The notes beneath the pieces were generated by a model. The model had not been told where the DNA came from. It ran no database searches and worked only from the letters and a program-made list of their open reading frames with translations. The position numbers and the translations under genes are program-made. From Pseudovirgaria hyperparasitica (lineage: Eukaryota): a stretch of DNA of 64,000 bases. Within the stretch, counting starts at the first letter, position 1. The number at the start of each line of letters is the position of its first letter. Location: NCBI GenBank assembly GCA_010093815.1, contig ML996569.1; one strand, written 5' to 3'. Shown piece by piece: positions 1-64,000 of the stretch.

Positions 1-895
1 GTCGTGCAAAAAAGAAAGATCAATCCAGCGTCCGCCGGTTAGATTCTCGCCAGCTGTTCCATCGGCCTTTGAGCTGGCAAGCGGACGCCCAAGACCTTTC
101 AAGGAGATGCCCATATGAAATGTGTTCGCCAGCAATTTGTGTGGAGCAGGACACACTGCAAGGGTAGTAGCCTTTCGCATCTCGCAGTAATTTCTGGCCT
201 GCTGCAGTAGTGAACTAAGTGAAGCATGTCCTCGAACCAATCGCAGCGTCCGGTCATGTTCGCGTGAACAGGCCAATCCCTGTCATCGAGATATGGACGA
301 GTGTATGAGATGGCTTCAGCATGGATGAGGCGTGTGTGGCAATGATCCTCCTCGAGAGCAAAATTCGGCTACATCATCATGTTCATATCGTCAGTCGCCA
401 GAGCGCGAAATTTTCGACTGGGACCTTGCTGCTCGATCTCGACAGTCAGTAGTCAAGCAGATGGGGAAAAATTGTGGATACATCAAACATGGGCAGAACC
501 TTCGAGGGTTCTATGAGTGGTGTATGAAGTGACAGAATTGCCCCGAGAGGATGAAGTTTTCAAATTTCAGGAAGTTCCGGTCAACTTTTTCAAGTTTCTG
601 CCTTAGAATATCCATCAGCCTGAGGCTTTAAATAATATTATGTAAGCGTGTAAAAGCGCGCCTGCCTGCATCTGGAAAGCTAGACGAGTCGCGATGAGGC
701 CAGAGAATACGTTCCGTCTGGCTGTTGTTGTGCGAAGCCAAAGGTGTATGCGGGCAGTACCCTCGACCCTTGAAATCCTCTTACGTCCCATTCCTCCCAC
801 GAACACGTCCATCTACACAGGCAATTGTAAATCGCGAAGCCCTGTCAAGAGAGTATACGCAAGTACTGAAGCTGCGGCTTCCATTGCTCCTCACC

Positions 896-3800
896 ATGGC
901 ATCTACTCCATCGATGCTCACTAAGGCATGTCGAACTCCGCACGCTTCACCAGCGCTGCCAACTGACTTGATTGATTAGTTTGAATCCAAGTCTTCAAGA
1001 GCGAAGGGTATTGCCTTTCACCCCAAGAGGTCAGATCTCTCAGTTTCCCTACCCCTCCGATATCTTACTAGCATCACAGACCATGGATATTGGTTTCTTT
1101 ACACAGCTCGACGATTCAATTATGGGACTATCGCATGGGCACCCTGATCGACCGCTTTGAAGAGCATGATGGGCCCGTTCGCGGCATCGACTTCCACAAA
1201 ACACAACCCCTCTTCGTTTCTGGCGGTGACGACTACAAGATCAAAGTTTGGTCATATCAAACACGACGATGTCTGTTCACGTTGAATGGTCATTTAGACT
1301 ACGTCAGGACGGTCTTCTTCCATCACGAGCTACCATGGATCCTGTCGAGTTCCGATGACCAGACAATTAGGATCTGGAATTGGCAAAACAGGTCACTCAG
1401 TATGTCAAGAGCCAAGCTTGAGGGTTACTTGGATAACTAACCCATCTTCAGTTTGCACCATGACCGGTCACAATCATTATACTATGTGCGCACAATTCCA
1501 CCCGAAGGAGGACCTCATCGTTTCCGCTTCGCTCGATCAATCCGTAAGAGTGTGGGATATTTCTGGCTTGCGCAAGAAGCATTCTGCTCCAACGTCGATG
1601 ACCTTTGAAGACCAAATGGCTCGTTCGAACCAAAATCAGGCAGATATGTTTGGCAATACAGACGCAGTAGTAAAATTTGTTTTAGAGGGTCACGATCGTG
1701 GAGTCAATTGGGTAGCCTTCCACCCTACTCTACCGCTGATCGTTTCTGCCGGTGATGACAGACTGGTAAAACTCTGGCGCATGAGCGAAACTAAAGCATG
1801 GGAGGTTGACACTTGCCGAGGGCATTTTCAGAACGCCTCAGCTTGTTTGTTCCATCCACATCAGGACCTCATACTTTCTGTCGGCGAAGACAAAACCATT
1901 CGAGTATGGGATTTGAATAAGCGCACATCCGTACAGTCTTTCAAGAGAGAGAATGATCGTTTCTGGGTTATCGCGGCGCATCCAGAGATCAATCTCTTCG
2001 CTGCTGGTCACGATAATGGCGTAATGGTCTTCAAGCTGGAACGTGAGCGACCAGCCTCGACAATCTATCAAAACAACCTCTTCTACATCACAAAGGAAAA
2101 GCATGTACGCTCATACGACTTGACGAAGAGCTTGGAGTCACCTTCGATGCTCTCGCTGAAGAAACTCGGGAGTGCTTGGGTGCCCCCGCGCACTATGTCC
2201 TATAATCCTGCTGAGAGAGCCATCCTTGTGACGTCTTCTGCCGATGGCGGCTGCTATGAGTTGATCAGTCTTCCTCGAGATGCGAGTGGCGCTGTCGAGC
2301 CCACAGACACGAAACGGGGCACCGGTAACTCCGCTGTGTTTGTTGCACGGAATCGTTTCGCAGTATTCACTCAGTCAAACCAACAAATCGATATCAAAGA
2401 TCTCTCAAACTCAACAACAAAGACCATCAAGCCGCCGCCGGGAACTATAGATATCTACTTTGGTGGGACTGGGTGCCTGTTCCTGATCACAGCGACGTCC
2501 GTTGTTCTTTACGACATACAACAGAAAAAGCAGCTGGCTGAGCTTGCCGTCAATGGAGTTAAGTACGTTGTTTGGTCATCTGACAATCTTCATGCTGCTC
2601 TGCTAAGCAAACACAACGTGACAATCGTCAACAAGAATCTCGAGCAGGTTAGCACATTGCATGAGACTATTCGTATCAAGAGCGCGACTTGGGATGATGC
2701 AGGTGTCTTACTCTACTCTACCCTAAATCATATCAAGTATACCCTGATGAATGGTGACAACGGAATTGTGCGCACTTTGGAACATACTGTATACCTCCAA
2801 AAAGTCCGAGGTCGCAACATCTACTGCTTAGATCGCGCCGCAAAACCCAAGATTCTTCAGATCGACCCAACAGAATACCGGTTCAAACTGGCCCTGATTA
2901 AACGCGACTATAACGAGATGTTGAACATCATTAAGAATTCTTCCCTGGTTGGCCAATCGATCATCGCATATCTACAAAAGAAAGGCTACCCTGAGATTGC
3001 ACTCCAATTCGTGCAAGATCCGCAAACACGCTTCGAACTGGCGATCGAATGCGGTAACTTGGATGTGGCTGTTGAGATGGCTAGGCAGCTCGATCGACCC
3101 AAGCTTTGGAGCCGTTTGAGCACTGAAGCTCTGGCACACGGAAACCACCAAGTCGTGGAGATGACATATCAGAAGCTGCGCAACTTTGATAAGTTATCAT
3201 TCTTGTATCTTTCCACCGGTGATTCAGATAAACTTAAAAGGATGGCTAAGATCGCCGAGCATCGAGGCGACATGACAGCACGCTTCCAAAACGGACTTTA
3301 CTTGGGTGATGCCGAGAATCGCATTGAGATGTTCAAGGAAATCGACCTTTACCCGCTAGCATATCTCACCGCAAAGACCCACGGACTTGAAGAAGAAGCG
3401 CAATCGATATTGGAGATCAGCGGCCTCACCGAAGACCAGATTTCTCTTCCACAGCTTGGTAGCCCTCTGAGTCCCCCAAAACCGGTGGTTCCTACATACA
3501 AAGCCAATTGGCCTGTCAAGACTACATCTTCCTCGGTCTTCGAGAAGGCACTTATGGGACAAGTCGACGCAATCGAGGACGCCGCTCCAGCGCCCAACGG
3601 ATCAGCCGATGATGACCTGCTCGGCGACGAGCTAACAGGTGCAACGGGTGCCCTAGGTGAAGACGAGGAAGACGAGGAAGCTGCAGGATGGGACATGGGT
3701 GATGACGTCGAGGTAGAGGCAGAGAGCGACTTCGTCAATGTTGAAAGCGCAGAGGGGGGTGCTGGCAGCAGCGAAGCAGACATGTGGTCAAGGAATTCGC

Positions 3801-4813
3801 CCATTGCTGCAGATCACGTTGCTGCGGGATCATTCGATACAGCAATGCAGCTGCTCAATCGTCAGGTTGGTGCTGTGAATTTCAAACCACTCGAGTGGCG
3901 ATTCCAAGAGATTTACCAAGCAACGAGAACATTTTTGCCCGCGAACCCTGGCCTACCTCCTCTTGTCAACTATGTGAGGAGGACAGTAAATGAAACCGAT
4001 TCAAGAAAAGTATTACCAATCATTCCGCGCGACTTGGAGTCAATCACTGCCGTCGACCTTCAGCAAGGGCGTAACCAAATGAAGAGCAACAAACTCGAGG
4101 ATGGCGTCCAAACATACAAGAAAATTCTGCAGCTTCTCCTTGTGAATGCTGTCGCGTCGCAGCAAGAGGTCATTGAGGTAAATAAACCATCGATCGCAAT
4201 GGTTATAGCTACTTACTTTGTCATAGGCCAAATCCGTCATTACAACATCTGCACAGTATGCTCTTGCCATGACTATAGAATTGGAGCGTCGTAAGATCAC
4301 CAACAACGCTACCGATGTATCCTCGCTGTCTGAGGACGTCAAAAAACGTGCCTTTGAGCTCTCTGCATACTTCACCATCCCCGAACTAGAACCCGCCCAT
4401 AAGACTCTCACTCTCCTCGCCGCCATGAACTTTGCAAACAAGAACAAGCAACTCTCTTCTGCATTGAGCTTCGCGAATTCGATGATTGATCATGGCACTA
4501 ATGCTAAGTTCAAGGAAAATGTACGCAAGTGTGCACTTTTGATGTGACATCACTAACGATACTTTTTTAGGCCAAGAAAATCAAGACCATATGCGAACGC
4601 AACCCCACCGATGTTATCGATATCGATTTCGACTCCTTTGCCGATTTTGACATCTGTGCTGCCTCGCTTACGCCAATCTACCAGGGCAGTCCTTCTGTTG
4701 CCTGTCCATTCGACGGCAGCAAGTACCATTCGAAGTACAAGAACACGGTTTGCAAGATATGTGACGTATGCCAGGTTGGTGCACCTGCTAGTGGGATCAG
4801 GTTGTTCGTTTGA
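896..4813 (+). CDS. COP1: Coatomer subunit alpha (multi-exon)
   Basis: Spliced N-terminus [49 protein letters not shown]40 repeats (GHDRGVNW), coatomer WD-associated region, C-terminal CPFDG..CKICDVC..GIRLFV*. First intron 926-979 is GC-AG; further introns near 1030-1079, 1400-1451, 4178-4226 and 4521-4570. Confidence 0.97.
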
Positions 4814-4970
4814 GCGTTTCGCCAGTGTGTTACGATTGTGCCCTCAAAATTTAGATAGGGACCTTTGTAGCGATTGGAGTACTATATAGCCATCGTGATT
4901 AAAATGACAGGCGCTAATTAACATAGACTATGTTGTGATCAAACTACATTGTGATAATCCTGCAATAGCC

Positions 4971-6872
4971 TCAAAAGCTCATCGCCCGCCGCCTCTGCAG
5001 TTTACCCCTCTTCTTCGATTCTTGTAGTTGGATATCGTCTTTCTTCACGTCTAACGCCGCTTCACGACCATCCTGATTGGATCTTTTGACCGTCTCTAAC
5101 GACAAGCCCGATCTCAGCATACAAGCGACGTCATAAGCGGCACACATATTTCTTCTCATCCTTCTTTCTCCTAAGCCCTCTCTGGCTTCAAGTGTCCTAG
5201 ACCTTGTTCGTGCCGCTGATAGTGGTACCGGTGCCAGGACTGCTGGTCCCAGCAAGGGTCGAGGAGTTTCAAAGGTAGGCCGGCCGCCTCGCGACAAGTA
5301 GTGCTCTAGATCGAAAGGTGTGTTCAGAGGGTCAGACGTCGGTGAAATGGATTGAGACAACATGTGAGGCGAGGTTTCAGATGTGTGTGCATGTTTCTCT
5401 GAACTTGAGGCTAAAGGTGCTGAGAAGTAGTCTTCCGCCCCTGGAGAGCCCTCTTCGGTACCGCGACTCGGTGTAAGAAACATACCAGAAGAGGCAGTCT
5501 TGGATATAAGCAGCGGACTAGATGACCCCAGCTGTTGCTGTCCAGCTGTAGTGACGGTTTCTGTGACTGACTCGGTAGAGTTCCAAGGTGCCATAGATTC
5601 TTGTTGTATGCCATAGGTCCTGGTCTGTAGGTCTTTGCATGTCGCTGTATCCATGCGTGTTTCATTCAGATACTCGACCATACCAAGTTGATCTTCAGGG
5701 CGCGAATGAGGAGATAATGGAGATTCTCTGTAGCGAGCATAAAAGCTAGCCAGTTTTGGCCTACTAAGAGGCATCACAGGAGCCCGAGATGTAGGAAGCG
5801 AACTATTGGGTGGAATTCTAGGCATCTCGGGTGGTTGTAACTCCAAGGAACTATGTACAGTATGTCTCCGCTCTTTGGAAAGAATGGAGCCCAGTCGGTG
5901 GCGTAGAACGGCTTCCCAAGGTCTCTTCAGGACGGGATCAGTAGTAGTGCGAAGAACGGGACCCATTGTGGAACTTCGACGTGTCCATGATCGCTTTATC
6001 CTGGTCAATGAATGCAAGAAGCCTGGTGACTTTAGGATGTGTGCAGGAGGGACGGACCCTCGCATAGCTTCCGATGATAGTGAGGTCATACTGTTCGTAC
6101 GAGATGCTTCTGGTCCACTGTTCTCAGATAGGAGGAGCTCCGCTATGGTTCGAGATCTGATGCTGTCCGAATCATTCGTATCCGCTGAGCTAGCGTTGGT
6201 GGCCACTTCACGGAGCATATTTCTCTCTAGGTGTGCCGAAACTTCAGTCGTTCCCGGATTGAACTCGCTCCAATCTAGGAATTCCTGTAGTGACTCGATG
6301 GGATTCCGTTGCGGTTGCGTTTCAAGACTGGGGGAATCCGTTGTTTTCCTTGGAGCTGCAGAGTCTCCCAAGGATGAGCTGGAAGACTTATGTGCATGTG
6401 ATGCAAGTAACGGACCCCTAGTATGATAAACTTGTGTCGGGTAACGTTTTCTTCTATTATGTTGGCGAAGACAACCCACAAACTCTGGTTGGTACTCTGG
6501 ACAGGGGCTGCGACCTTGGCTACTGCGAGTCCCAACTGGCTTGACTGAATTATGACTAGTTGCTAGCATTTCAGCTGAGCTCAGTTGAATAGTATCGTTC
6601 CGGGTAGCCTCTGGAGAATTAGGAATGTGAGGGTCAGACCCCAAGGCGGAAACTTCTCCCGAGAGATTCCGTGGAAAAGTCTGTTCGTAAGTCGCGTGCT
6701 GCTCCATATGAAGCCATTGTGAGGCATCCTCAGTCATCTGTTCACCAAATTCTATTACACGAGCTTCTTGGACCAACTCTTCACACCCAGCGAATTCGTG
6801 CTGGTTGTTTTTTGGTATGTATTTCATGTAGGCAAGATGCTGTATGGATGTGTGCAGCGAATTTTGTCGCAC
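4971..6872 (-). CDS. Hypothetical Ser/Pro/Arg-rich, probably disordered protein
   Basis: Uninterrupted 633-codon ORF with no recognisable domain. Start uncertain (first in-frame ATG at 6827). Confidence 0.7.
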   Translation of the reverse strand: MRQNSLHTSIQHLAYMKYIPKNNQHEFAGCEELVQEARVIEFGEQMTEDASQWLHMEQHATYEQTFPRNLSGEVSALGSDPHIPNSPEATRNDTIQLSSAEMLATSHNSVKPVGTRSSQGRSPCPEYQPEFVGCLRQHNRRKRYPTQVYHTRGPLLASHAHKSSSSSLGDSAAPRKTTDSPSLETQPQRNPIESLQEFLDWSEFNPGTTEVSAHLERNMLREVATNASSADTNDSDSIRSRTIAELLLSENSGPEASRTNSMTSLSSEAMRGSVPPAHILKSPGFLHSLTRIKRSWTRRSSTMGPVLRTTTDPVLKRPWEAVLRHRLGSILSKERRHTVHSSLELQPPEMPRIPPNSSLPTSRAPVMPLSRPKLASFYARYRESPLSPHSRPEDQLGMVEYLNETRMDTATCKDLQTRTYGIQQESMAPWNSTESVTETVTTAGQQQLGSSSPLLISKTASSGMFLTPSRGTEEGSPGAEDYFSAPLASSSEKHAHTSETSPHMLSQSISPTSDPLNTPFDLEHYLSRGGRPTFETPRPLLGPAVLAPVPLSAARTRSRTLEAREGLGERRMRRNMCAAYDVACMLRSGLSLETVKRSNQDGREAALDVKKDDIQLQESKKRGKLQRRRAMSF

Positions 6873-7440
6873 GGGCTCATATATAGAAATATGTTCATGA
6901 ATTAGGAGGTTTTGACAATTAAGAACTCCTCAATCGGAGTGGCGTGGTCAGGTAGTAAGGTGTACTAATTGAACGCGGAGACTGTGAGTCTATGGGTAAT
7001 GAGACCGCTATACATTGGTAGAGACATACCCAGAACTGTATGTCAGCTCTCGTGTTGCGACGTCAGTCTGCTTTGGGCTGCCGAACTCAGTATCTGCTCT
7101 GTGCCAGGCAGGAACGCATAGGCTGTTTTGTGTATAAGCTAAATGAGGTAGGTAGGTAGGTAGATAGGCAGAGTCGTGCGAACGAACCGATAGGTAGGTA
7201 GCCAGAAACGAATTGGACAATCTTGAGAGGTTGGGCAACGTGTATTGTGCATGGTTGTATCCCCGAATCACTCTCACAGCAAGAACGTGTGGGAAGACTG
7301 CGGCGCTCGGAGTTGTGGTTTCCATATATGTATTAATACAATATCAGCTCTAGTTACTACTAAACACACATATGAGGTACTGTGCGGGGAGTATTCTCTA
7401 TTGGCTCTAGTATGAACTATGTGTCGCACTGGTTCCTGAT

Positions 7441-8652
7441 TTACTCAGCGTCAATCATCTCTGTATCGTCCTCGTACAAGTCGTCTTCGTCATCCGAATC
7501 GGACTCAGAATCGTCCTCCGTGGTGCTCGTATCGCTAGAGAGACTTGCATCTGATGACGCATCTGTTTCTGGAGCAGGCTCATGGGAATAAAGGGCGTCC
7601 TCAGTGCCTGTAACAATCGTGTCATCCGCTGGGTCTTTAGGGGCATTGCTAGGCCCTGTAACTGACGGGGGCATAGATTCGCCTGGTCGCGTATACGCAT
7701 CTCGGGGTATAGGCGTATGCTTACGCATCTCCTCTTCGAATTCATCTCGCATCTTCGTTATGTCTCCATGTAGAGACCGTTCTGGCCTATTCCGGCGTCT
7801 CATGTTTGGTTTTGACTTGACAACGTGGTCCTGCAATGCTGTACCTTCGGTGGGGGAGTTATGCTGAGAACGTGAGTCGATCGCGTCATCTTCATCGTCA
7901 GATGGGGTGTATTGCGTTCTGTAACGCTGTGAAAAAACCCGATTCGGTCGAAAAGCACTCAAAGGGATCCTGTCTGTCTCATTTTTCTTTCTTTTGACTG
8001 CTTCTAGGCGGTTGATGAACCGTATCTGGCTTTGTTTCCCACCTGAGGCATCCCATCCAGGCCTTCCCGATAGACCATTGGTTAATATACCTTCTACTTC
8101 GTCCTCACCACCAGCACTTCTTTTTTTCAATTCAACACTAGTTGCTACAAGACGAGCGGAGCCGGCGCCGAGAAGGTCGAATTTCTTGCCAGCCTTGAGG
8201 GGGTCTTCGTTCATCTCGAATGTATCGACAACATTCGAAAAGTATAGGTCCGTCCCAAGAGCTGATGCCCACCGACAACTGAATACCTTGCCACCGTAGG
8301 AGATGATCGGGTTTTGGCCATGGAGCTCCATGATTTGAAGCTGGGTCTTTTCCTCGGTGTCATCTCCATCGATAGCATCACTTTCTTTATCCGACCTTGG
8401 CGCGCCACGCTCTTTGCCCTTCGGCTTGGAAGCAGTGGCCACGCCCGTCAAATCGAGAGTTACGTAGAAATCCTGGCATGATCAGTAATGCAAAGACAGA
8501 GTGTTGAGGAAGTAGCTGACATCGAATTCATCTTCATGATATTCATATTCCCATTCGTCCTCTTCATTGTTTTCGTGGTGTTTCTCATGTTCCTGTGGAG
8601 GAGCGATAGGTACCGCACTCAAGGAAGATGCTGTCGAAGCTTCATCTGCCAT
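7441..8652 (-). CDS. TFIIIC triple-barrel domain protein (TFIIIC_sub6-like)
   Basis: EDEWEYEYHEDEFD|DFYVTLDLT (intron 8473-8520) and LQIMELHGQNPIISYGGKVFSCRWASALGTDLYF match the fungal TFIIIC sub6 pattern; acidic tail. Confidence 0.8.
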
Positions 8653-9152
8653 TACACACTGGACGGGCCGGAGAAGTGGTCTGGGTAGAGGAATAATTCC
8701 ACCATGCTACGAGGGCGCATAGTGTTTATAGCAGAAGCGTCGTGCTCACTCGCAGAGCTCAAGGAAGAGAAAAGCTAACCAAAGCTATAGCTCTTGAAAG
8801 CACGGATAGCGGGGAGTCCCGGGGATAAGCGCGCGCATCCATGGATCTTCCGTGCTTTGAGCTGGCCCTCAGACCCCACTAAATCTACGGTGACGATTGC
8901 ATTGTAGGGCTGAAGGATGACCAAGGGACTATCGTAAGCTGTTGCAGGGAACAACATCATGAGCTCACTCCAGGCTCTCTACAACCCTTCTGGAACCGAC
9001 TGCGATGCCGTCAAGATCCAGCAAAGTTCTTACTATAAGTTGATATCTGGCGCTCCGATTTTGTCGAGCTGTAGCATCTTCTAGCCAGCTGACAGGCGGT
9101 CACTAGTGAGTAGACTCCCATGTCTTCAACCTCGCTTTGCATAGCCATATAA

Positions 9153-10977
9153 CTTCAATGCTCGAAGCTGTTATACACCCTAATTTCGCAAGATGTGTAT
9201 AGAAGATACACTCAGCGCTTAGGCACGATAATCGCTGACCATTTGTTGATAGTGCCAGCTGTTGTCAACCATGGTGGCCAGGTGCCCTTTGACTTCCAGC
9301 CTTCCTTAGGATATCCTTTAAACCCATCAATCACGTCCAAGACAAATACACAAGAATCAGAATCTACTATCCGCAATAGTGCTACGGAACAACGCTTTAT
9401 TAAGCCTGCGCCGGCCAATAGCAGGTCTACTCCTGACTCAATTGTTGTGAATATAACGGCCGGACCTGAACAAAGCCCTACATTGGATAGCACACACGTT
9501 TCTGCGAGTCTTTTCTCAACCATTCTGAAATACTTGACGTATCCAAATACATGTGAGAGCAGCGATACCCGGACAGCATCCAGCCCTAAGGGCTATAGTA
9601 AGACAATATCAAAACCAAGTCTGCTGTCTTGGGTCGGGGTCAAAGCTTCTGCGTGGCTCAATATATGCGGTCTAAGGCTCGTAAATTCTTGGGACAGGAC
9701 CCGATATAGGCACGCTGCGCAGAGTCAGGACACGACACATCAGGGCAAGGACTCGATGAGCGGGCACTCTGTTTCTGACATGTGGTCCGAGACCGGAATG
9801 ATGACCCGAGAGATTCCTGATTACGTCTTTGAATACGCACCGCTAGTACACCTTTACTCGGGTGAGAAATACTGGCCTGGAGACATTGGAGATCATCTGA
9901 TACATACAACTCCCCACCTCAACTACACGCCAATTCAAGCACAGTCAGATCACCCAAATCTGACCAATCTGAATGATCTGAACCAATGGGGACGATTCGT
10001 GTATCTTCAGAGTGATGACAATGTGGAAGATTACCCAGATTGGCTAGGTGGTCAGAAGAACATACCTACAGAACCGAGTCACAGTATTGGGCGTATCACT
10101 AAAGAGAAATATGAGAGTACAGAAGAATCATTTGCGAACACGAAGGAGACCGTATCAGGATTACCTCTTAAGTTGTTCGGCAAGCGAACAAATGGCGGTC
10201 GGAGCGATGCTCCGGCAGTCTTGGTGGTCGTACCGAAACCGAACGGGGTGGTCGATGCTTTCTGGTTCTTCTTTTACAGCTTCAATCTAGGTAATACTGT
10301 GTTTAATATTCGCTTCGGTAACCATGTAGGAGACTGGGAGCATACTCTAGTGCGCTTCCAGCACGGCGAGCCAACGGAGATCTTCTTTAGTGAGCACAAC
10401 TTCGGGCAAGCCTACTCGTTTGATGCAGTAGAAAAATCGAATAAACGAGTAAGTGCAATTCTTGCTGGGATCTATCGACCATTCATACTGATTGCGTTAA
10501 CTCAAGCCCGTGGGGTATTCCGCCACAGGCTCACACGCAATGTATGGCACTGCAGGCGAGCATCCATACGTTCTTCCGAATGGAGTCTTGAAAGATGTCA
10601 CCGACCGTGGTCCGCTTTGGGATCCACTTCTCAATGTTTACGCGTACACCTATGACTATTGGAGGGATGTTCTTCGTGCTTCGACTAGAACACCAGAGGC
10701 ACCACTTGAATGGTTTTACTTCAGTGGCCGCTGGGGCGACAAGATCTACCCACTCAGTGACCCGAGGCAATACATGCTACTCGGAAACTACCACTATGTG
10801 ACTGGTCCAACAGGACCTCGTTTCAAAAATCTAGCAAGGAAGAATGTGTGCCAGAATAATGATCGATGCATCATCAAGCACTGGCTGAGTGTTGACACGG
10901 AAATTCGTGAGCTCTCAAACTTCCCGAACGGCGAAGAAGTTTGGCAGGATGATCAGCCTCCAGATCAAGTGGAATGA
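9153..10977 (+). CDS. VPS62: Vps62-family protein (start unresolved)
   Basis: YAPLVHLYSGEKYWP, FWFFFYSFNLG, FGNHVGDWEH, YSATGSHAMY, D.TDRGPLWDP, GRWGD, GPTGP motifs; intron 10449-10506. Frame is open from 9153; first in-frame ATG is 9756. Confidence 0.88.
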
Positions 10978-11231
10978 ACATTGGGCATGCAATGTACACT
11001 AAGCTTCCAGATTTCAGTCGAAAATGCGCAATGCCATACATGTTTCTCGGAATCACTATTACAATGTCATTGTTCTAGATATTCTTAGACGTCTAAGTCC
11101 CAAGAACATATTTCTGATACGACTCACTAAATTAGCAATTGACTATACAGGTCAATCAACAGCAGGCATAATTACTTCTAGGATAAGTATATTGTCGAAT
11201 TGGTGGTAATTTTTGTGGTAATAAGGGGCGT

Positions 11232-11292
11232 GGTCCGTGCTAAACTAGTGAGTTTCCACGGACCTTTGTGTCGGCGCGTCGCGTCTCGCGTC
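11232..11292. promoter_or_regulatory. Hairpin plus three tandem CGCGT (ACGCG on minus strand) MCB-like motifs upstream of the DNMT5-like gene
   Basis: GGTCCGTG..AAACT-AGTG-AGTTT..CACGGACC inverted repeat (11232-11264) followed by GCGCGTCGCGTCTCGCGTC (11274-11292). Confidence 0.45.
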
Positions 11293-11434
11293 AGTTGCTG
11301 GATGCTCGACGTGAACCAGTGCCAGACATTATTAGGCGTGGATAATAGCTATAAAGCTGCACATGCAATCAAGTATTAACTAAGCTTTAATACAACTTTA
11401 TTCATTATCTGCAAATTTATATTCACCACTGCAG

Positions 11435-14400
11435 ATGTTGTCGTCGAATCGACCGAGAAAATTCGTCGGCGTTGTCATCTACAATGATCCTGTATCACGC
11501 GTTCAGGGTCAAACAACTTTACCGAAGAGGCCGCGCCGAGATACCAATGAAGGACTCTGTGAACTGAGGCAAGAACCTGGACCGTCTGGTGTGAAGCGCA
11601 GGAGGATATTTTCTCATGTGGAGAGTAAGTATTGGAATATTCATTAACTTGGCTATCTATCCTCAGCCAGAAGGGATCATTGACAACCGGTAGTCTTCAA
11701 GAAGCCTAATACAACGTATGATGTCGAGGCAGTTATTGAAATTCCACGTCATGCGAACACGAGTCGACGCAACAAACCTCGCGTGTCCTATAAAGAGGTC
11801 GAATTTTTGTCCGCATCAGACAGCGAGGATGATTTCAAATTCGAAGTATCTTCTGATGAACAGTCGAACTTTGCCGCAGATACTGACAGCCAACCCGATA
11901 CCGACATAAGCTCCGCATCAGAAACTGAACCAGAGTATACCGATGAATCAGAGATACAGCATGATGATGAACCCGTCCCAAAGTCCCAGCAACGAAAGCT
12001 GCCAGCGAAACAGAAGTCCATCAAATATGGTGTGTCCGAAGGCTCATTCAAGGCTATTTCAGAAGCTAAGCAGCTTCCACTCCCAACACTTGGTCGTCAG
12101 TCAAGCAAAGGCTTGGATCCAACCTTACCACCATTGTCAAAGATCGATGACATCTTCATTGACATCACCGACAAGGCTTTAACTCTTGGTCTGAGTGACG
12201 TGCTGAAGTTTCTTGGGGGCAGACCACTTCGCGTAGCCACCATGTGTTCAGGGACAGAGGCGCCTATGTTGGCCCTTAATCTGATATCCAGGTCTCTGCC
12301 CATGTCCGAGGAGATGCTGAACATCGAGCACGCCTTCAGTGCGGAATTTGTGCCTTTCAAGCAAGCATACATTTATCGAAATTTTGCACCAGATGTCCTT
12401 TTCCGAGACATTCGCGAATTTGAGAACGACATGGACAAAGCAGGCGCGACAACTGTCTGGGGAAGCAAAAAGACACCTCCTGGAAACGTCGACCTGTTAG
12501 TCGCTGGCTTTAGCTGTAAGGACCGGTCGCCTCTTAACATGCATCGTAAAGAAGTTGGTAAGAAAGGCGAGACAACCGACACTCTTAAGGGCACCATAGC
12601 GTATGCGCGAGAAAAAAGACCAAGGATTGTCGTCTTGGAAAATGTCAAGGGTATTGAGGACGATTGGCCAAAGATTCAAAAATATTGGGAAGACATCGAT
12701 TATGCGGTAATGAAATTGAATGTTGATACCAAGAATTACTACATCCCAGCAACGAGGCAAAGAGTAAGATCCTACACTCAAAGTTTCATGTAGGTTCGTA
12801 AGCTAAAATTCGCAGGTGTACATTTTGTGCCTCGATAAGAAAGCGTCTAAAGTCGACACTAAAGAACCACTGCACAAATGGGAGGATTTGATGTTGCAAT
12901 TCCGGCGGCCAGCTTCTTCTAGCATGGAGGCTTTCATGCTCCCGGACGACGATCCACGGGCACGTCACGTACAAAAAGGAGATCCTTCACGTGAAACTGA
13001 TTGGACCAGATGTCGAGAGAGACACCTGAATATGAGAGCTAGGTATCGACTTGGTGAGCGTCGTCCATTCACTGAAGGTTACCAGCTCCAAAAGCCTCGG
13101 GTACCAGACTTTTCGAATCACGCCTGGCACACAAGACAAGCCAAGCGTGTACTCGATCTCCTAGACATATCGCATTTGAGAAACGCAAGACCCGAAAGGG
13201 GTGGCTATGATTCATGGTACAAGCTGCGCTGCTGGAACCCAAGTCAAAATGTCGACCATGCTAGTGGAGCAGATACGCAAGCTTTTGGCATAGCACCATG
13301 CCTTACACCCAGAACCATCCCGTACAATAGTTGTCGTGGCTCGATGATCTCTGGCTTAGAAGCATTAGCTTTGCAAGGAATCCCCATCGATGATCTTTTG
13401 ACCATTGAGACAGATTCTGAGCTGGCTGATCTCGCTGGGAATGCAATGACAACAACCGTCGTAGGGCCGGCAATATTATCAGCACTTATTGTGGCATTGC
13501 CTCACATGCGACTTTCGTCAGGTTCACCTGGGCCTCCAAAAGATACTGCACGAATTACGAAGCCAGAGCCACGAACAGTTGCGACACAGAGAATAGTTCA
13601 AGCGTCATCCGGGCCAAAATCTGAACACTTGCTCACGACGCAGAAGCTTCTTGGGGAAGCTATTGCAAGCTCCCGACGATGCTCATGCGAGAAGCAAGGG
13701 GAGACTAAGAGCTACGTACGCGAGTGTAGCAGCTGTGGGTACACTGCTTGCACTGATTGCCTTGGGAATCCTCAGCACGTGTACATTGAACGAACTTATC
13801 TTGTAAAGTCTTCACGTAGCAGTCCGATGGAATTCGTGGCGGAGTGGAAGCCTCGACTTCCTTTATGTCTAAACTTCGACGGCGTTGGGAATTGTACTTC
13901 GATGTTAAAGCACATGACTCTATCGACAAAGGAGCACAAAGATCGATACCTGACACTCCTTCAAGGTCTTTACGAACAAGACTTCGTGCTAGGTCCGTTT
14001 CGCCGGTCTGATGGGCACTGGACCGTTATGTATGAGTCATCGAACGGCTACTTGAAGCTCATTCTTGGGTCCAAGCCAAAGTGGCTCTTATACCTAAAGT
14101 GTCCTTCCGATTTACCTGTCAACAGTGAGCTACGAGCAACCATATCGCAACCTGTTGCTCGCTCAGAGGGCTTCATTAGCGTATTCGGTGACGGTTGGAG
14201 TCAGTTTGTTCCATGCAGAAAGAAGATCAGTTTCACAGTCACAGCCTCCAGCTCTACCTCACCGTCATGGAGAGCCGTGCTAGGCTTTCCAGATTTCGAG
14301 AATGAGACGGTCCCAACTCGCTTGACCATAAAAACGTCGAAAGATGCTCATGGACTTGACGAATCCCTCGATGGCGAATATAGACACCTGCCAGAGTGTG

Positions 14401-17400
14401 GGACTGCGTCTCAGATGCTGTATCAGCGGACTGGCACAGATCCGTTATACCTGTTTCTCGATCCGTCCAAAACCGGTAATCCAGATGAAGATACAATGGT
14501 TTTCAGCTACGAGCATCGTAGGCTCATGGTTGATGAAACGCGTGTGACAATTGCTCGTTTAGACCCAAAATTTCGTCCGTGGGACTTTGCGCAGGGACCC
14601 AGTACAAGAACGATTACAGGTGAAAGCAATGGAAATTGGTCTGCCAACGATGTTCTGAGTTTACACCCTAAGCAAACCAAAGCGAACGCGCTCATCCCGT
14701 CAAGTCTCAGACAGTGGCTCGACTCGTGTGACGTAGATACTTGTGGGCAGCTCACGACGATACTGTGTTGTGAGTTTCGTATTGACACCTCGACTCAGAA
14801 TGAGCTTTCACAATGCAGATCCCCAGCCTCCGCGCAGGATCTGCTGTTGTCTCGCTTCATATCATTCGCACAACACTGGCAAAGCCATGTAAAGCTGAGC
14901 GAATGGCAAAGTATGGACGTCAATGACAAAGTTTGCGGTAAATGCGAGCCAACAAGACCTCCAGTCACATGGGCCGTCGATAAGAAAGGCAACAGCACGG
15001 TCAGATGGATTGAGTTGGCTGAACCAGCTGCGGTTTATGAGCGAGCCGTATCTCAAAGACCTCTGGCCCATAGTCTGCAGGCAGAGGTTCGCCAAGGCCA
15101 AAGCGGTGGCTCCGGTCGTATTGGGGTTGCCTGCGATGTCGTTACACTACTGCATCGAGCTATGGCCAGGTTCAATGGGAAGAATGGATCAGAGAGCGCA
15201 CAGTGCAGACTCCTCACAAAACCCCAACTAGGGACCATTTACAAACGAGAACGTTTCATACTCAAAGACAATTCAGGCGACAGGACATACTCCGTAGAGC
15301 TTGCGAATGGCTACAAACTGTTCAAGAACCAGCAGAGGTCATTACATTGGATGCGACAAAGAGAGTTGCATCAGAGCTGCATTGTTGTCGAAGAGGTTGA
15401 AGAAGATGTTATTCCACGTCTTGAGTGGCGCATGGAGGTGAAGGCCACACGGAAAGTTGGTGTCAGAGGAGGCTGCTTGGCTGACACTGTCTCGTATGGC
15501 AAAACCCTTCTCTCTCTCTCGCTCATACATGCCGAATTCCTCGACAAGTCTATGCGAGACCTTGAGCAAGAGAATGAAAAGATAGCAGGGGATCTGATTA
15601 ATGTCCCCGCAAGCTTGGTCATATGTCAGCAAAGTTTGACTACTCAATGGGAGAATGAAATTAATAAGTTCCTCCCTAAAGAGGCTTATAAAGGCACTGT
15701 ACTCGTCATCCGAAAATTTGGGGACCTACAGAAACTTAACGTGGAAAATATCCGCAAGGCAAAAATTATCATTTTGTCTTGGTCAGTGCTCGCAGACAAG
15801 TCATACATCGAGAATTTGGGATCATTCGTGGGTATGCCTACGGTTGAGGCCGATAGCAAGTACTCGTATGGTCGTCTGTACACCCTCTGGATACAATGCT
15901 GTGCGGAGCGGATTCCGAAGTGCCTCAATAATTTGCGGGCCGAGGGGCTTGCCAAGTTCTCTGAGTCGGAGCCGCAGAGATTAGAAGAGAATTTATCACG
16001 ACCAGAATTTGCGGGTGTTCTTCCTGATAAATATTACACCGGGCAACGATATGTTAAGGAGGCAGAGAAGCAACGCCTTGTTGCAGAAAGAGATGCAAAA
16101 GTCCGGAAGAGCGGACCATCGAAACAGAAATCAAAGAAGCTTGCATACAATGCTTCGGATTCGTGGAAGGACCTGCAAGGCCCTCCCATGCATATTTTCT
16201 CATTCAATCGAATCATTGTCGACGAGTTCTCCTATCTCGAAGAGGGCACTTCCCAGGACAAAAGCCATCCCGTCCTATACCCTTCCATCAAAAGCTTGAC
16301 CGCACCAAAGAGATGGATTCTTTCCGGGACTCCGGCGTTGGACGACTTCATCGATGTGAAGCGCATGGCCGCACTGATAGGCGTCGATCTAGGTATCAAT
16401 GACTATACCCCAGGAGTCGTCACGAAGAGGAATCTAGAAGCATCAAGAAAATCACAGACGGTCCTCGAGCAGTTTGAGACATATCGGAAGGCCAAGTCTG
16501 TTGATTGGCACCAGCATCGGGACGCAGGAGCGCAGCAGTTTCTCGATCAATGTGTGCGTCGAAACGCTGCTGATCTACGGTCTATATCATGGTCCGAACG
16601 ACTTGTTACGACGATACCATTATCAGGTCAGCGCATTCTCTATGACGAGGCAGCCGCGCACCTTTCTATTCCCAATATCAAGAGAACTAGCCCGGCATCC
16701 GATCCCTCAGATCGCGCTTCCTCAATCCGAATGTTCTGGCAGGAATCTGACACATTTGAAGAGGCATTGGTCAGAGCTTCAAACGAATCGACACCGCTGC
16801 GAGATATAGAAGAAATCATCTCGACAAGGGCAGCAGAGAAGAATCAAATGTCCGAGAATCTCGACAAGCTCCTGTCTCAGGTCAAGGGCCTTCCTGTATC
16901 CCTTCGTGACGACCGATACTATAGCGGCTGGCTACGAGAGGCAGATAAGAACCATGACCTGAAGGCGCGATTTGACGCAGTCGTCGCAGGTCCCAAACAG
17001 AGTTTCGGCACAGAGGGACTGAAAAATCTCTTCGACAAAGTCCGGACCACGACGTACAAATTACAAGTCATGGAGAATGCCCTGAATTACGCAAAGCAGG
17101 TGAGGAGATTCGAGGCTCGCGGACCTCCGAGATGTGCGACTTGCACCAAGTCTGCAACTGTGGTGCTTCCTCTGTGTGGTCACGCAGTGTGCGAGACTTG
17201 CTACGAACATGCCGCGGCACGATCAGAATGTGTCGATGGATGCGAGGCGCTTTCAACATTCGCGACTCGCGACCTCGACTTCAGTCGTGCGGAGACGAAG
17301 ATGACAGGACTCATCAAAGTCATCAAGGGCATACCGAAGGACGACCAGGCACTCATCTTTGCACCGGGCTCGGAATCGGTGAAGAACATCCGAAAGGTGC

Positions 17401-18070
17401 TCCGAGAACATAATGTATCCTGCTTCGCCATCGTCAGCTCCGAGGAGCGCGCCGTCGAGGATCTCGAGGAGTTCAAGGCAGACAGAGACCCTAGCACGAA
17501 GCGCAAGGTGCTTGTGCTCAACGTCGGCGATGAAACTGCGGCTGGCAGGTAAGTGCTACGAACTCAGCAGTTCGACCACGACATACACGTGTGTATATAT
17601 ACTGATACGAAGCCAGCAACCTGACGAATGCGAATCACATCATCTTCATCGCCCCACTGCTCTCTCGAACTCAAGAGCACTACAACCAAGCAATGGAGCA
17701 GGCAATCGGTCGCGCCAGGCGGTACGGGCAGAAGAAAGAGGTCCAGATATACCGCTTTGTCGCCTTGGGTACGATCGAGGCAGACATTCTTCAGCTCAGA
17801 GAGCGGAGGAACTGTGCTTTGAGACAAAGGCCAGATGAAGAAGAAGTAGAAGCAATCACCGTCCAGGCTAACGACGGCAAAAAGGAGCCGACTCTGTTCG
17901 TTCGTTCGGAACAGGGCGAGATTGCGCTTGTGCCGGCGTCCTGGGCGAACAGAAAAGAAGATTTTTCGAAACGGTTGCCAGGATTTAACTGTAAGAGTCC
18001 GAGTACGGGGGCGGATCTGAGGCTTGGATCTGGTGGACAGCACGTATTTGCTGAGCACTACTTGGCTTGA
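11435..18070 (+). CDS. DNMT5: DNMT5-type C5-cytosine DNA methyltransferase fused to SNF2 ATPase/helicase and RING finger (~2148 aa)
   Basis: Exons 11435-11624, 11694-12763, 12816-17548, 17617-18070 join in frame (6447 nt). MTase motifs TMCSGTE (I), AGFSC (IV), LENV (VI), YYIPATRQR (VIII), LAGNAM (X); Walker A GGCLADTVSYGKT, Walker B IIVDEF, LSGTP; RING CATC..CGHAVCETC..C; HELICc NLTNANH..QAIGRARRYGQ. Confidence 0.9.
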
Positions 18071-18241
18071 TGGAAGCATATGTGCGTTAGTTCATAGATT
18101 GGATGAGTTTGGCATGCATTACGGCGTCATCGTTGAGCGAATTGTGTAGCATAGTCATACTTAGGGATACATCAAAGGCAAACAAAGCCAGCATGTTCCA
18201 CGGCGACGGATGATGGACAATATGTACTTTTATTTCGGGTA

Positions 18242-19740
18242 CTAGTTCACAAGCCCGAACATTTTTCCAGCCACGATATCCCATTCGTCGTCCCAGCGAT
18301 GCGTGCATTCCTTCTCTGCACCGTCTCTCAGCCGTTTTAGGAGACTACCGTCGTCTCCGAATAATTCCGCTAATTGCTCTGATAGCTGCTTCGCGCTCGT
18401 GAAGCCTCTGCCGTTGAAGTCTTCCTTGACAAGCTCCGACCAAGCTTCAAAGTCACTCCAGCCTAGTACTGGCAGTCCTGTGCCAAACATGTCCACGACT
18501 TTCATGGGCAAATCCACGCCCGATGATGAAGTGTGCAGTGACACGCCAAGATCAGCTGCTCCGAGGAGCAGCGCATAGTCTGCGGTACTGAGCCAGGCCG
18601 TTTGTACGACGACGTTCTGGAGTTGTTTGGCTTGACAAAGTGCGTTGATTTTTGAGAGGTAATACTCTTTCTGGGGTCCTTTGCCTGTGATGATGGCTAG
18701 TACTCTGGGTAATCGGAAGTCACGAGTTGCTGCTGCTGAGTAGCTCACGAGGGCATCCAGAAGAATGGAGAAGTCTTCGTCAGGGGTCCAGGAAGTGGAG
18801 CTGACGACGAGCTTCCAGGTACCTTTCTGGATGTCTTGTGCATATTGTGCCGTCTCACTCAAACGAGAGAGGAAGTCTGAGCGTTCCGTCGATGTCAGAG
18901 GCTGAAAGATGGGAGCCGGTCGGTCGTGTAGGGGAGAGGCAGAGACATTGTGCTCAACTGCAAGCGTTCGACACATGGAATTAGTGACTGCGAGATGAGA
19001 TGTTGCTAGACGAGAAAATGCAGATTCGTAGATTTCAGATATTCGGACGAGCGGATGTGAAGAGCTTAGTCTCAAAGCCAGGATGGAATAGCCAAAGTTA
19101 TGCCAGTCAATGACCAACTTGGTGTTCCGTAGAAAGCATATCATTGATGCTATTGCTAATGTTGGTATAGACGGTGGGTTCTGAGCCGTGTTAGAAGTAT
19201 ATTATACCATGCCTCAATATCAATCATGATCACCTGTACGAGCATCCATTGGCTTGGCCTGGATCGATAAGCCAAGGCATAATACAAGCTCCATACCTGC
19301 CACAGAACTTTCAGAGGTCCAATAATGAGGAACAGCACTCGGTTGCTCGTTCTGAGAAAGCCTGGAGGCGGCGCAATTGGAATGATGTTGATGCGTGAAT
19401 TGCCTTGGATTTCAGGATGAAAGTCTGAATCAGTGTAGCCGACGAGATCTACACGACCTCCATGTTTGGCTATGCTGATAGCATGATATTGCATACGTGG
19501 ACTCCTGCCTATGTCTCCAAGCACTACGACTTGCACCGACGTCTTTGCTTTGACCTGCCGCCTTCGGTGTTGTTGGCCGTCGGCGGCAGCGTCAGGTGGT
19601 GCATGGTCATCTATAAAATCTTCCTGGGATGGGCTGTAGCTGGATGGCAGTAGCAGCAAGAGGATGGTAAAGGCCGTTGAAACTCCAAGAACTAATGCTA
19701 TGACGAAGTTGAAGTTTTGGTGCAGCAGAATGCTCGTCAT
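18242..19740 (-). CDS. ALG1: Chitobiosyldiphosphodolichol beta-1,4-mannosyltransferase
   Basis: N-terminal TM; VVLGDIGRSPRMQYHA, LVQ|NPP, IDWHNFGYSIL, SSTSWTPDEDF, LGVSLHTSSSGVDLPMKVVDMFG; one intron near 19184-19235. Confidence 0.96.
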
Positions 19741-20392
19741 GCTTTAGTCTGCGCGATGAAAGGTGAAAGCAGTTGACGTGATGTCAAAGAAGGTTTAAGG
19801 TTTATCCAGTTAGCAGAGAGGCCGCCAAGACTGGCGCGCCACACACAGTAGTGATAGGGTGAAGACAGTCAGGATTCCCGGCCTAGAAGTGCCCACGTTC
19901 TCCCGCCCACGAGGCCCAGAACATCCAGTAATTTTAGCTGCCCACCCCCCTGGGACTTTGGCTGCCCAGGCCCCCCGGAGCCGCCCTCTTCTGCTCCCCA
20001 AAGGCAGCTACCACTTTCACTTTAGCTGCTGCTCGCCGCCCCGCCCACCTGCTTTTCTGGCGATAGCGCGGGCCGGATGACGACCTGCGTTAGAACTGTT
20101 TTAAACGTGAACGTGTTTAGACCCTCTGGAGACCCCTGAGGCTCGCGCCCTCACACTCACTCTCCCACTGCGGCACTACCATATCATTGTCTCGGAAAGA
20201 TGCTATATTCGCCTCTTCATGTGTTGCAGCTGTAAATATATCCGTTCAATGCATCGCCGTCGTCCTTCATTATACTACGACTCCACCTGGAATTAGCTCC
20301 TCTTATCTCTCCACTTCCGCAATCCTCCATCCTCCTGCACGTCACGTCGGACGCTGCGCGAAACAAACGCTCCAGCAAGACGATACGACTGC

Positions 20393-23300
20393 ATGGCCCA
20401 AACGTATACACTCCCTCTTGGAGGCAATGGACACGCCAAAAGCTCGTATGATAGCCACCTGCGTTCAAACAGTCGTTCACTCCGTGGCGACTGGTTACCT
20501 CCAGTGAACGTGGCCGTGGGAAGAAAACACCTGGACAGTGACATTGCCCCCAACAACCACAAATCTAGCCACTCCGGAACGCATGGACGTATTGCTCAAA
20601 ATAGTGAACACGTTCATACTGGCCACAAAGCGCGTTACACACTTACGGACGGGTCAAGCATCCCAGACTTCATAAGGGGTCGCACAAGAGGAGATTCAGA
20701 CCTGGGGCGCGCCAACGGCCATGCGACCAACGCGACGAAAGCTTATGAGAGCGCTCCAATTCAAGAAGATATGACAAGCACAGAGTATGTCTACAGTGCA
20801 TGGAGAAGACCTTCAGCTAATGATTTGGGTTCAGTGCATCGCTAAGTCTGAGAGAAGCCATGACAGCAATCCTCATACCTCTTCCCTACCTCCTCGCTAC
20901 CTTTGCATATCCTCTGTCCGCCACGCATACGACAACCGCACAACCTTCACCATTCGACCAGTTGAAGGATGCCGTCTCTAGGGGGAAGGTCTCCGAAGAA
21001 GCCCTCTCACGGATATCTGAAGGATCAGCATTTATACAGGCGTGTTGCCTTACCTCAGGCACTCTCCTTTTGATAGGACTACTGGGAAGCATATACACGC
21101 CAAAACAGCGATCAAGCCTCTCAAAAGCAATCTTAGGTGGCGAAGGAGCCAGAACTCAGGCAGGGTCTTCCTCACGCTCCAATACTGTGGCAAGAATCAT
21201 AGAAAGAGCGCTATCAGTTGGACTACCATTCTATGCGAGCATGCACTTGGGTGGCTCTCGCACAGGACTGATTCTTCTCACGACCATTGCGTCAGGATTG
21301 AATGCAGCGACCCCTATATTCAGAGGTCAAGGACGAAGCTTCTTCGCCGCTTGGAAAAACATGGCGTTGCAACGCAAGCTGACTTGTCTCGTCCTTTTCC
21401 TGAGTGTGGCAATGGACTTTTCTGGGATGTATGGAGGCCACAGCAATTGGTCAGTGATTCGCGGTCATCTGGCTCTCTCTCTTTCGATATTCTTCGTACC
21501 TTTGCCCTTATCGGGGTCAGTGTCTCCTTTTCTAGGCGCTCAGACATCTGAAATGAGCAATTCCGCACCTACCGCACCTTTGGCAGCACATGCCTCGATA
21601 TCTTCGGCGGAGGACACGAAGCTTACACTTGTATCCGGGATTCTCACCACGATATTCACGATCTTGACAACGGTAATTACTTCGACTTCACCATCAGTTT
21701 CAATCTCCTCGATGATATTCTCCTCGCTTTCCATAGGCTCAGCGCTAGGTCTAGTCGCTTTCGCTACGCCTGTTTCCTTGAAAACCCAGCAAAAGCTTGG
21801 CCTAGCCATGGGCTATGTCACCACGATACTTCCCAGCTACTTCTCCAGTTTCGATGCCTGGAGAGGCTTCGCGGTGATGGGCCTTGTCTCTTGCGTCTCG
21901 TACGCCACTGTGCGTTACGAGACGGGTCATAGAGGCGCAAAGGTCGCACACAATCACAACCATAAACACCATAACCATGACCATCACGGTTCGTACTCAA
22001 GACTTACTGGACTCTTACTAAAGCAATTCCCCCCTGGATCCATCATGTACAGCATTCTTTCTGAGAAGGATTCTCGGCGAATTGCCTACTTTGCGCTGTG
22101 AGTGCAAACACAAAAGTTGGTAGTACCACTAATACTAACGCCCATATAGTCTAAATTTGGGGTTCATGCTTGTTCAATTCTTCTATGGCTTCGTGAGCGG
22201 CTCACTGGGTCTTTTGACCGACAGCATACATATGCTCTTCGATTGTTTGGGGCTAGCAGTCGGTCTGGCTGCGGCAGTCATGAGCAAGTGGCCACCTGAC
22301 AGCAAGTTTCCCTACGGCTATGGCAAAGTCGACACTCTGTCGGGCTTTGCCAATGGTATTTTCCTCATGTAAGCACTGGATGAGAAATTCATCATACTCC
22401 ACCAGCTGACATCATTCTCAGGCTTGTGAGTATTGAGATTGTGTTCGACGCATCCGAAAGGCTTATGGAGGGCCATGAGCTGCAAAGACTGAACGAGCTG
22501 TTGATCGTCAGTGTACTGGGATTTCTGGTAAACATTGTTGGTTTGACAGCATTTGGACACGCGCATCACGGTCACGACCACGGGCATGATCACTCTCATG
22601 ATAACGAAAATATGCAAGGTATCTTCTTGCACATTATGGCCGATGCTCTGGGGTCCGTTGCAGTCATCATCTCGACCTTGCTAGCAAAGTACTACGGCTG
22701 GTCAGGGTGGGATCCTATCGCCTCCTGCATCATTGCAATTCTGATTTTCGGCTCGGCTGTTCCTCTGGTGAAGAGCTCTGGGATGCGTCTGTTACTGTCA
22801 CTCCCTGCCGACGTGGAATACGGCATACGCAACGCGCTACAAGAGATAAACACACTGAGAGGCGTCATCGGATACAGTGTACCTCGTTTCTGGCTTGAAG
22901 ATTCGGGGCCAGCACATAGTCACTCTCACGATCATCATCACGGCCATAAGCATGACGAGCACTCGCATGAATGCAACGGGCACTCGCATGAACATAGCCA
23001 TGGCGATCATGAGCATCACCATCATTCCCACTCGCACAGCCACAGCCACAGCCACAGCCACAGCCACAGCCACGAACCTTCTCCCACTCATCCGCAGCCT
23101 CACGCGCATTCGCACTCGCACAACCACAGCCACGCTCACGAAAATACACTCTCTCATTCCCATGATCATCATGCCCATTCCCACGAAGGGCATGGACACG
23201 GACATGAGCACTCGCACGATCATGGCCACGGTCCAGCGAAGGTTCAAGGCATCATCCACATTATCGCCGCGCGCAACGCAGATCTCGAAGACGTTCGACA

Positions 23301-23406
23301 ACGCACGGGAGAATTCTTAAAAGAGCGACACCTGAACGTCGTCGTACACGTCGAGAGAGACGGGGACCGTTGTTGGTGTGGAGGCGGAGCATCGAAGATG
23401 AGTTGA
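20393..23406 (+). CDS. MSC2: CDF-family zinc transporter (Msc2/ZnT5-like) with His-rich loops
   Basis: Multi-TM N-terminal half; DSRRIAYF, LGLLTDSIHMLFDC, FPYGYGK, ENMQGIFLHIMADALGS; very long His-Ser tract; three introns. Confidence 0.88.
23035..23073 (+). repeat. (CACAGC)n coding microsatellite encoding (HS)n
   Basis: About six perfect CACAGC units inside the zinc transporter His-rich loop. Confidence 0.9.
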
Positions 23407-24407
23407 GGGATACGTGGTAGTGAAGGCAGGGCGGAGTTTTGATCAACACACTTTTGACTGGGCATCAACATCGGCGTTATGGACGGATTTTCATCAAATT
23501 TTGGAGTCACTTTTAAATTCGAATATTTTTGGGCACGAATGCATCAGAGGATAGCACAGTATATCGGGAGACGCGGACAAGGAAAGGACATTGTACAGAG
23601 TGGATAAATAAGGAGATGTAGGAGTAGGTATGTACAGGCGACACACACGCAGACATCTTTGTGCATATCTATTCGATGGCCCACTACGTAGATATATACT
23701 CTAGAAAGCTAAAGACGAACATTACATAGCGCAAGTGAAAGAAACAAAGGATCAGTAAAATTTCCCGACGATGCTCAAAATGAGTCTCCCCCACGCTTAC
23801 CAAAAGACTAACCGCCGCCCCGGTCAAGTTTCCGGCACTAGGTAATACTGAAGAGGTCGTTTTGTGATACGGTACATCCATCAAACAACTAAGTCGGGGA
23901 ATTTGTCAAACCTGTATGATTGAGGATGGGAGATGTTCCCTACGAATCGAGACTCGCCCATCGTTGTCATCATAATCATTGATTTGGGAGATATGTTGAT
24001 TTCCATTGGTGTGATGATTCGTGTTCACGTACAAGTCCATACATACGATTGTCGTCTTGATAACAATTGGGCAGACTAGCTTAGTAAGGGAATATATTAT
24101 CCAATTCGATCCGATTCAATTTTGATTCAACTCGATTAAATTATAATTCAACCCATTTCAATACCGCAATCGATGCCTTCCCCCAGCACTCGATAACGTA
24201 CGCACGTACGTACTAGCAGCAAAGAATGTGCCGGACGGACGATGGATCGCGGCAAGCTCCGGGAGCGGCCGTGGTGAGTATGGTACGGGTGTGCGGGGGA
24301 CCGCTACGCTAAGCAGGTATTCTGGATGTGAGTTTTGGACGGTTGAGAATGGGGGATTGGGGATGGGAATTGGGAGTGGGGATTTTGTAGATAAGGATGG
24401 GGGATTT

Positions 24408-24428
24408 TTGTTGTTGTTGTTGTTGTTG
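24408..24428 (+). repeat. (TTG)n microsatellite
   Basis: About 7 TTG units in intergenic DNA. Confidence 0.85.
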
Positions 24429-24923
24429 GTTGGTGTTGGGCTTGGGCTTGGGGTTTCTTATCGCGGATATTCAATTATATGGATGCTGTGTTTGGTACAG
24501 TCCATGACTCTATGACTATGGACGACACGACCAAGCCAACGGTGTTGAAGTACATATCAGCACATCGTACGCATATATCAGCATTCACTCCAAAGCTGGG
24601 AATTTACCTTTCTCATTCGCTCCACGCATCTTAAATCAGCGAAAACGCGAGAACCCCACTGTCCCTGCATTTCATGCTTCCACGCATGCATGTACGCATC
24701 CACCCAAAGCCAAAAGATGGAGCTCGCTCAGATCACCATCCTCTACTTCTTTCTCCAAAGGTCTCTCCACAAATAATGGGGAGGGTCCAGAAAACATGAC
24801 ATGTCAGTGTGCTCTGTTATGTTGTATTCCGGTGTTGTATGATGGAATAATGACACAGCCTCGTTTCACATCTCACTTCCAAAACGAAACACTGATATGC
24901 GGCGGGTCCATACTCACTCACAC

Positions 24924-24960
24924 GCTCAGCCCAGATGCTCAGCCTAGATGCTCAGCCTAC
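24924..24960 (+). repeat. 13-bp tandem repeat GCTCAGCCYAGAT x~3
   Basis: gctcagcccagat gctcagcctagat gctcagcctac. Confidence 0.8.
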
Positions 24961-26416
24961 TACCTACATTCACACTGACTCCTCCGTAAACTCGATACAG
25001 TACGTGCTGAGAAATGCCTCGTTGAGTTGAGCAAACCCGGAGGAGAGAGAAGGGGGCACACTCTGGTCCATCCCCCTCCCGGCCAGGGATACCAGGCAGG
25101 ATGCCTAATTACATCTCACACCAAAAGCTACCCTCTCAACTTTGTCCAATCGCATCACTTTCATAGCATCTGCGTGGGGCCGGGGGTTAATGAGCAGATT
25201 GATGGTTGGTCGGCATTGTTGGTATAGCTGGTATAGCTGGTAAGGCTGTTTTAGCTACAGTATTGTAGTACCGTATCCATTATCCATTATGCGAACACTA
25301 CGACCATCCATGCATCCATCCATGGGGCAATTCCCCACTCCCCCTCACCCGCCCGCCAGCTTAGACTATGGACGTTGTATGTGAACGAAACGTCGCTCCC
25401 GAGCGCTGTCTCGGAGGGACATACGCCTGTTTCGGAGCGCGTGAACCTTATACGCATACACATACAAACGCACACACAATCTCCGCGGAATCGCGCGTGC
25501 GGCACAGGCAGCACTTGCAACCAGTTGACTCGTCGTTGTAGCAGTAGTACAACAATGTACGAATAAATGTAGTATTATACCTCCCAAACTCCCTCCGAGG
25601 GAAATCCTAGCGCGATCCCGACAACGACTAACGACGTGGGGAAACCCTGTAATACCAGTGCAGAAAGTTCCGACAAACTCCATCATGACGAGGCGCATTC
25701 GTTGGTGGGGAAGGGAGGGCTGGCACGACATGAAGCAAGAGGTGTTGGGGAATGCGCATTGTGATTGGAAAACGCTGTACAGTCCGAGGGGAAGAGAGAA
25801 AGATTGAAGGGATGATTGATAGGTAATGAGGGGTAAGTATCAAGATTCATGAATCGCGGTTGTCTGGGGTTGAAGGGCTGGATGGTTGAGTGGATGAATG
25901 GGTACTAGTGGGGCTGCGTCTTGATGCATTCATCGGATGCGTTTCTTGGTATTGCGTGGTCTCTGTGATAGATAATTACATATCGTGGATGCGGGTACGT
26001 TTGTGTGGGGAAGAACATGATGGGTAATCATAATGGAAATTGAGAGGGTATATTCGCTAACTAGGAAAGAGCTATAGAATGCCCACACGACGTCGCCTGA
26101 TTGGTGAACAGAACAAGGAAAACGCTCCGTAAATGCCGTGACGCTATTGGTCGCAGGCTGTACGACTTCAACGCCTTTAGTCGTCCATACAGACCGGGCG
26201 CGGTGAAGAGAAATCCGATATACGCCTACACCGGCCGGTCAAGTTTTTGACTTGAAGAGGAAGGTTTACAAGCACGCATCGAGCGTGGTTCCATTGATTC
26301 ATCGCAGATATGCCATATGTGCCACCAGTAGATACCGTCCACGCCAACCAACAATGAAAGTCGTAAATATTGTACAGCAGAAGTCCAAATGGGTGATGAT
26401 ACAAGACACAGAAACA

Positions 26417-27004
26417 CTATAACGTCAGCTCAAGCCCAGACTTGATGCTTGACGCAAGTGCAACGCTACCAGACGAAGCTTCACTGCTGCGACGACGTCG
26501 TTGACCTTTCATCTCCATCTCGGCGTCCATAAGCTTGCCTTGCACAAACATACGGTAGTTGTCGTTGGTACGGACAGAGTCGGTGTTGAGGAGCTCTGTA
26601 AGGGCAGCCTTGATCTGCTGGTTGATATGGTAAAGCGCTCGACTATTCTCATTATCCACGTCTGGGTCGCTGACACTCCGAGCGCGAGAGGTGTGAGTAG
26701 GAGCAGGATACGAAGTCGGAGTAGATGTTGGGTGCGATTCGTGGTATGACGGCGGGAAGTCATAGCCCGAACGAAATCCCATAGGCGTTGACTGGGTAGA
26801 GCTCCATTCCGGTGGTGACGCGGCAAAGGGGCACGTGAAAGCTATTGAAGATTTTTGTAGTAGTTGCTCCTTTTGATTCTGGAGTGAAAGGTATTTTTGT
26901 AGACAGTCGTCGTTCTGGGAAATACTTAGTCAACTACTCAGGACTACGACAATAGCTGTGATACTTACGTTATACATATTGTATGTGGTGGAATCGGAAG
27001 CCAT
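26417..27004 (-). CDS. Small fungal hypothetical protein (two exons)
   Basis: MASDSTTYNMYN|GTAAGT intron with ACTAAG branch and CAG|NDDCLQKYL... joins in frame to the ORF ending 26417; helical core LYHINQQIKAALTELLN..VQGKLMDAEMEMK. Confidence 0.8.
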
Positions 27005-27674
27005 TATGAGGCAATAGTTTCGGTATCTTGATAGATGCTGTTAATAACGAGACCATGAGATGGTGAGAGTGTAGAACAGCAGTGGAGTTTGGTGGACTGA
27101 TGGAGAAGAAGGAGAACAGTTGCTGGGCCCTACGAGCTAGATATATTGGGGAAAGGTAGTACATACCTGAGTAAGCAAAGAAGGGAGGTAAAGCTCGAAG
27201 AAGTAGTTAATGGTTGGTCGGAATGGCGCGGGCAGGAAAATAAAGGCTGTAATTTTCCCGACAGGTAGGTATATGACAGTGGATGGTCGAAATGAATAAT
27301 GTTCCAGGGTTTGGACCATGGACGACGACGACGCTTGCGAAGGGATACGGAAGTGAAGAAAGCGAAGGGATCGATGGATGTCGGAGTTTGACTTGTCTGG
27401 GGCTGGTAGTGAAGGACGTCAATGGCGGATATATTAAATGTTGTTTTTTCGAAGGAGTGCGACGCCGTCTCCCAGAAATAGCGACAAAGCCCCCTAGAGC
27501 CTGCAACGTGGGGAGATTGGGATGACGTCGTGGGGGTGGTCTGAGCATGGTGAGCTTGAGACAGCCCTGAGTGAGAGAGCTGACACTGACACCACCACTG
27601 ACACCACCACTATCCATCCTCCCTCCCCCCAAAATCACTCTGCACCTCACCCAATGCTCATTCCAGTCTCATGT

Positions 27675-27773
27675 CCCATGCCCATTTCTATTTCCATTTC
27701 CATTCCTGTTCCTATTCCTGTTCCTATTTCGATCCCTATCCTTATCCCTATTCCCATTCCCATTTCCATTCCC
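27675..27773 (+). repeat. Degenerate hexamer (YCYATT-like) pyrimidine-rich tandem repeat
   Basis: About 16 units such as cccatt, tctatt, tccatt, cctgtt, cctatt. Confidence 0.85.
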
Positions 27774-29043
27774 GCTCGTATAACCACACCTAGAGCTGTG
27801 ATAGAAATATACGATAAGAGAAACAGGACACTTGTTCGCATGCATGGCCCATGTACTCTCCCAATTCGCCGCCGGTGAGTTGCACGCTTCCATGTCTGAC
27901 TGCTCGGCATGCGGCGTCATTCGGCCTTTCGAAGCCTGATTTACACGAAACACGCACACGCCATGCTTCTGATCGCTGTGTGGCAGGGAAACAGGCTTCT
28001 GCTTCGCTCCCCAGCGACGCATTGCATTCTGCACAAGAAGGCCAGACCCGTTCCAAGACCGCTCAGTATGCAGCAAAGGCACAGCGACGCAGTTGCATGT
28101 GCGTTATCAGTGTATTACTGCAATTCTCTGTCGCAGCACACCAAAGTGATCGCCGAGTTGCTGATTGGCAGACGCAGGTCGATCGATGCCTGGAACGAAA
28201 TTCGAGCCACGTGATGCTCGTGTTATTGCATGATTGACTGCATCATGTAGGATCTTCATGCCAGATGTAATCTTTTACGCAGGTACGACCCGAGGTTGTA
28301 TTAACTTTGTGGTGCCCAACAGCCTGGCCTCCTTTGTGGTCAAGGTATGTGGTAAAGTATCATTATACTGTACTAACAGTGAGTGTCGGTGTCAGTGTTA
28401 GACCACCCTTAGCAGTCCCGCTGCCCGGGATCGCGGCGACTTTCCGCTGCTCCTTGACCCACCAGGCTGAAAGTGCTGCTGCACTTTGCATGCAGTCGTT
28501 ATTAACCATCGTTGCCGTGGTTCTTCACGTTATGGACTGTATCTTAATTGCTCACTCATCAGTCATCCACTGGTACTGGTATAGTTCTTCATCGTCACCG
28601 TTCGTGACCAGGTCTGCTAGCCCAGCACCGGGCCAGGTTTGCCTATTAGCCAACTTCACTTGGTATGACAGATGACGTCGACAGGCTGACCATTTTTGTT
28701 TCACCTTCACTCGTTACTTTGCACCAGTAGCGCCTGTCTGTAAACGTAAGCCGTTGAAACTGCCTCGCCAGGCTTGTCAATCATGTATACTGCTCGAGAG
28801 CTGTACGCCATTCCAACACTGAGCACCTGGATTTTTGTGATCACCCGTCAGCCAGATACTGTGCTGGGCGCGGTGCACACTGTTGGCACCAATGGATTCT
28901 TCAGCCTGACTCCCACCCACCACCGAGATACAGGATTGTGATTCTCAACTTTCATGGCGCGGGTTCGCGGAAGTCGCCTACAGCTGCTGTTGGCAGCTCG
29001 ACAAGACCGGGTTGACGTGGAAGACCCCTGCACTCCTCTGATT

Positions 29044-29781
29044 TTACGATACGCCATCGTGGAGAGGCGGACTGTCGAAGCGACCAGCCCAGAATCCCTT
29101 GCCGTAGCTGACAAGAATTTCCTCGCCTTTGGCGATACCTTTTGATTTTTTGCCAGCCTTCCCGGCCGCAAGTACAAATATCCCAACTCCCTGCTGGAGC
29201 TTTCCACGTCCCATATCAACCCAGATGTCTCTGAACTCGGCATTTGGCCCGGAGGCGATGCCACGGTAGTCATTCGTGAATCTCGCCTCGTTTCCCATAT
29301 TAGTAGCATCTATCGCAACCCCAAACTCTCGTTCGAGCGAGATATCGTAGTCTGAGACCGGGTCTGTATCGTTCTCCCCGTGGACAAAGCCTATATACGG
29401 CAGTATGAAGGCCGATGGCTGGAGATGCTGGGCTGCGAAGAGTCCGCACTGTCCATTAGCAGGATGTGAAATGTTGGATATCCGCGTTATACGGACTTTT
29501 TGGGAGGGTCCGCGGTCGTGTGGAGTAATCGATATATGCGGTTCATCGCTTATGTTCTTGAAGAGCGCCTGTTTGGTGTCCGTGAGCAGCAAAGATGAAT
29601 ATATAGGCTGATCAATAAAGGTCACATTCGATGGCCATGATTTTGGTAGTTGTAGCGATGATACTAGCTTGGGAGAGAAGTTGGACGGTTTTTTCGCTCT
29701 CTGGTGGGCCATTCTGCTGCAATAGCTTGTCGCTACTCGCCGGTGTACCACCGCATAATCAAGAGTAGAGCGTGGATGCAC
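29044..29781 (-). CDS. Stand-alone SET-domain protein (putative lysine methyltransferase)
   Basis: GQCGLFAAQHL, YIG, AIDATNMGNEARFTNDY, IAKGEEILVSYGKGFW. True start may be the downstream MAHQR (29712). Confidence 0.85.
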   Translation of the reverse strand: MHPRSTLDYAVVHRRVATSYCSRMAHQRAKKPSNFSPKLVSSLQLPKSWPSNVTFIDQPIYSSLLLTDTKQALFKNISDEPHISITPHDRGPSQKVRITRISNISHPANGQCGLFAAQHLQPSAFILPYIGFVHGENDTDPVSDYDISLEREFGVAIDATNMGNEARFTNDYRGIASGPNAEFRDIWVDMGRGKLQQGVGIFVLAAGKAGKKSKGIAKGEEILVSYGKGFWAGRFDSPPLHDGVS

Positions 29782-31204
29782 AGCTATAAGCAGAAGTGAG
29801 TCTCAGAGCTTACAACACAGGTAGGAGTAAAGAAGATAGATAGACCACCCGCATCAATAATATATAAAATAGCAAACTGAACGAGTGTTGAATGAAGGGC
29901 GTAGCCGGGCACAAGTGATGGGTTTGTGCTGGGTTCTGCCGCCCTCTCTACGCTAGAACTAATCCGGCAACAAGCAATTAGCTGGTACAGTATATACTAT
30001 TATCATATAACCCTTCCATCCATACACTTCCATCGTTCCTCCGTCCACTTCCACTACAGAGCATGACATGAAAAACTTTTATTCCTCAAGGAGGATTCCA
30101 TGCCGCTGCAGTCACCCACCACGTACACAACCAGTCATGTTTGTTTCCGTGCTACGACAGGAGTCACTCGTTTTGGACCACCGTCATCGGAATATGGAGA
30201 CTAGTCTCTCCTTCAGCTATCATACGAACATGGATTCGTAGGTGCTTCGCCGTCCGTGATTAGAACAGCTTTATCGACGCCCCCCAACATCCTCGTATCG
30301 CGCGCGATTTTCAGACAACGGTACCCGGTATCCAAGTGCACTCGGACCGGATTGTGATAAAGAATACATCAGGTTGCAAGGTTGCACCACTTTCAAGCCT
30401 GCCTGGACGAGTGAATCATGCAGGAACCCGTTCAGCCAGGTGCTTGACACAACCAATCACCGAACTGGCATGCATATATGCGCTCTAATGTGGTTCTACT
30501 TTAGGTTCTTGGGAGCCAGACTGAGCACGATTCGCCGAGGGTCTTCAGCCTTCCTCCACAAGTCTTTGCATGTTCATAATCATTAGCAACGAGCATTTGG
30601 AGACCGTTATGGTGAAAGTTTCAACGTAGAATATCAGCCAGGACTCATGAAAACGTGCAGGAGCGGCAGATGTATATATGTTAACGGCAACTCAACGATC
30701 CACAACACCGTTGCTATAGAACGACCTACATATGTCAAGAGCCTGTCGCCAGACGTTCCACGGGGGAGCTACTCACTCTCGACCCAGTCACGACTGCATC
30801 TGTAAGACGAAGAAGCAACTGCATCTGTGGTACTCAACACTCAGTCGGCGATAGCATACTCTCGAGACCAAACGGACACTTATAGCACGCTCAGAGACTG
30901 ATGAGGTAGAGTAATTCTTGTGATACACTTTTCATTATTGGGCTGTAAGAACTGCTGTCGATTCTAATTTCCTGATGCTTGATTGCCAGCTGAGCCGTAC
31001 CATATATCCCTGTACCTGTTACTTGTGCATGTCCTGGGAAAGGCCATCCATACTACTGTAAGACTTCTGATTGTATCGGATCCACCGCTGCAACTGCCCA
31101 ATGCTACATACTCCTTTCCTTTTTAGATGGTAAACCCAAACGCCATACTCGGCAGGCTTTATCCATGGGCTTCCAACCTGGTACGCTAGCAGGCTCGTAT
31201 TATG

Positions 31205-31211
31205 TATAAAA
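31205..31211 (+). promoter_or_regulatory. TATA box of ccg-6-like gene
   Basis: TATAAAA followed by a CT-rich tract, about 160 nt upstream of an ATG in strong CAAAATG context. Confidence 0.6.
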
Positions 31212-31367
31212 CAGTCTCTCATCTTGTTCTTCCATCTCTTTTCTCTTTCACCACACTCTCGCTCACTACACTACACCAGTACACACCGACTTCGCTCGCT
31301 CACCAACCTCTCCTCACATCGTTAACTCTACTACTTAATCAGTAATCCCCAAACAATCATTTTCAAA

Positions 31368-31859
31368 ATGCAGTTCTCCTTCGCCGTCGCGGCCGCTGCT
31401 CTCCTTGCATGCGTTGCTGCCAGCAAAAACGGTACCGCCCCGGTATATGTCACTGAGGTAGTCACTGCGTACACTACCTACTGCCCAAATCCCACCGAGA
31501 TCACCCACGGCACGAATACCTGGACTGTCACCAAGGTAAGCTCAAGTGATCCGTCTAGGCGATACGTTCCATTTCTGACTGCAGATTAGGCCACAACCCT
31601 CACAATCACGGACTGCCCTTGCACAATTACCAAGCCGGTTGTCCCAACGGCAGCTCCTCCAGCTCCTCCAGCTCCTCCAGCTCCCCCAGCCAACAACGGT
31701 ACTATTCCAGTTGTTCAGCCATCCGTCCCGGCCTCCAAGACCGTCCCTGTCGCTCACACTGGTGCCACTCCCATCGCTACCTTCACAGGTGCTGCCAACA
31801 ACCTCCAGGCCGGTGCTGGTCTTGCGGCTGCTGTCGGTCTTGCTGCTTACGTCCTGTAA
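31368..31859 (+). CDS. Ccg-6/Mmc-like secreted, probably GPI-anchored cell wall protein
   Basis: Signal peptide; VTEVVTAYTTYCPNPTEITHG..TVTK|ATTLTITDCPCTITKP (intron 31536-31589); (APP)n; hydrophobic GPI-type tail FTGAANNLQAGAGLAAAVGLAAYVL*. Confidence 0.9.
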
Positions 31860-33029
31860 AAAGCTTCAACCAAAACATTGATGGGTGTACGTCAGCTGTG
31901 ACTTGGCTTACGGCTTGCATCAATCAAGACATGCGAGCTGCATAGCCAAGCAGAACTGGAGAACGGAGTAGGATGATCTGAACAGCATTCAAGTTCGAAG
32001 GTGGTAATTGTATCTAATGCACACTGATTGTCACAAAGATGTGTATGGAGGCGAGAGACGTGTCTGTATTGCTTTTGAAATAATAATACTCTATAGATAT
32101 AATAGAAATTATGACAATTGTCAATCTGACATGTTTACTCGCTGGACTGTCTGGATCTTAGTATGAAGCCATGTTCTACTAAAGCACCCCTAGGCCAACA
32201 ATACTTTGTAGCACGCACTCTCTTGATCTAGCCATATTTTCCCCAATACAGCACATACGTGTATTTCTGTTACGCTGAAGTGTTCCAGATGTCCACCGAA
32301 CCTCCACGACATTCCGTCCCCAAGTCCCAGTGCACCAAGCACCGACCATACGTTCACACTGGCCCCGGTACAGCTAGCCGAGACACAGGCAGGGGTTCGG
32401 AAATTAGGAGGCTTGCGTGACTGTAGGGCTAACATCTGCATGTGTTTATCGCCGGATGACGACGACAACCATCGTCCTCATCAAGTATGGCGAATGCTAG
32501 GTTATTGATAGGCGATTGAGCCAATCGGACTTGAATCGATGTAACCTAGCCGTAGGTAGTATGCTCCCTGGCTGCTTTGCTAATTATATGAATATTGCCG
32601 TCAGCTGAGATCAGGCTGTGCAACAAACGTGCAGGTCTGCATTTGGTACTGTGCATTTGCCTGCCCTAATTAGGTATTTATTACTCTATCGAAAAGAAAG
32701 GAGAGAAGAAGAAAAATCAATCGCCCCTACTTACTGGGAGCCATACTACTATATGTATGTATGTATGTATCCTGATGATTGCGTTATATCCATGCTATCG
32801 CTTCGCTTATGGATTAGCGTAGTCTAGTTCGTCTACTGCTAGGTAGGTACTACTAATAATACCACTAGGTAATTATTACTACGGCGAGGTAACTAGGTAC
32901 TAGGTACCAGGTATATATAACCTGCCGTCTGCATGCTCAATTGTCGGCAATGGATGGAGCGTTAGAATATTGACATGCGCAATTTCCCACCCGCAGGTAG
33001 GCAGTGCGGGGGGCGTAGGTGCGGTGCAT

Positions 33030-33050
33030 GTCGTGTCGTGTCGTGTCGTG
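33030..33050 (+). repeat. (GTCGT)n pentanucleotide microsatellite
   Basis: gtcgtgtcgtgtcgtgtcgtg. Confidence 0.8.
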
Positions 33051-33644
33051 TTCTGGCGAGAGTGAGTCGGTTCATGTGATATAATGAATACCACCACGTT
33101 GGAAACCAAATCTTCCGATTGTTGTGTCTGGTGGAAAGGAGAGGAGCAGAGCAGAGAGTGAGACTGTCGTCGTCGTCGTCGTCGAGATTATCTTTGCGGG
33201 CTCGGAGAGCGGTGCGTAAATGAACGAAGCGAAGCGGGGCTTTGCTTGGCTGTGGTGATGGATGCATGGATCGTCAGGTACAAGTGTGCGTAGAGTGGAT
33301 GCATGCTGGGCAACGGTGGGCGAGGTTGGGGCAGGTATCAGTCATTGAAGACTGTCAGATTTCCTGCATATTGGGAGAGAGTCTTCGACTACAATGACAA
33401 GTCTCTTCCCCGTGTTACTTAGTTATTGTACTCCTATGTGCCCAAGGATACTCGAAATATCGAACTTATTGGCAGTCCTCATGCGGACGATTGGACTTCT
33501 CGAATATAATAGATCCGTGGCGGAAGGTTCCGCGTAACACCTCGCGTCATAGGGTACCCCACACCGGAACTGATGCGCGGGGGGCTTTATCGACTTCTAT
33601 GCCTAAGAAGAGAGAGACCTGTGTTTTCAAGATCAATCAGCACC

Positions 33645-34680
33645 ATGTCAATTCAAAAAGTCGCCTTGATCACAGCGGGTACTGCCGGTCTGGGCGCAGC
33701 TGTAGCTCGCGTGCTTGCTCCGGACTTCCGAGTAGTAAGTGTCCCTGGCCATGAGTCCTTATAGCATTGTGAATGTGTGATGCAGAACAATTAATGTGAC
33801 TGAAGGTTGTCAACTATGCCAACAACTCGTCGCGAGCAGAGGCTCTTCTCGAGGAACTATCCGGCATACCCAGTACAGTCCAACATTCTCAGGCACCTCG
33901 CTTTCACGCCATCAAAGCAGATGTTGGAGATAAGACAGCTGTACAAAACATGGTAGCCGAGACCATCAAGACTATGGGCAGACTCGACGTCGTTGTCTCG
34001 AATGCAGGCTGGACGAGAATAACGGACTTCACGAACCTGGACGAGGGCGTCATTGACGAGGACTGGGATAAATGCTTCCTTTACAACGTCAAGACTCATC
34101 TATGGCTTCTGTATAGTAGTAAACAATACCTCGATGAGACAGAGGGTACTTTCATCTCTACAGCCAGTGTTGCTGGAGTGAAACCAAGCGGGAGCTCTTT
34201 GGTGTGTAGACTTGTCACGAAAAAGCTAGCTGGAATTGACATCAGATCTAGCCATATTCCGTGACCAAAGCCGCGCAAATCCATCTGGCTAAGGCTCTCG
34301 CTGTAATATGCGGTCCCAAGATCAGGGTGAATTCGGTATCGCCAGGATTGATGTTGACTGTGGGCGGTCTAATACCTGCATATGCTTCAGGGCTAATGGT
34401 GTCCAGGAATGGGGCATGAAATTCCCCGAATCGAAGAGAGAAGCGGCGAAAAATAGTACAAAGCTCAAGCGTCTGGCCACTCCAGAGGTTCGTGAAATGC
34501 CATATAACATTGCAGACCCGCTTCGCTGACGTCTCAGGATGTTGCTGATCAAGTGCGAACGCTTGCAATCTCCAGGTCTGCCACTGGGCAGAACATCTGC
34601 ATCGATGGAGGTAAGCATAAACAGCCCTTGAGAATTTGGATTCAATACTGAATGCTGGTATATCAGGCTCATCGTTGTAG
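33645..34680 (+). CDS. Short-chain dehydrogenase/reductase
   Basis: ALITAGTAGLG, LDVVVSNAG, catalytic YSVTK, IRVNSVSPG, TGQNICIDGG; about five introns. Confidence 0.92.
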
Positions 34681-35507
34681 CGGATTCAAACGGGGGCTTT
34701 CTGGTAGCACTTGATTTAAAGAGCATGTCCGTGGACTTTTAGTCACGTCGGACCCATATGCTTGAGCTTGATGTATGCATAGTGATATTCCGTCAATACC
34801 TCTTTCGAGATGTAATATCTTGAGGGGTCTCATAATGCTGTCAACGCAGCACATACGTATGAAGTGACTGCTTGTTATGTTCTAAGCTTTCATATATGAG
34901 GGGGTGATGTTCTTATTAGTCAACTAGCATGAATGACATCGATGCAGGTCCTAGAAAGGATAATGTGGTGTCACAGGCTTCAATAGTTGTCTGCTCGCAG
35001 CAAACTCTTATCTCTTTGCGAGGAATGCCCGTGGACGAATACATCGGAGACCCCCGGCTTATCGTGGGTGGCATGTCTCAGCGAGCCCAAAAGTAACACA
35101 AAGGCTGCACAGGCTGGCAATGGAACAATGAGACGATTGTCTACGAGGGTGTATGGAGAACGGCGATAGTGATGGTTCTATGAGTCAGTGAATACTAGAT
35201 GACCAAAAGTTCGTGCCGATGAATGAGAGTGCTGGCTTCACAATTAACATTAACCTTTTGAGGAGGCTGTGCACGGTGAGTGGCGAAGGTCAGAGGAAAT
35301 GTCACTAGCCCCGTTTCTGCCTGGCGTCGCCCGCCTCTTTGCCTTCTTGCCCAGCCCTCCATTCCGACTCCTTCTCTCCTTCAACGAACCACCAACAACC
35401 ACTCTCCACTCCACTTTCTACGATCCAAGTCACCACCAGCCGCGGCTATCCCCCAGAAACCCTCAGTTCAACAACACCATCAAAGGGTTACAGCAAAACT
35501 CGAGTTT

Positions 35508-36281
35508 ATGTCAATCATCGAGAATCTCAAAGACAAGGGTAAGTGTGTTGCCCCGCTTCTGACGGCCCCTCCGATGGCTCTTCGCCGCGTCGCTTGAAGT
35601 ATTTCAGGATGCTCGCGTTACGATGCTTTCGTGCTTGGAGGCGTTACGAATCGTGTCATATATATTTGAAGTAGAGAATTGTGTACTAAGTATCCGCTCA
35701 GACCCGTTCGCCGAGGCCGACGACGACTCTGGCGAGAAGGTCCACAAGTCCCAGGACTACATTCATATTCGTATCCAGCGTAAGTTTAGCAAATCTTCCA
35801 CACAAATACCTACTGTGTATTCCTGTATATCGAGCTTGGTCAAGCTACTCGTCGCTAACGATGTCGTCTGCAGAGCGCAATGGTCGTAAGACCCTTACTA
35901 CTGTCCAAGGTTTGAACAACCAGAAATTCAACTTCGATCTGATTATCAAACACTTCAAGAAGAAGTTCGCTTGTAATGGTACTATCGTCCCGGAAAGCGT
36001 CGAAGACAAGAATGCCGAGCTAGACGCCAAAGCCGACAAGAAGTCGGACGACGAGGCCGAGAAGAAGGATCCCAAGAAGTCTGAGAAAAAAGACAAGAAG
36101 AAGAAGAGCACCCACAAAGAGGTGATTCAACTTCAAGGTGACCAGCGCAAGAACGTCTATGAGTTTCTTACCTCCAAGGACTTCTTGAACATGGACGCCA
36201 AGACTATCAAAGTAAGTCTCTTTTATAGCGACTTGCCCAGGCAACTTAATACTAACGACATCCAAGGTCCACGGTTTCTAA
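35508..36281 (+). CDS. SUI1: Translation initiation factor eIF1 (153 aa, with charged insertion)
   Basis: Exons 35508-35538, 35702-35779, 35874-36211, 36267-36281: MSIIENLK..DPFAEAD..YIHIRIQQRNGRKTLTTVQG..KKKFACNGTIV..EVIQLQGDQR..IKVHGF*. Confidence 0.95.
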
Positions 36282-36997
36282 GCAACAAATGCTCTGAGCC
36301 CCCGAAACAGCTAAAAACAGCGGCTGACTCACTCGGTACTCCGCCGATGGGCAACAGTGCATATCGGGGCACAGAAAAGAGCCAGACGCTTATGAGTTAA
36401 GGCTTGACATTCGGCCCAATCAGGGATTTCGTCTATCGTTTTCAAGCAACCATCAATAACTTTGCTTTACTTCGGTCTTTATAAGGGCTCACAGGTTATC
36501 TTTCGCGAGCAGCCGGATTCCTAAGGAGGGTACGTCCCAGGGTTTGGGGGCTCGGTGCGCAACGTAGATATACCTTGTGACTCGTAACAATATGGACATC
36601 ATGACTTTGAACCAAATTTCCAACAGCCATAAACCAAGTGAACACTCCTCGATCAATCAAGAGCTCTAACCCGTTTTATACTGTCCCACAGATCATATAA
36701 ATGAAGTATTGCAGATTTCCATCGTTTTCACAGTTTAACACGAAGAGCATCTCTCCTTTAATCAAACTCACCTCTGTTCTAAGAGTGATCATTCATGGCA
36801 TACATTTCGAAAATTGGTGCTCTAGGGAAGCTGGACAACTGCACATGTAGCACCGGCTGACTGATGATGTTGCAGGAACCGACTGCATTAAATCTAATAT
36901 CACAAGATATTGAAGTTACATAAGCAGTTAATAGCTGCTTCAATCCTACGCTCTATGCGTGACGCCTAGTTATGCAAGTCGACCTTCCAGCTTGCAC

Positions 36998-38048
36998 TTA
37001 AACCAACTTTGAGGTAACATTCGAGAACTCTCCCTTCTCCAACTTCGTCTTCCAGAAGATCGGATTAGTGTCGTTGAAGCCATGCTTGACCCAGCCATCC
37101 TCCTTGACGTGGTACAGGTTGATAAAACCACCCGAAAAAGCATCACGATGGGTAGCGGCCAGAATGCTGCGACGGCCTAGCTCCAGTGCCTCCTCCTCGG
37201 TTAGGTCATATTTGTATTCGGCGTCGAGCACACCGTAAGCAAATGTTTGACCAGAGCCAACACAAAACAGATTGCCAGAGAGACGCGTACCGTCACTGTC
37301 AATGTAATATAGTGCGGGTCCTTCTTGGGGTGTCACACCAGCGCACATAGTACCCTATAAGATGAGTGAGTCAGTATTGAACGCTAAGGTGATGAATGCT
37401 ATGGGGATTGGTCTCAGAAGTATCTTACCATGCTCAAGCCCATACCCTTGTATGAATAGACAAGGTTGGCGAGGATCTTGGAGGCTGCAGCAACCGATAT
37501 GCGACGCTTGTGACGGAGCTCGTGGAGGCGACATTGCATGCCTAGGTATGCGAGCCAGTATTGACAGTCCTATAACCCGATATCAGTCAATCTACCTCCA
37601 GACCTTAAATATAGTTTCATAACAACGTACAGCAGCACCACCAGCCATAGTTCCCAACAAACAGCTGTTGATCTCGATAACCTTCTTGACTGTCTGACTG
37701 GCTATCCAATTTCCAGCCGTTGCTCTTGAATCTGTAGCGACTATGATTCCACCCTGGAAGCGGAAGGCCAGCGTGGTGGTTCCGTGGGCAATCTTGATGG
37801 GGCAGTTCGGGTTGGAGTAGTCGTCGGTCATTGCTCGAAGCCATGATGATGACTGGAGGTGAGATATTGTTAGCTGTGGCATTACTAGCTATGTAGCTCC
37901 CCGGTGTTCTTACCTGAGCCACTGGAGGTAGTGCAAACTTCAGGGAGAGAGGAGGAGTGATTTGGGTTATGAGCTGTTGATCGTCGTCCTGCGCATAGCC
38001 CTCATTCTCGAATGCTGGCCGGCTGTACTGAGCTACTAAAGTGTCCAT
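36998..38048 (-). CDS. PRE2: 20S proteasome subunit beta-5
   Basis: Propeptide then [64 protein letters not shown]; three introns. Confidence 0.97.
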
Positions 38049-38772
38049 GGCGAATGATGTCAAGGTTTAGCAGGGAACGACTAAAGGGGAGCTAAAGACA
38101 GCGAGATGTATAGAAGTAAGCCGAGGGTTTATACAAGACAGGATTCTTTTAGTTGAGGTGGTGGTAGATGAGCTGCTCGATCTTCAAGTTCCGTTAGGCA
38201 TAGGAGCGCGTCACGGTAGGTAGAGCTTCACGTAAGCAACTCGAGCCTTGCCAAGCCATCCATCTCACTAACGAACATCCAACGTCAATCGATACACATA
38301 ATGATATGATCAAAATGATCAAGCACAGCTCAAATGTCCTTACCAAACAAAGCCCGAATTCCACTATCCATTCAAACTTGGAAGCGCTCCTCACTTTTGA
38401 TCCAGGTCACATTTATCGGCCCTTGAAATGATCCACAATTAGGAATACCATCTATTCTATACCTGGCATTCTGTTCTCCAATATTATCATGGTTTCTTCC
38501 ATTCTAATAGTCTCCAAGACCTCTAGGCTGGCTATTCAATCATGAACTCATTGCAATGAAGCTGTTCTTATGTCGAATTTCCGTTCTGTCTGTGCCATCT
38601 ATTTCGAAGAACAATTACGTTATTCCATAAATGCTTCCACTATCGCTGTATGAGCAGCCATCCCAAGACTGTGACGCGAATTGGCGAATTCCTGCATCAC
38701 ATCTCCTTGTCCACAACCACATATCCAATCATATCTCGATACTCTCAGATGGAGTTTTTTATTTTACTGCAG

Positions 38773-39934
38773 CTAGATGTCATCCACATCCATCTCGCTG
38801 GCAGAGTCCACCGTTGGCTGGGTTTGCTGAGGCCGAGAATTCGAATCCTGCCTGATGTAGTTGGCCCTTCTCAAGTGTCGTGGAGCGTCCCATCCTAAAA
38901 CCACTCGGTTACATTTATCAGTTGCCCCTGGCCGGGCGATAATGTTTCCTTTGAGTTCATGCTTTACCATTAGACCTCTTCTGAATCTTGCCTCGTTGGT
39001 GCCGTATCTTGGGTCGTGTTTTGGGTCACGCAAGTGTGCGGGATTTGGCTTATCGAGGTCGTCTTTGTCTCCCTGGCCTATCCGACGCATAGTGAAGAAT
39101 TGGAAGTCAATGAGGCCTGTATCGAGATCATCTGAGTTTCTGGAATCGATCTTTGTGTCTTTTGTGGCGAATTCTTTCAGCAAACGACCTGCTGCTGTTC
39201 TTGATGCATCAAATGGTGCTGTCAGTGCATCTTGCACGTCCAGTCGAAGTACAGGTTCCATCGGACCATCGATGATGGCATTCTTGACGCCACGGATTTC
39301 GAACAAAGCCTGAAAGAATTGCTTTTCGACCGATTGGATAGGATAGTTCCTGTACGTTTCAATGCTTTTGAGCGTTGGAAGGGTGGTTGCAATAGCATGG
39401 AGATCTCTTTCTTTGCCATGGAATCTCTTCAGTTCTAGCTGGGAGTCAGAAGAGAAAGCTATAGTATCAATATACGGTACCTGGTGGCGCAAATTCAGAT
39501 CCAGCAGCGGATACAAGGGTGTAAGTCCGTCTTGTGAAAAGAGTGTTTCCTTCAACAACGATTCTCAAGGTATCCAGCTTATGACGCGATTCGTGATTGC
39601 GTGGGCATCCCCAGGCATCACGGGCCTGCAGCGGGGATAGAGCGATGGCAAGAAGGTCATCCTGAGCTTCGTCCCAGTCGGCGCCATTGACAACTATAGT
39701 GAGACTGCGAATCTTGCCGAATGTAGGGTTCTGTGAGGATCTAACAAATTCACAGAGTTCCTCGAAGGAGGTACTGATACAAACTAGATCACATCCCGTC
39801 AAGTCCTTGGCTTTGACTTCGCCAGGTCGCTCACTCATCGCTCCAAGACGGCTGTGTTCGATATATTTGCTTTTATTGATGTCGTGGCGTTGTTGCGCCT
39901 CAAGTAGGTCTTCGTATCGTGAACGACAGGTCAT
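38773..39934 (-). CDS. Hypothetical protein (two ORFs joined by intron 39435-39480)
   Basis: GTACCG donor, CTGAC branch and CTAG acceptor join ORF 39467-39934 in frame to ORF 38773-39558 (..PPE|LKRF..). The 5' end may extend upstream. Confidence 0.7.
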
Positions 39935-40744
39935 GCTGGTTGAATGTCAACCAATCTATACCCAGTTGTTGAAATGTTGAAATTGTCATTTGTGGAAAGG
40001 AGAGCTCTCGAGTGGGATTAAAGTGAAAAATCCCGTCGCTTCACGCAGCAGAAGTGACGTCTGTGTGCAACTAGTGTGATCTCTATTAGTTATTCAAAAA
40101 CAAATAGGACAGTGAACGCCAGTAAGGCATCCTCGGGAACAAAGTTTCGCCTTCCTATGGTGGCTTTCCTCTGGGCGAGACGTAGCTAGTGGCTGTTGAT
40201 ATACACACATTCCTAATCAGATCTGATCGAAAGTCTAACAGTGTGGCTCTTGTGTTTACTACGCCTCTATCCAACTATTTACTCATACGAGTATCACCAG
40301 TTCGAGGTTTGTTCACAATTATATAGGAAATGACAGTCAGTCACTCAGTTTCTGGTACCCAAAAACTCATGCAACGGATCTGAGTAACGTTTCCCTGCCT
40401 CGTTACCGTTTCTCGCCCCTTTGGTCTGATAGAGTTCGTCACATGGACAAGGAGACGTTTGTTTGCTCCACATGCATGGTAATGGCCTTTCGATGTGTGG
40501 TTGTATTGTGATCAAACACCCATGGCAGTATCCCTGTGTTCGTTTGGTCGCTCTACAGTGTGTGGCACTAACAGTGACGATGTTCGACTACGCTAGGACG
40601 CATTGTGATCTTCTACTCTGATTCATTTACGGAACGCTATAGTAATTCATCGTAACATTGAACTCTCACGGTATTCGACCTTTATATAAGCTTCGTTCCT
40701 GGACCGAGCCAAGTACGAGGTCTATCATGTCAAACAGGTTGTTT

Positions 40745-42596
40745 TTACCTTTTGTCCGTTCGTTCATATGCGCGCCACCAAAGACCCATATTGGCAGCCA
40801 CAACGAGATCCATCATCTGGAGCCCCACATCTTCGATTATGAGTTTTCCTAGCTTGGCCTGCTTCCCTCCAAATCCACCACCAGCCGTTTCTTGCCCCAG
40901 GGCCAGGTCCATCTTTTCGTTTTCGTGCATACTCGCGCGTGTAGACTCTGCCAATGATCCAGCAAGCTTAGACTTGCCAAAGAGAGACCTTCTCTTTGAA
41001 GACCCATCGTCGGAAGTCTGTCGTGAATGCATCTTACTGAAGGCATTTGGGAGGTTGAAACGTAACTCACTAACTGATGTGAGTATTGGTGTACGACCAC
41101 CGTTAGCATTTGATATGTGTATACACTGTGAATATGTTAGCAGAAAGTAGACATTGCCGTTGTGCACAGCCAGCTCATACCCGAAGCGAGCCCCCTCCTC
41201 CACTAGTCACAAATTCACACCTTGTCCTCCAAGGAGTCTCAAATGCGTATCCTTTGAACGTTGTTGTCCTGGCTGAATCGTCTGAGACAAGATAGCCCTG
41301 AGCGTCTCTAACTAAAGGACCATTTTCAAAATTATTACCCACGCCTGTCTCTGAAGTATCCGACCGTTTCTTCCTATGCCCAAAGGCCGGGTCTGTGAAC
41401 CTCGCTCCCTCCATCCACAGTCGTCTTCGGAAGATTATTTGTGGTATCTCCATGGTATCACTATGTATGCTTGTTCTATCCGGTACTCGCTCAACATCTG
41501 TGACAAACTTTGAGTAGCCAGGATTTGATATATCGAGGCATATAGGAGTTCCTACACGCTTGCTTTTTTGGCTTGTCCAAGACTGTGATGATGAAGATGA
41601 TGATACACCATGAAGAGGTATATCAAGAACCTTGCCCACGTTCCACTGGTTACCCGACGCCGGGTCTCTCCTGATCAGCGTAAGAGAGATACCTGGCTCC
41701 TGTACCTGGGAAGTATTCTGATTTTCGAGCCCACTATCTTGTGAATGCTCGGGTCTCATTCGAACATCACGTCGCTGTTCTTCTGTGGTGGAACTTCTGG
41801 AAGAAAGCCCTAGGCCATGTTTGTTCGTTCCTGGCCTCACGTTCTCTGGTAGAACCCGTGATTGATATTCCTGAGGGGCCACTGCTGGTAATGGTTGAAA
41901 AGAACTACGCTGATGCGAGAGTGTATGTGGGTCGAGCCCCTGAGACCCAGTGCTACCTAGAAAATCATCGAATGTCACTGACGAGTGCTTCGGATTCGAT
42001 GTTCCTGAAGCTATAGGCTTTCGAGTAAAAGCTGCAGAGGATACATTGTGCTGAGTCTCTACATCTGTCCGACTGGTAAGCAGACCTGAGCTAGGTTTGC
42101 CAGAGAAACGTTGAGGATCAACGTGCAAGGGACGACTCGGATGTCCTGGGCGCTCCGCTCTCAAGAAGTCGTTCGCGAGGGGTCGAGCAGGAAGCATAGG
42201 CTTCCGGGTCAAGATATCTGATGAAGGCGGTTTATCGCTCTCTTCGACGGTAGATTCGTCACAGGAACCATCGGAAGACTTTAACAGACTTCCATCACCG
42301 GGCCGATCCACGTGTATATAATACAACGAACTTTGCACATCCTCCGCAGTTACAACTTTATCTCTGGGTTTCATTGGAGACAAAAACACGTCTGCAGAGC
42401 CGTCAGCCACATGTCGCTTGTAATACTTGGACAGCAGACCTCTACTTCCAGGCACACGAGCAATGTACAACACTAGTGGAGGATGTCTATCGTGCCGTGT
42501 GGTCGCCAGATTCTGTGGAGGATTTGACGCAAGGTCAGTTAAAAGAGACAGAGATTTAGCCTCTATAGGCGTAGAATTCTCAATAGGGCCTTCCAT
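40745..42596 (-). CDS. Conserved-looking fungal hypothetical protein
   Basis: Long ORFs joined by introns; motifs LYIARVPGSR, LTLIRRDPASGNQWNVG, GYAFETPW..CEF, LGQE.AGGG.GGKQAKLGKLII..DLVVAANM. Confidence 0.8.
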
Positions 42597-43251
42597 CAAG
42601 AGCTGCGGTCAGTTGTGTCAGATGTCTTTCAAATTGGATTAAAGAGAATATCTAGACAGAAGTGGCGACTAGGGCGTCTATGAGCTAGGCAAGCGGACTT
42701 GATATCTGATTTACGACTGAGATATATTCAGAATACTGATGTTCGTGTTTAGTGGTCTGAAGAATGCTCGCGAGGTTGTATGAAGTTTAAGGGCGGACGT
42801 GGACGTGGCTTAGCATCTTAGAACTATCTATGGATGGATTGCTTGGTCAATGCCGCGCGTGCCTCAATGCCGATCACTACGGCAAGTCAAGAGTCATTGG
42901 AGGCTTCATTGGGATCCCGCGATCTCCGTAAATAGTTCTAATGTTTACCTCGCAATGGATGAGAACCAAAATTAATGCGATGCCTTTGTTGATACAAGAA
43001 AGAAGACCAGCCCGTCGTCCTCAGTGCTAACCTGCACCGGCTAGTGCGCCAAGATTTCACACCATTCCACACCCCGGCCGCACACCGCCTACGCCCGCAT
43101 TTCGAGAAAACTATTCTGCTACGTCGGCAACACTCTAAGATTGTCGCAGCTCGACCTCCGCCCTTGAAGAATTCGATACACCTGTCAAGCTCCTCATTGT
43201 ATCGACTTCCAAGGTTGCGTGTGGTTCTAGTCTCACTTAGCAGCATCCGAT

Positions 43252-44950
43252 ATGGCCGACGATCTTGAGGTTCGTAGTGGCCTGCTCCTCATATTAGCGA
43301 TCCTAGATACATGTTAACTCGTCTACCAGGCTCGTCTCAATAGCCATGCTCGATCTTTCGAGGGCTTGATGTCACTTCTACCATCAGAAGCATACTACGG
43401 TCAAGAGAAGAGCGTGAGCCTCCATACTGCTGCTGCTATGCTGACGCAAGCTAACACATGACGATCTGCAGAAGAAACAATTGAAGAGAGAGAAGCGTGC
43501 GAAAACACAAGCAACCGAACGTATCGAACTAGAGGAATCGGATCGCAAGCGAAAACGACAGCCTGAAGGTGAAGGCTCTAGCGATGTTGAAGGCTTCGAA
43601 AAGGAGAAGCCACGAGAAGCGACGAAGCCCACGATGAAGAAGCACAAAAAAGAGAACGCTCCCAAAATTGTGACTGAACAACCGAGCGCTACATCAGATG
43701 AGGGCACTGTTGCCGAGAAGGATGTAAAGCGCAAGGCGAAGATCGAAAAACAGAAGGAGAAGGCTGAAAAGCAGAAGGCAAAGCTCCTGGAGAAACAGCA
43801 ACGTCGAAAAGAGCAAGAAGCCAAGTTGCAGGAGACTGTACAGGATACAGGAGCGCCCTCGAAAATGATCAGCAGGGCTCCGACTAGTGTTTCGCCTGGC
43901 ATAGTCCAGGATTCAGAGATAAGCTGCAATGAATCTGAGGTTCTAAAGTCCAACAAAGAACCAGCGGCGGATACATCTCGGGACGACGATGATGATATGG
44001 ACAAAATCGATCTAAAAGACCTGGGCGAGGATGACGATGCAGCCGCATCTACAGCTCCCTCGACCCCCCGTGCAGAATCACCAGCCTCTGATATACCATC
44101 CACCTCGTCATCTTCATCTATTGTGCCACCAGCGTCTGATGCCATACCACAGAAATCCCTAAAATCGAAGTCTAAACTGCGCACGATCGACAACGAAGCA
44201 AGAGAGCGACTACGGGCTCGTATTGAACAACTTCGTAGCGCCCGCAAAGCCGATGGCATCGATGGTAAGCCAGCCAAGAATCGTCAAGAACTTCTCGAAG
44301 CGAGGCGACGGAAGCAAGATGAGAGGAAAGCCCATAAGAAGGAGATGCGAAAGCAATCTCGAGATAAAGAGGAAGAGCAAAAGCTTGCCGCAGAGGCAGA
44401 ATTGGCACGGCTGAGGGGTTCAGGATCTCCTCTCACCGGCTCTGACATGTTTTCGCCTAGAACTGAAAACAATTTCCTTTTTGGCCGAGTTGCATTTGAC
44501 GATGGCAAGCAGCTAGATCCAACTATGTCATCATTCCGGGACTCTACAAAGAAGAAGGGCCCTGGTGATACTCGGACTATCTTGAAAACTGCAGAGAAGA
44601 AGCAAGCACATCTGAAAGGCCTGGATGAAACACAGCGAAAGGATCTCGAAGAGAAAGACGCATGGCTGAATGCGAAGAAGAAAGCGCATGGAGAGAAGGT
44701 TCGGGACGATACATCTTTATTGAAGAAAACTCTGAAGCGCCAGGATAAGCAGAAGGGGAAGAGTGAGAAAGAGTGGACGGAGAGAATTGATGGAGTTCAG
44801 AAGGGTATAGAAATGCGACAGAAGAAGCGCGAGGAGAATCTCAAGAAACGCAGAGATGGAAAGGGAGTGAAGAATAAGAAAATCAAGAAGCCGAGCAAGA
44901 AGCCGAAGAGTCGTCCTGGTTTCGAAGGCAGCTTTCGATCCAAAAAATGA
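43252..44950 (+). CDS. RRP14: Ribosome biogenesis protein Rrp14/SURF6
   Basis: MADDLE|ARLNSHARSFEGLMSLLP..YY (RRP14 N domain); Lys/Glu-rich; SURF6 C-terminus AHGEKVRDDTSLLKKTLKRQ..W..R..RPGFEG. Confidence 0.9.
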
Positions 44951-45209
44951 TCACCCCTTGGAGCATTGTCCAAGGAGTTGAAACGGTAGATTCTCATTTT
45001 CAGCTACATAGCATTATGCGCGGCGCTAGGGAGCGGTCCATGGCATTGTATCACAAAGCAAAAAGTGCCAATTCTCGTCCATTCGAGTACAAAAGAGACG
45101 TACTGTTTATCATTGCAATGTAGAGAATTGGAGGGGCGCATTTGGAGGGGCGCCCAGCCTGTTCGTCATGTTATATACATATTGCATCTTAGTTTTTGAT
45201 ACATGTGTG

Positions 45210-45952
45210 TTATCTGTATGGAGCATCTGCTCGCGCCACCGCGGCCAATTCAGGCTCCCATTTGTCGCCATTTGCAAGCAGCTTTTCCTTGTTGTACAAT
45301 AGCTCTTCTCTTGTCTCTGTGGCATACTCCGCATTCGGACCCTCAACAATAGCGTCCACCGGGCAGCTTTCTTGACAGAACCCACAGTAGATGCATTTCG
45401 TCATGTCAATATCGTATCTCGTTGTTCTTCTGCTTCCGTCTTCTCGTTCCTCTGCTTCGATTGTGATAGCTTGGGCTGGGCAAATGGCCTCGCACAGCTT
45501 GCAGGCAATGCACCTCTCTTCGCCTGTGGGATACCGCCGTAGAGCGTGCTCACCGCGGAAGCGGGGCGAAATGGGACCTTTCTCGAAAGGATAGAAGATC
45601 GTATATCTGGAAGGCTTCAGTCCAATTTCAAAGACACCCCCAGCTTGCCATTGCCTCTCTGGGCTCGGATAACTTACGGTGCTCGAAAAAACTGTTCCAG
45701 CACAACCCACATTCCTCGGAACATCTCAGTGAGCAGGAAGTATTTTCCAGCTTTGTCCAACGAGCTTTCGCCTTCATCCCATTGCTTTGGTGCTGGGATG
45801 CGGAATCCCGACGGTGGGCGTCCACTACCTGAGGCATTACGAGCGGCAGAGGTCGTGAAGAAAGCGGCGAGTAGACGTTGTTGGGCGGGCGAGGAGGCAA
45901 AAATGCTGGGGCGACTGCGCACCAGCATCATCAGTGGCCTCGCGCTGGCCAT
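45210..45952 (-). CDS. NDUFS8: NADH:ubiquinone oxidoreductase 23-kDa Fe-S subunit (TYKY)
   Basis: Mitochondrial presequence; [21 protein letters not shown], two 4Fe-4S motifs [12 protein letters not shown] and [12 protein letters not shown]; one intron. Confidence 0.97.
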
Positions 45953-46410
45953 AGTGAGTGCTGTGCAGGTGTGGAAGAGCAGTGGTGGATCGAATTGGTT
46001 GTGGCGACGATATTCGCTCTTGAATGATGCCCTGACCCGTGAGGTTGACTTTCGCGAGCTCTGTTAGTCAGATCGATTTGGCCCGTTTCTGATAGGTCGA
46101 AATTATCTGCAGCTCTTTTACAATGCACCACCTCAGCATATCTCAATAGTAGATTACTGCGAATTGAGACACTGTATATCGAATCCAAATCGTGTGTCTC
46201 TAAGCAAGAATACAGATAGACACATGATTGTAGCTAAAGTGGTCACGTGATTATCTCGTACTGACGCTTTGACTATATAGCGCTTCTTTGATTTTAGCTA
46301 CTCAATACGTCTGATCATTGCAGGGCCGCCGAGAGACCTTCCATCCGCATTCGCACCACCAGCATCACCAGCACCGCAAACCTCTCCGAACAATTCAAAA
46401 CTTAGATAAG

Positions 46411-47085
46411 ATGATGCGAAACATCATTACTAAGTCCGCGCGAAATGCTGCTCGATCGACGCAGCAATGGCAAGCACCTATAACTCGCCCCGTTGCGCGA
46501 AGCTTTCTCCAACCACAACAGTTCTCTTCTGCGATCACTTCACAGGCCATCCGTTTCTACTCCGCCCACAGTGGTCTATCACAAGATGAAATCCAAGGAA
46601 GGATCTTGGACCTTCTAAAGAATTTTGACAAAGTGTGTACTGAGAGCAACAAGAATGGATGATCGAGGTTCAGAGCTAATGTAGTTATTGCAGGTCAAGG
46701 ACGCCTCAAAGGTACGACAAAACCAATACTTGACCAATATTCAGAGACTCATTTCACATAGCTCGCACCTAACTCTCACTTCTCGAACGACCTTGGTCTG
46801 GATAGTCTTGACACTGTGGAGGTTGTGATGGCCATTGAAGAGGTACGGATATCAGACAGAGATCAAGGTCTTGGGTTAATGTGAACAGGAATTCAGTATT
46901 GAGATCCCAGACAAGGAAGCGGACGCGATTCACAGCGGTACGTAATTCCAATACTACCGATGGTGCATATATTGACCTTCTGCAGTGGACAAGGCCGTTA
47001 GCTACATTGCCGCTCAACCAGATGGTAAGTCCAATCTGAAACCCTTATACTGGACGTTCTGATCTAATATATTCTAGCTCACTGA
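46411..47085 (+). CDS. ACP1: Mitochondrial acyl carrier protein (complex I SDAP/NDUFAB1)
   Basis: Presequence ..RFYS; LLKNFDK|VKDASK|..DLGLDSLDTVEVVMAIEE|EFSIEIPDKEADAIHS|VDKAV..QPD|AH*; phosphopantetheine site DSL; five introns. Confidence 0.95.
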
Positions 47086-47649
47086 AAGATGTGTCAAATT
47101 AAAGTGCAGTCGTACCTTGAATGGCGTGGAGGCCCTTAACCTACTGGTATGAGGGTGTATCGTGAATAATTCTGAGATCAAACATCCGCATGTATAAAAC
47201 TCTGCGCGGAATACTGGCTTGCTGTATGTATTATCATCTAGAGAGCAATGAGAGTACTCTCCCTCTGCAGCACGCGCTTGGGCGACGATGTGACCTTCAA
47301 ATCTGTATTGCATGACCTGGGCAGGGCGCGCGGTACCTACCTAGGTAGCGGGATCTGATGCCAAGACACATTTTGACAAGCCGCTCGAAGCTGAGCCATG
47401 GTGTGTCTTCTACAAATACGCCAGGCTGATGTCCAACATCTGTGTGACTACGTAACCTCCTATTTACTGAATTGTGTCATTGATCACTACGTTCGCTTTT
47501 CTATTTCTGTATATCGCAATACCTCCCTCCTTCACACCTCGGCGAACGCGATCCCTTATCCCAAGCTAGTCCCAAAAGTCGCCCGTGCCCGGTACTCCAT
47601 ATAAGCGGTCTGCAAAAAGTTGACACTCAACACAAAGCTCGGCCACCAT

Positions 47650-48866
47650 ATGGCATCGTCATCAGGGCTTACCCGCCGAAGAGGTGGAGGTGGAGGCATC
47701 GATGGCGAGGATGGCAGTCGCGTCAGTTCTCCTGCGCCTAAGAGACCAGAAGACAGGGCACCGGAAACATCATACGAAAGTTCAGAGAACGGACACAAGA
47801 TCGCATTCGACCCACGGGATATTAGTGAAAATGCTGAAAGAAGCAAACAACCCAAGCTCACATTGATGGAGGAAGTGCTGCTTATGGGCCTCAAGGACAA
47901 GCAGGTTGCTCACCCTTGAGACTTACTGCTGGCTCCAAGCTAATATCCATTCTCAAAAGGGCTATCTGTCGTTCTGGAACGACAACATCTCATACGCTCT
48001 TCGTGGTTGCATCGTAATTGAGCTTGCGTTACGTGGTCGTGTGAGCATGCAAAAAGACTCCTCCCGACGTCGTTTCCCCCTGGCCGACCGCGTTATTGAG
48101 GTGGTAGATGATACCCTCACCGGCGAGGTGCTACTGGACGAAGCGCTCAAAATGATGAAGTCCAGTGAAAAGATGAGTGTGAATTCGTGGATAGATCTTA
48201 TGAGCGGTAGGTCATGATGCAATATATTGCCGTTCCTCTACCATGTCGCTAATTCGGTTCTACACATAGGAGAAACTTGGAATTTGATGAAGATCGGCTA
48301 TCAATTGAAACAAGTTCGCGAAAGACTGGCGAAAGGGCTCGTTGACAAAGGCATTCTGCGCACGGAGAAACGCAACTTCTTACTCTTTGATATGGCTACA
48401 CATCCTGTCGCAGATGGGGGTGCTAAAGAAGAGATTCGTAGGCGTGTTCGCAACATTCTCACCAGCCGAACAGTCGTCCTACAAGGAAGCCAATTTCTGC
48501 CTGAAGAAACCGAGTTCAGATACCTACGAACTATCTCGATGGTATGTGCTGCTTATGCTGCCAATGTTCTGGAAAATGCTCTTTCGACACTAGGACACGA
48601 AGCTAGAGAACGGGCATTTGCACAAGTAGATGAACTCCTTGCAGAATACTCACAATGGCCTTTCACTCGAAGGTCTGGAGGCTCCGGCGGTGTTGGCGCG
48701 AACCTCGCGCAGGTCGTCAACGAGGAGATCAACAATAATAAGGACAGAGAGCTTCAAGTCGAGGTATGTTCATATGAGTATTCCCAGTTCCCAGCTCATG
48801 CTAAACTCTCAACAGGTCGTCGCGGCATGCTTAAGCGTTTTCACTCGCCTTGACTCCCTTCTCTAA
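47650..48866 (+). CDS. VPS74: Golgi phosphoprotein 3 / Vps74
   Basis: MASSSGLTRRR, LTLMEEVLLMGLKDKQ|GYLSFWND, ETWNLMKIGYQLKQVRERLAKGLVDKG, FLLFDMATHP; three introns. Confidence 0.96.
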
Positions 48867-50089
48867 GCGGCGACTACATTTCTATAGGCACTATCTGTGC
48901 ATCATAGGAAGGACCTCTTATTTGAGGGCATTTCGATATGAGCCAAAATCAAATCTAAGAGGCATAATAGATGTACACTCGGGTCAGTCCTTCTAAGGCC
49001 TTCTTTTGGGGACTAGGAACCTTTGGCGGGACAAGCATGTTCACTGGGTACAACTAGGCCTCGAGACATATTTCACGGTGGTTCCTCTTCTAGATTGCAA
49101 GTGTTTGCAGTATGGTTCCGCAAGGCGCCCGGGGCAAATGGCGATTCGTCCGGTGTATTACGTATGGAGCAGAACTTGTTACCAGTCCCGTCGCTCACCG
49201 TGATATTGTATGACTGACTTACTATGTGTTCGTTCTTGGCACTCCTGATTCGCTGTCGAGTCGCGACTATTATCACGTGACCTGGTAATCTGCGACTCGT
49301 ATATTGCTAATGCTGCCATACTCGATTGAGAGTCTGCGCAAAGGGAGTAATTATCTCCAATCTAGTAGAGTAGCGACGGAATGTCGAGGTGGTCGCCGAG
49401 AGCATATGCACCTGTAGACGAGGCTTTGTTGCAGGTGACTTGACTGATTACCGTATTACCCTTAGCGCCCCTTACCTTTCGGCTTCCCTTCGCCGCAGAA
49501 CCCGATCGCCATCGCCATCGCCATCGCCCAAACATCAGACCGCCCATACGGACAGGAATTTTAGTGTGCTCTGCGTCACATCCGGGAGGCTGACCTGACT
49601 TTTTGTTTTTTTGCGACCAAAGCCACTTGGTTAATCCCGCCCTCGCTCAGTTCGCTCCTCAACCAAATTGTCTGTGGGGTGGAGGAAATCCGTCCGCTCC
49701 GCCCGTCCAGCCCTCGCTAGGTTGCTGCGTCCTTGCTCTCAGCTGCCCATCCCATCCGCTCCACCCAGCTACACCTACCACCTGCCTGCTGCCCCTTTAC
49801 GCCGAGCCTGGATTAGACGCAAATGTGCCGCGTTCTGGTATGTATACTCCTGCTTGTCGTTCCCACGCTCCCTTCGTCTTAGGCCGTTGATGGTCTTGTT
49901 TGCGAGTCGCGTCACCCATGTCATCCATCTCCTCAATTCTGCATCTTCGCGCTGGGCGCAATGGCTTGTTGCGACGACGTCTTTGATAACATTACGTTGC
50001 TGACCGCGTCTCCAGCCGACTCGCGCACTGTAAACACATCTTCAGCCTATCACAGGTTTCCATAAAAGCTGTATACCTATTCCTACACA

Positions 50090-52524
50090 ATGCCGACTCC
50101 CGTCTCTGCGCAAGGTCCCTCTCAGCCTCCGCCACAGGACGCGCCCATTCATAATGGATCCGCCCTAGAGAGCTCCAACATCTCTTCATCTATCACGGAC
50201 AATTCTTCATCTCAAAGCGAGCAGCGAGATGCAATATGGGCAGGGAAAGAGAAAGCCAAAGCTGTGATGGAGGCATCGGGAGTCAATGTCGCGTCTCAAC
50301 CAAGCGTAATATCACCGCCTCACACGCGTCGAGATGAATCACCCGGCGATGGCGCGCCAATGGCGAACGGTAGCTCATCGAGAAAGCGTTCAAGATCAGG
50401 ATCGCGAATTCCATCAAAGCATACAGAGAAAGATAAAGAGCCCTCATTGCAGGAATACCTTTTACACCAGTATATCGAACGCGACTCTTTACATGCGGCG
50501 GCGATGAACGACCAAGCAGAGATTAGCAGGAATCGTATGTTCTTTAAGCGAGCTGAGAGGGAATACTATCTTGGCACGATGAGAAAGCAAAAGTTTGAAG
50601 ACCCTGGTTCTGTCTTTGGCTATGGTTACCTTGGATATGGCAATGGTCTGACAGAGCAGCGGCCTGCAAGACTCGAATATCCTGAAAAGAAAAAAAGGCC
50701 TGGATCTCGGAGAGCGAGGGCCATGCATATATCGAGGAAAGACAAGGAACAACAAGCGGAGCAGTTGGAGGAGCTGGTACCTATACGCTTGGATATTGAT
50801 TTCGACAACAAGATAAGGCTGCGCGACACGTTCACTTGGAACCTCCACGACCGAATAACGCGCCCTGAAGTCTTTGCGGAGAATTTGGTCGAAGATTTTA
50901 GAGTTCCTCGCGAATTGGCTCTTCCTGTTGCGCAAAGAGTTCTCTTCGAGATGACTGAACAGATTCAAGATTTTTATCCCCATATATACATTGATGAGGA
51001 CGCCCTGGATCCGCACCTACCTTACCACGCATACAAAAACGATGAGATGCGCATTCTAATAAAACTAAATATAACGATCGGCCAGCATACACTTATGGAT
51101 CAGTTTGAGTGGGAGTTAAACAACCCATCGAATTCACCGGAGGAGTTTGCAAGTCTGACAGCTCGAGAACTGTCACTCTCCGGGGAATTTGCAACAGCGA
51201 TTGCGCACTCCATCAGAGAACAATGCCAGATCTACACGAAGAGCCTTTACATCACCGGACATCCTTTCGACGGAAGGCCTATCGAGGATGCAGATGTTCG
51301 TGACGCGCTTCTCCCGTCACCTCTCCCTTCCGTCTTTCGCCTTTCGGTACATGCTAAAGACTACACCCCATATCTTTACGAACTGAATGAGACGGAGCTA
51401 GAGCGGACCGAGCATTCGATGCTGAGAGAACAACGGAGGCAGAAACGATCTGTTAATCGTCGCGGAGGACCTGTTCTGCCCGACCTCAAGGATAGGCAGC
51501 GCACAGTCCGAACCTTGATCGTATCCTCTGTATTACCAGGAGCGGCAGAAAACCTTGACGGGAGTCGGCTGTACAAGGTTGTTCGGTCATCAGGACGCAA
51601 ACGAGTTACTGGTCGATTAGACGGCGGTGATGATTCAGACGAGAGTGAAGAGTCTGATTCTGCCCCCGAATCACCTGCTCCTTCGCAGCTGGTTGGTGGT
51701 ACTGCCCGTACAAGAGGCATGAGAGGCGCTGCATCTGCAGCGCAGGCGGCCATGCGAGCCAACCTAGGCCGATCTGCAACCCCCGAAATTGCCACTCTAC
51801 ACCACCATGAGACGCGCACTTCAAGGCGTTCCGGTCTTCCTGAGCGAGAAGAAAGCATAGCAGAGACTCTTGTAGTCAAGCTTCATATTGGCAGAGAAGC
51901 TATGCGAAGCCTTCAGCAAGGGAAAAGAATCCATACAGCGTCAGCAAGCACGCCTCGTATGCCGCAAAGAGCGTCATCCCAACGTAGTACACCTGCTGCA
52001 TCTGGAATGTTACCTCCACCGTCGCCTGCCATGAAACAACAACCTTCACCTCAGCAGCGAGGGGCCGACGACTCCAATAACAACCCGCCGTCGCAAAGTG
52101 TCCAGTATTCTGCTGATGGTCGGGTAGAGGCCCCGTATCCTCTACCTGCTAACTATACACCAGTGAGTTTATGATACCTTGTGCCTCTCCATATATAATT
52201 ACTGATCGCTATCAGCCTCCACCTCCACCATGGCTAGTGTCGTCACTCCGAGCTCTTCAAAGTAGGTATAAGGAAGATTCTTTTGAAGCCACTATGCGCT
52301 GGAGCGCTGTCGATAAGACGACCGGAGCATCACAAAAACTGGAATTGGCGCAAGGTGCACCCGTACCGCCCAACATTAAACATCAGTTCCTTCCACGAAT
52401 ACGGTGTAATGACTGTCCAGGAAAATTATATACTGCAGGTCCCGAGCTTACACTTGACAACTTTGAGATTCATTTGAAGAACCGAGGACATAGAAGTAAG
52501 GTCGACGAACGCAAACGAAGGTAG
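50090..52524 (+). CDS. SNF5: SWI/SNF chromatin remodelling subunit Snf5
   Basis: LVPIRLDID..LRDTFTWN (repeat 1), MRILIKLNITIG..DQFEW..PEEFA..LSGEF.TAIAHSIREQ (repeat 2); last exon RIRCNDCPGKLY..NFEIHLKN..H. Confidence 0.93.
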
Positions 52525-53730
52525 CACGACGCAGGATCGGCGCCTGGCTCTGGGCACTCATGGGCGTCTCTGTTTACCTGTACACACAAGTTTGGTTAGG
52601 GGCGTCATTGTGTTAATGTAGTGTACGGAGGATCAGCATTGAAGGTGTTTCACTGGAAGTCGAAGTATCCTTCTGGTCACCAGTCTAGACGAGTCAGCGA
52701 TATTTGATGTATTAAGATAAAACTATTCTACCCAAGTCTGTCATTGTCTGGCAGACTCGGTTCACGATTTAACGCTCTTACTTCCATGATTGTTGCTACT
52801 GTTTGATCTCTTCTGTTGCATGGCTAACTGTCCATGATGCCACGCAGGTCCTGTAATGTAGTCAACGATAACCGACAGCGTCCCAGACAGAATCCAAAGA
52901 TCAACAGTCTACATACACCCTTTTCACGTTCTCAATATTTCTTGCCCTGATTCACGCTATTACCTTCGGAAATGTTCTAGGCAGAACCTGTCGTCGAATA
53001 TATTTTACATCCTTGCCAGAAGAAAAGCAACAGGAAACATATAGTCCTCGGCGACTTCTCGACATTTCTTTTGGAGTTCTGACGGGGAAGAAGAGAATAC
53101 ATACCGACCTAGACTTCTTCGACTATTGCCAAAGTCAGCTTTGGAGATAACGGTTCTTTCTGTCTGGGAATTTTGCGGTCATGGTGAGTAGTCTATTGTC
53201 ATGTTTCTACTACCAACTGTACTGTACGTAAAGATATAAGCTAGGAGGATGGGGAACTATGGATAGAGTTTGTGGCTCATGATGATTTCGCGCAGCAATT
53301 CCGAAGATTTGTGCCCTCAAAATCGAATTGATCATTCCTCTCTCTCCGTCTCTTTCTTCCAAGCCTATGAGCCAGCAGCTATAGTGAAGAAGCCCAGACA
53401 TAGTCCCAAAATATGACGAAGAAGAGATTCCTAAGATCAATGGAAGTTCTATACATGTTATGAGCAAATTAGCAACAAGGCCTATCACAATGTTTCCTCT
53501 TTTTAAACCACATTGCGTTTTACGACTACTTTCGACAATATAGTCTTCAATGATGGACCAGGTTCCAGAGCTAATGACTCTGGTACATCTAGCCTGCATC
53601 CGATGGTTTTCAGGGGTAATTATACATCAGTCAAGATGCTGAGAGCACTCGTAAAAATGCGTACAGAACTTCTTTCCAAGAACGCCACTTGCTGTATGAC
53701 TCCATCGACTACGCACTTGAGGGTTACAAA

Positions 53731-54452
53731 TCACAAACGTTCCTTAGCGGCGACCTTCTCAAGAAGTGTCGCAAACGTCTCCGGCTCCTCCGCCCCTCCG
53801 ATCGCATACTTCCCCTGGAACACAAAATACGGCACTCCAGTCACCTCTTCGCCTTCCCGTGCCTCCCGCGCCTCCCTATCAACCCGCTCGCCCCCCTGAT
53901 CACTCGCAAGCCACGCCCTAACCTCCTCCGCATCCAACCCAGCCCTCTCGCCCGCCGCCTGCAACACCGCATGATCCGTGAGATCCCTCTCGTTCTCAAA
54001 GTACGCCGCAAACAGCTCCTCCACAACCCGCGTCTGCACCGCTGCACCTTTCTCCTTGCCCAGCTGCACCAGCCGGTGTGAGTCACGTGTGTTGCCCACG
54101 CGGCCCCCATACTTGAAGTTGATGCCGAGGGACGCGCCGATACTGGAGAGGCGCTCTTGCATCATGCGTGCGCGGGCGACGCCGAATTTAGATTCGTACA
54201 TGGCTTGCTTGTCGACGCTCTCTTTGGGTGCCGCTGGATTGAGGAAGAATGGGGCCCAGGTGGTGGAGAATGTGGCGGTGGAGTCTGGGTGACGTTCTTT
54301 GTATAGGGCGATGCCGGCTTCAAGGCGCTTCTTGCCGACGTAGCACCATCTGAGGATATCGTTAGTGTCGGAAACGTTTGGAAGGATGGATATGCAGGGG
54401 GGGCGCACGGGCAGACAGTGTCGGAGATGATCTTGATGTCGAATGTTGCCAT
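53731..54452 (-). CDS. DsbA/FrnE-like thioredoxin-fold protein
   Basis: IKIISDTVCP|WCYVGKKRL (CPWC across an intron), PFFLNP, NTRDSHRL, VTGVPYFVF, GAEEPETF. Confidence 0.92.
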
Positions 54453-54846
54453 TTTGGATAGCATTGATAGTCTGAGGCGTTGAGTTGTAGAAGTTTGGGG
54501 CATAGCAGTTGGAAGAGTGGGACTTTATATGTGAATTAGTAATGAGATTTGCCATGATGTGGATTAGCAATCATCTTGGATCTGTTGTTTCACGTGACTC
54601 TTGCCCTGCGAGATATATCGAGAATGTCGGTAACGAACGCTCTCGACAAATTTGAGCGAGCTTGTCGGGGAAGAGGAGTTCAGCATGTACCTATGGATAA
54701 TATTTCTTTATATTGATTGAGGAGGAAGTGATTGCGATCTTTTCATCGCAATTCCTCAGTGGGCTTATTCACGCCAGGAGCCTGCTCAGCAACATCGAAA
54801 CGCCATGAAAGTATTTACAGAGTGAATGGAAGTCTTCATGCTACGC

Positions 54847-55569
54847 TTAGCAAGTATTCAGCATAGACTGTAGCGCAGTCTTTTCGGCGGAGGTGATGGT
54901 CAGGCTGTAAACAGACTTGACCTTGATCCACATCCTGGAGTAGATGCAATAGTAGGAAGCTGACAATCAATCAGTATGCTTTTAATTCAGCAAGAGAAAG
55001 AAAGCTCACATAGCGGAGGCTTCCACTCTTCAGGGCCCTTGTCACCCTTTGCCTGGTTGACGTTATCAGTAACAGCAAGGAGCTGAGGGTTGGTGAGGTC
55101 GTTGGCGAAAGCTTGACGTTGAGAGGTCGTCCACGATGCGGCACCAGACTTCCATGCGTTGGATAGAGGGACCATATGGTCAATGTCGACGTCGCTTGCA
55201 GCAGTCCAGGTAGCACCATCATAGGGACTAAACCAAGAGCCACTGATAGCTGCGCACGCAGAGTCTTGGACAACGTTTGTGCCATCACGCTTCAGGACAA
55301 CCTCACGAGTGTTGCAAGTTCTGGATGTGGTAAGCATCTGTCATATTATTACATGTCGTAGATACAGAGACATACCCGCTCTGAGTGATCCAGTGCGGAA
55401 ACAAATCACGAGAGTAACCATCCTGAGCCCCCTGGGCTTTGACAGTCAGGCCGTTCAACTGTGTCTGCGCTTGCGAGGCAGATGGAACGTTTGGAGGCGC
55501 TGGCACAGGCGCTGGTAGAGCACCAGCGACTGTCGCAAGAGCTACGGAGACAGCAATGAATCCCTTCAT
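54847..55569 (-). CDS. Secreted HNH/His-Me finger nuclease-like protein (DUF1524 type)
   Basis: Signal peptide; GYSRDLFPHW, CNTREVVLKRDG, W.SPYDG, DIDHMVPL, N..KGDKGPEEWKPP, YYC.Y...W..VK..Y.L; two introns. Confidence 0.9.
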
Positions 55570-56901
55570 GGTCGTGGATAGTATCGGCTTTGATGGTTCA
55601 GGGATTCGGTGCTTTCAAAGAGCAACAAATGCAAGTTCCCGCTGTTGGGGAGGAAATCCGGACTGGCGACGCAGTATCATGTTCATCGCCATGCCAGTCA
55701 CCTCTATATACACAGTGAATAGCTGTCAACCCTATACGGAAAGAGGAAGGTAATCAGGTACCAAGGATGCGCGCTGTAGTAGAAAAGATGAACTGCTGAA
55801 TCGGGGGCGCGGAACCGCCCATCACGCTCAGCCATGGAGGCTCGGCGACAGATGTTAGGTTGGGTGTCTGGATACACATGTAGCACGCTGTCTGGGCAGT
55901 CGTTATCATTCGTGGTGGGCATGTCGATCTTCCTTTAGTGGGCCTCGACGGATGCTGGCGCAGGTCGCAGATTCAAATGCAGGCTAACCAAGACACGCTG
56001 TGGAGGGCTCCTCTATGATTCGTTTGCCGGGGCGCTTATAGTTCGTTTGCCAGGAAATACATCATCAGAGTCGTTCTCTTTCGCGACCGGATGTGATATG
56101 TAATGCTTCAATACGAGGCCCGTTCTTGAGGCTAGATAATGCATTACATCGTGCTGGATGTTATCTGGCCACCCAGATAGAGATGTGTATCTCTAACGGG
56201 CATGTAAGATGTAATCAAGCTAAGAGATATCAGCCTTGCTCAATCGCATCAAGAATGCATGAATATTCAAGGATACCTCTACTATAGCGCGATAGGCCTC
56301 CGCCGGATTTCAATTATCCCTGCGACTCATCAATTCGGCTCGAGACGTGATTGGCCGTAGATTGGAAAACATGCAGGAATTTGGCTAAAGTTTCACATAG
56401 ATGCAGGAGAAGCAGACATGTTCGGTCAAAGAAGATTCTTTGATTCTTCAGGAAAGCTTCGCACAAGAAGATTTGGGGGTTGCAATGATGCCTAAGGCGG
56501 CAAATCTTGCACGTGAGTGGCCGGGACATAGAAAGACTTTCTAATCTAACACGCTTGTAATTTGAAACAACAGCGCGCCGTATCTTAAAGCTTCGTGCTG
56601 ATATCTGCCTACGATATATGTATCGCTTCAGACGGTTCCATGAGCGCAATCAGATGTACACAATTACGCTATCGATATGCCAATCGGAAACAGCGTCGAT
56701 CATAACGGGTCTGCTTCCTGCATCGACAAAATGCCGCTTCATGTAAAGGCAATGGACACCATGATACCTTAGTCCTAGAACGGCGACAGTGATGCTGTCA
56801 CGACCCTTTTCTATTTCCTCTTCCCATCTTTACCCCTTGCTGTGTAGAATTCCTCACTGTTGCAGTTCAGCCTACTAAGTCTTAATGAGAATAGTCGTTG
56901 C

Positions 56902-57129
56902 TCACTTCTCCTTGACCGATTTTGCTTTATTTCCCTCCAGTCTGTCAAGTGCCCCTTCGATAAGTCCTATATGCCCTCTCAATGTCCCCTCGAGCTCGTC
57001 CATCCGCGCTTCGTGTTCTTCGAGATTATAGATATGATGGCTGCGGAGCATATATGTCGATCCAGAGATTGCGAAGAGGTTCGCGAGGCCGATGAAGAGT
57101 ATAGGGGAGCGAAGTGCTGATGCAGCCAT
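56902..57129 (-). CDS. 75-aa single-pass membrane microprotein with coiled coil
   Basis: Strong start context AACAACATGG, TATA-like ATATATAAAA about 70 nt upstream, hydrophobic PILFIGLANLFAISGSTYML then amphipathic heptads. Confidence 0.65.
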   Translation of the reverse strand: MAASALRSPILFIGLANLFAISGSTYMLRSHHIYNLEEHEARMDELEGTLRGHIGLIEGALDRLEGNKAKSVKEK

Positions 57130-57421
57130 GTTGTTTATGAATAATTCCTAACAAGTTTTGCGAATGAGACCAATGGGCAAGGCCATGGAGTATAGGTGGT
57201 TTTATATATGATATCATGACTTCAATGATGGTGTTAGTGCCTCAGGCGATAAGCCATCCAGCCCAAACACTAATATTCTTGGTCAATCTCGTTGCCCGCA
57301 TCGAAGCAAACAATATAATCAGGATTGAACACCAGACCTAGATAATGCTACTGGACTGGAGATAGTTACGAATTGGCCTCCCCATATTGTGACATAGATG
57401 ACTAATACAAGGATCACGGGA

Positions 57422-57453
57422 TCGCGCGTGATATTTACGCGTCTCGTCGCGTC
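57422..57453. promoter_or_regulatory. MCB-like (ACGCGT/CGCG) cluster in CHL1 promoter
   Basis: TCGCGCGTGA..ACGCGT (57437-57442)..TCGCGTC, 65-95 nt upstream of the ATG. Confidence 0.55.
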
Positions 57454-57516
57454 ACTTCTGCGGAGTGCAAAGTAGGACGTTGAACTCGAGATTGCATTTA
57501 TCAGAAGAGTCTGAAT

Positions 57517-60371
57517 ATGGCGGCAATCGAGTTTCATCATCCGTATGAGCCGTATGACATTCAGAAGCAATTCATGACCGCACTATATGCTTGCATAGAG
57601 GAAGGAAAAGTTGGCATTTTCGAGTCTCCGACAGGTAAGGATATTCGTCATTACTGTCTCACTAATTAACAGTTGCGCCATAGGAACTGTATGTGATGCA
57701 TTGTCGACATGGATGCGCACAATTTTGATGTTGATTTAGGGCAAGTCTCTCAGTCTTATCTGTGGATCTCTTACATGGCTGAGGGGTGAAAAGAAGAAGA
57801 CATTCGAGACCGGGGTATCGTCTGTCGAGTTCGGTAAATTTTACAAATATATTGATTTACATGTCTGATTACAAACAGATGAAGATGAGCCAGAATGGGT
57901 AAGGGAGCACGCACAGAAGCAAAGACGGACCGAGGCAACCCAACGGCACAAGGAGCTCGAAGAAAAGCTTTCGAGAATTCGCGAGAAGGAAAGATCTATT
58001 CGTGAGCAGTATGAGAATGCTGAGCCTTATACCAAACGTCGAGTAGGTCTCCTATCCCCGTTCTTCAAATGACTGCAGCTCATGCATGTAGAAACTTGAC
58101 CAGGGGGCAAGTGATACATTGGGTGAGGACCAATTTCTCTTACAGGACTACGATAGCGACGAAGACTCCTGGCAAAAACCTAGAGCTGCTGCTACGAATG
58201 GAATCAGTGCTGAGAATGCCGCTTTAATGTCAGCCCTAGGCCTAAACTCTGGCATTGAAGACGCAGCTGAAATCGAGGACGAAATGAAGATTTTTTTCTG
58301 TTCCAGAACCCATTCCCAACTTACTCAATTTGCAAAAGAGCTAAGTCGCGTTAGTATGCCGCCTGCAATTGCTGTCGCAAAGAACGTAGACGACCCAGCC
58401 GAGGATGTATGCGAGAGCTTCAAACACATCACACTCGGATCAAGGAAAAATTTATGTATCAACCCAAAAGTAAATAAGCTTGGGAATGCTACTGCGATCA
58501 ACGAACGATGCATGGAATTACAGCAGCCGAGCACAGCAGCCACAAGTAAATGTCCTTTCGTCCCAACGAAGGAAACTGAGGCCGTTGTACAAAACTTTCG
58601 CGACCATGCTCTTGCCACCATCAGAGACATTGAAGATCTTGGAAATATGGGAAGGAAATTTGGTATCTGTCCATACTACGCGTCAAGATCTGCTGTGAAG
58701 CCCAGCGAGATTGTGACATTGCCTTACCCTCTCCTGTTACAGCGCTCCGCGCGCGAAGCCCTTGATCTGTCGCTCAAAGGTCACGTTGTAATCATAGATG
58801 AAGCCCATAATCTCATCGACAGCATCACTGGCATTCACAGTGCATCAGTCTCGTTGTCTCAACTCGCCAAAGCACGAGAACAACTCATGGTTTATCTACA
58901 GAAGTTCAAGAATCGACTGAAGGGCAAGAATCGTACATATGTTGCGCAAACAGTCAGGCTGCTTGATTCGCTCATAGCGTGTCTGAAGAAATTAGTGGAA
59001 ACTCCTGGTTCTCATGAAGGAACTGTGGATGTCCAGACCATGATGACTGGGAAAGGCGCTGATCAGATCAATATTTACAAGCTGGACAAATACCTGCAAG
59101 AAAGCAAGCTCGCCAGGAAAGTAGATGGTTATATTGCCCATGAAGATACTACAGCAAGACCCATGAAAGGTCCATCGAAACCAGCTGCCGCACAGAGTGC
59201 GAAAACGACCCCTGTTCTCATGCAAGTCCAGAGCTTTCTGCTTACCTTGGTGAACCCATCGTCAGAAGGGCAATTCTTCTATTCCAAGGAACAAGACGGC
59301 GAGGCGCAGCTCAAGTACCTCCTACTTGATCCGACCCATCACTTTAAGGAAGTCGTAGAAGAGGCTAGATCGGTTATCCTAGTCGGTGGAACGATGTCCC
59401 CTATGAGTGATTTTACCCAGCACTTATTCTCATATGTTCCTCCCTCTCGGATCACGACACTCTCCTGTGGACATGTCATTCCTGCCTCGAACCTGCTTGC
59501 ACTGCCCATAGTTCAGGGATCCTCTGGCGCTTCGTTCGATTTCACGTATGAGAAGCGAAACTCAAGTGGCATGGTTAGTGACTCTCTAACCCCTAAAATT
59601 ACCTAAGGTCCTCCTGCTAATATCCCATAGATTCAAGACCTAGGTCTCACAATAAAGTCACTCATTGAACATATACCAGACGGTGTAGTAGTCTTCTTCC
59701 CAAGCTACACTTATCTCGACAGCTGCGTAACCCAATGGAAAAAGTCTTCCTCACTCGGTTCAAAATCAATATGGGACGCTCTGCAAAGCACGAAACCAAT
59801 CTATCTCGAATCCCGCAGCCAACACGCAACAGTACTACCTCCAAGCTCTCCGAAATCCAAGACCTCCAAGGCCGCCTCTGCCACAACAGAAACCGTCCTT
59901 GCAGCCTACACCTCCAAAATATTCTCCTCGGCCTCCTCCCGTGGCGCGCTTCTCCTTGCCGTCATCGGCGGCTCCCTCAGCGAAGGCATAAACTTCTCCG
60001 ACCGATTGGGCCGCGGCGTACTCGTTGTCGGACTACCCTTTCCTAATTCCCAGACCGCAGAGTGGAAAGCCAAGCTGGAATATGTGTCGAAGACTGCATC
60101 TTCCCGTGGGCAAAGTGGGAAGGATGCTGCGCGAGAGTACTATGAGAATGCATGTATGCGGGCAGTGAACCAGAGCGTTGGGAGAGCGATTAGACATAAA
60201 GGCGATTACGCGGCTATCATGATGCTGGATCGCAGGTACGGGACGAAGCGAATCCAGGAGAAACTGCCCGGGTGGATTCGAGGTGGGATCAAGAGCGAGA
60301 TGAGGGTTGGGGAGGTCTGTGGGGTGTTGGCAAAGTTCTTCGAAGAGAAGGAGTGTGGGCGTGTGAATTAA
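57517..60371 (+). CDS. CHL1: ATP-dependent Fe-S DNA helicase Chl1 (DDX11)
   Basis: [102 protein letters not shown]; five introns. Confidence 0.96.
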
Positions 60372-60810
60372 CGTGGCTATCTTGATTCAGGAGGATGCTC
60401 GATTCGTCGTTCTCCAATGTATATAGTTTAACTATATTCATCATCCATTCGGACTCATGGGTTGTAATCTCAATAGCTAAGAGGCATGAGTAGCTTTCCA
60501 AAGTAAGTCTAGCAGGAATCTTACGTGTAAGACATCAGAAATCACGTAAAAGTGCGAATGGGAGCTTGAAAAGCGGGTCTTCATGGAGTGTAGAACGTCG
60601 TTATCACGCCCAGGATCACGAATATTGCACAAACACAGCACGTATAACTCAAATAAACTCCATTCACGTTCGTGCTTTTGATGATATCCACAGCCCACCC
60701 GCACTCCCCGTTCCCCTCGGGACCCAATCTTCCCCCCTACCCAACAGCCAGGACACCGAAACACCAAACCAGACACGCCCAGTGCGGCCTAGCCGCGGCA
60801 CAGAACCGCC

Positions 60811-62388
60811 TCACACCCACCACCCCTCCTCGGCCGGGATGCCGTCGATGCCCGGAGTCGAGGTCGACGAGTCCTGTCGCTCGTCGACTTCGTCCTCCGA
60901 AGCCCCTTCGACATCCCCGAGCCCAGCCGGAACGGCAGCGCTCTCACTGGCCGGGGGCGAACGAGCCTCCTCGGCGGCAACGGCCTGTTCGGCCCACAGC
61001 TCATCTGAGTAGTCGGAAAAGCCGACCGGGTCGTTGAAGTCGATGAGTGCAGGCTCATCGGCGGATGCGACATCGTTCGTGAGAACGTAGAGTGTTGTGA
61101 TGCGCGGAGCGCGAGGATGGTACAGTGTGAGGGACGGAGGCGCAAAGACGACGTTGCCAAAACGCAGGCTAGCTAGACGAGCCCAGTGAGTTGGGCGATT
61201 GTGCGGGTAGGAATGCTTGTCGATGAGGAGATCAAGGGTCAGGGGATCAGGGCCGGTCTGGCCGATCCAGTGGAAGGAGAGTTGCATGAGGCGCGACGAG
61301 AAGCTTGCGAGCCAGTCGTGCAGCGTTTTGAGTACGACGATCCAGTCTGAGGCATAGGAGCCACCGGAGGAGGAGCGACGCTTGGATATGCCGCCGGTAA
61401 GGTACGGGCGTGGGTTAATGAGTTGGACCTCGAGGGTACGTAGTTTGTGCCATAGTTCACCATCAACGATAGCACCGGGGTTCTTCTTCTGGGTTGGTTT
61501 CCAGCAGAAGTGCATGATACCGTATGCATGAATTGGTGCGAGGCGGAGGTGTTGAAATCGAGAAAGAGGGGCACGCCTAAGTGCCTCTTGAATCGCAACT
61601 AGGGTACTCTCGACATGTCCAAACTTGCCCCAGCCCTTGTCAACAGTTGCGGGGTCGACTGAGATTGTGATTTTTTTGATGGTGGGGATCGCGACAAAGA
61701 TCATAAACCAGTCGGAATCTGTACCTCCCTCGATGTTGGAGCCTGAAGAGCGGTGGGAGGAGGTATAGGAGGTGCGTGGACGGTGTCCCGAGCTTCCGCC
61801 AAGGGAGGTACGGCGTAGTTCTGATTCGAGCTGTTCGAGGGTGTCTGATCGTGCGCGACCTGAGGAAGGCGGAAGCACGGTTGACAGGGTAGTTTCACCA
61901 GGGAGTCCCTGGTGAGAAGCACGGGATGCCATGTTCCCTTCGCGTGCGAGAGAACCAGGATCAGAAGCTTGTCTTTCGGGTAAATCGTCTGTAAATAATT
62001 GACTTGGAAAGCGAGCTCGCGGGTTGATACGAATCACGAGTTCCTCGCAATATCTCGATATATCGTATAGAGCGTGCATCATTCCGTCTCTGGGAGCATT
62101 GCAATGTGCGGAGGTAATGTACAGCTTTCGGAAAAGCCACTGGTAATGTACAGTATCGTCTCCAACCCAGATGGAAGTGAGTTTGGACGCTCCCCTCAAA
62201 TTGAGCATGTCTGTCTTTGAAAGATATGAGCGGATCAGTTTGGCAGGGCTGTCCGGGCGAAAGAGAGATATGATGCCCATGACAATCGGGCGAGAATGAA
62301 TCGGTGGGCATGCCAAAAGCCGCTCAAAGCTAGATAGAATTTGCGGAGATCGTGTCATTGCTGCCGTAGACCCAGTTGACGAAGCCAT
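60811..62388 (-). CDS. Hypothetical protein, possible N-terminal F-box-like segment
   Basis: Uninterrupted 525-codon ORF; LIRSYLSKTDMLNLRGASK resembles an F-box core; later LxxLxL repeats. Confidence 0.75.
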   Translation of the reverse strand: MASSTGSTAAMTRSPQILSSFERLLACPPIHSRPIVMGIISLFRPDSPAKLIRSYLSKTDMLNLRGASKLTSIWVGDDTVHYQWLFRKLYITSAHCNAPRDGMMHALYDISRYCEELVIRINPRARFPSQLFTDDLPERQASDPGSLAREGNMASRASHQGLPGETTLSTVLPPSSGRARSDTLEQLESELRRTSLGGSSGHRPRTSYTSSHRSSGSNIEGGTDSDWFMIFVAIPTIKKITISVDPATVDKGWGKFGHVESTLVAIQEALRRAPLSRFQHLRLAPIHAYGIMHFCWKPTQKKNPGAIVDGELWHKLRTLEVQLINPRPYLTGGISKRRSSSGGSYASDWIVVLKTLHDWLASFSSRLMQLSFHWIGQTGPDPLTLDLLIDKHSYPHNRPTHWARLASLRFGNVVFAPPSLTLYHPRAPRITTLYVLTNDVASADEPALIDFNDPVGFSDYSDELWAEQAVAAEEARSPPASESAAVPAGLGDVEGASEDEVDERQDSSTSTPGIDGIPAEEGWWV

Positions 62389-63016
62389 TGCTTATGAGGT
62401 CAGGAAGCAAAAGAAGGTGGAAGTTTGTATTGCAGACTAGTGGAAAAGAATGTGCAAGCATCGTGAAAGTTTCGGCCTGGGGCCTGGAGGCTGTGTTTAC
62501 TCTGGCAGCGCTAGAACGTCCGTGCCCACAAGTGAATCGCACAATAGGAGTCAGACCTTAACTATCCGCAGTTGCTGCATCAGGGCAATGAACGGAACAA
62601 GGGACTCCCGGACGCATATCTACGATCCTTGCCGCGGTCGTGTTCGTACTGGCACGATCCAATGCTTGATAAGCCAGTCCTGTCATATTTTCACAGCATT
62701 GAGTCTCCATCTCTCGAGTAGCAGTGACCGTATGCAGGATTGCGTGGCTTTTTGTTGAGCATGGCGACATATACCGTTGACGACGCTTATAGCGCTACTC
62801 GTGTCAAGATACTGAGGTATGTCTCCCTCACAGCGTGTCATAGGGTGCCGTCAGGAAAAGCAGCCTGAAGCAATGTGATCCAGAGTAAGGCCATGTTTTA
62901 TACGATATGAAACGAGGAATTAGAGTCTCACATCTCCAGGGAAATGCAGTGCGAGAAAAAGACGCTGCCCATAGCGGGCGGAGAAGTTGGGCAAAAGCTC
63001 TGAAAGTTGCGAACTT

Positions 63017-63044
63017 GAGCAGCGTTTGAGCAGCGTTTGAGCAG
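63017..63044 (+). repeat. 11-bp tandem repeat GAGCAGCGTTT x2.5
   Basis: gagcagcgttt gagcagcgttt gagcag. Confidence 0.75.
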
Positions 63045-64000
63045 AAAAGAGCCATGGGAAGCCATAGCGAGCCTGAGTGGGATGAATGAGCGATGTCACA
63101 TTGCTGATCAATTGGAGGCATTAGCGGACAGATTGGACGAGGTGGTGCACGCATACTGATCTAGACTTAGATTTCACATATGATGATTCTACTGAGTTTA
63201 TCAAGTAGAAAACTTGTACACAAAGGGCCAAGTGAAGCTGACATGGGCAATAAGCAGCATCGAATCAACAATGCTAGTGTTTTGGTTGTTAGCAGATGTC
63301 TAGGAAACAGAGCAAGAAGACGATACATGAGATCAAAGCACTGATGAGGCTCTTTGCGTTACTGCGTAGTGTATTTGACGATCCTAAGGAAAGAAATATG
63401 TATGAAGGAGAGGATGATGTCGAGTTGTAGTTGTGTTGACAGTAGACGTGACGATAGACGTTGACGACCTGAGCTAGGGTGTGATGACGTAAGTAAGTAC
63501 TAGTCTATACCCAGCTAGCGCGTACCCCTCCACGTCAACCATCAAGGCAGTCAGGCAACAGCCCCGCTGCATTTAATGCCTGAGGCTTGAAGATTTGTAT
63601 GAGGACGTCACTCGGACGCCGGTCCTCAATTGAAACTTTTGGAAGTTTCTCTATCGATCATGCCTCGACCTCTCCCTTTGATCTCTTGTATATTTTTCGT
63701 CTCCCATTATAAACAATTGACCCTCCTGTACTGTTTGACCTCTTCACCAGAGTCTACAATCTGATTGGGTTTACATCTCCACCTTCACGCCCCGCCCGAC
63801 TCCATCCGATAACAGTCTTCGTTTTTTGTTGACCACTTGCGCCGGTCCAATCACCCCACCGTCATTGCCCGACACGGTTTAAGCCCTTCACTCGCAAGCT
63901 CTCGTTCGCTGTCGTCGTCCTCAACATCATCTCCACGAGCTACACGTTCGCCATTTTAGGCGCTTCACTCAGGTTCGTCTTGGCTATGGCTATTCCCAGA

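Follow-up and report, generated by a model that had tools for sequence, protein, structure and literature searches.

Architecture and start context of the eIF1 gene

The window that we analysed, a stretch of 64,000 nucleotides from contig ML996569.1 of the Pseudovirgaria hyperparasitica assembly GCA_010093815.1, carries a gene for the translation initiation factor eIF1 (SUI1), the features of which are collected in Table 1. Removal of the three introns, each of which begins with GTAAGT, leaves a joined coding sequence of 462 nt that runs without an internal stop and encodes 153 residues. Exon 3 accommodates loop 1 (RNGRK), helix alpha1, hairpin 2 together with the insert described below, the QLQGDQR motif and helix alpha2; its in-frame translation is referred to here as P0001. 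Assembled contigs from two public sequencing runs, X2 (35874-36211) and X3 (35874-36122), cover this exon with no gap and no mismatch.

Table 1. Features of the eIF1 locus, with positions counted from the first letter of the window.
Feature	Position	Strand	Basis or remark
eIF1/SUI1 gene	35508-36281	+	four exons, three introns
5' UTR (minimum extent)	35414..35507	+	start of the 872-nt X2 transcript contig
Exon 1	35508..35538	+	end set by the RNA joint 35537/35701 (cut +1)
Intron 1, 163 nt, GTAAGT..CAG	35539..35701	+	absent from X2 and X3 contigs
Exon 2 (N-terminal tail and strand beta1, ...YIHIRIQ)	35702..35779	+	sequence and RNA contigs
Intron 2, 94 nt, GTAAGT..CAG, CTRAY at -19	35780..35873	+	absent from X2 and X3
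Exon 3, 338 nt	35874..36211	+	X2 contig over the whole span; X3 contig over 35874-36122
Loop-2 codons (43), residues 76-118 of 153 aa	35990..36118	+	translation and alignment to human eIF1
108-nt segment (36 codons, VEDK...KKKK), intron in the public model	35999..36106	+	RNA retains the segment
Intron 3, 55 nt, GTAAGT..AAG, CTRAY at -15	36212..36266	+	absent from X2 and X3
Exon 4, coding part, VHGF and stop	36267..36281	+	sequence
3' UTR (minimum extent)	36282..36597	+	end of the X2 contig; X3 1748-nt contig extends beyond 36600

The start codon lies in a poor context (gagtttATGt, with T at both -3 and +4), and no ATG precedes it between 35414 and 35507. According to the available part of Wallace et al. 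2020 (PMC7049704), a poor AUG context is a reported hallmark of eIF1 autoregulation, and because this context is the reported basis of that autoregulation, its presence here fits a factor that still discriminates between start contexts. The second AUG of the spliced mRNA (35880) lies in another frame, with G at both -3 and +4, and opens an 11-codon ORF (35880-35915); it may be a simple consequence of the RNGRK codons AAT GGT.

At the other end of the gene, the 1748-nt X3 contig spans the gene end and continues for ~1350 nt past 36600 (to ~37950), extending towards a convergent minus-strand ORF at 36998-37348 that presumably encodes a protein resembling a proteasome beta subunit. The eIF1 transcript and the convergent minus-strand transcript probably overlap at their 3' ends. 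An antisense ORF of 90 aa (35845-36117) was dismissed as a mere consequence of the purine richness of the sense strand.

The segment treated as an intron in the public model is retained in mRNA

The best database match to the gene product is the public Pseudovirgaria hyperparasitica eIF1 (P0002), a protein of 117 aa, and deletion of 35999-36106 from the 153-aa coding sequence reproduces it letter for letter. Within the segment, codon usage for lysine, aspartate and glutamate agrees with that in the remainder of the coding sequence: AAG:AAA is 11:4 in the segment and 10:4 elsewhere, GAC:GAT is 6:1 and 9:1, and GAG:GAA is 4:2 and 5:0, respectively. An open frame of 36 codons with a length that is a multiple of three is by itself unremarkable by chance.

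The transcript contigs decide the status of the segment. The 872-nt X2 contig consists of 35414-35537, 35701-35779, 35874-36211 and 36267-36597 with no mismatches, and in X3 a 386-nt contig connects 35701-35779 with 35874-36122. All joints reported in the X2 and X3 contigs belong to the three GT..AG introns (163, 94 and 55 nt), and none lies at 35999-36106, through which both contigs run straight. Since the three GTAAGT introns alone are missing from the contigs, which continue through the segment, the main mRNA form almost certainly encodes the 153-aa protein, which would presumably accumulate as a stable product. X2 and X3 are two public runs of one sample and represent one independent observation, and their RNA nature is deduced from the spliced contigs rather than from the run records. 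Assembled contigs drop rare variants and show presence, not absence, such that a minor spliced isoform could escape them. In X3, side paths with depths of 95.5 and 4.8 against ~15,000, which is error level, survive as contigs of their own (60 nt), and none of these bridges 35998 to 36107, which weakly suggests that a spliced form joining these two positions is very rare in X3. In addition, a 202-nt contig from X1, a run of another study, covers 35875-36076 without a gap and with four differences, of which the two listed (35938 and 35974) fall at third codon positions, as counted by hand.

These observations allow the public annotation to be weighed against the 153-aa form. Were 35999-36106 removed by the spliceosome, either as an ordinary intron, as the public model implies, or as an in-frame exitron, the main protein would have 117 aa, the form that has been deposited; the GT at its start, the AG at its end and a length divisible by three would then find an explanation, as would the near-standard loop (11 residues compared to 10) that its removal leaves behind. 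We nevertheless consider this very improbable, given that the segment is present in the contigs of X2 and X3 alike, both from one sample, with no joint reported, and that its features are unlike those of the three verified introns: it runs from a GTCGAA donor to AAGAAG, contains neither a GTAAGT donor nor a CTRAY branch site, and is made up of 74% purine and 6.5% T, as against 45-47% purine and 27-31% T in the introns. The purine-rich insert stretch holds 38 in-frame GT..AG pairs, from which the public model takes 35999-36106, and such an abundance would offer a homology-guided modeller an easy false intron, presumably by the conversion of an alignment gap into an intron. The public intron is thus most likely a modelling artefact. 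By turning purine-rich, in-frame coding sequence into an intron, the model has most likely left the database with a 117-aa protein that does not reflect the gene. That the insert itself arose through faulty assembly has a negligible probability, as the window sequence recurs mismatch-free in the X2 and X3 contigs and the first 78 nt of the segment are also present in the X1 contig.

The original prediction had described an eIF1 of 153 aa on the basis of 43 in-frame, stop-free residues between CNGTIV and EVIQLQGDQR, and both the translation, exactly as quoted, and the length are confirmed by the joined exons. It had also held the segment to be free of a GT..AG signature, which the 38 in-frame pairs contradict. 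Two of the points on which it had proposed that its reading could fail, splicing in RNA and an assembly artefact, were both addressed by the contigs described above, and the reading withstood each of them.

The insert extends the tip of beta-hairpin 2 and is predicted to be disordered

The 43 loop residues between ...FACNGTIV and EVIQLQGDQR, PESVEDKNAELDAKADKKSDDEAEKKDPKKSEKKDKKKKSTHK, are encoded by 129 nt (35990-36118). Residues 1-39 of P0001 align to residues 38-75 of human eIF1 (4kzx_l) and residues 80-100 to residues 79-99, meaning that 40 residues stand in place of three, a net gain of 37. The insert proper comprises 36-37 residues and is located in loop 2, flanked on either side by a strand of beta-hairpin 2. 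It is rich in charge, with 65% of the 43 loop residues being charged (15 K, 7 D and 6 E), and the charges are unevenly distributed: the first 24 of the 43 residues carry a net charge of -6 and the last 19 a net charge of +8. Tandem Repeats Finder detected no tandem repeats in 35900-36200, and hence an origin of the insert by simple repeat expansion is not visible.

We modelled P0001 with AlphaFold2, using exon 3 only and an alignment of 76 sequences, which gave a mean pLDDT of 61.8 with a core of 67-85. The model places helices at residues 20-34 and 91-99 and strands at residues 35-38 and 83-86, so that strands flank both sides of residues 41-78, for which no secondary structure is predicted and pLDDT is <50, a value that is expected in a low-complexity loop and does not prove disorder. 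The insert is therefore predicted, on the strength of this model, to be a disordered polyampholyte at the tip of hairpin 2.

The remainder of the protein is a divergent but recognizable eIF1

Membership of the eIF1 family was examined with profile models and solved structures. P0001 reaches 70.3 bits with Pfam SUI1 (PF01253), for which the gathering cutoff is 25.5, and the insert divides this match in two. The best NCBIfam model by far is TIGR01160, the equivalog model for eukaryotic eIF1, the next model reaching only 53.9 bits. The trusted cutoff of TIGR01160, 143.9, is missed both by the insert-less P0002 (133.8 bits) and by P0001, which represents exon 3 (75.6 bits), compared to 159-166 bits for the canonical fungal eIF1s P0003, P0099, P0025 and P0020. 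The best solved relatives of P0002 are the human eIF1 chain (E 5e-31) and the yeast eIF1 chain (E 2e-29).

In common with canonical eIF1 from yeast (2ogh_A, also in 3j80/3j81) and human (4kzx_l), the Pseudovirgaria protein has a SUI1 domain, an N-terminal tail of the DPFA type and a C-terminus reading VHGF, and its AUG stands in a poor context. Both RNGRK (loop 1) and QLQGDQR are intact and align to yeast and human eIF1, and they occupy invariant or nearly invariant columns of the 76-sequence alignment; K56, K59, K60 and E76 of yeast eIF1 (2ogh_A) are likewise kept. Unlike canonical eIF1, the protein has a loop 2 that is longer by a net 37 residues, one extra residue ahead of helix alpha1 and the sub-cutoff TIGR01160 score. 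Rather than the short acidic loop 2 of yeast (70-KDPEMGE-76), its loop measures 47 residues, and the base of the loop is rewritten, with D71 changed to E, M74 to H and G75 to K in yeast numbering. Helix alpha1 is divergent as well, yeast K52 being replaced by D and R53 by L.

Sequence deviation is not confined to these sites. P0002 departs from the consensus at 7 of 53 columns that are ≥85% conserved in the 76-sequence alignment, and its end branch is 0.41 in length compared to a median of 0.098 in a 71-sequence tree. Judged from these comparisons, the whole of eIF1 is fast-evolving in the Pseudovirgaria lineage, beyond the loop alone. The low TIGR01160 score and the long branch could equally reflect relaxed constraint, a paralogue or adaptation. 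The earlier description of an insertion of ~37 aa in loop 2, which runs from acidic to strongly basic in an eIF1 with an intact loop 1 and a divergent helix 1, agrees with this analysis at each point.

Large loop-2 inserts are rare among eIF1 proteins

To describe loop 2 across the family we took as its measure the number of residues separating CNG from QLQGD. The survey set comprised 255 proteins, taken from the best 120 of 2059 matches and 150 of 719 matches; two of the 255 were not measurable. Excluding the query and P0002, the standard loop measure of 10 was found in 244 of 251 measurable eIF1s, in keeping with the length conservation that the original prediction had assumed for the family; the 153-aa form measures 47 and P0002 measures 11. 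Comparison with other eIF1s had also been put forward as the means to establish the taxonomic range of the insert, and seven longer loops came to light in this set: P0007 and P0010 (+59 each), P0211 (+22), P0232 (+14), P0128 (+6), P0182 (+3) and P0005.

P0005 (142 aa) was dropped as a true long-loop eIF1, being an artefact of internal duplication. It is labelled as a partial Bacillus (bacterial) protein, and P0122, the top match of the second survey listing, is a tandem eIF1 duplicate of 250 aa. Internal duplication inflates the scores of both, and both have the appearance of contamination or of artefacts of assembly or gene modelling.

The environmental proteins P0007 and P0010 (171 aa) and P0211 (180 aa), each encoded by one unbroken ORF on a 1.0-1.3 kb contig, carry charged, partly Lys/Asp/Glu-rich inserts at the same loop as the Pseudovirgaria protein, but these are unrelated to its insert in sequence and length. 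P0211 and the Pseudovirgaria eIF1 additionally have in common the extra residue and a KFN motif before helix alpha1. P0211 is a divergent eIF1 in which the N-terminal tail motif is doubled (two IENLK..DPF copies) and the C-terminus reads HGA; its 22-residue loop-2 insert is Lys/Asp/Glu-rich, and kinship with the window eIF1 lacks tree support.

We also scanned metagenomes. With P0007 as the starting point, 80 loci were recovered, of which 65 have the standard loop, four have a loop longer by three residues and 11 were not measurable; the contig that encodes P0007 was not among them. None of the 272 pattern matches obtained with P0001 encoded a relative. The loop 2 with three additional residues (SDTESKGMGE type) occurs in P0182 of Immersiella caudata and in the metagenome contigs L003, L004, L005 and L008, and this small group represents a second, modest lineage-specific change at loop 2.

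A tree was built by a quick method from 71 eIF1s chosen from 256, with 116 columns and with 40 of 68 inner forks open. P0007 and P0010 were paired with a support of 99, and at this resolution no insert-bearing lineage formed a supported group with the window eIF1. P0232, whose gain of 14 residues matches the published length of the Cryptococcus insert (a likeness of length only), stands far from the window eIF1 on this tree with its 40 of 68 open forks, and the compositions of their inserts differ. Large loop-2 inserts are rare and have probably arisen more than once. The original prediction had allowed for the insert being widespread or already described; its rarity speaks against the former, but a 14-residue loop-2 insertion is described for Cryptococcus in the accessible part of PMC7049704.

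Comparison with known eIF1 and eIF5 loops

Loop 2 of eIF1 is among the best-defined determinants of start-codon fidelity and has been probed mostly by point mutations in yeast; the primary loop-2 study is reportedly that of Thakur and Hinnebusch 2018. In the available sections of Hussain 2014 (PMC4217140), loop 2 lies near the D-stem of tRNAi, and Asp71, Glu73 and Glu76 are proposed to repel tRNAi in P-IN; the same sections do not mention Lys52, Arg53, Lys56, Lys59 or Lys60. The excerpts available from Llacer 2018 (PMC6298780) report that conversion of acidic and bulky loop-2 residues to alanine or basic residues raises UUG initiation, and, within the accessible text of PMC7049704 and PMC6298780, single substitutions in yeast loop 2 already alter UUG initiation. 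Contacts of eIF1 K52, R53 and K56 with acidic residues of the eIF3c N-terminal region are described in the part of bioRxiv 10.1101/453688 that was available, and two of these three residues (K52 and R53) are, by alignment, lost in the Pseudovirgaria eIF1.

The N-terminal domain of eIF5, which replaces eIF1 after AUG recognition, offers a further point of comparison. It has an eIF1-like fold, occupies the same 40S site and presents its loop 2 to tRNAi, and this loop, shorter and more basic than that of eIF1, favours P-IN (PMC6298780, available sections). By analogy, the basic end of the Pseudovirgaria insert could act in the same P-IN-favouring direction. The eIF5 loop 2 is, according to the same sections, shorter rather than longer; in sequence it is unrelated to the insert.

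A lengthened loop 2 has a precedent in Cryptococcus. As described in the accessible parts of Wallace et al. 2020 (PMC7049704), Cryptococcus eIF1 has 159 aa, a 14-residue loop-2 insertion that is hydrophobic and negative, three further insertions, and substitutions at the D71 and M74 sites, and the authors propose an altered eIF1-tRNAi surface tied to start-codon context use. There, too, an AUG in a poor context is reported for its mRNA, with an out-of-frame AUG in a strong context after it, and the latter is suggested to capture ribosomes leaking past the main AUG. As far as these parts allow the comparison, the Pseudovirgaria gene is alike in its lengthened loop 2, in the changes at the D71 and M74 sites and in the layout of its AUGs at 35508 and 35880. 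In contrast to the 14 residues and three more insertions of Cryptococcus, the Pseudovirgaria protein, from an ascomycete, has one insert of 36-37 residues, which is Lys/Asp/Glu-rich with a basic end instead of hydrophobic and negative, and a common origin of the two inserts has no tree support (116 columns, 40 of 68 forks open). This kind of insert is already known from Cryptococcus, and that of Pseudovirgaria is a larger, differently charged variant. A literature search, which covered the Pseudovirgaria papers at the level of their search entries, found no published description of the latter.

A possible effect of the insert on the initiator tRNA gate

The gene structure, the retention of the segment in RNA, the position and rarity of the insert, its predicted disorder and the rewritten base of the loop are observations, from which we infer all functional consequences considered here. 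On balance, we lean towards the view that Pseudovirgaria expresses a 153-aa eIF1 with a loop-2 insert that measurably changes the tRNA gate. On this view, beta-hairpin 2 has acquired a lineage-specific Lys/Asp/Glu-rich stretch at its tip, which is translated rather than spliced out. The canonical loop 2 adjoins the backbone of the initiator tRNA D-stem, where its acidic and bulky residues oppose full P-site accommodation (P-IN). Because the insert would contribute steric bulk and bring a lysine-rich arm up to the tRNAi D-stem, the energetics of the gate from P-OUT to P-IN would be altered, and this altered gate would sit in an eIF1 lacking two basic residues (K52 and R53) of the patch for the eIF3c N-terminal domain, for whose lost contacts the insert may make up. 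The direction of the change could be argued either way: the added bulk and the acidic N-side would favour stricter start-codon selection, whereas H and K at the M74 and G75 sites, together with the lysine run, would favour laxer selection by analogy with basic substitutions in yeast. A more specific proposal, which we regard as doubtful, is that the lysine-rich end of the insert serves as a tether that replaces the K52/R53 contact and changes how eIF1 is held and released, with initiation stringency differing from that of relatives. Candidate targets of such a tether would be the phosphate backbone of tRNAi or 18S rRNA, or acidic segments of eIF3c or eIF5. The original prediction had named altered start-codon stringency, an rRNA/mRNA-binding arm or NLS, and a specialised paralogue as candidate readings.

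The same anatomy could instead be neutral, the insert being a tolerated low-complexity expansion into solvent that leaves start-codon selection unchanged, possibly via compensation elsewhere in the initiation complex. We consider this possible, if clearly not the probable outcome. Charged low-complexity inserts often emerge and persist neutrally, and an insert that is so highly charged and predicted to be unstructured, in an eIF1 whose remainder is also fast-evolving, would fit this picture; the unrelated charged inserts at the same site in P0007/P0010 and in P0211 suggest that the loop tip is tolerant. Set against this are the effects on UUG initiation of single yeast loop-2 substitutions in the published excerpts, the replacement of conserved residues at the M74 and G75 positions, and the strong constraint at the site that is indicated by the standard length of nearly all measurable others. 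Quite unlikely, in our estimation, is that the gene represents a specialised or decaying paralogue while the main role falls to a canonical eIF1 encoded at another locus. Such a copy could account for the long end branch, the deviating conserved columns and the TIGR01160 score below the trusted cutoff, but the mRNA is correctly spliced, with complete mismatch-free contigs in both runs of the one sample, and the reading frame is uninterrupted, loop 1, QLQGDQR and the C-terminal VHGF all being conserved. The poor start context is also that reported for eIF1 genes in the available text, and a single protein labelled Pseudovirgaria hyperparasitica is present among the best 120 of 2059 matches.

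Implications for eIF1 evolution and gene annotation

Homology-guided gene models may conceal lineage-specific inserts in conserved proteins, and surveys of deposited proteins may consequently undercount such inserts. A natural, expressed eIF1 with a 37-residue charged loop, in an ascomycete whose relatives have standard loops, provides a test case for the steric and electrostatic gate model, and it extends the observation made in Cryptococcus that fungi vary the loop-2 surface of eIF1. Should the lysine-rich end of the insert indeed act as a tether, a rust-mycoparasitic fungus would initiate translation with a start-codon and context stringency measurably unlike that of its relatives, and the repeated appearance of charged loop-2 inserts in unrelated fungi would reflect a recurrent tuning of initiation fidelity.
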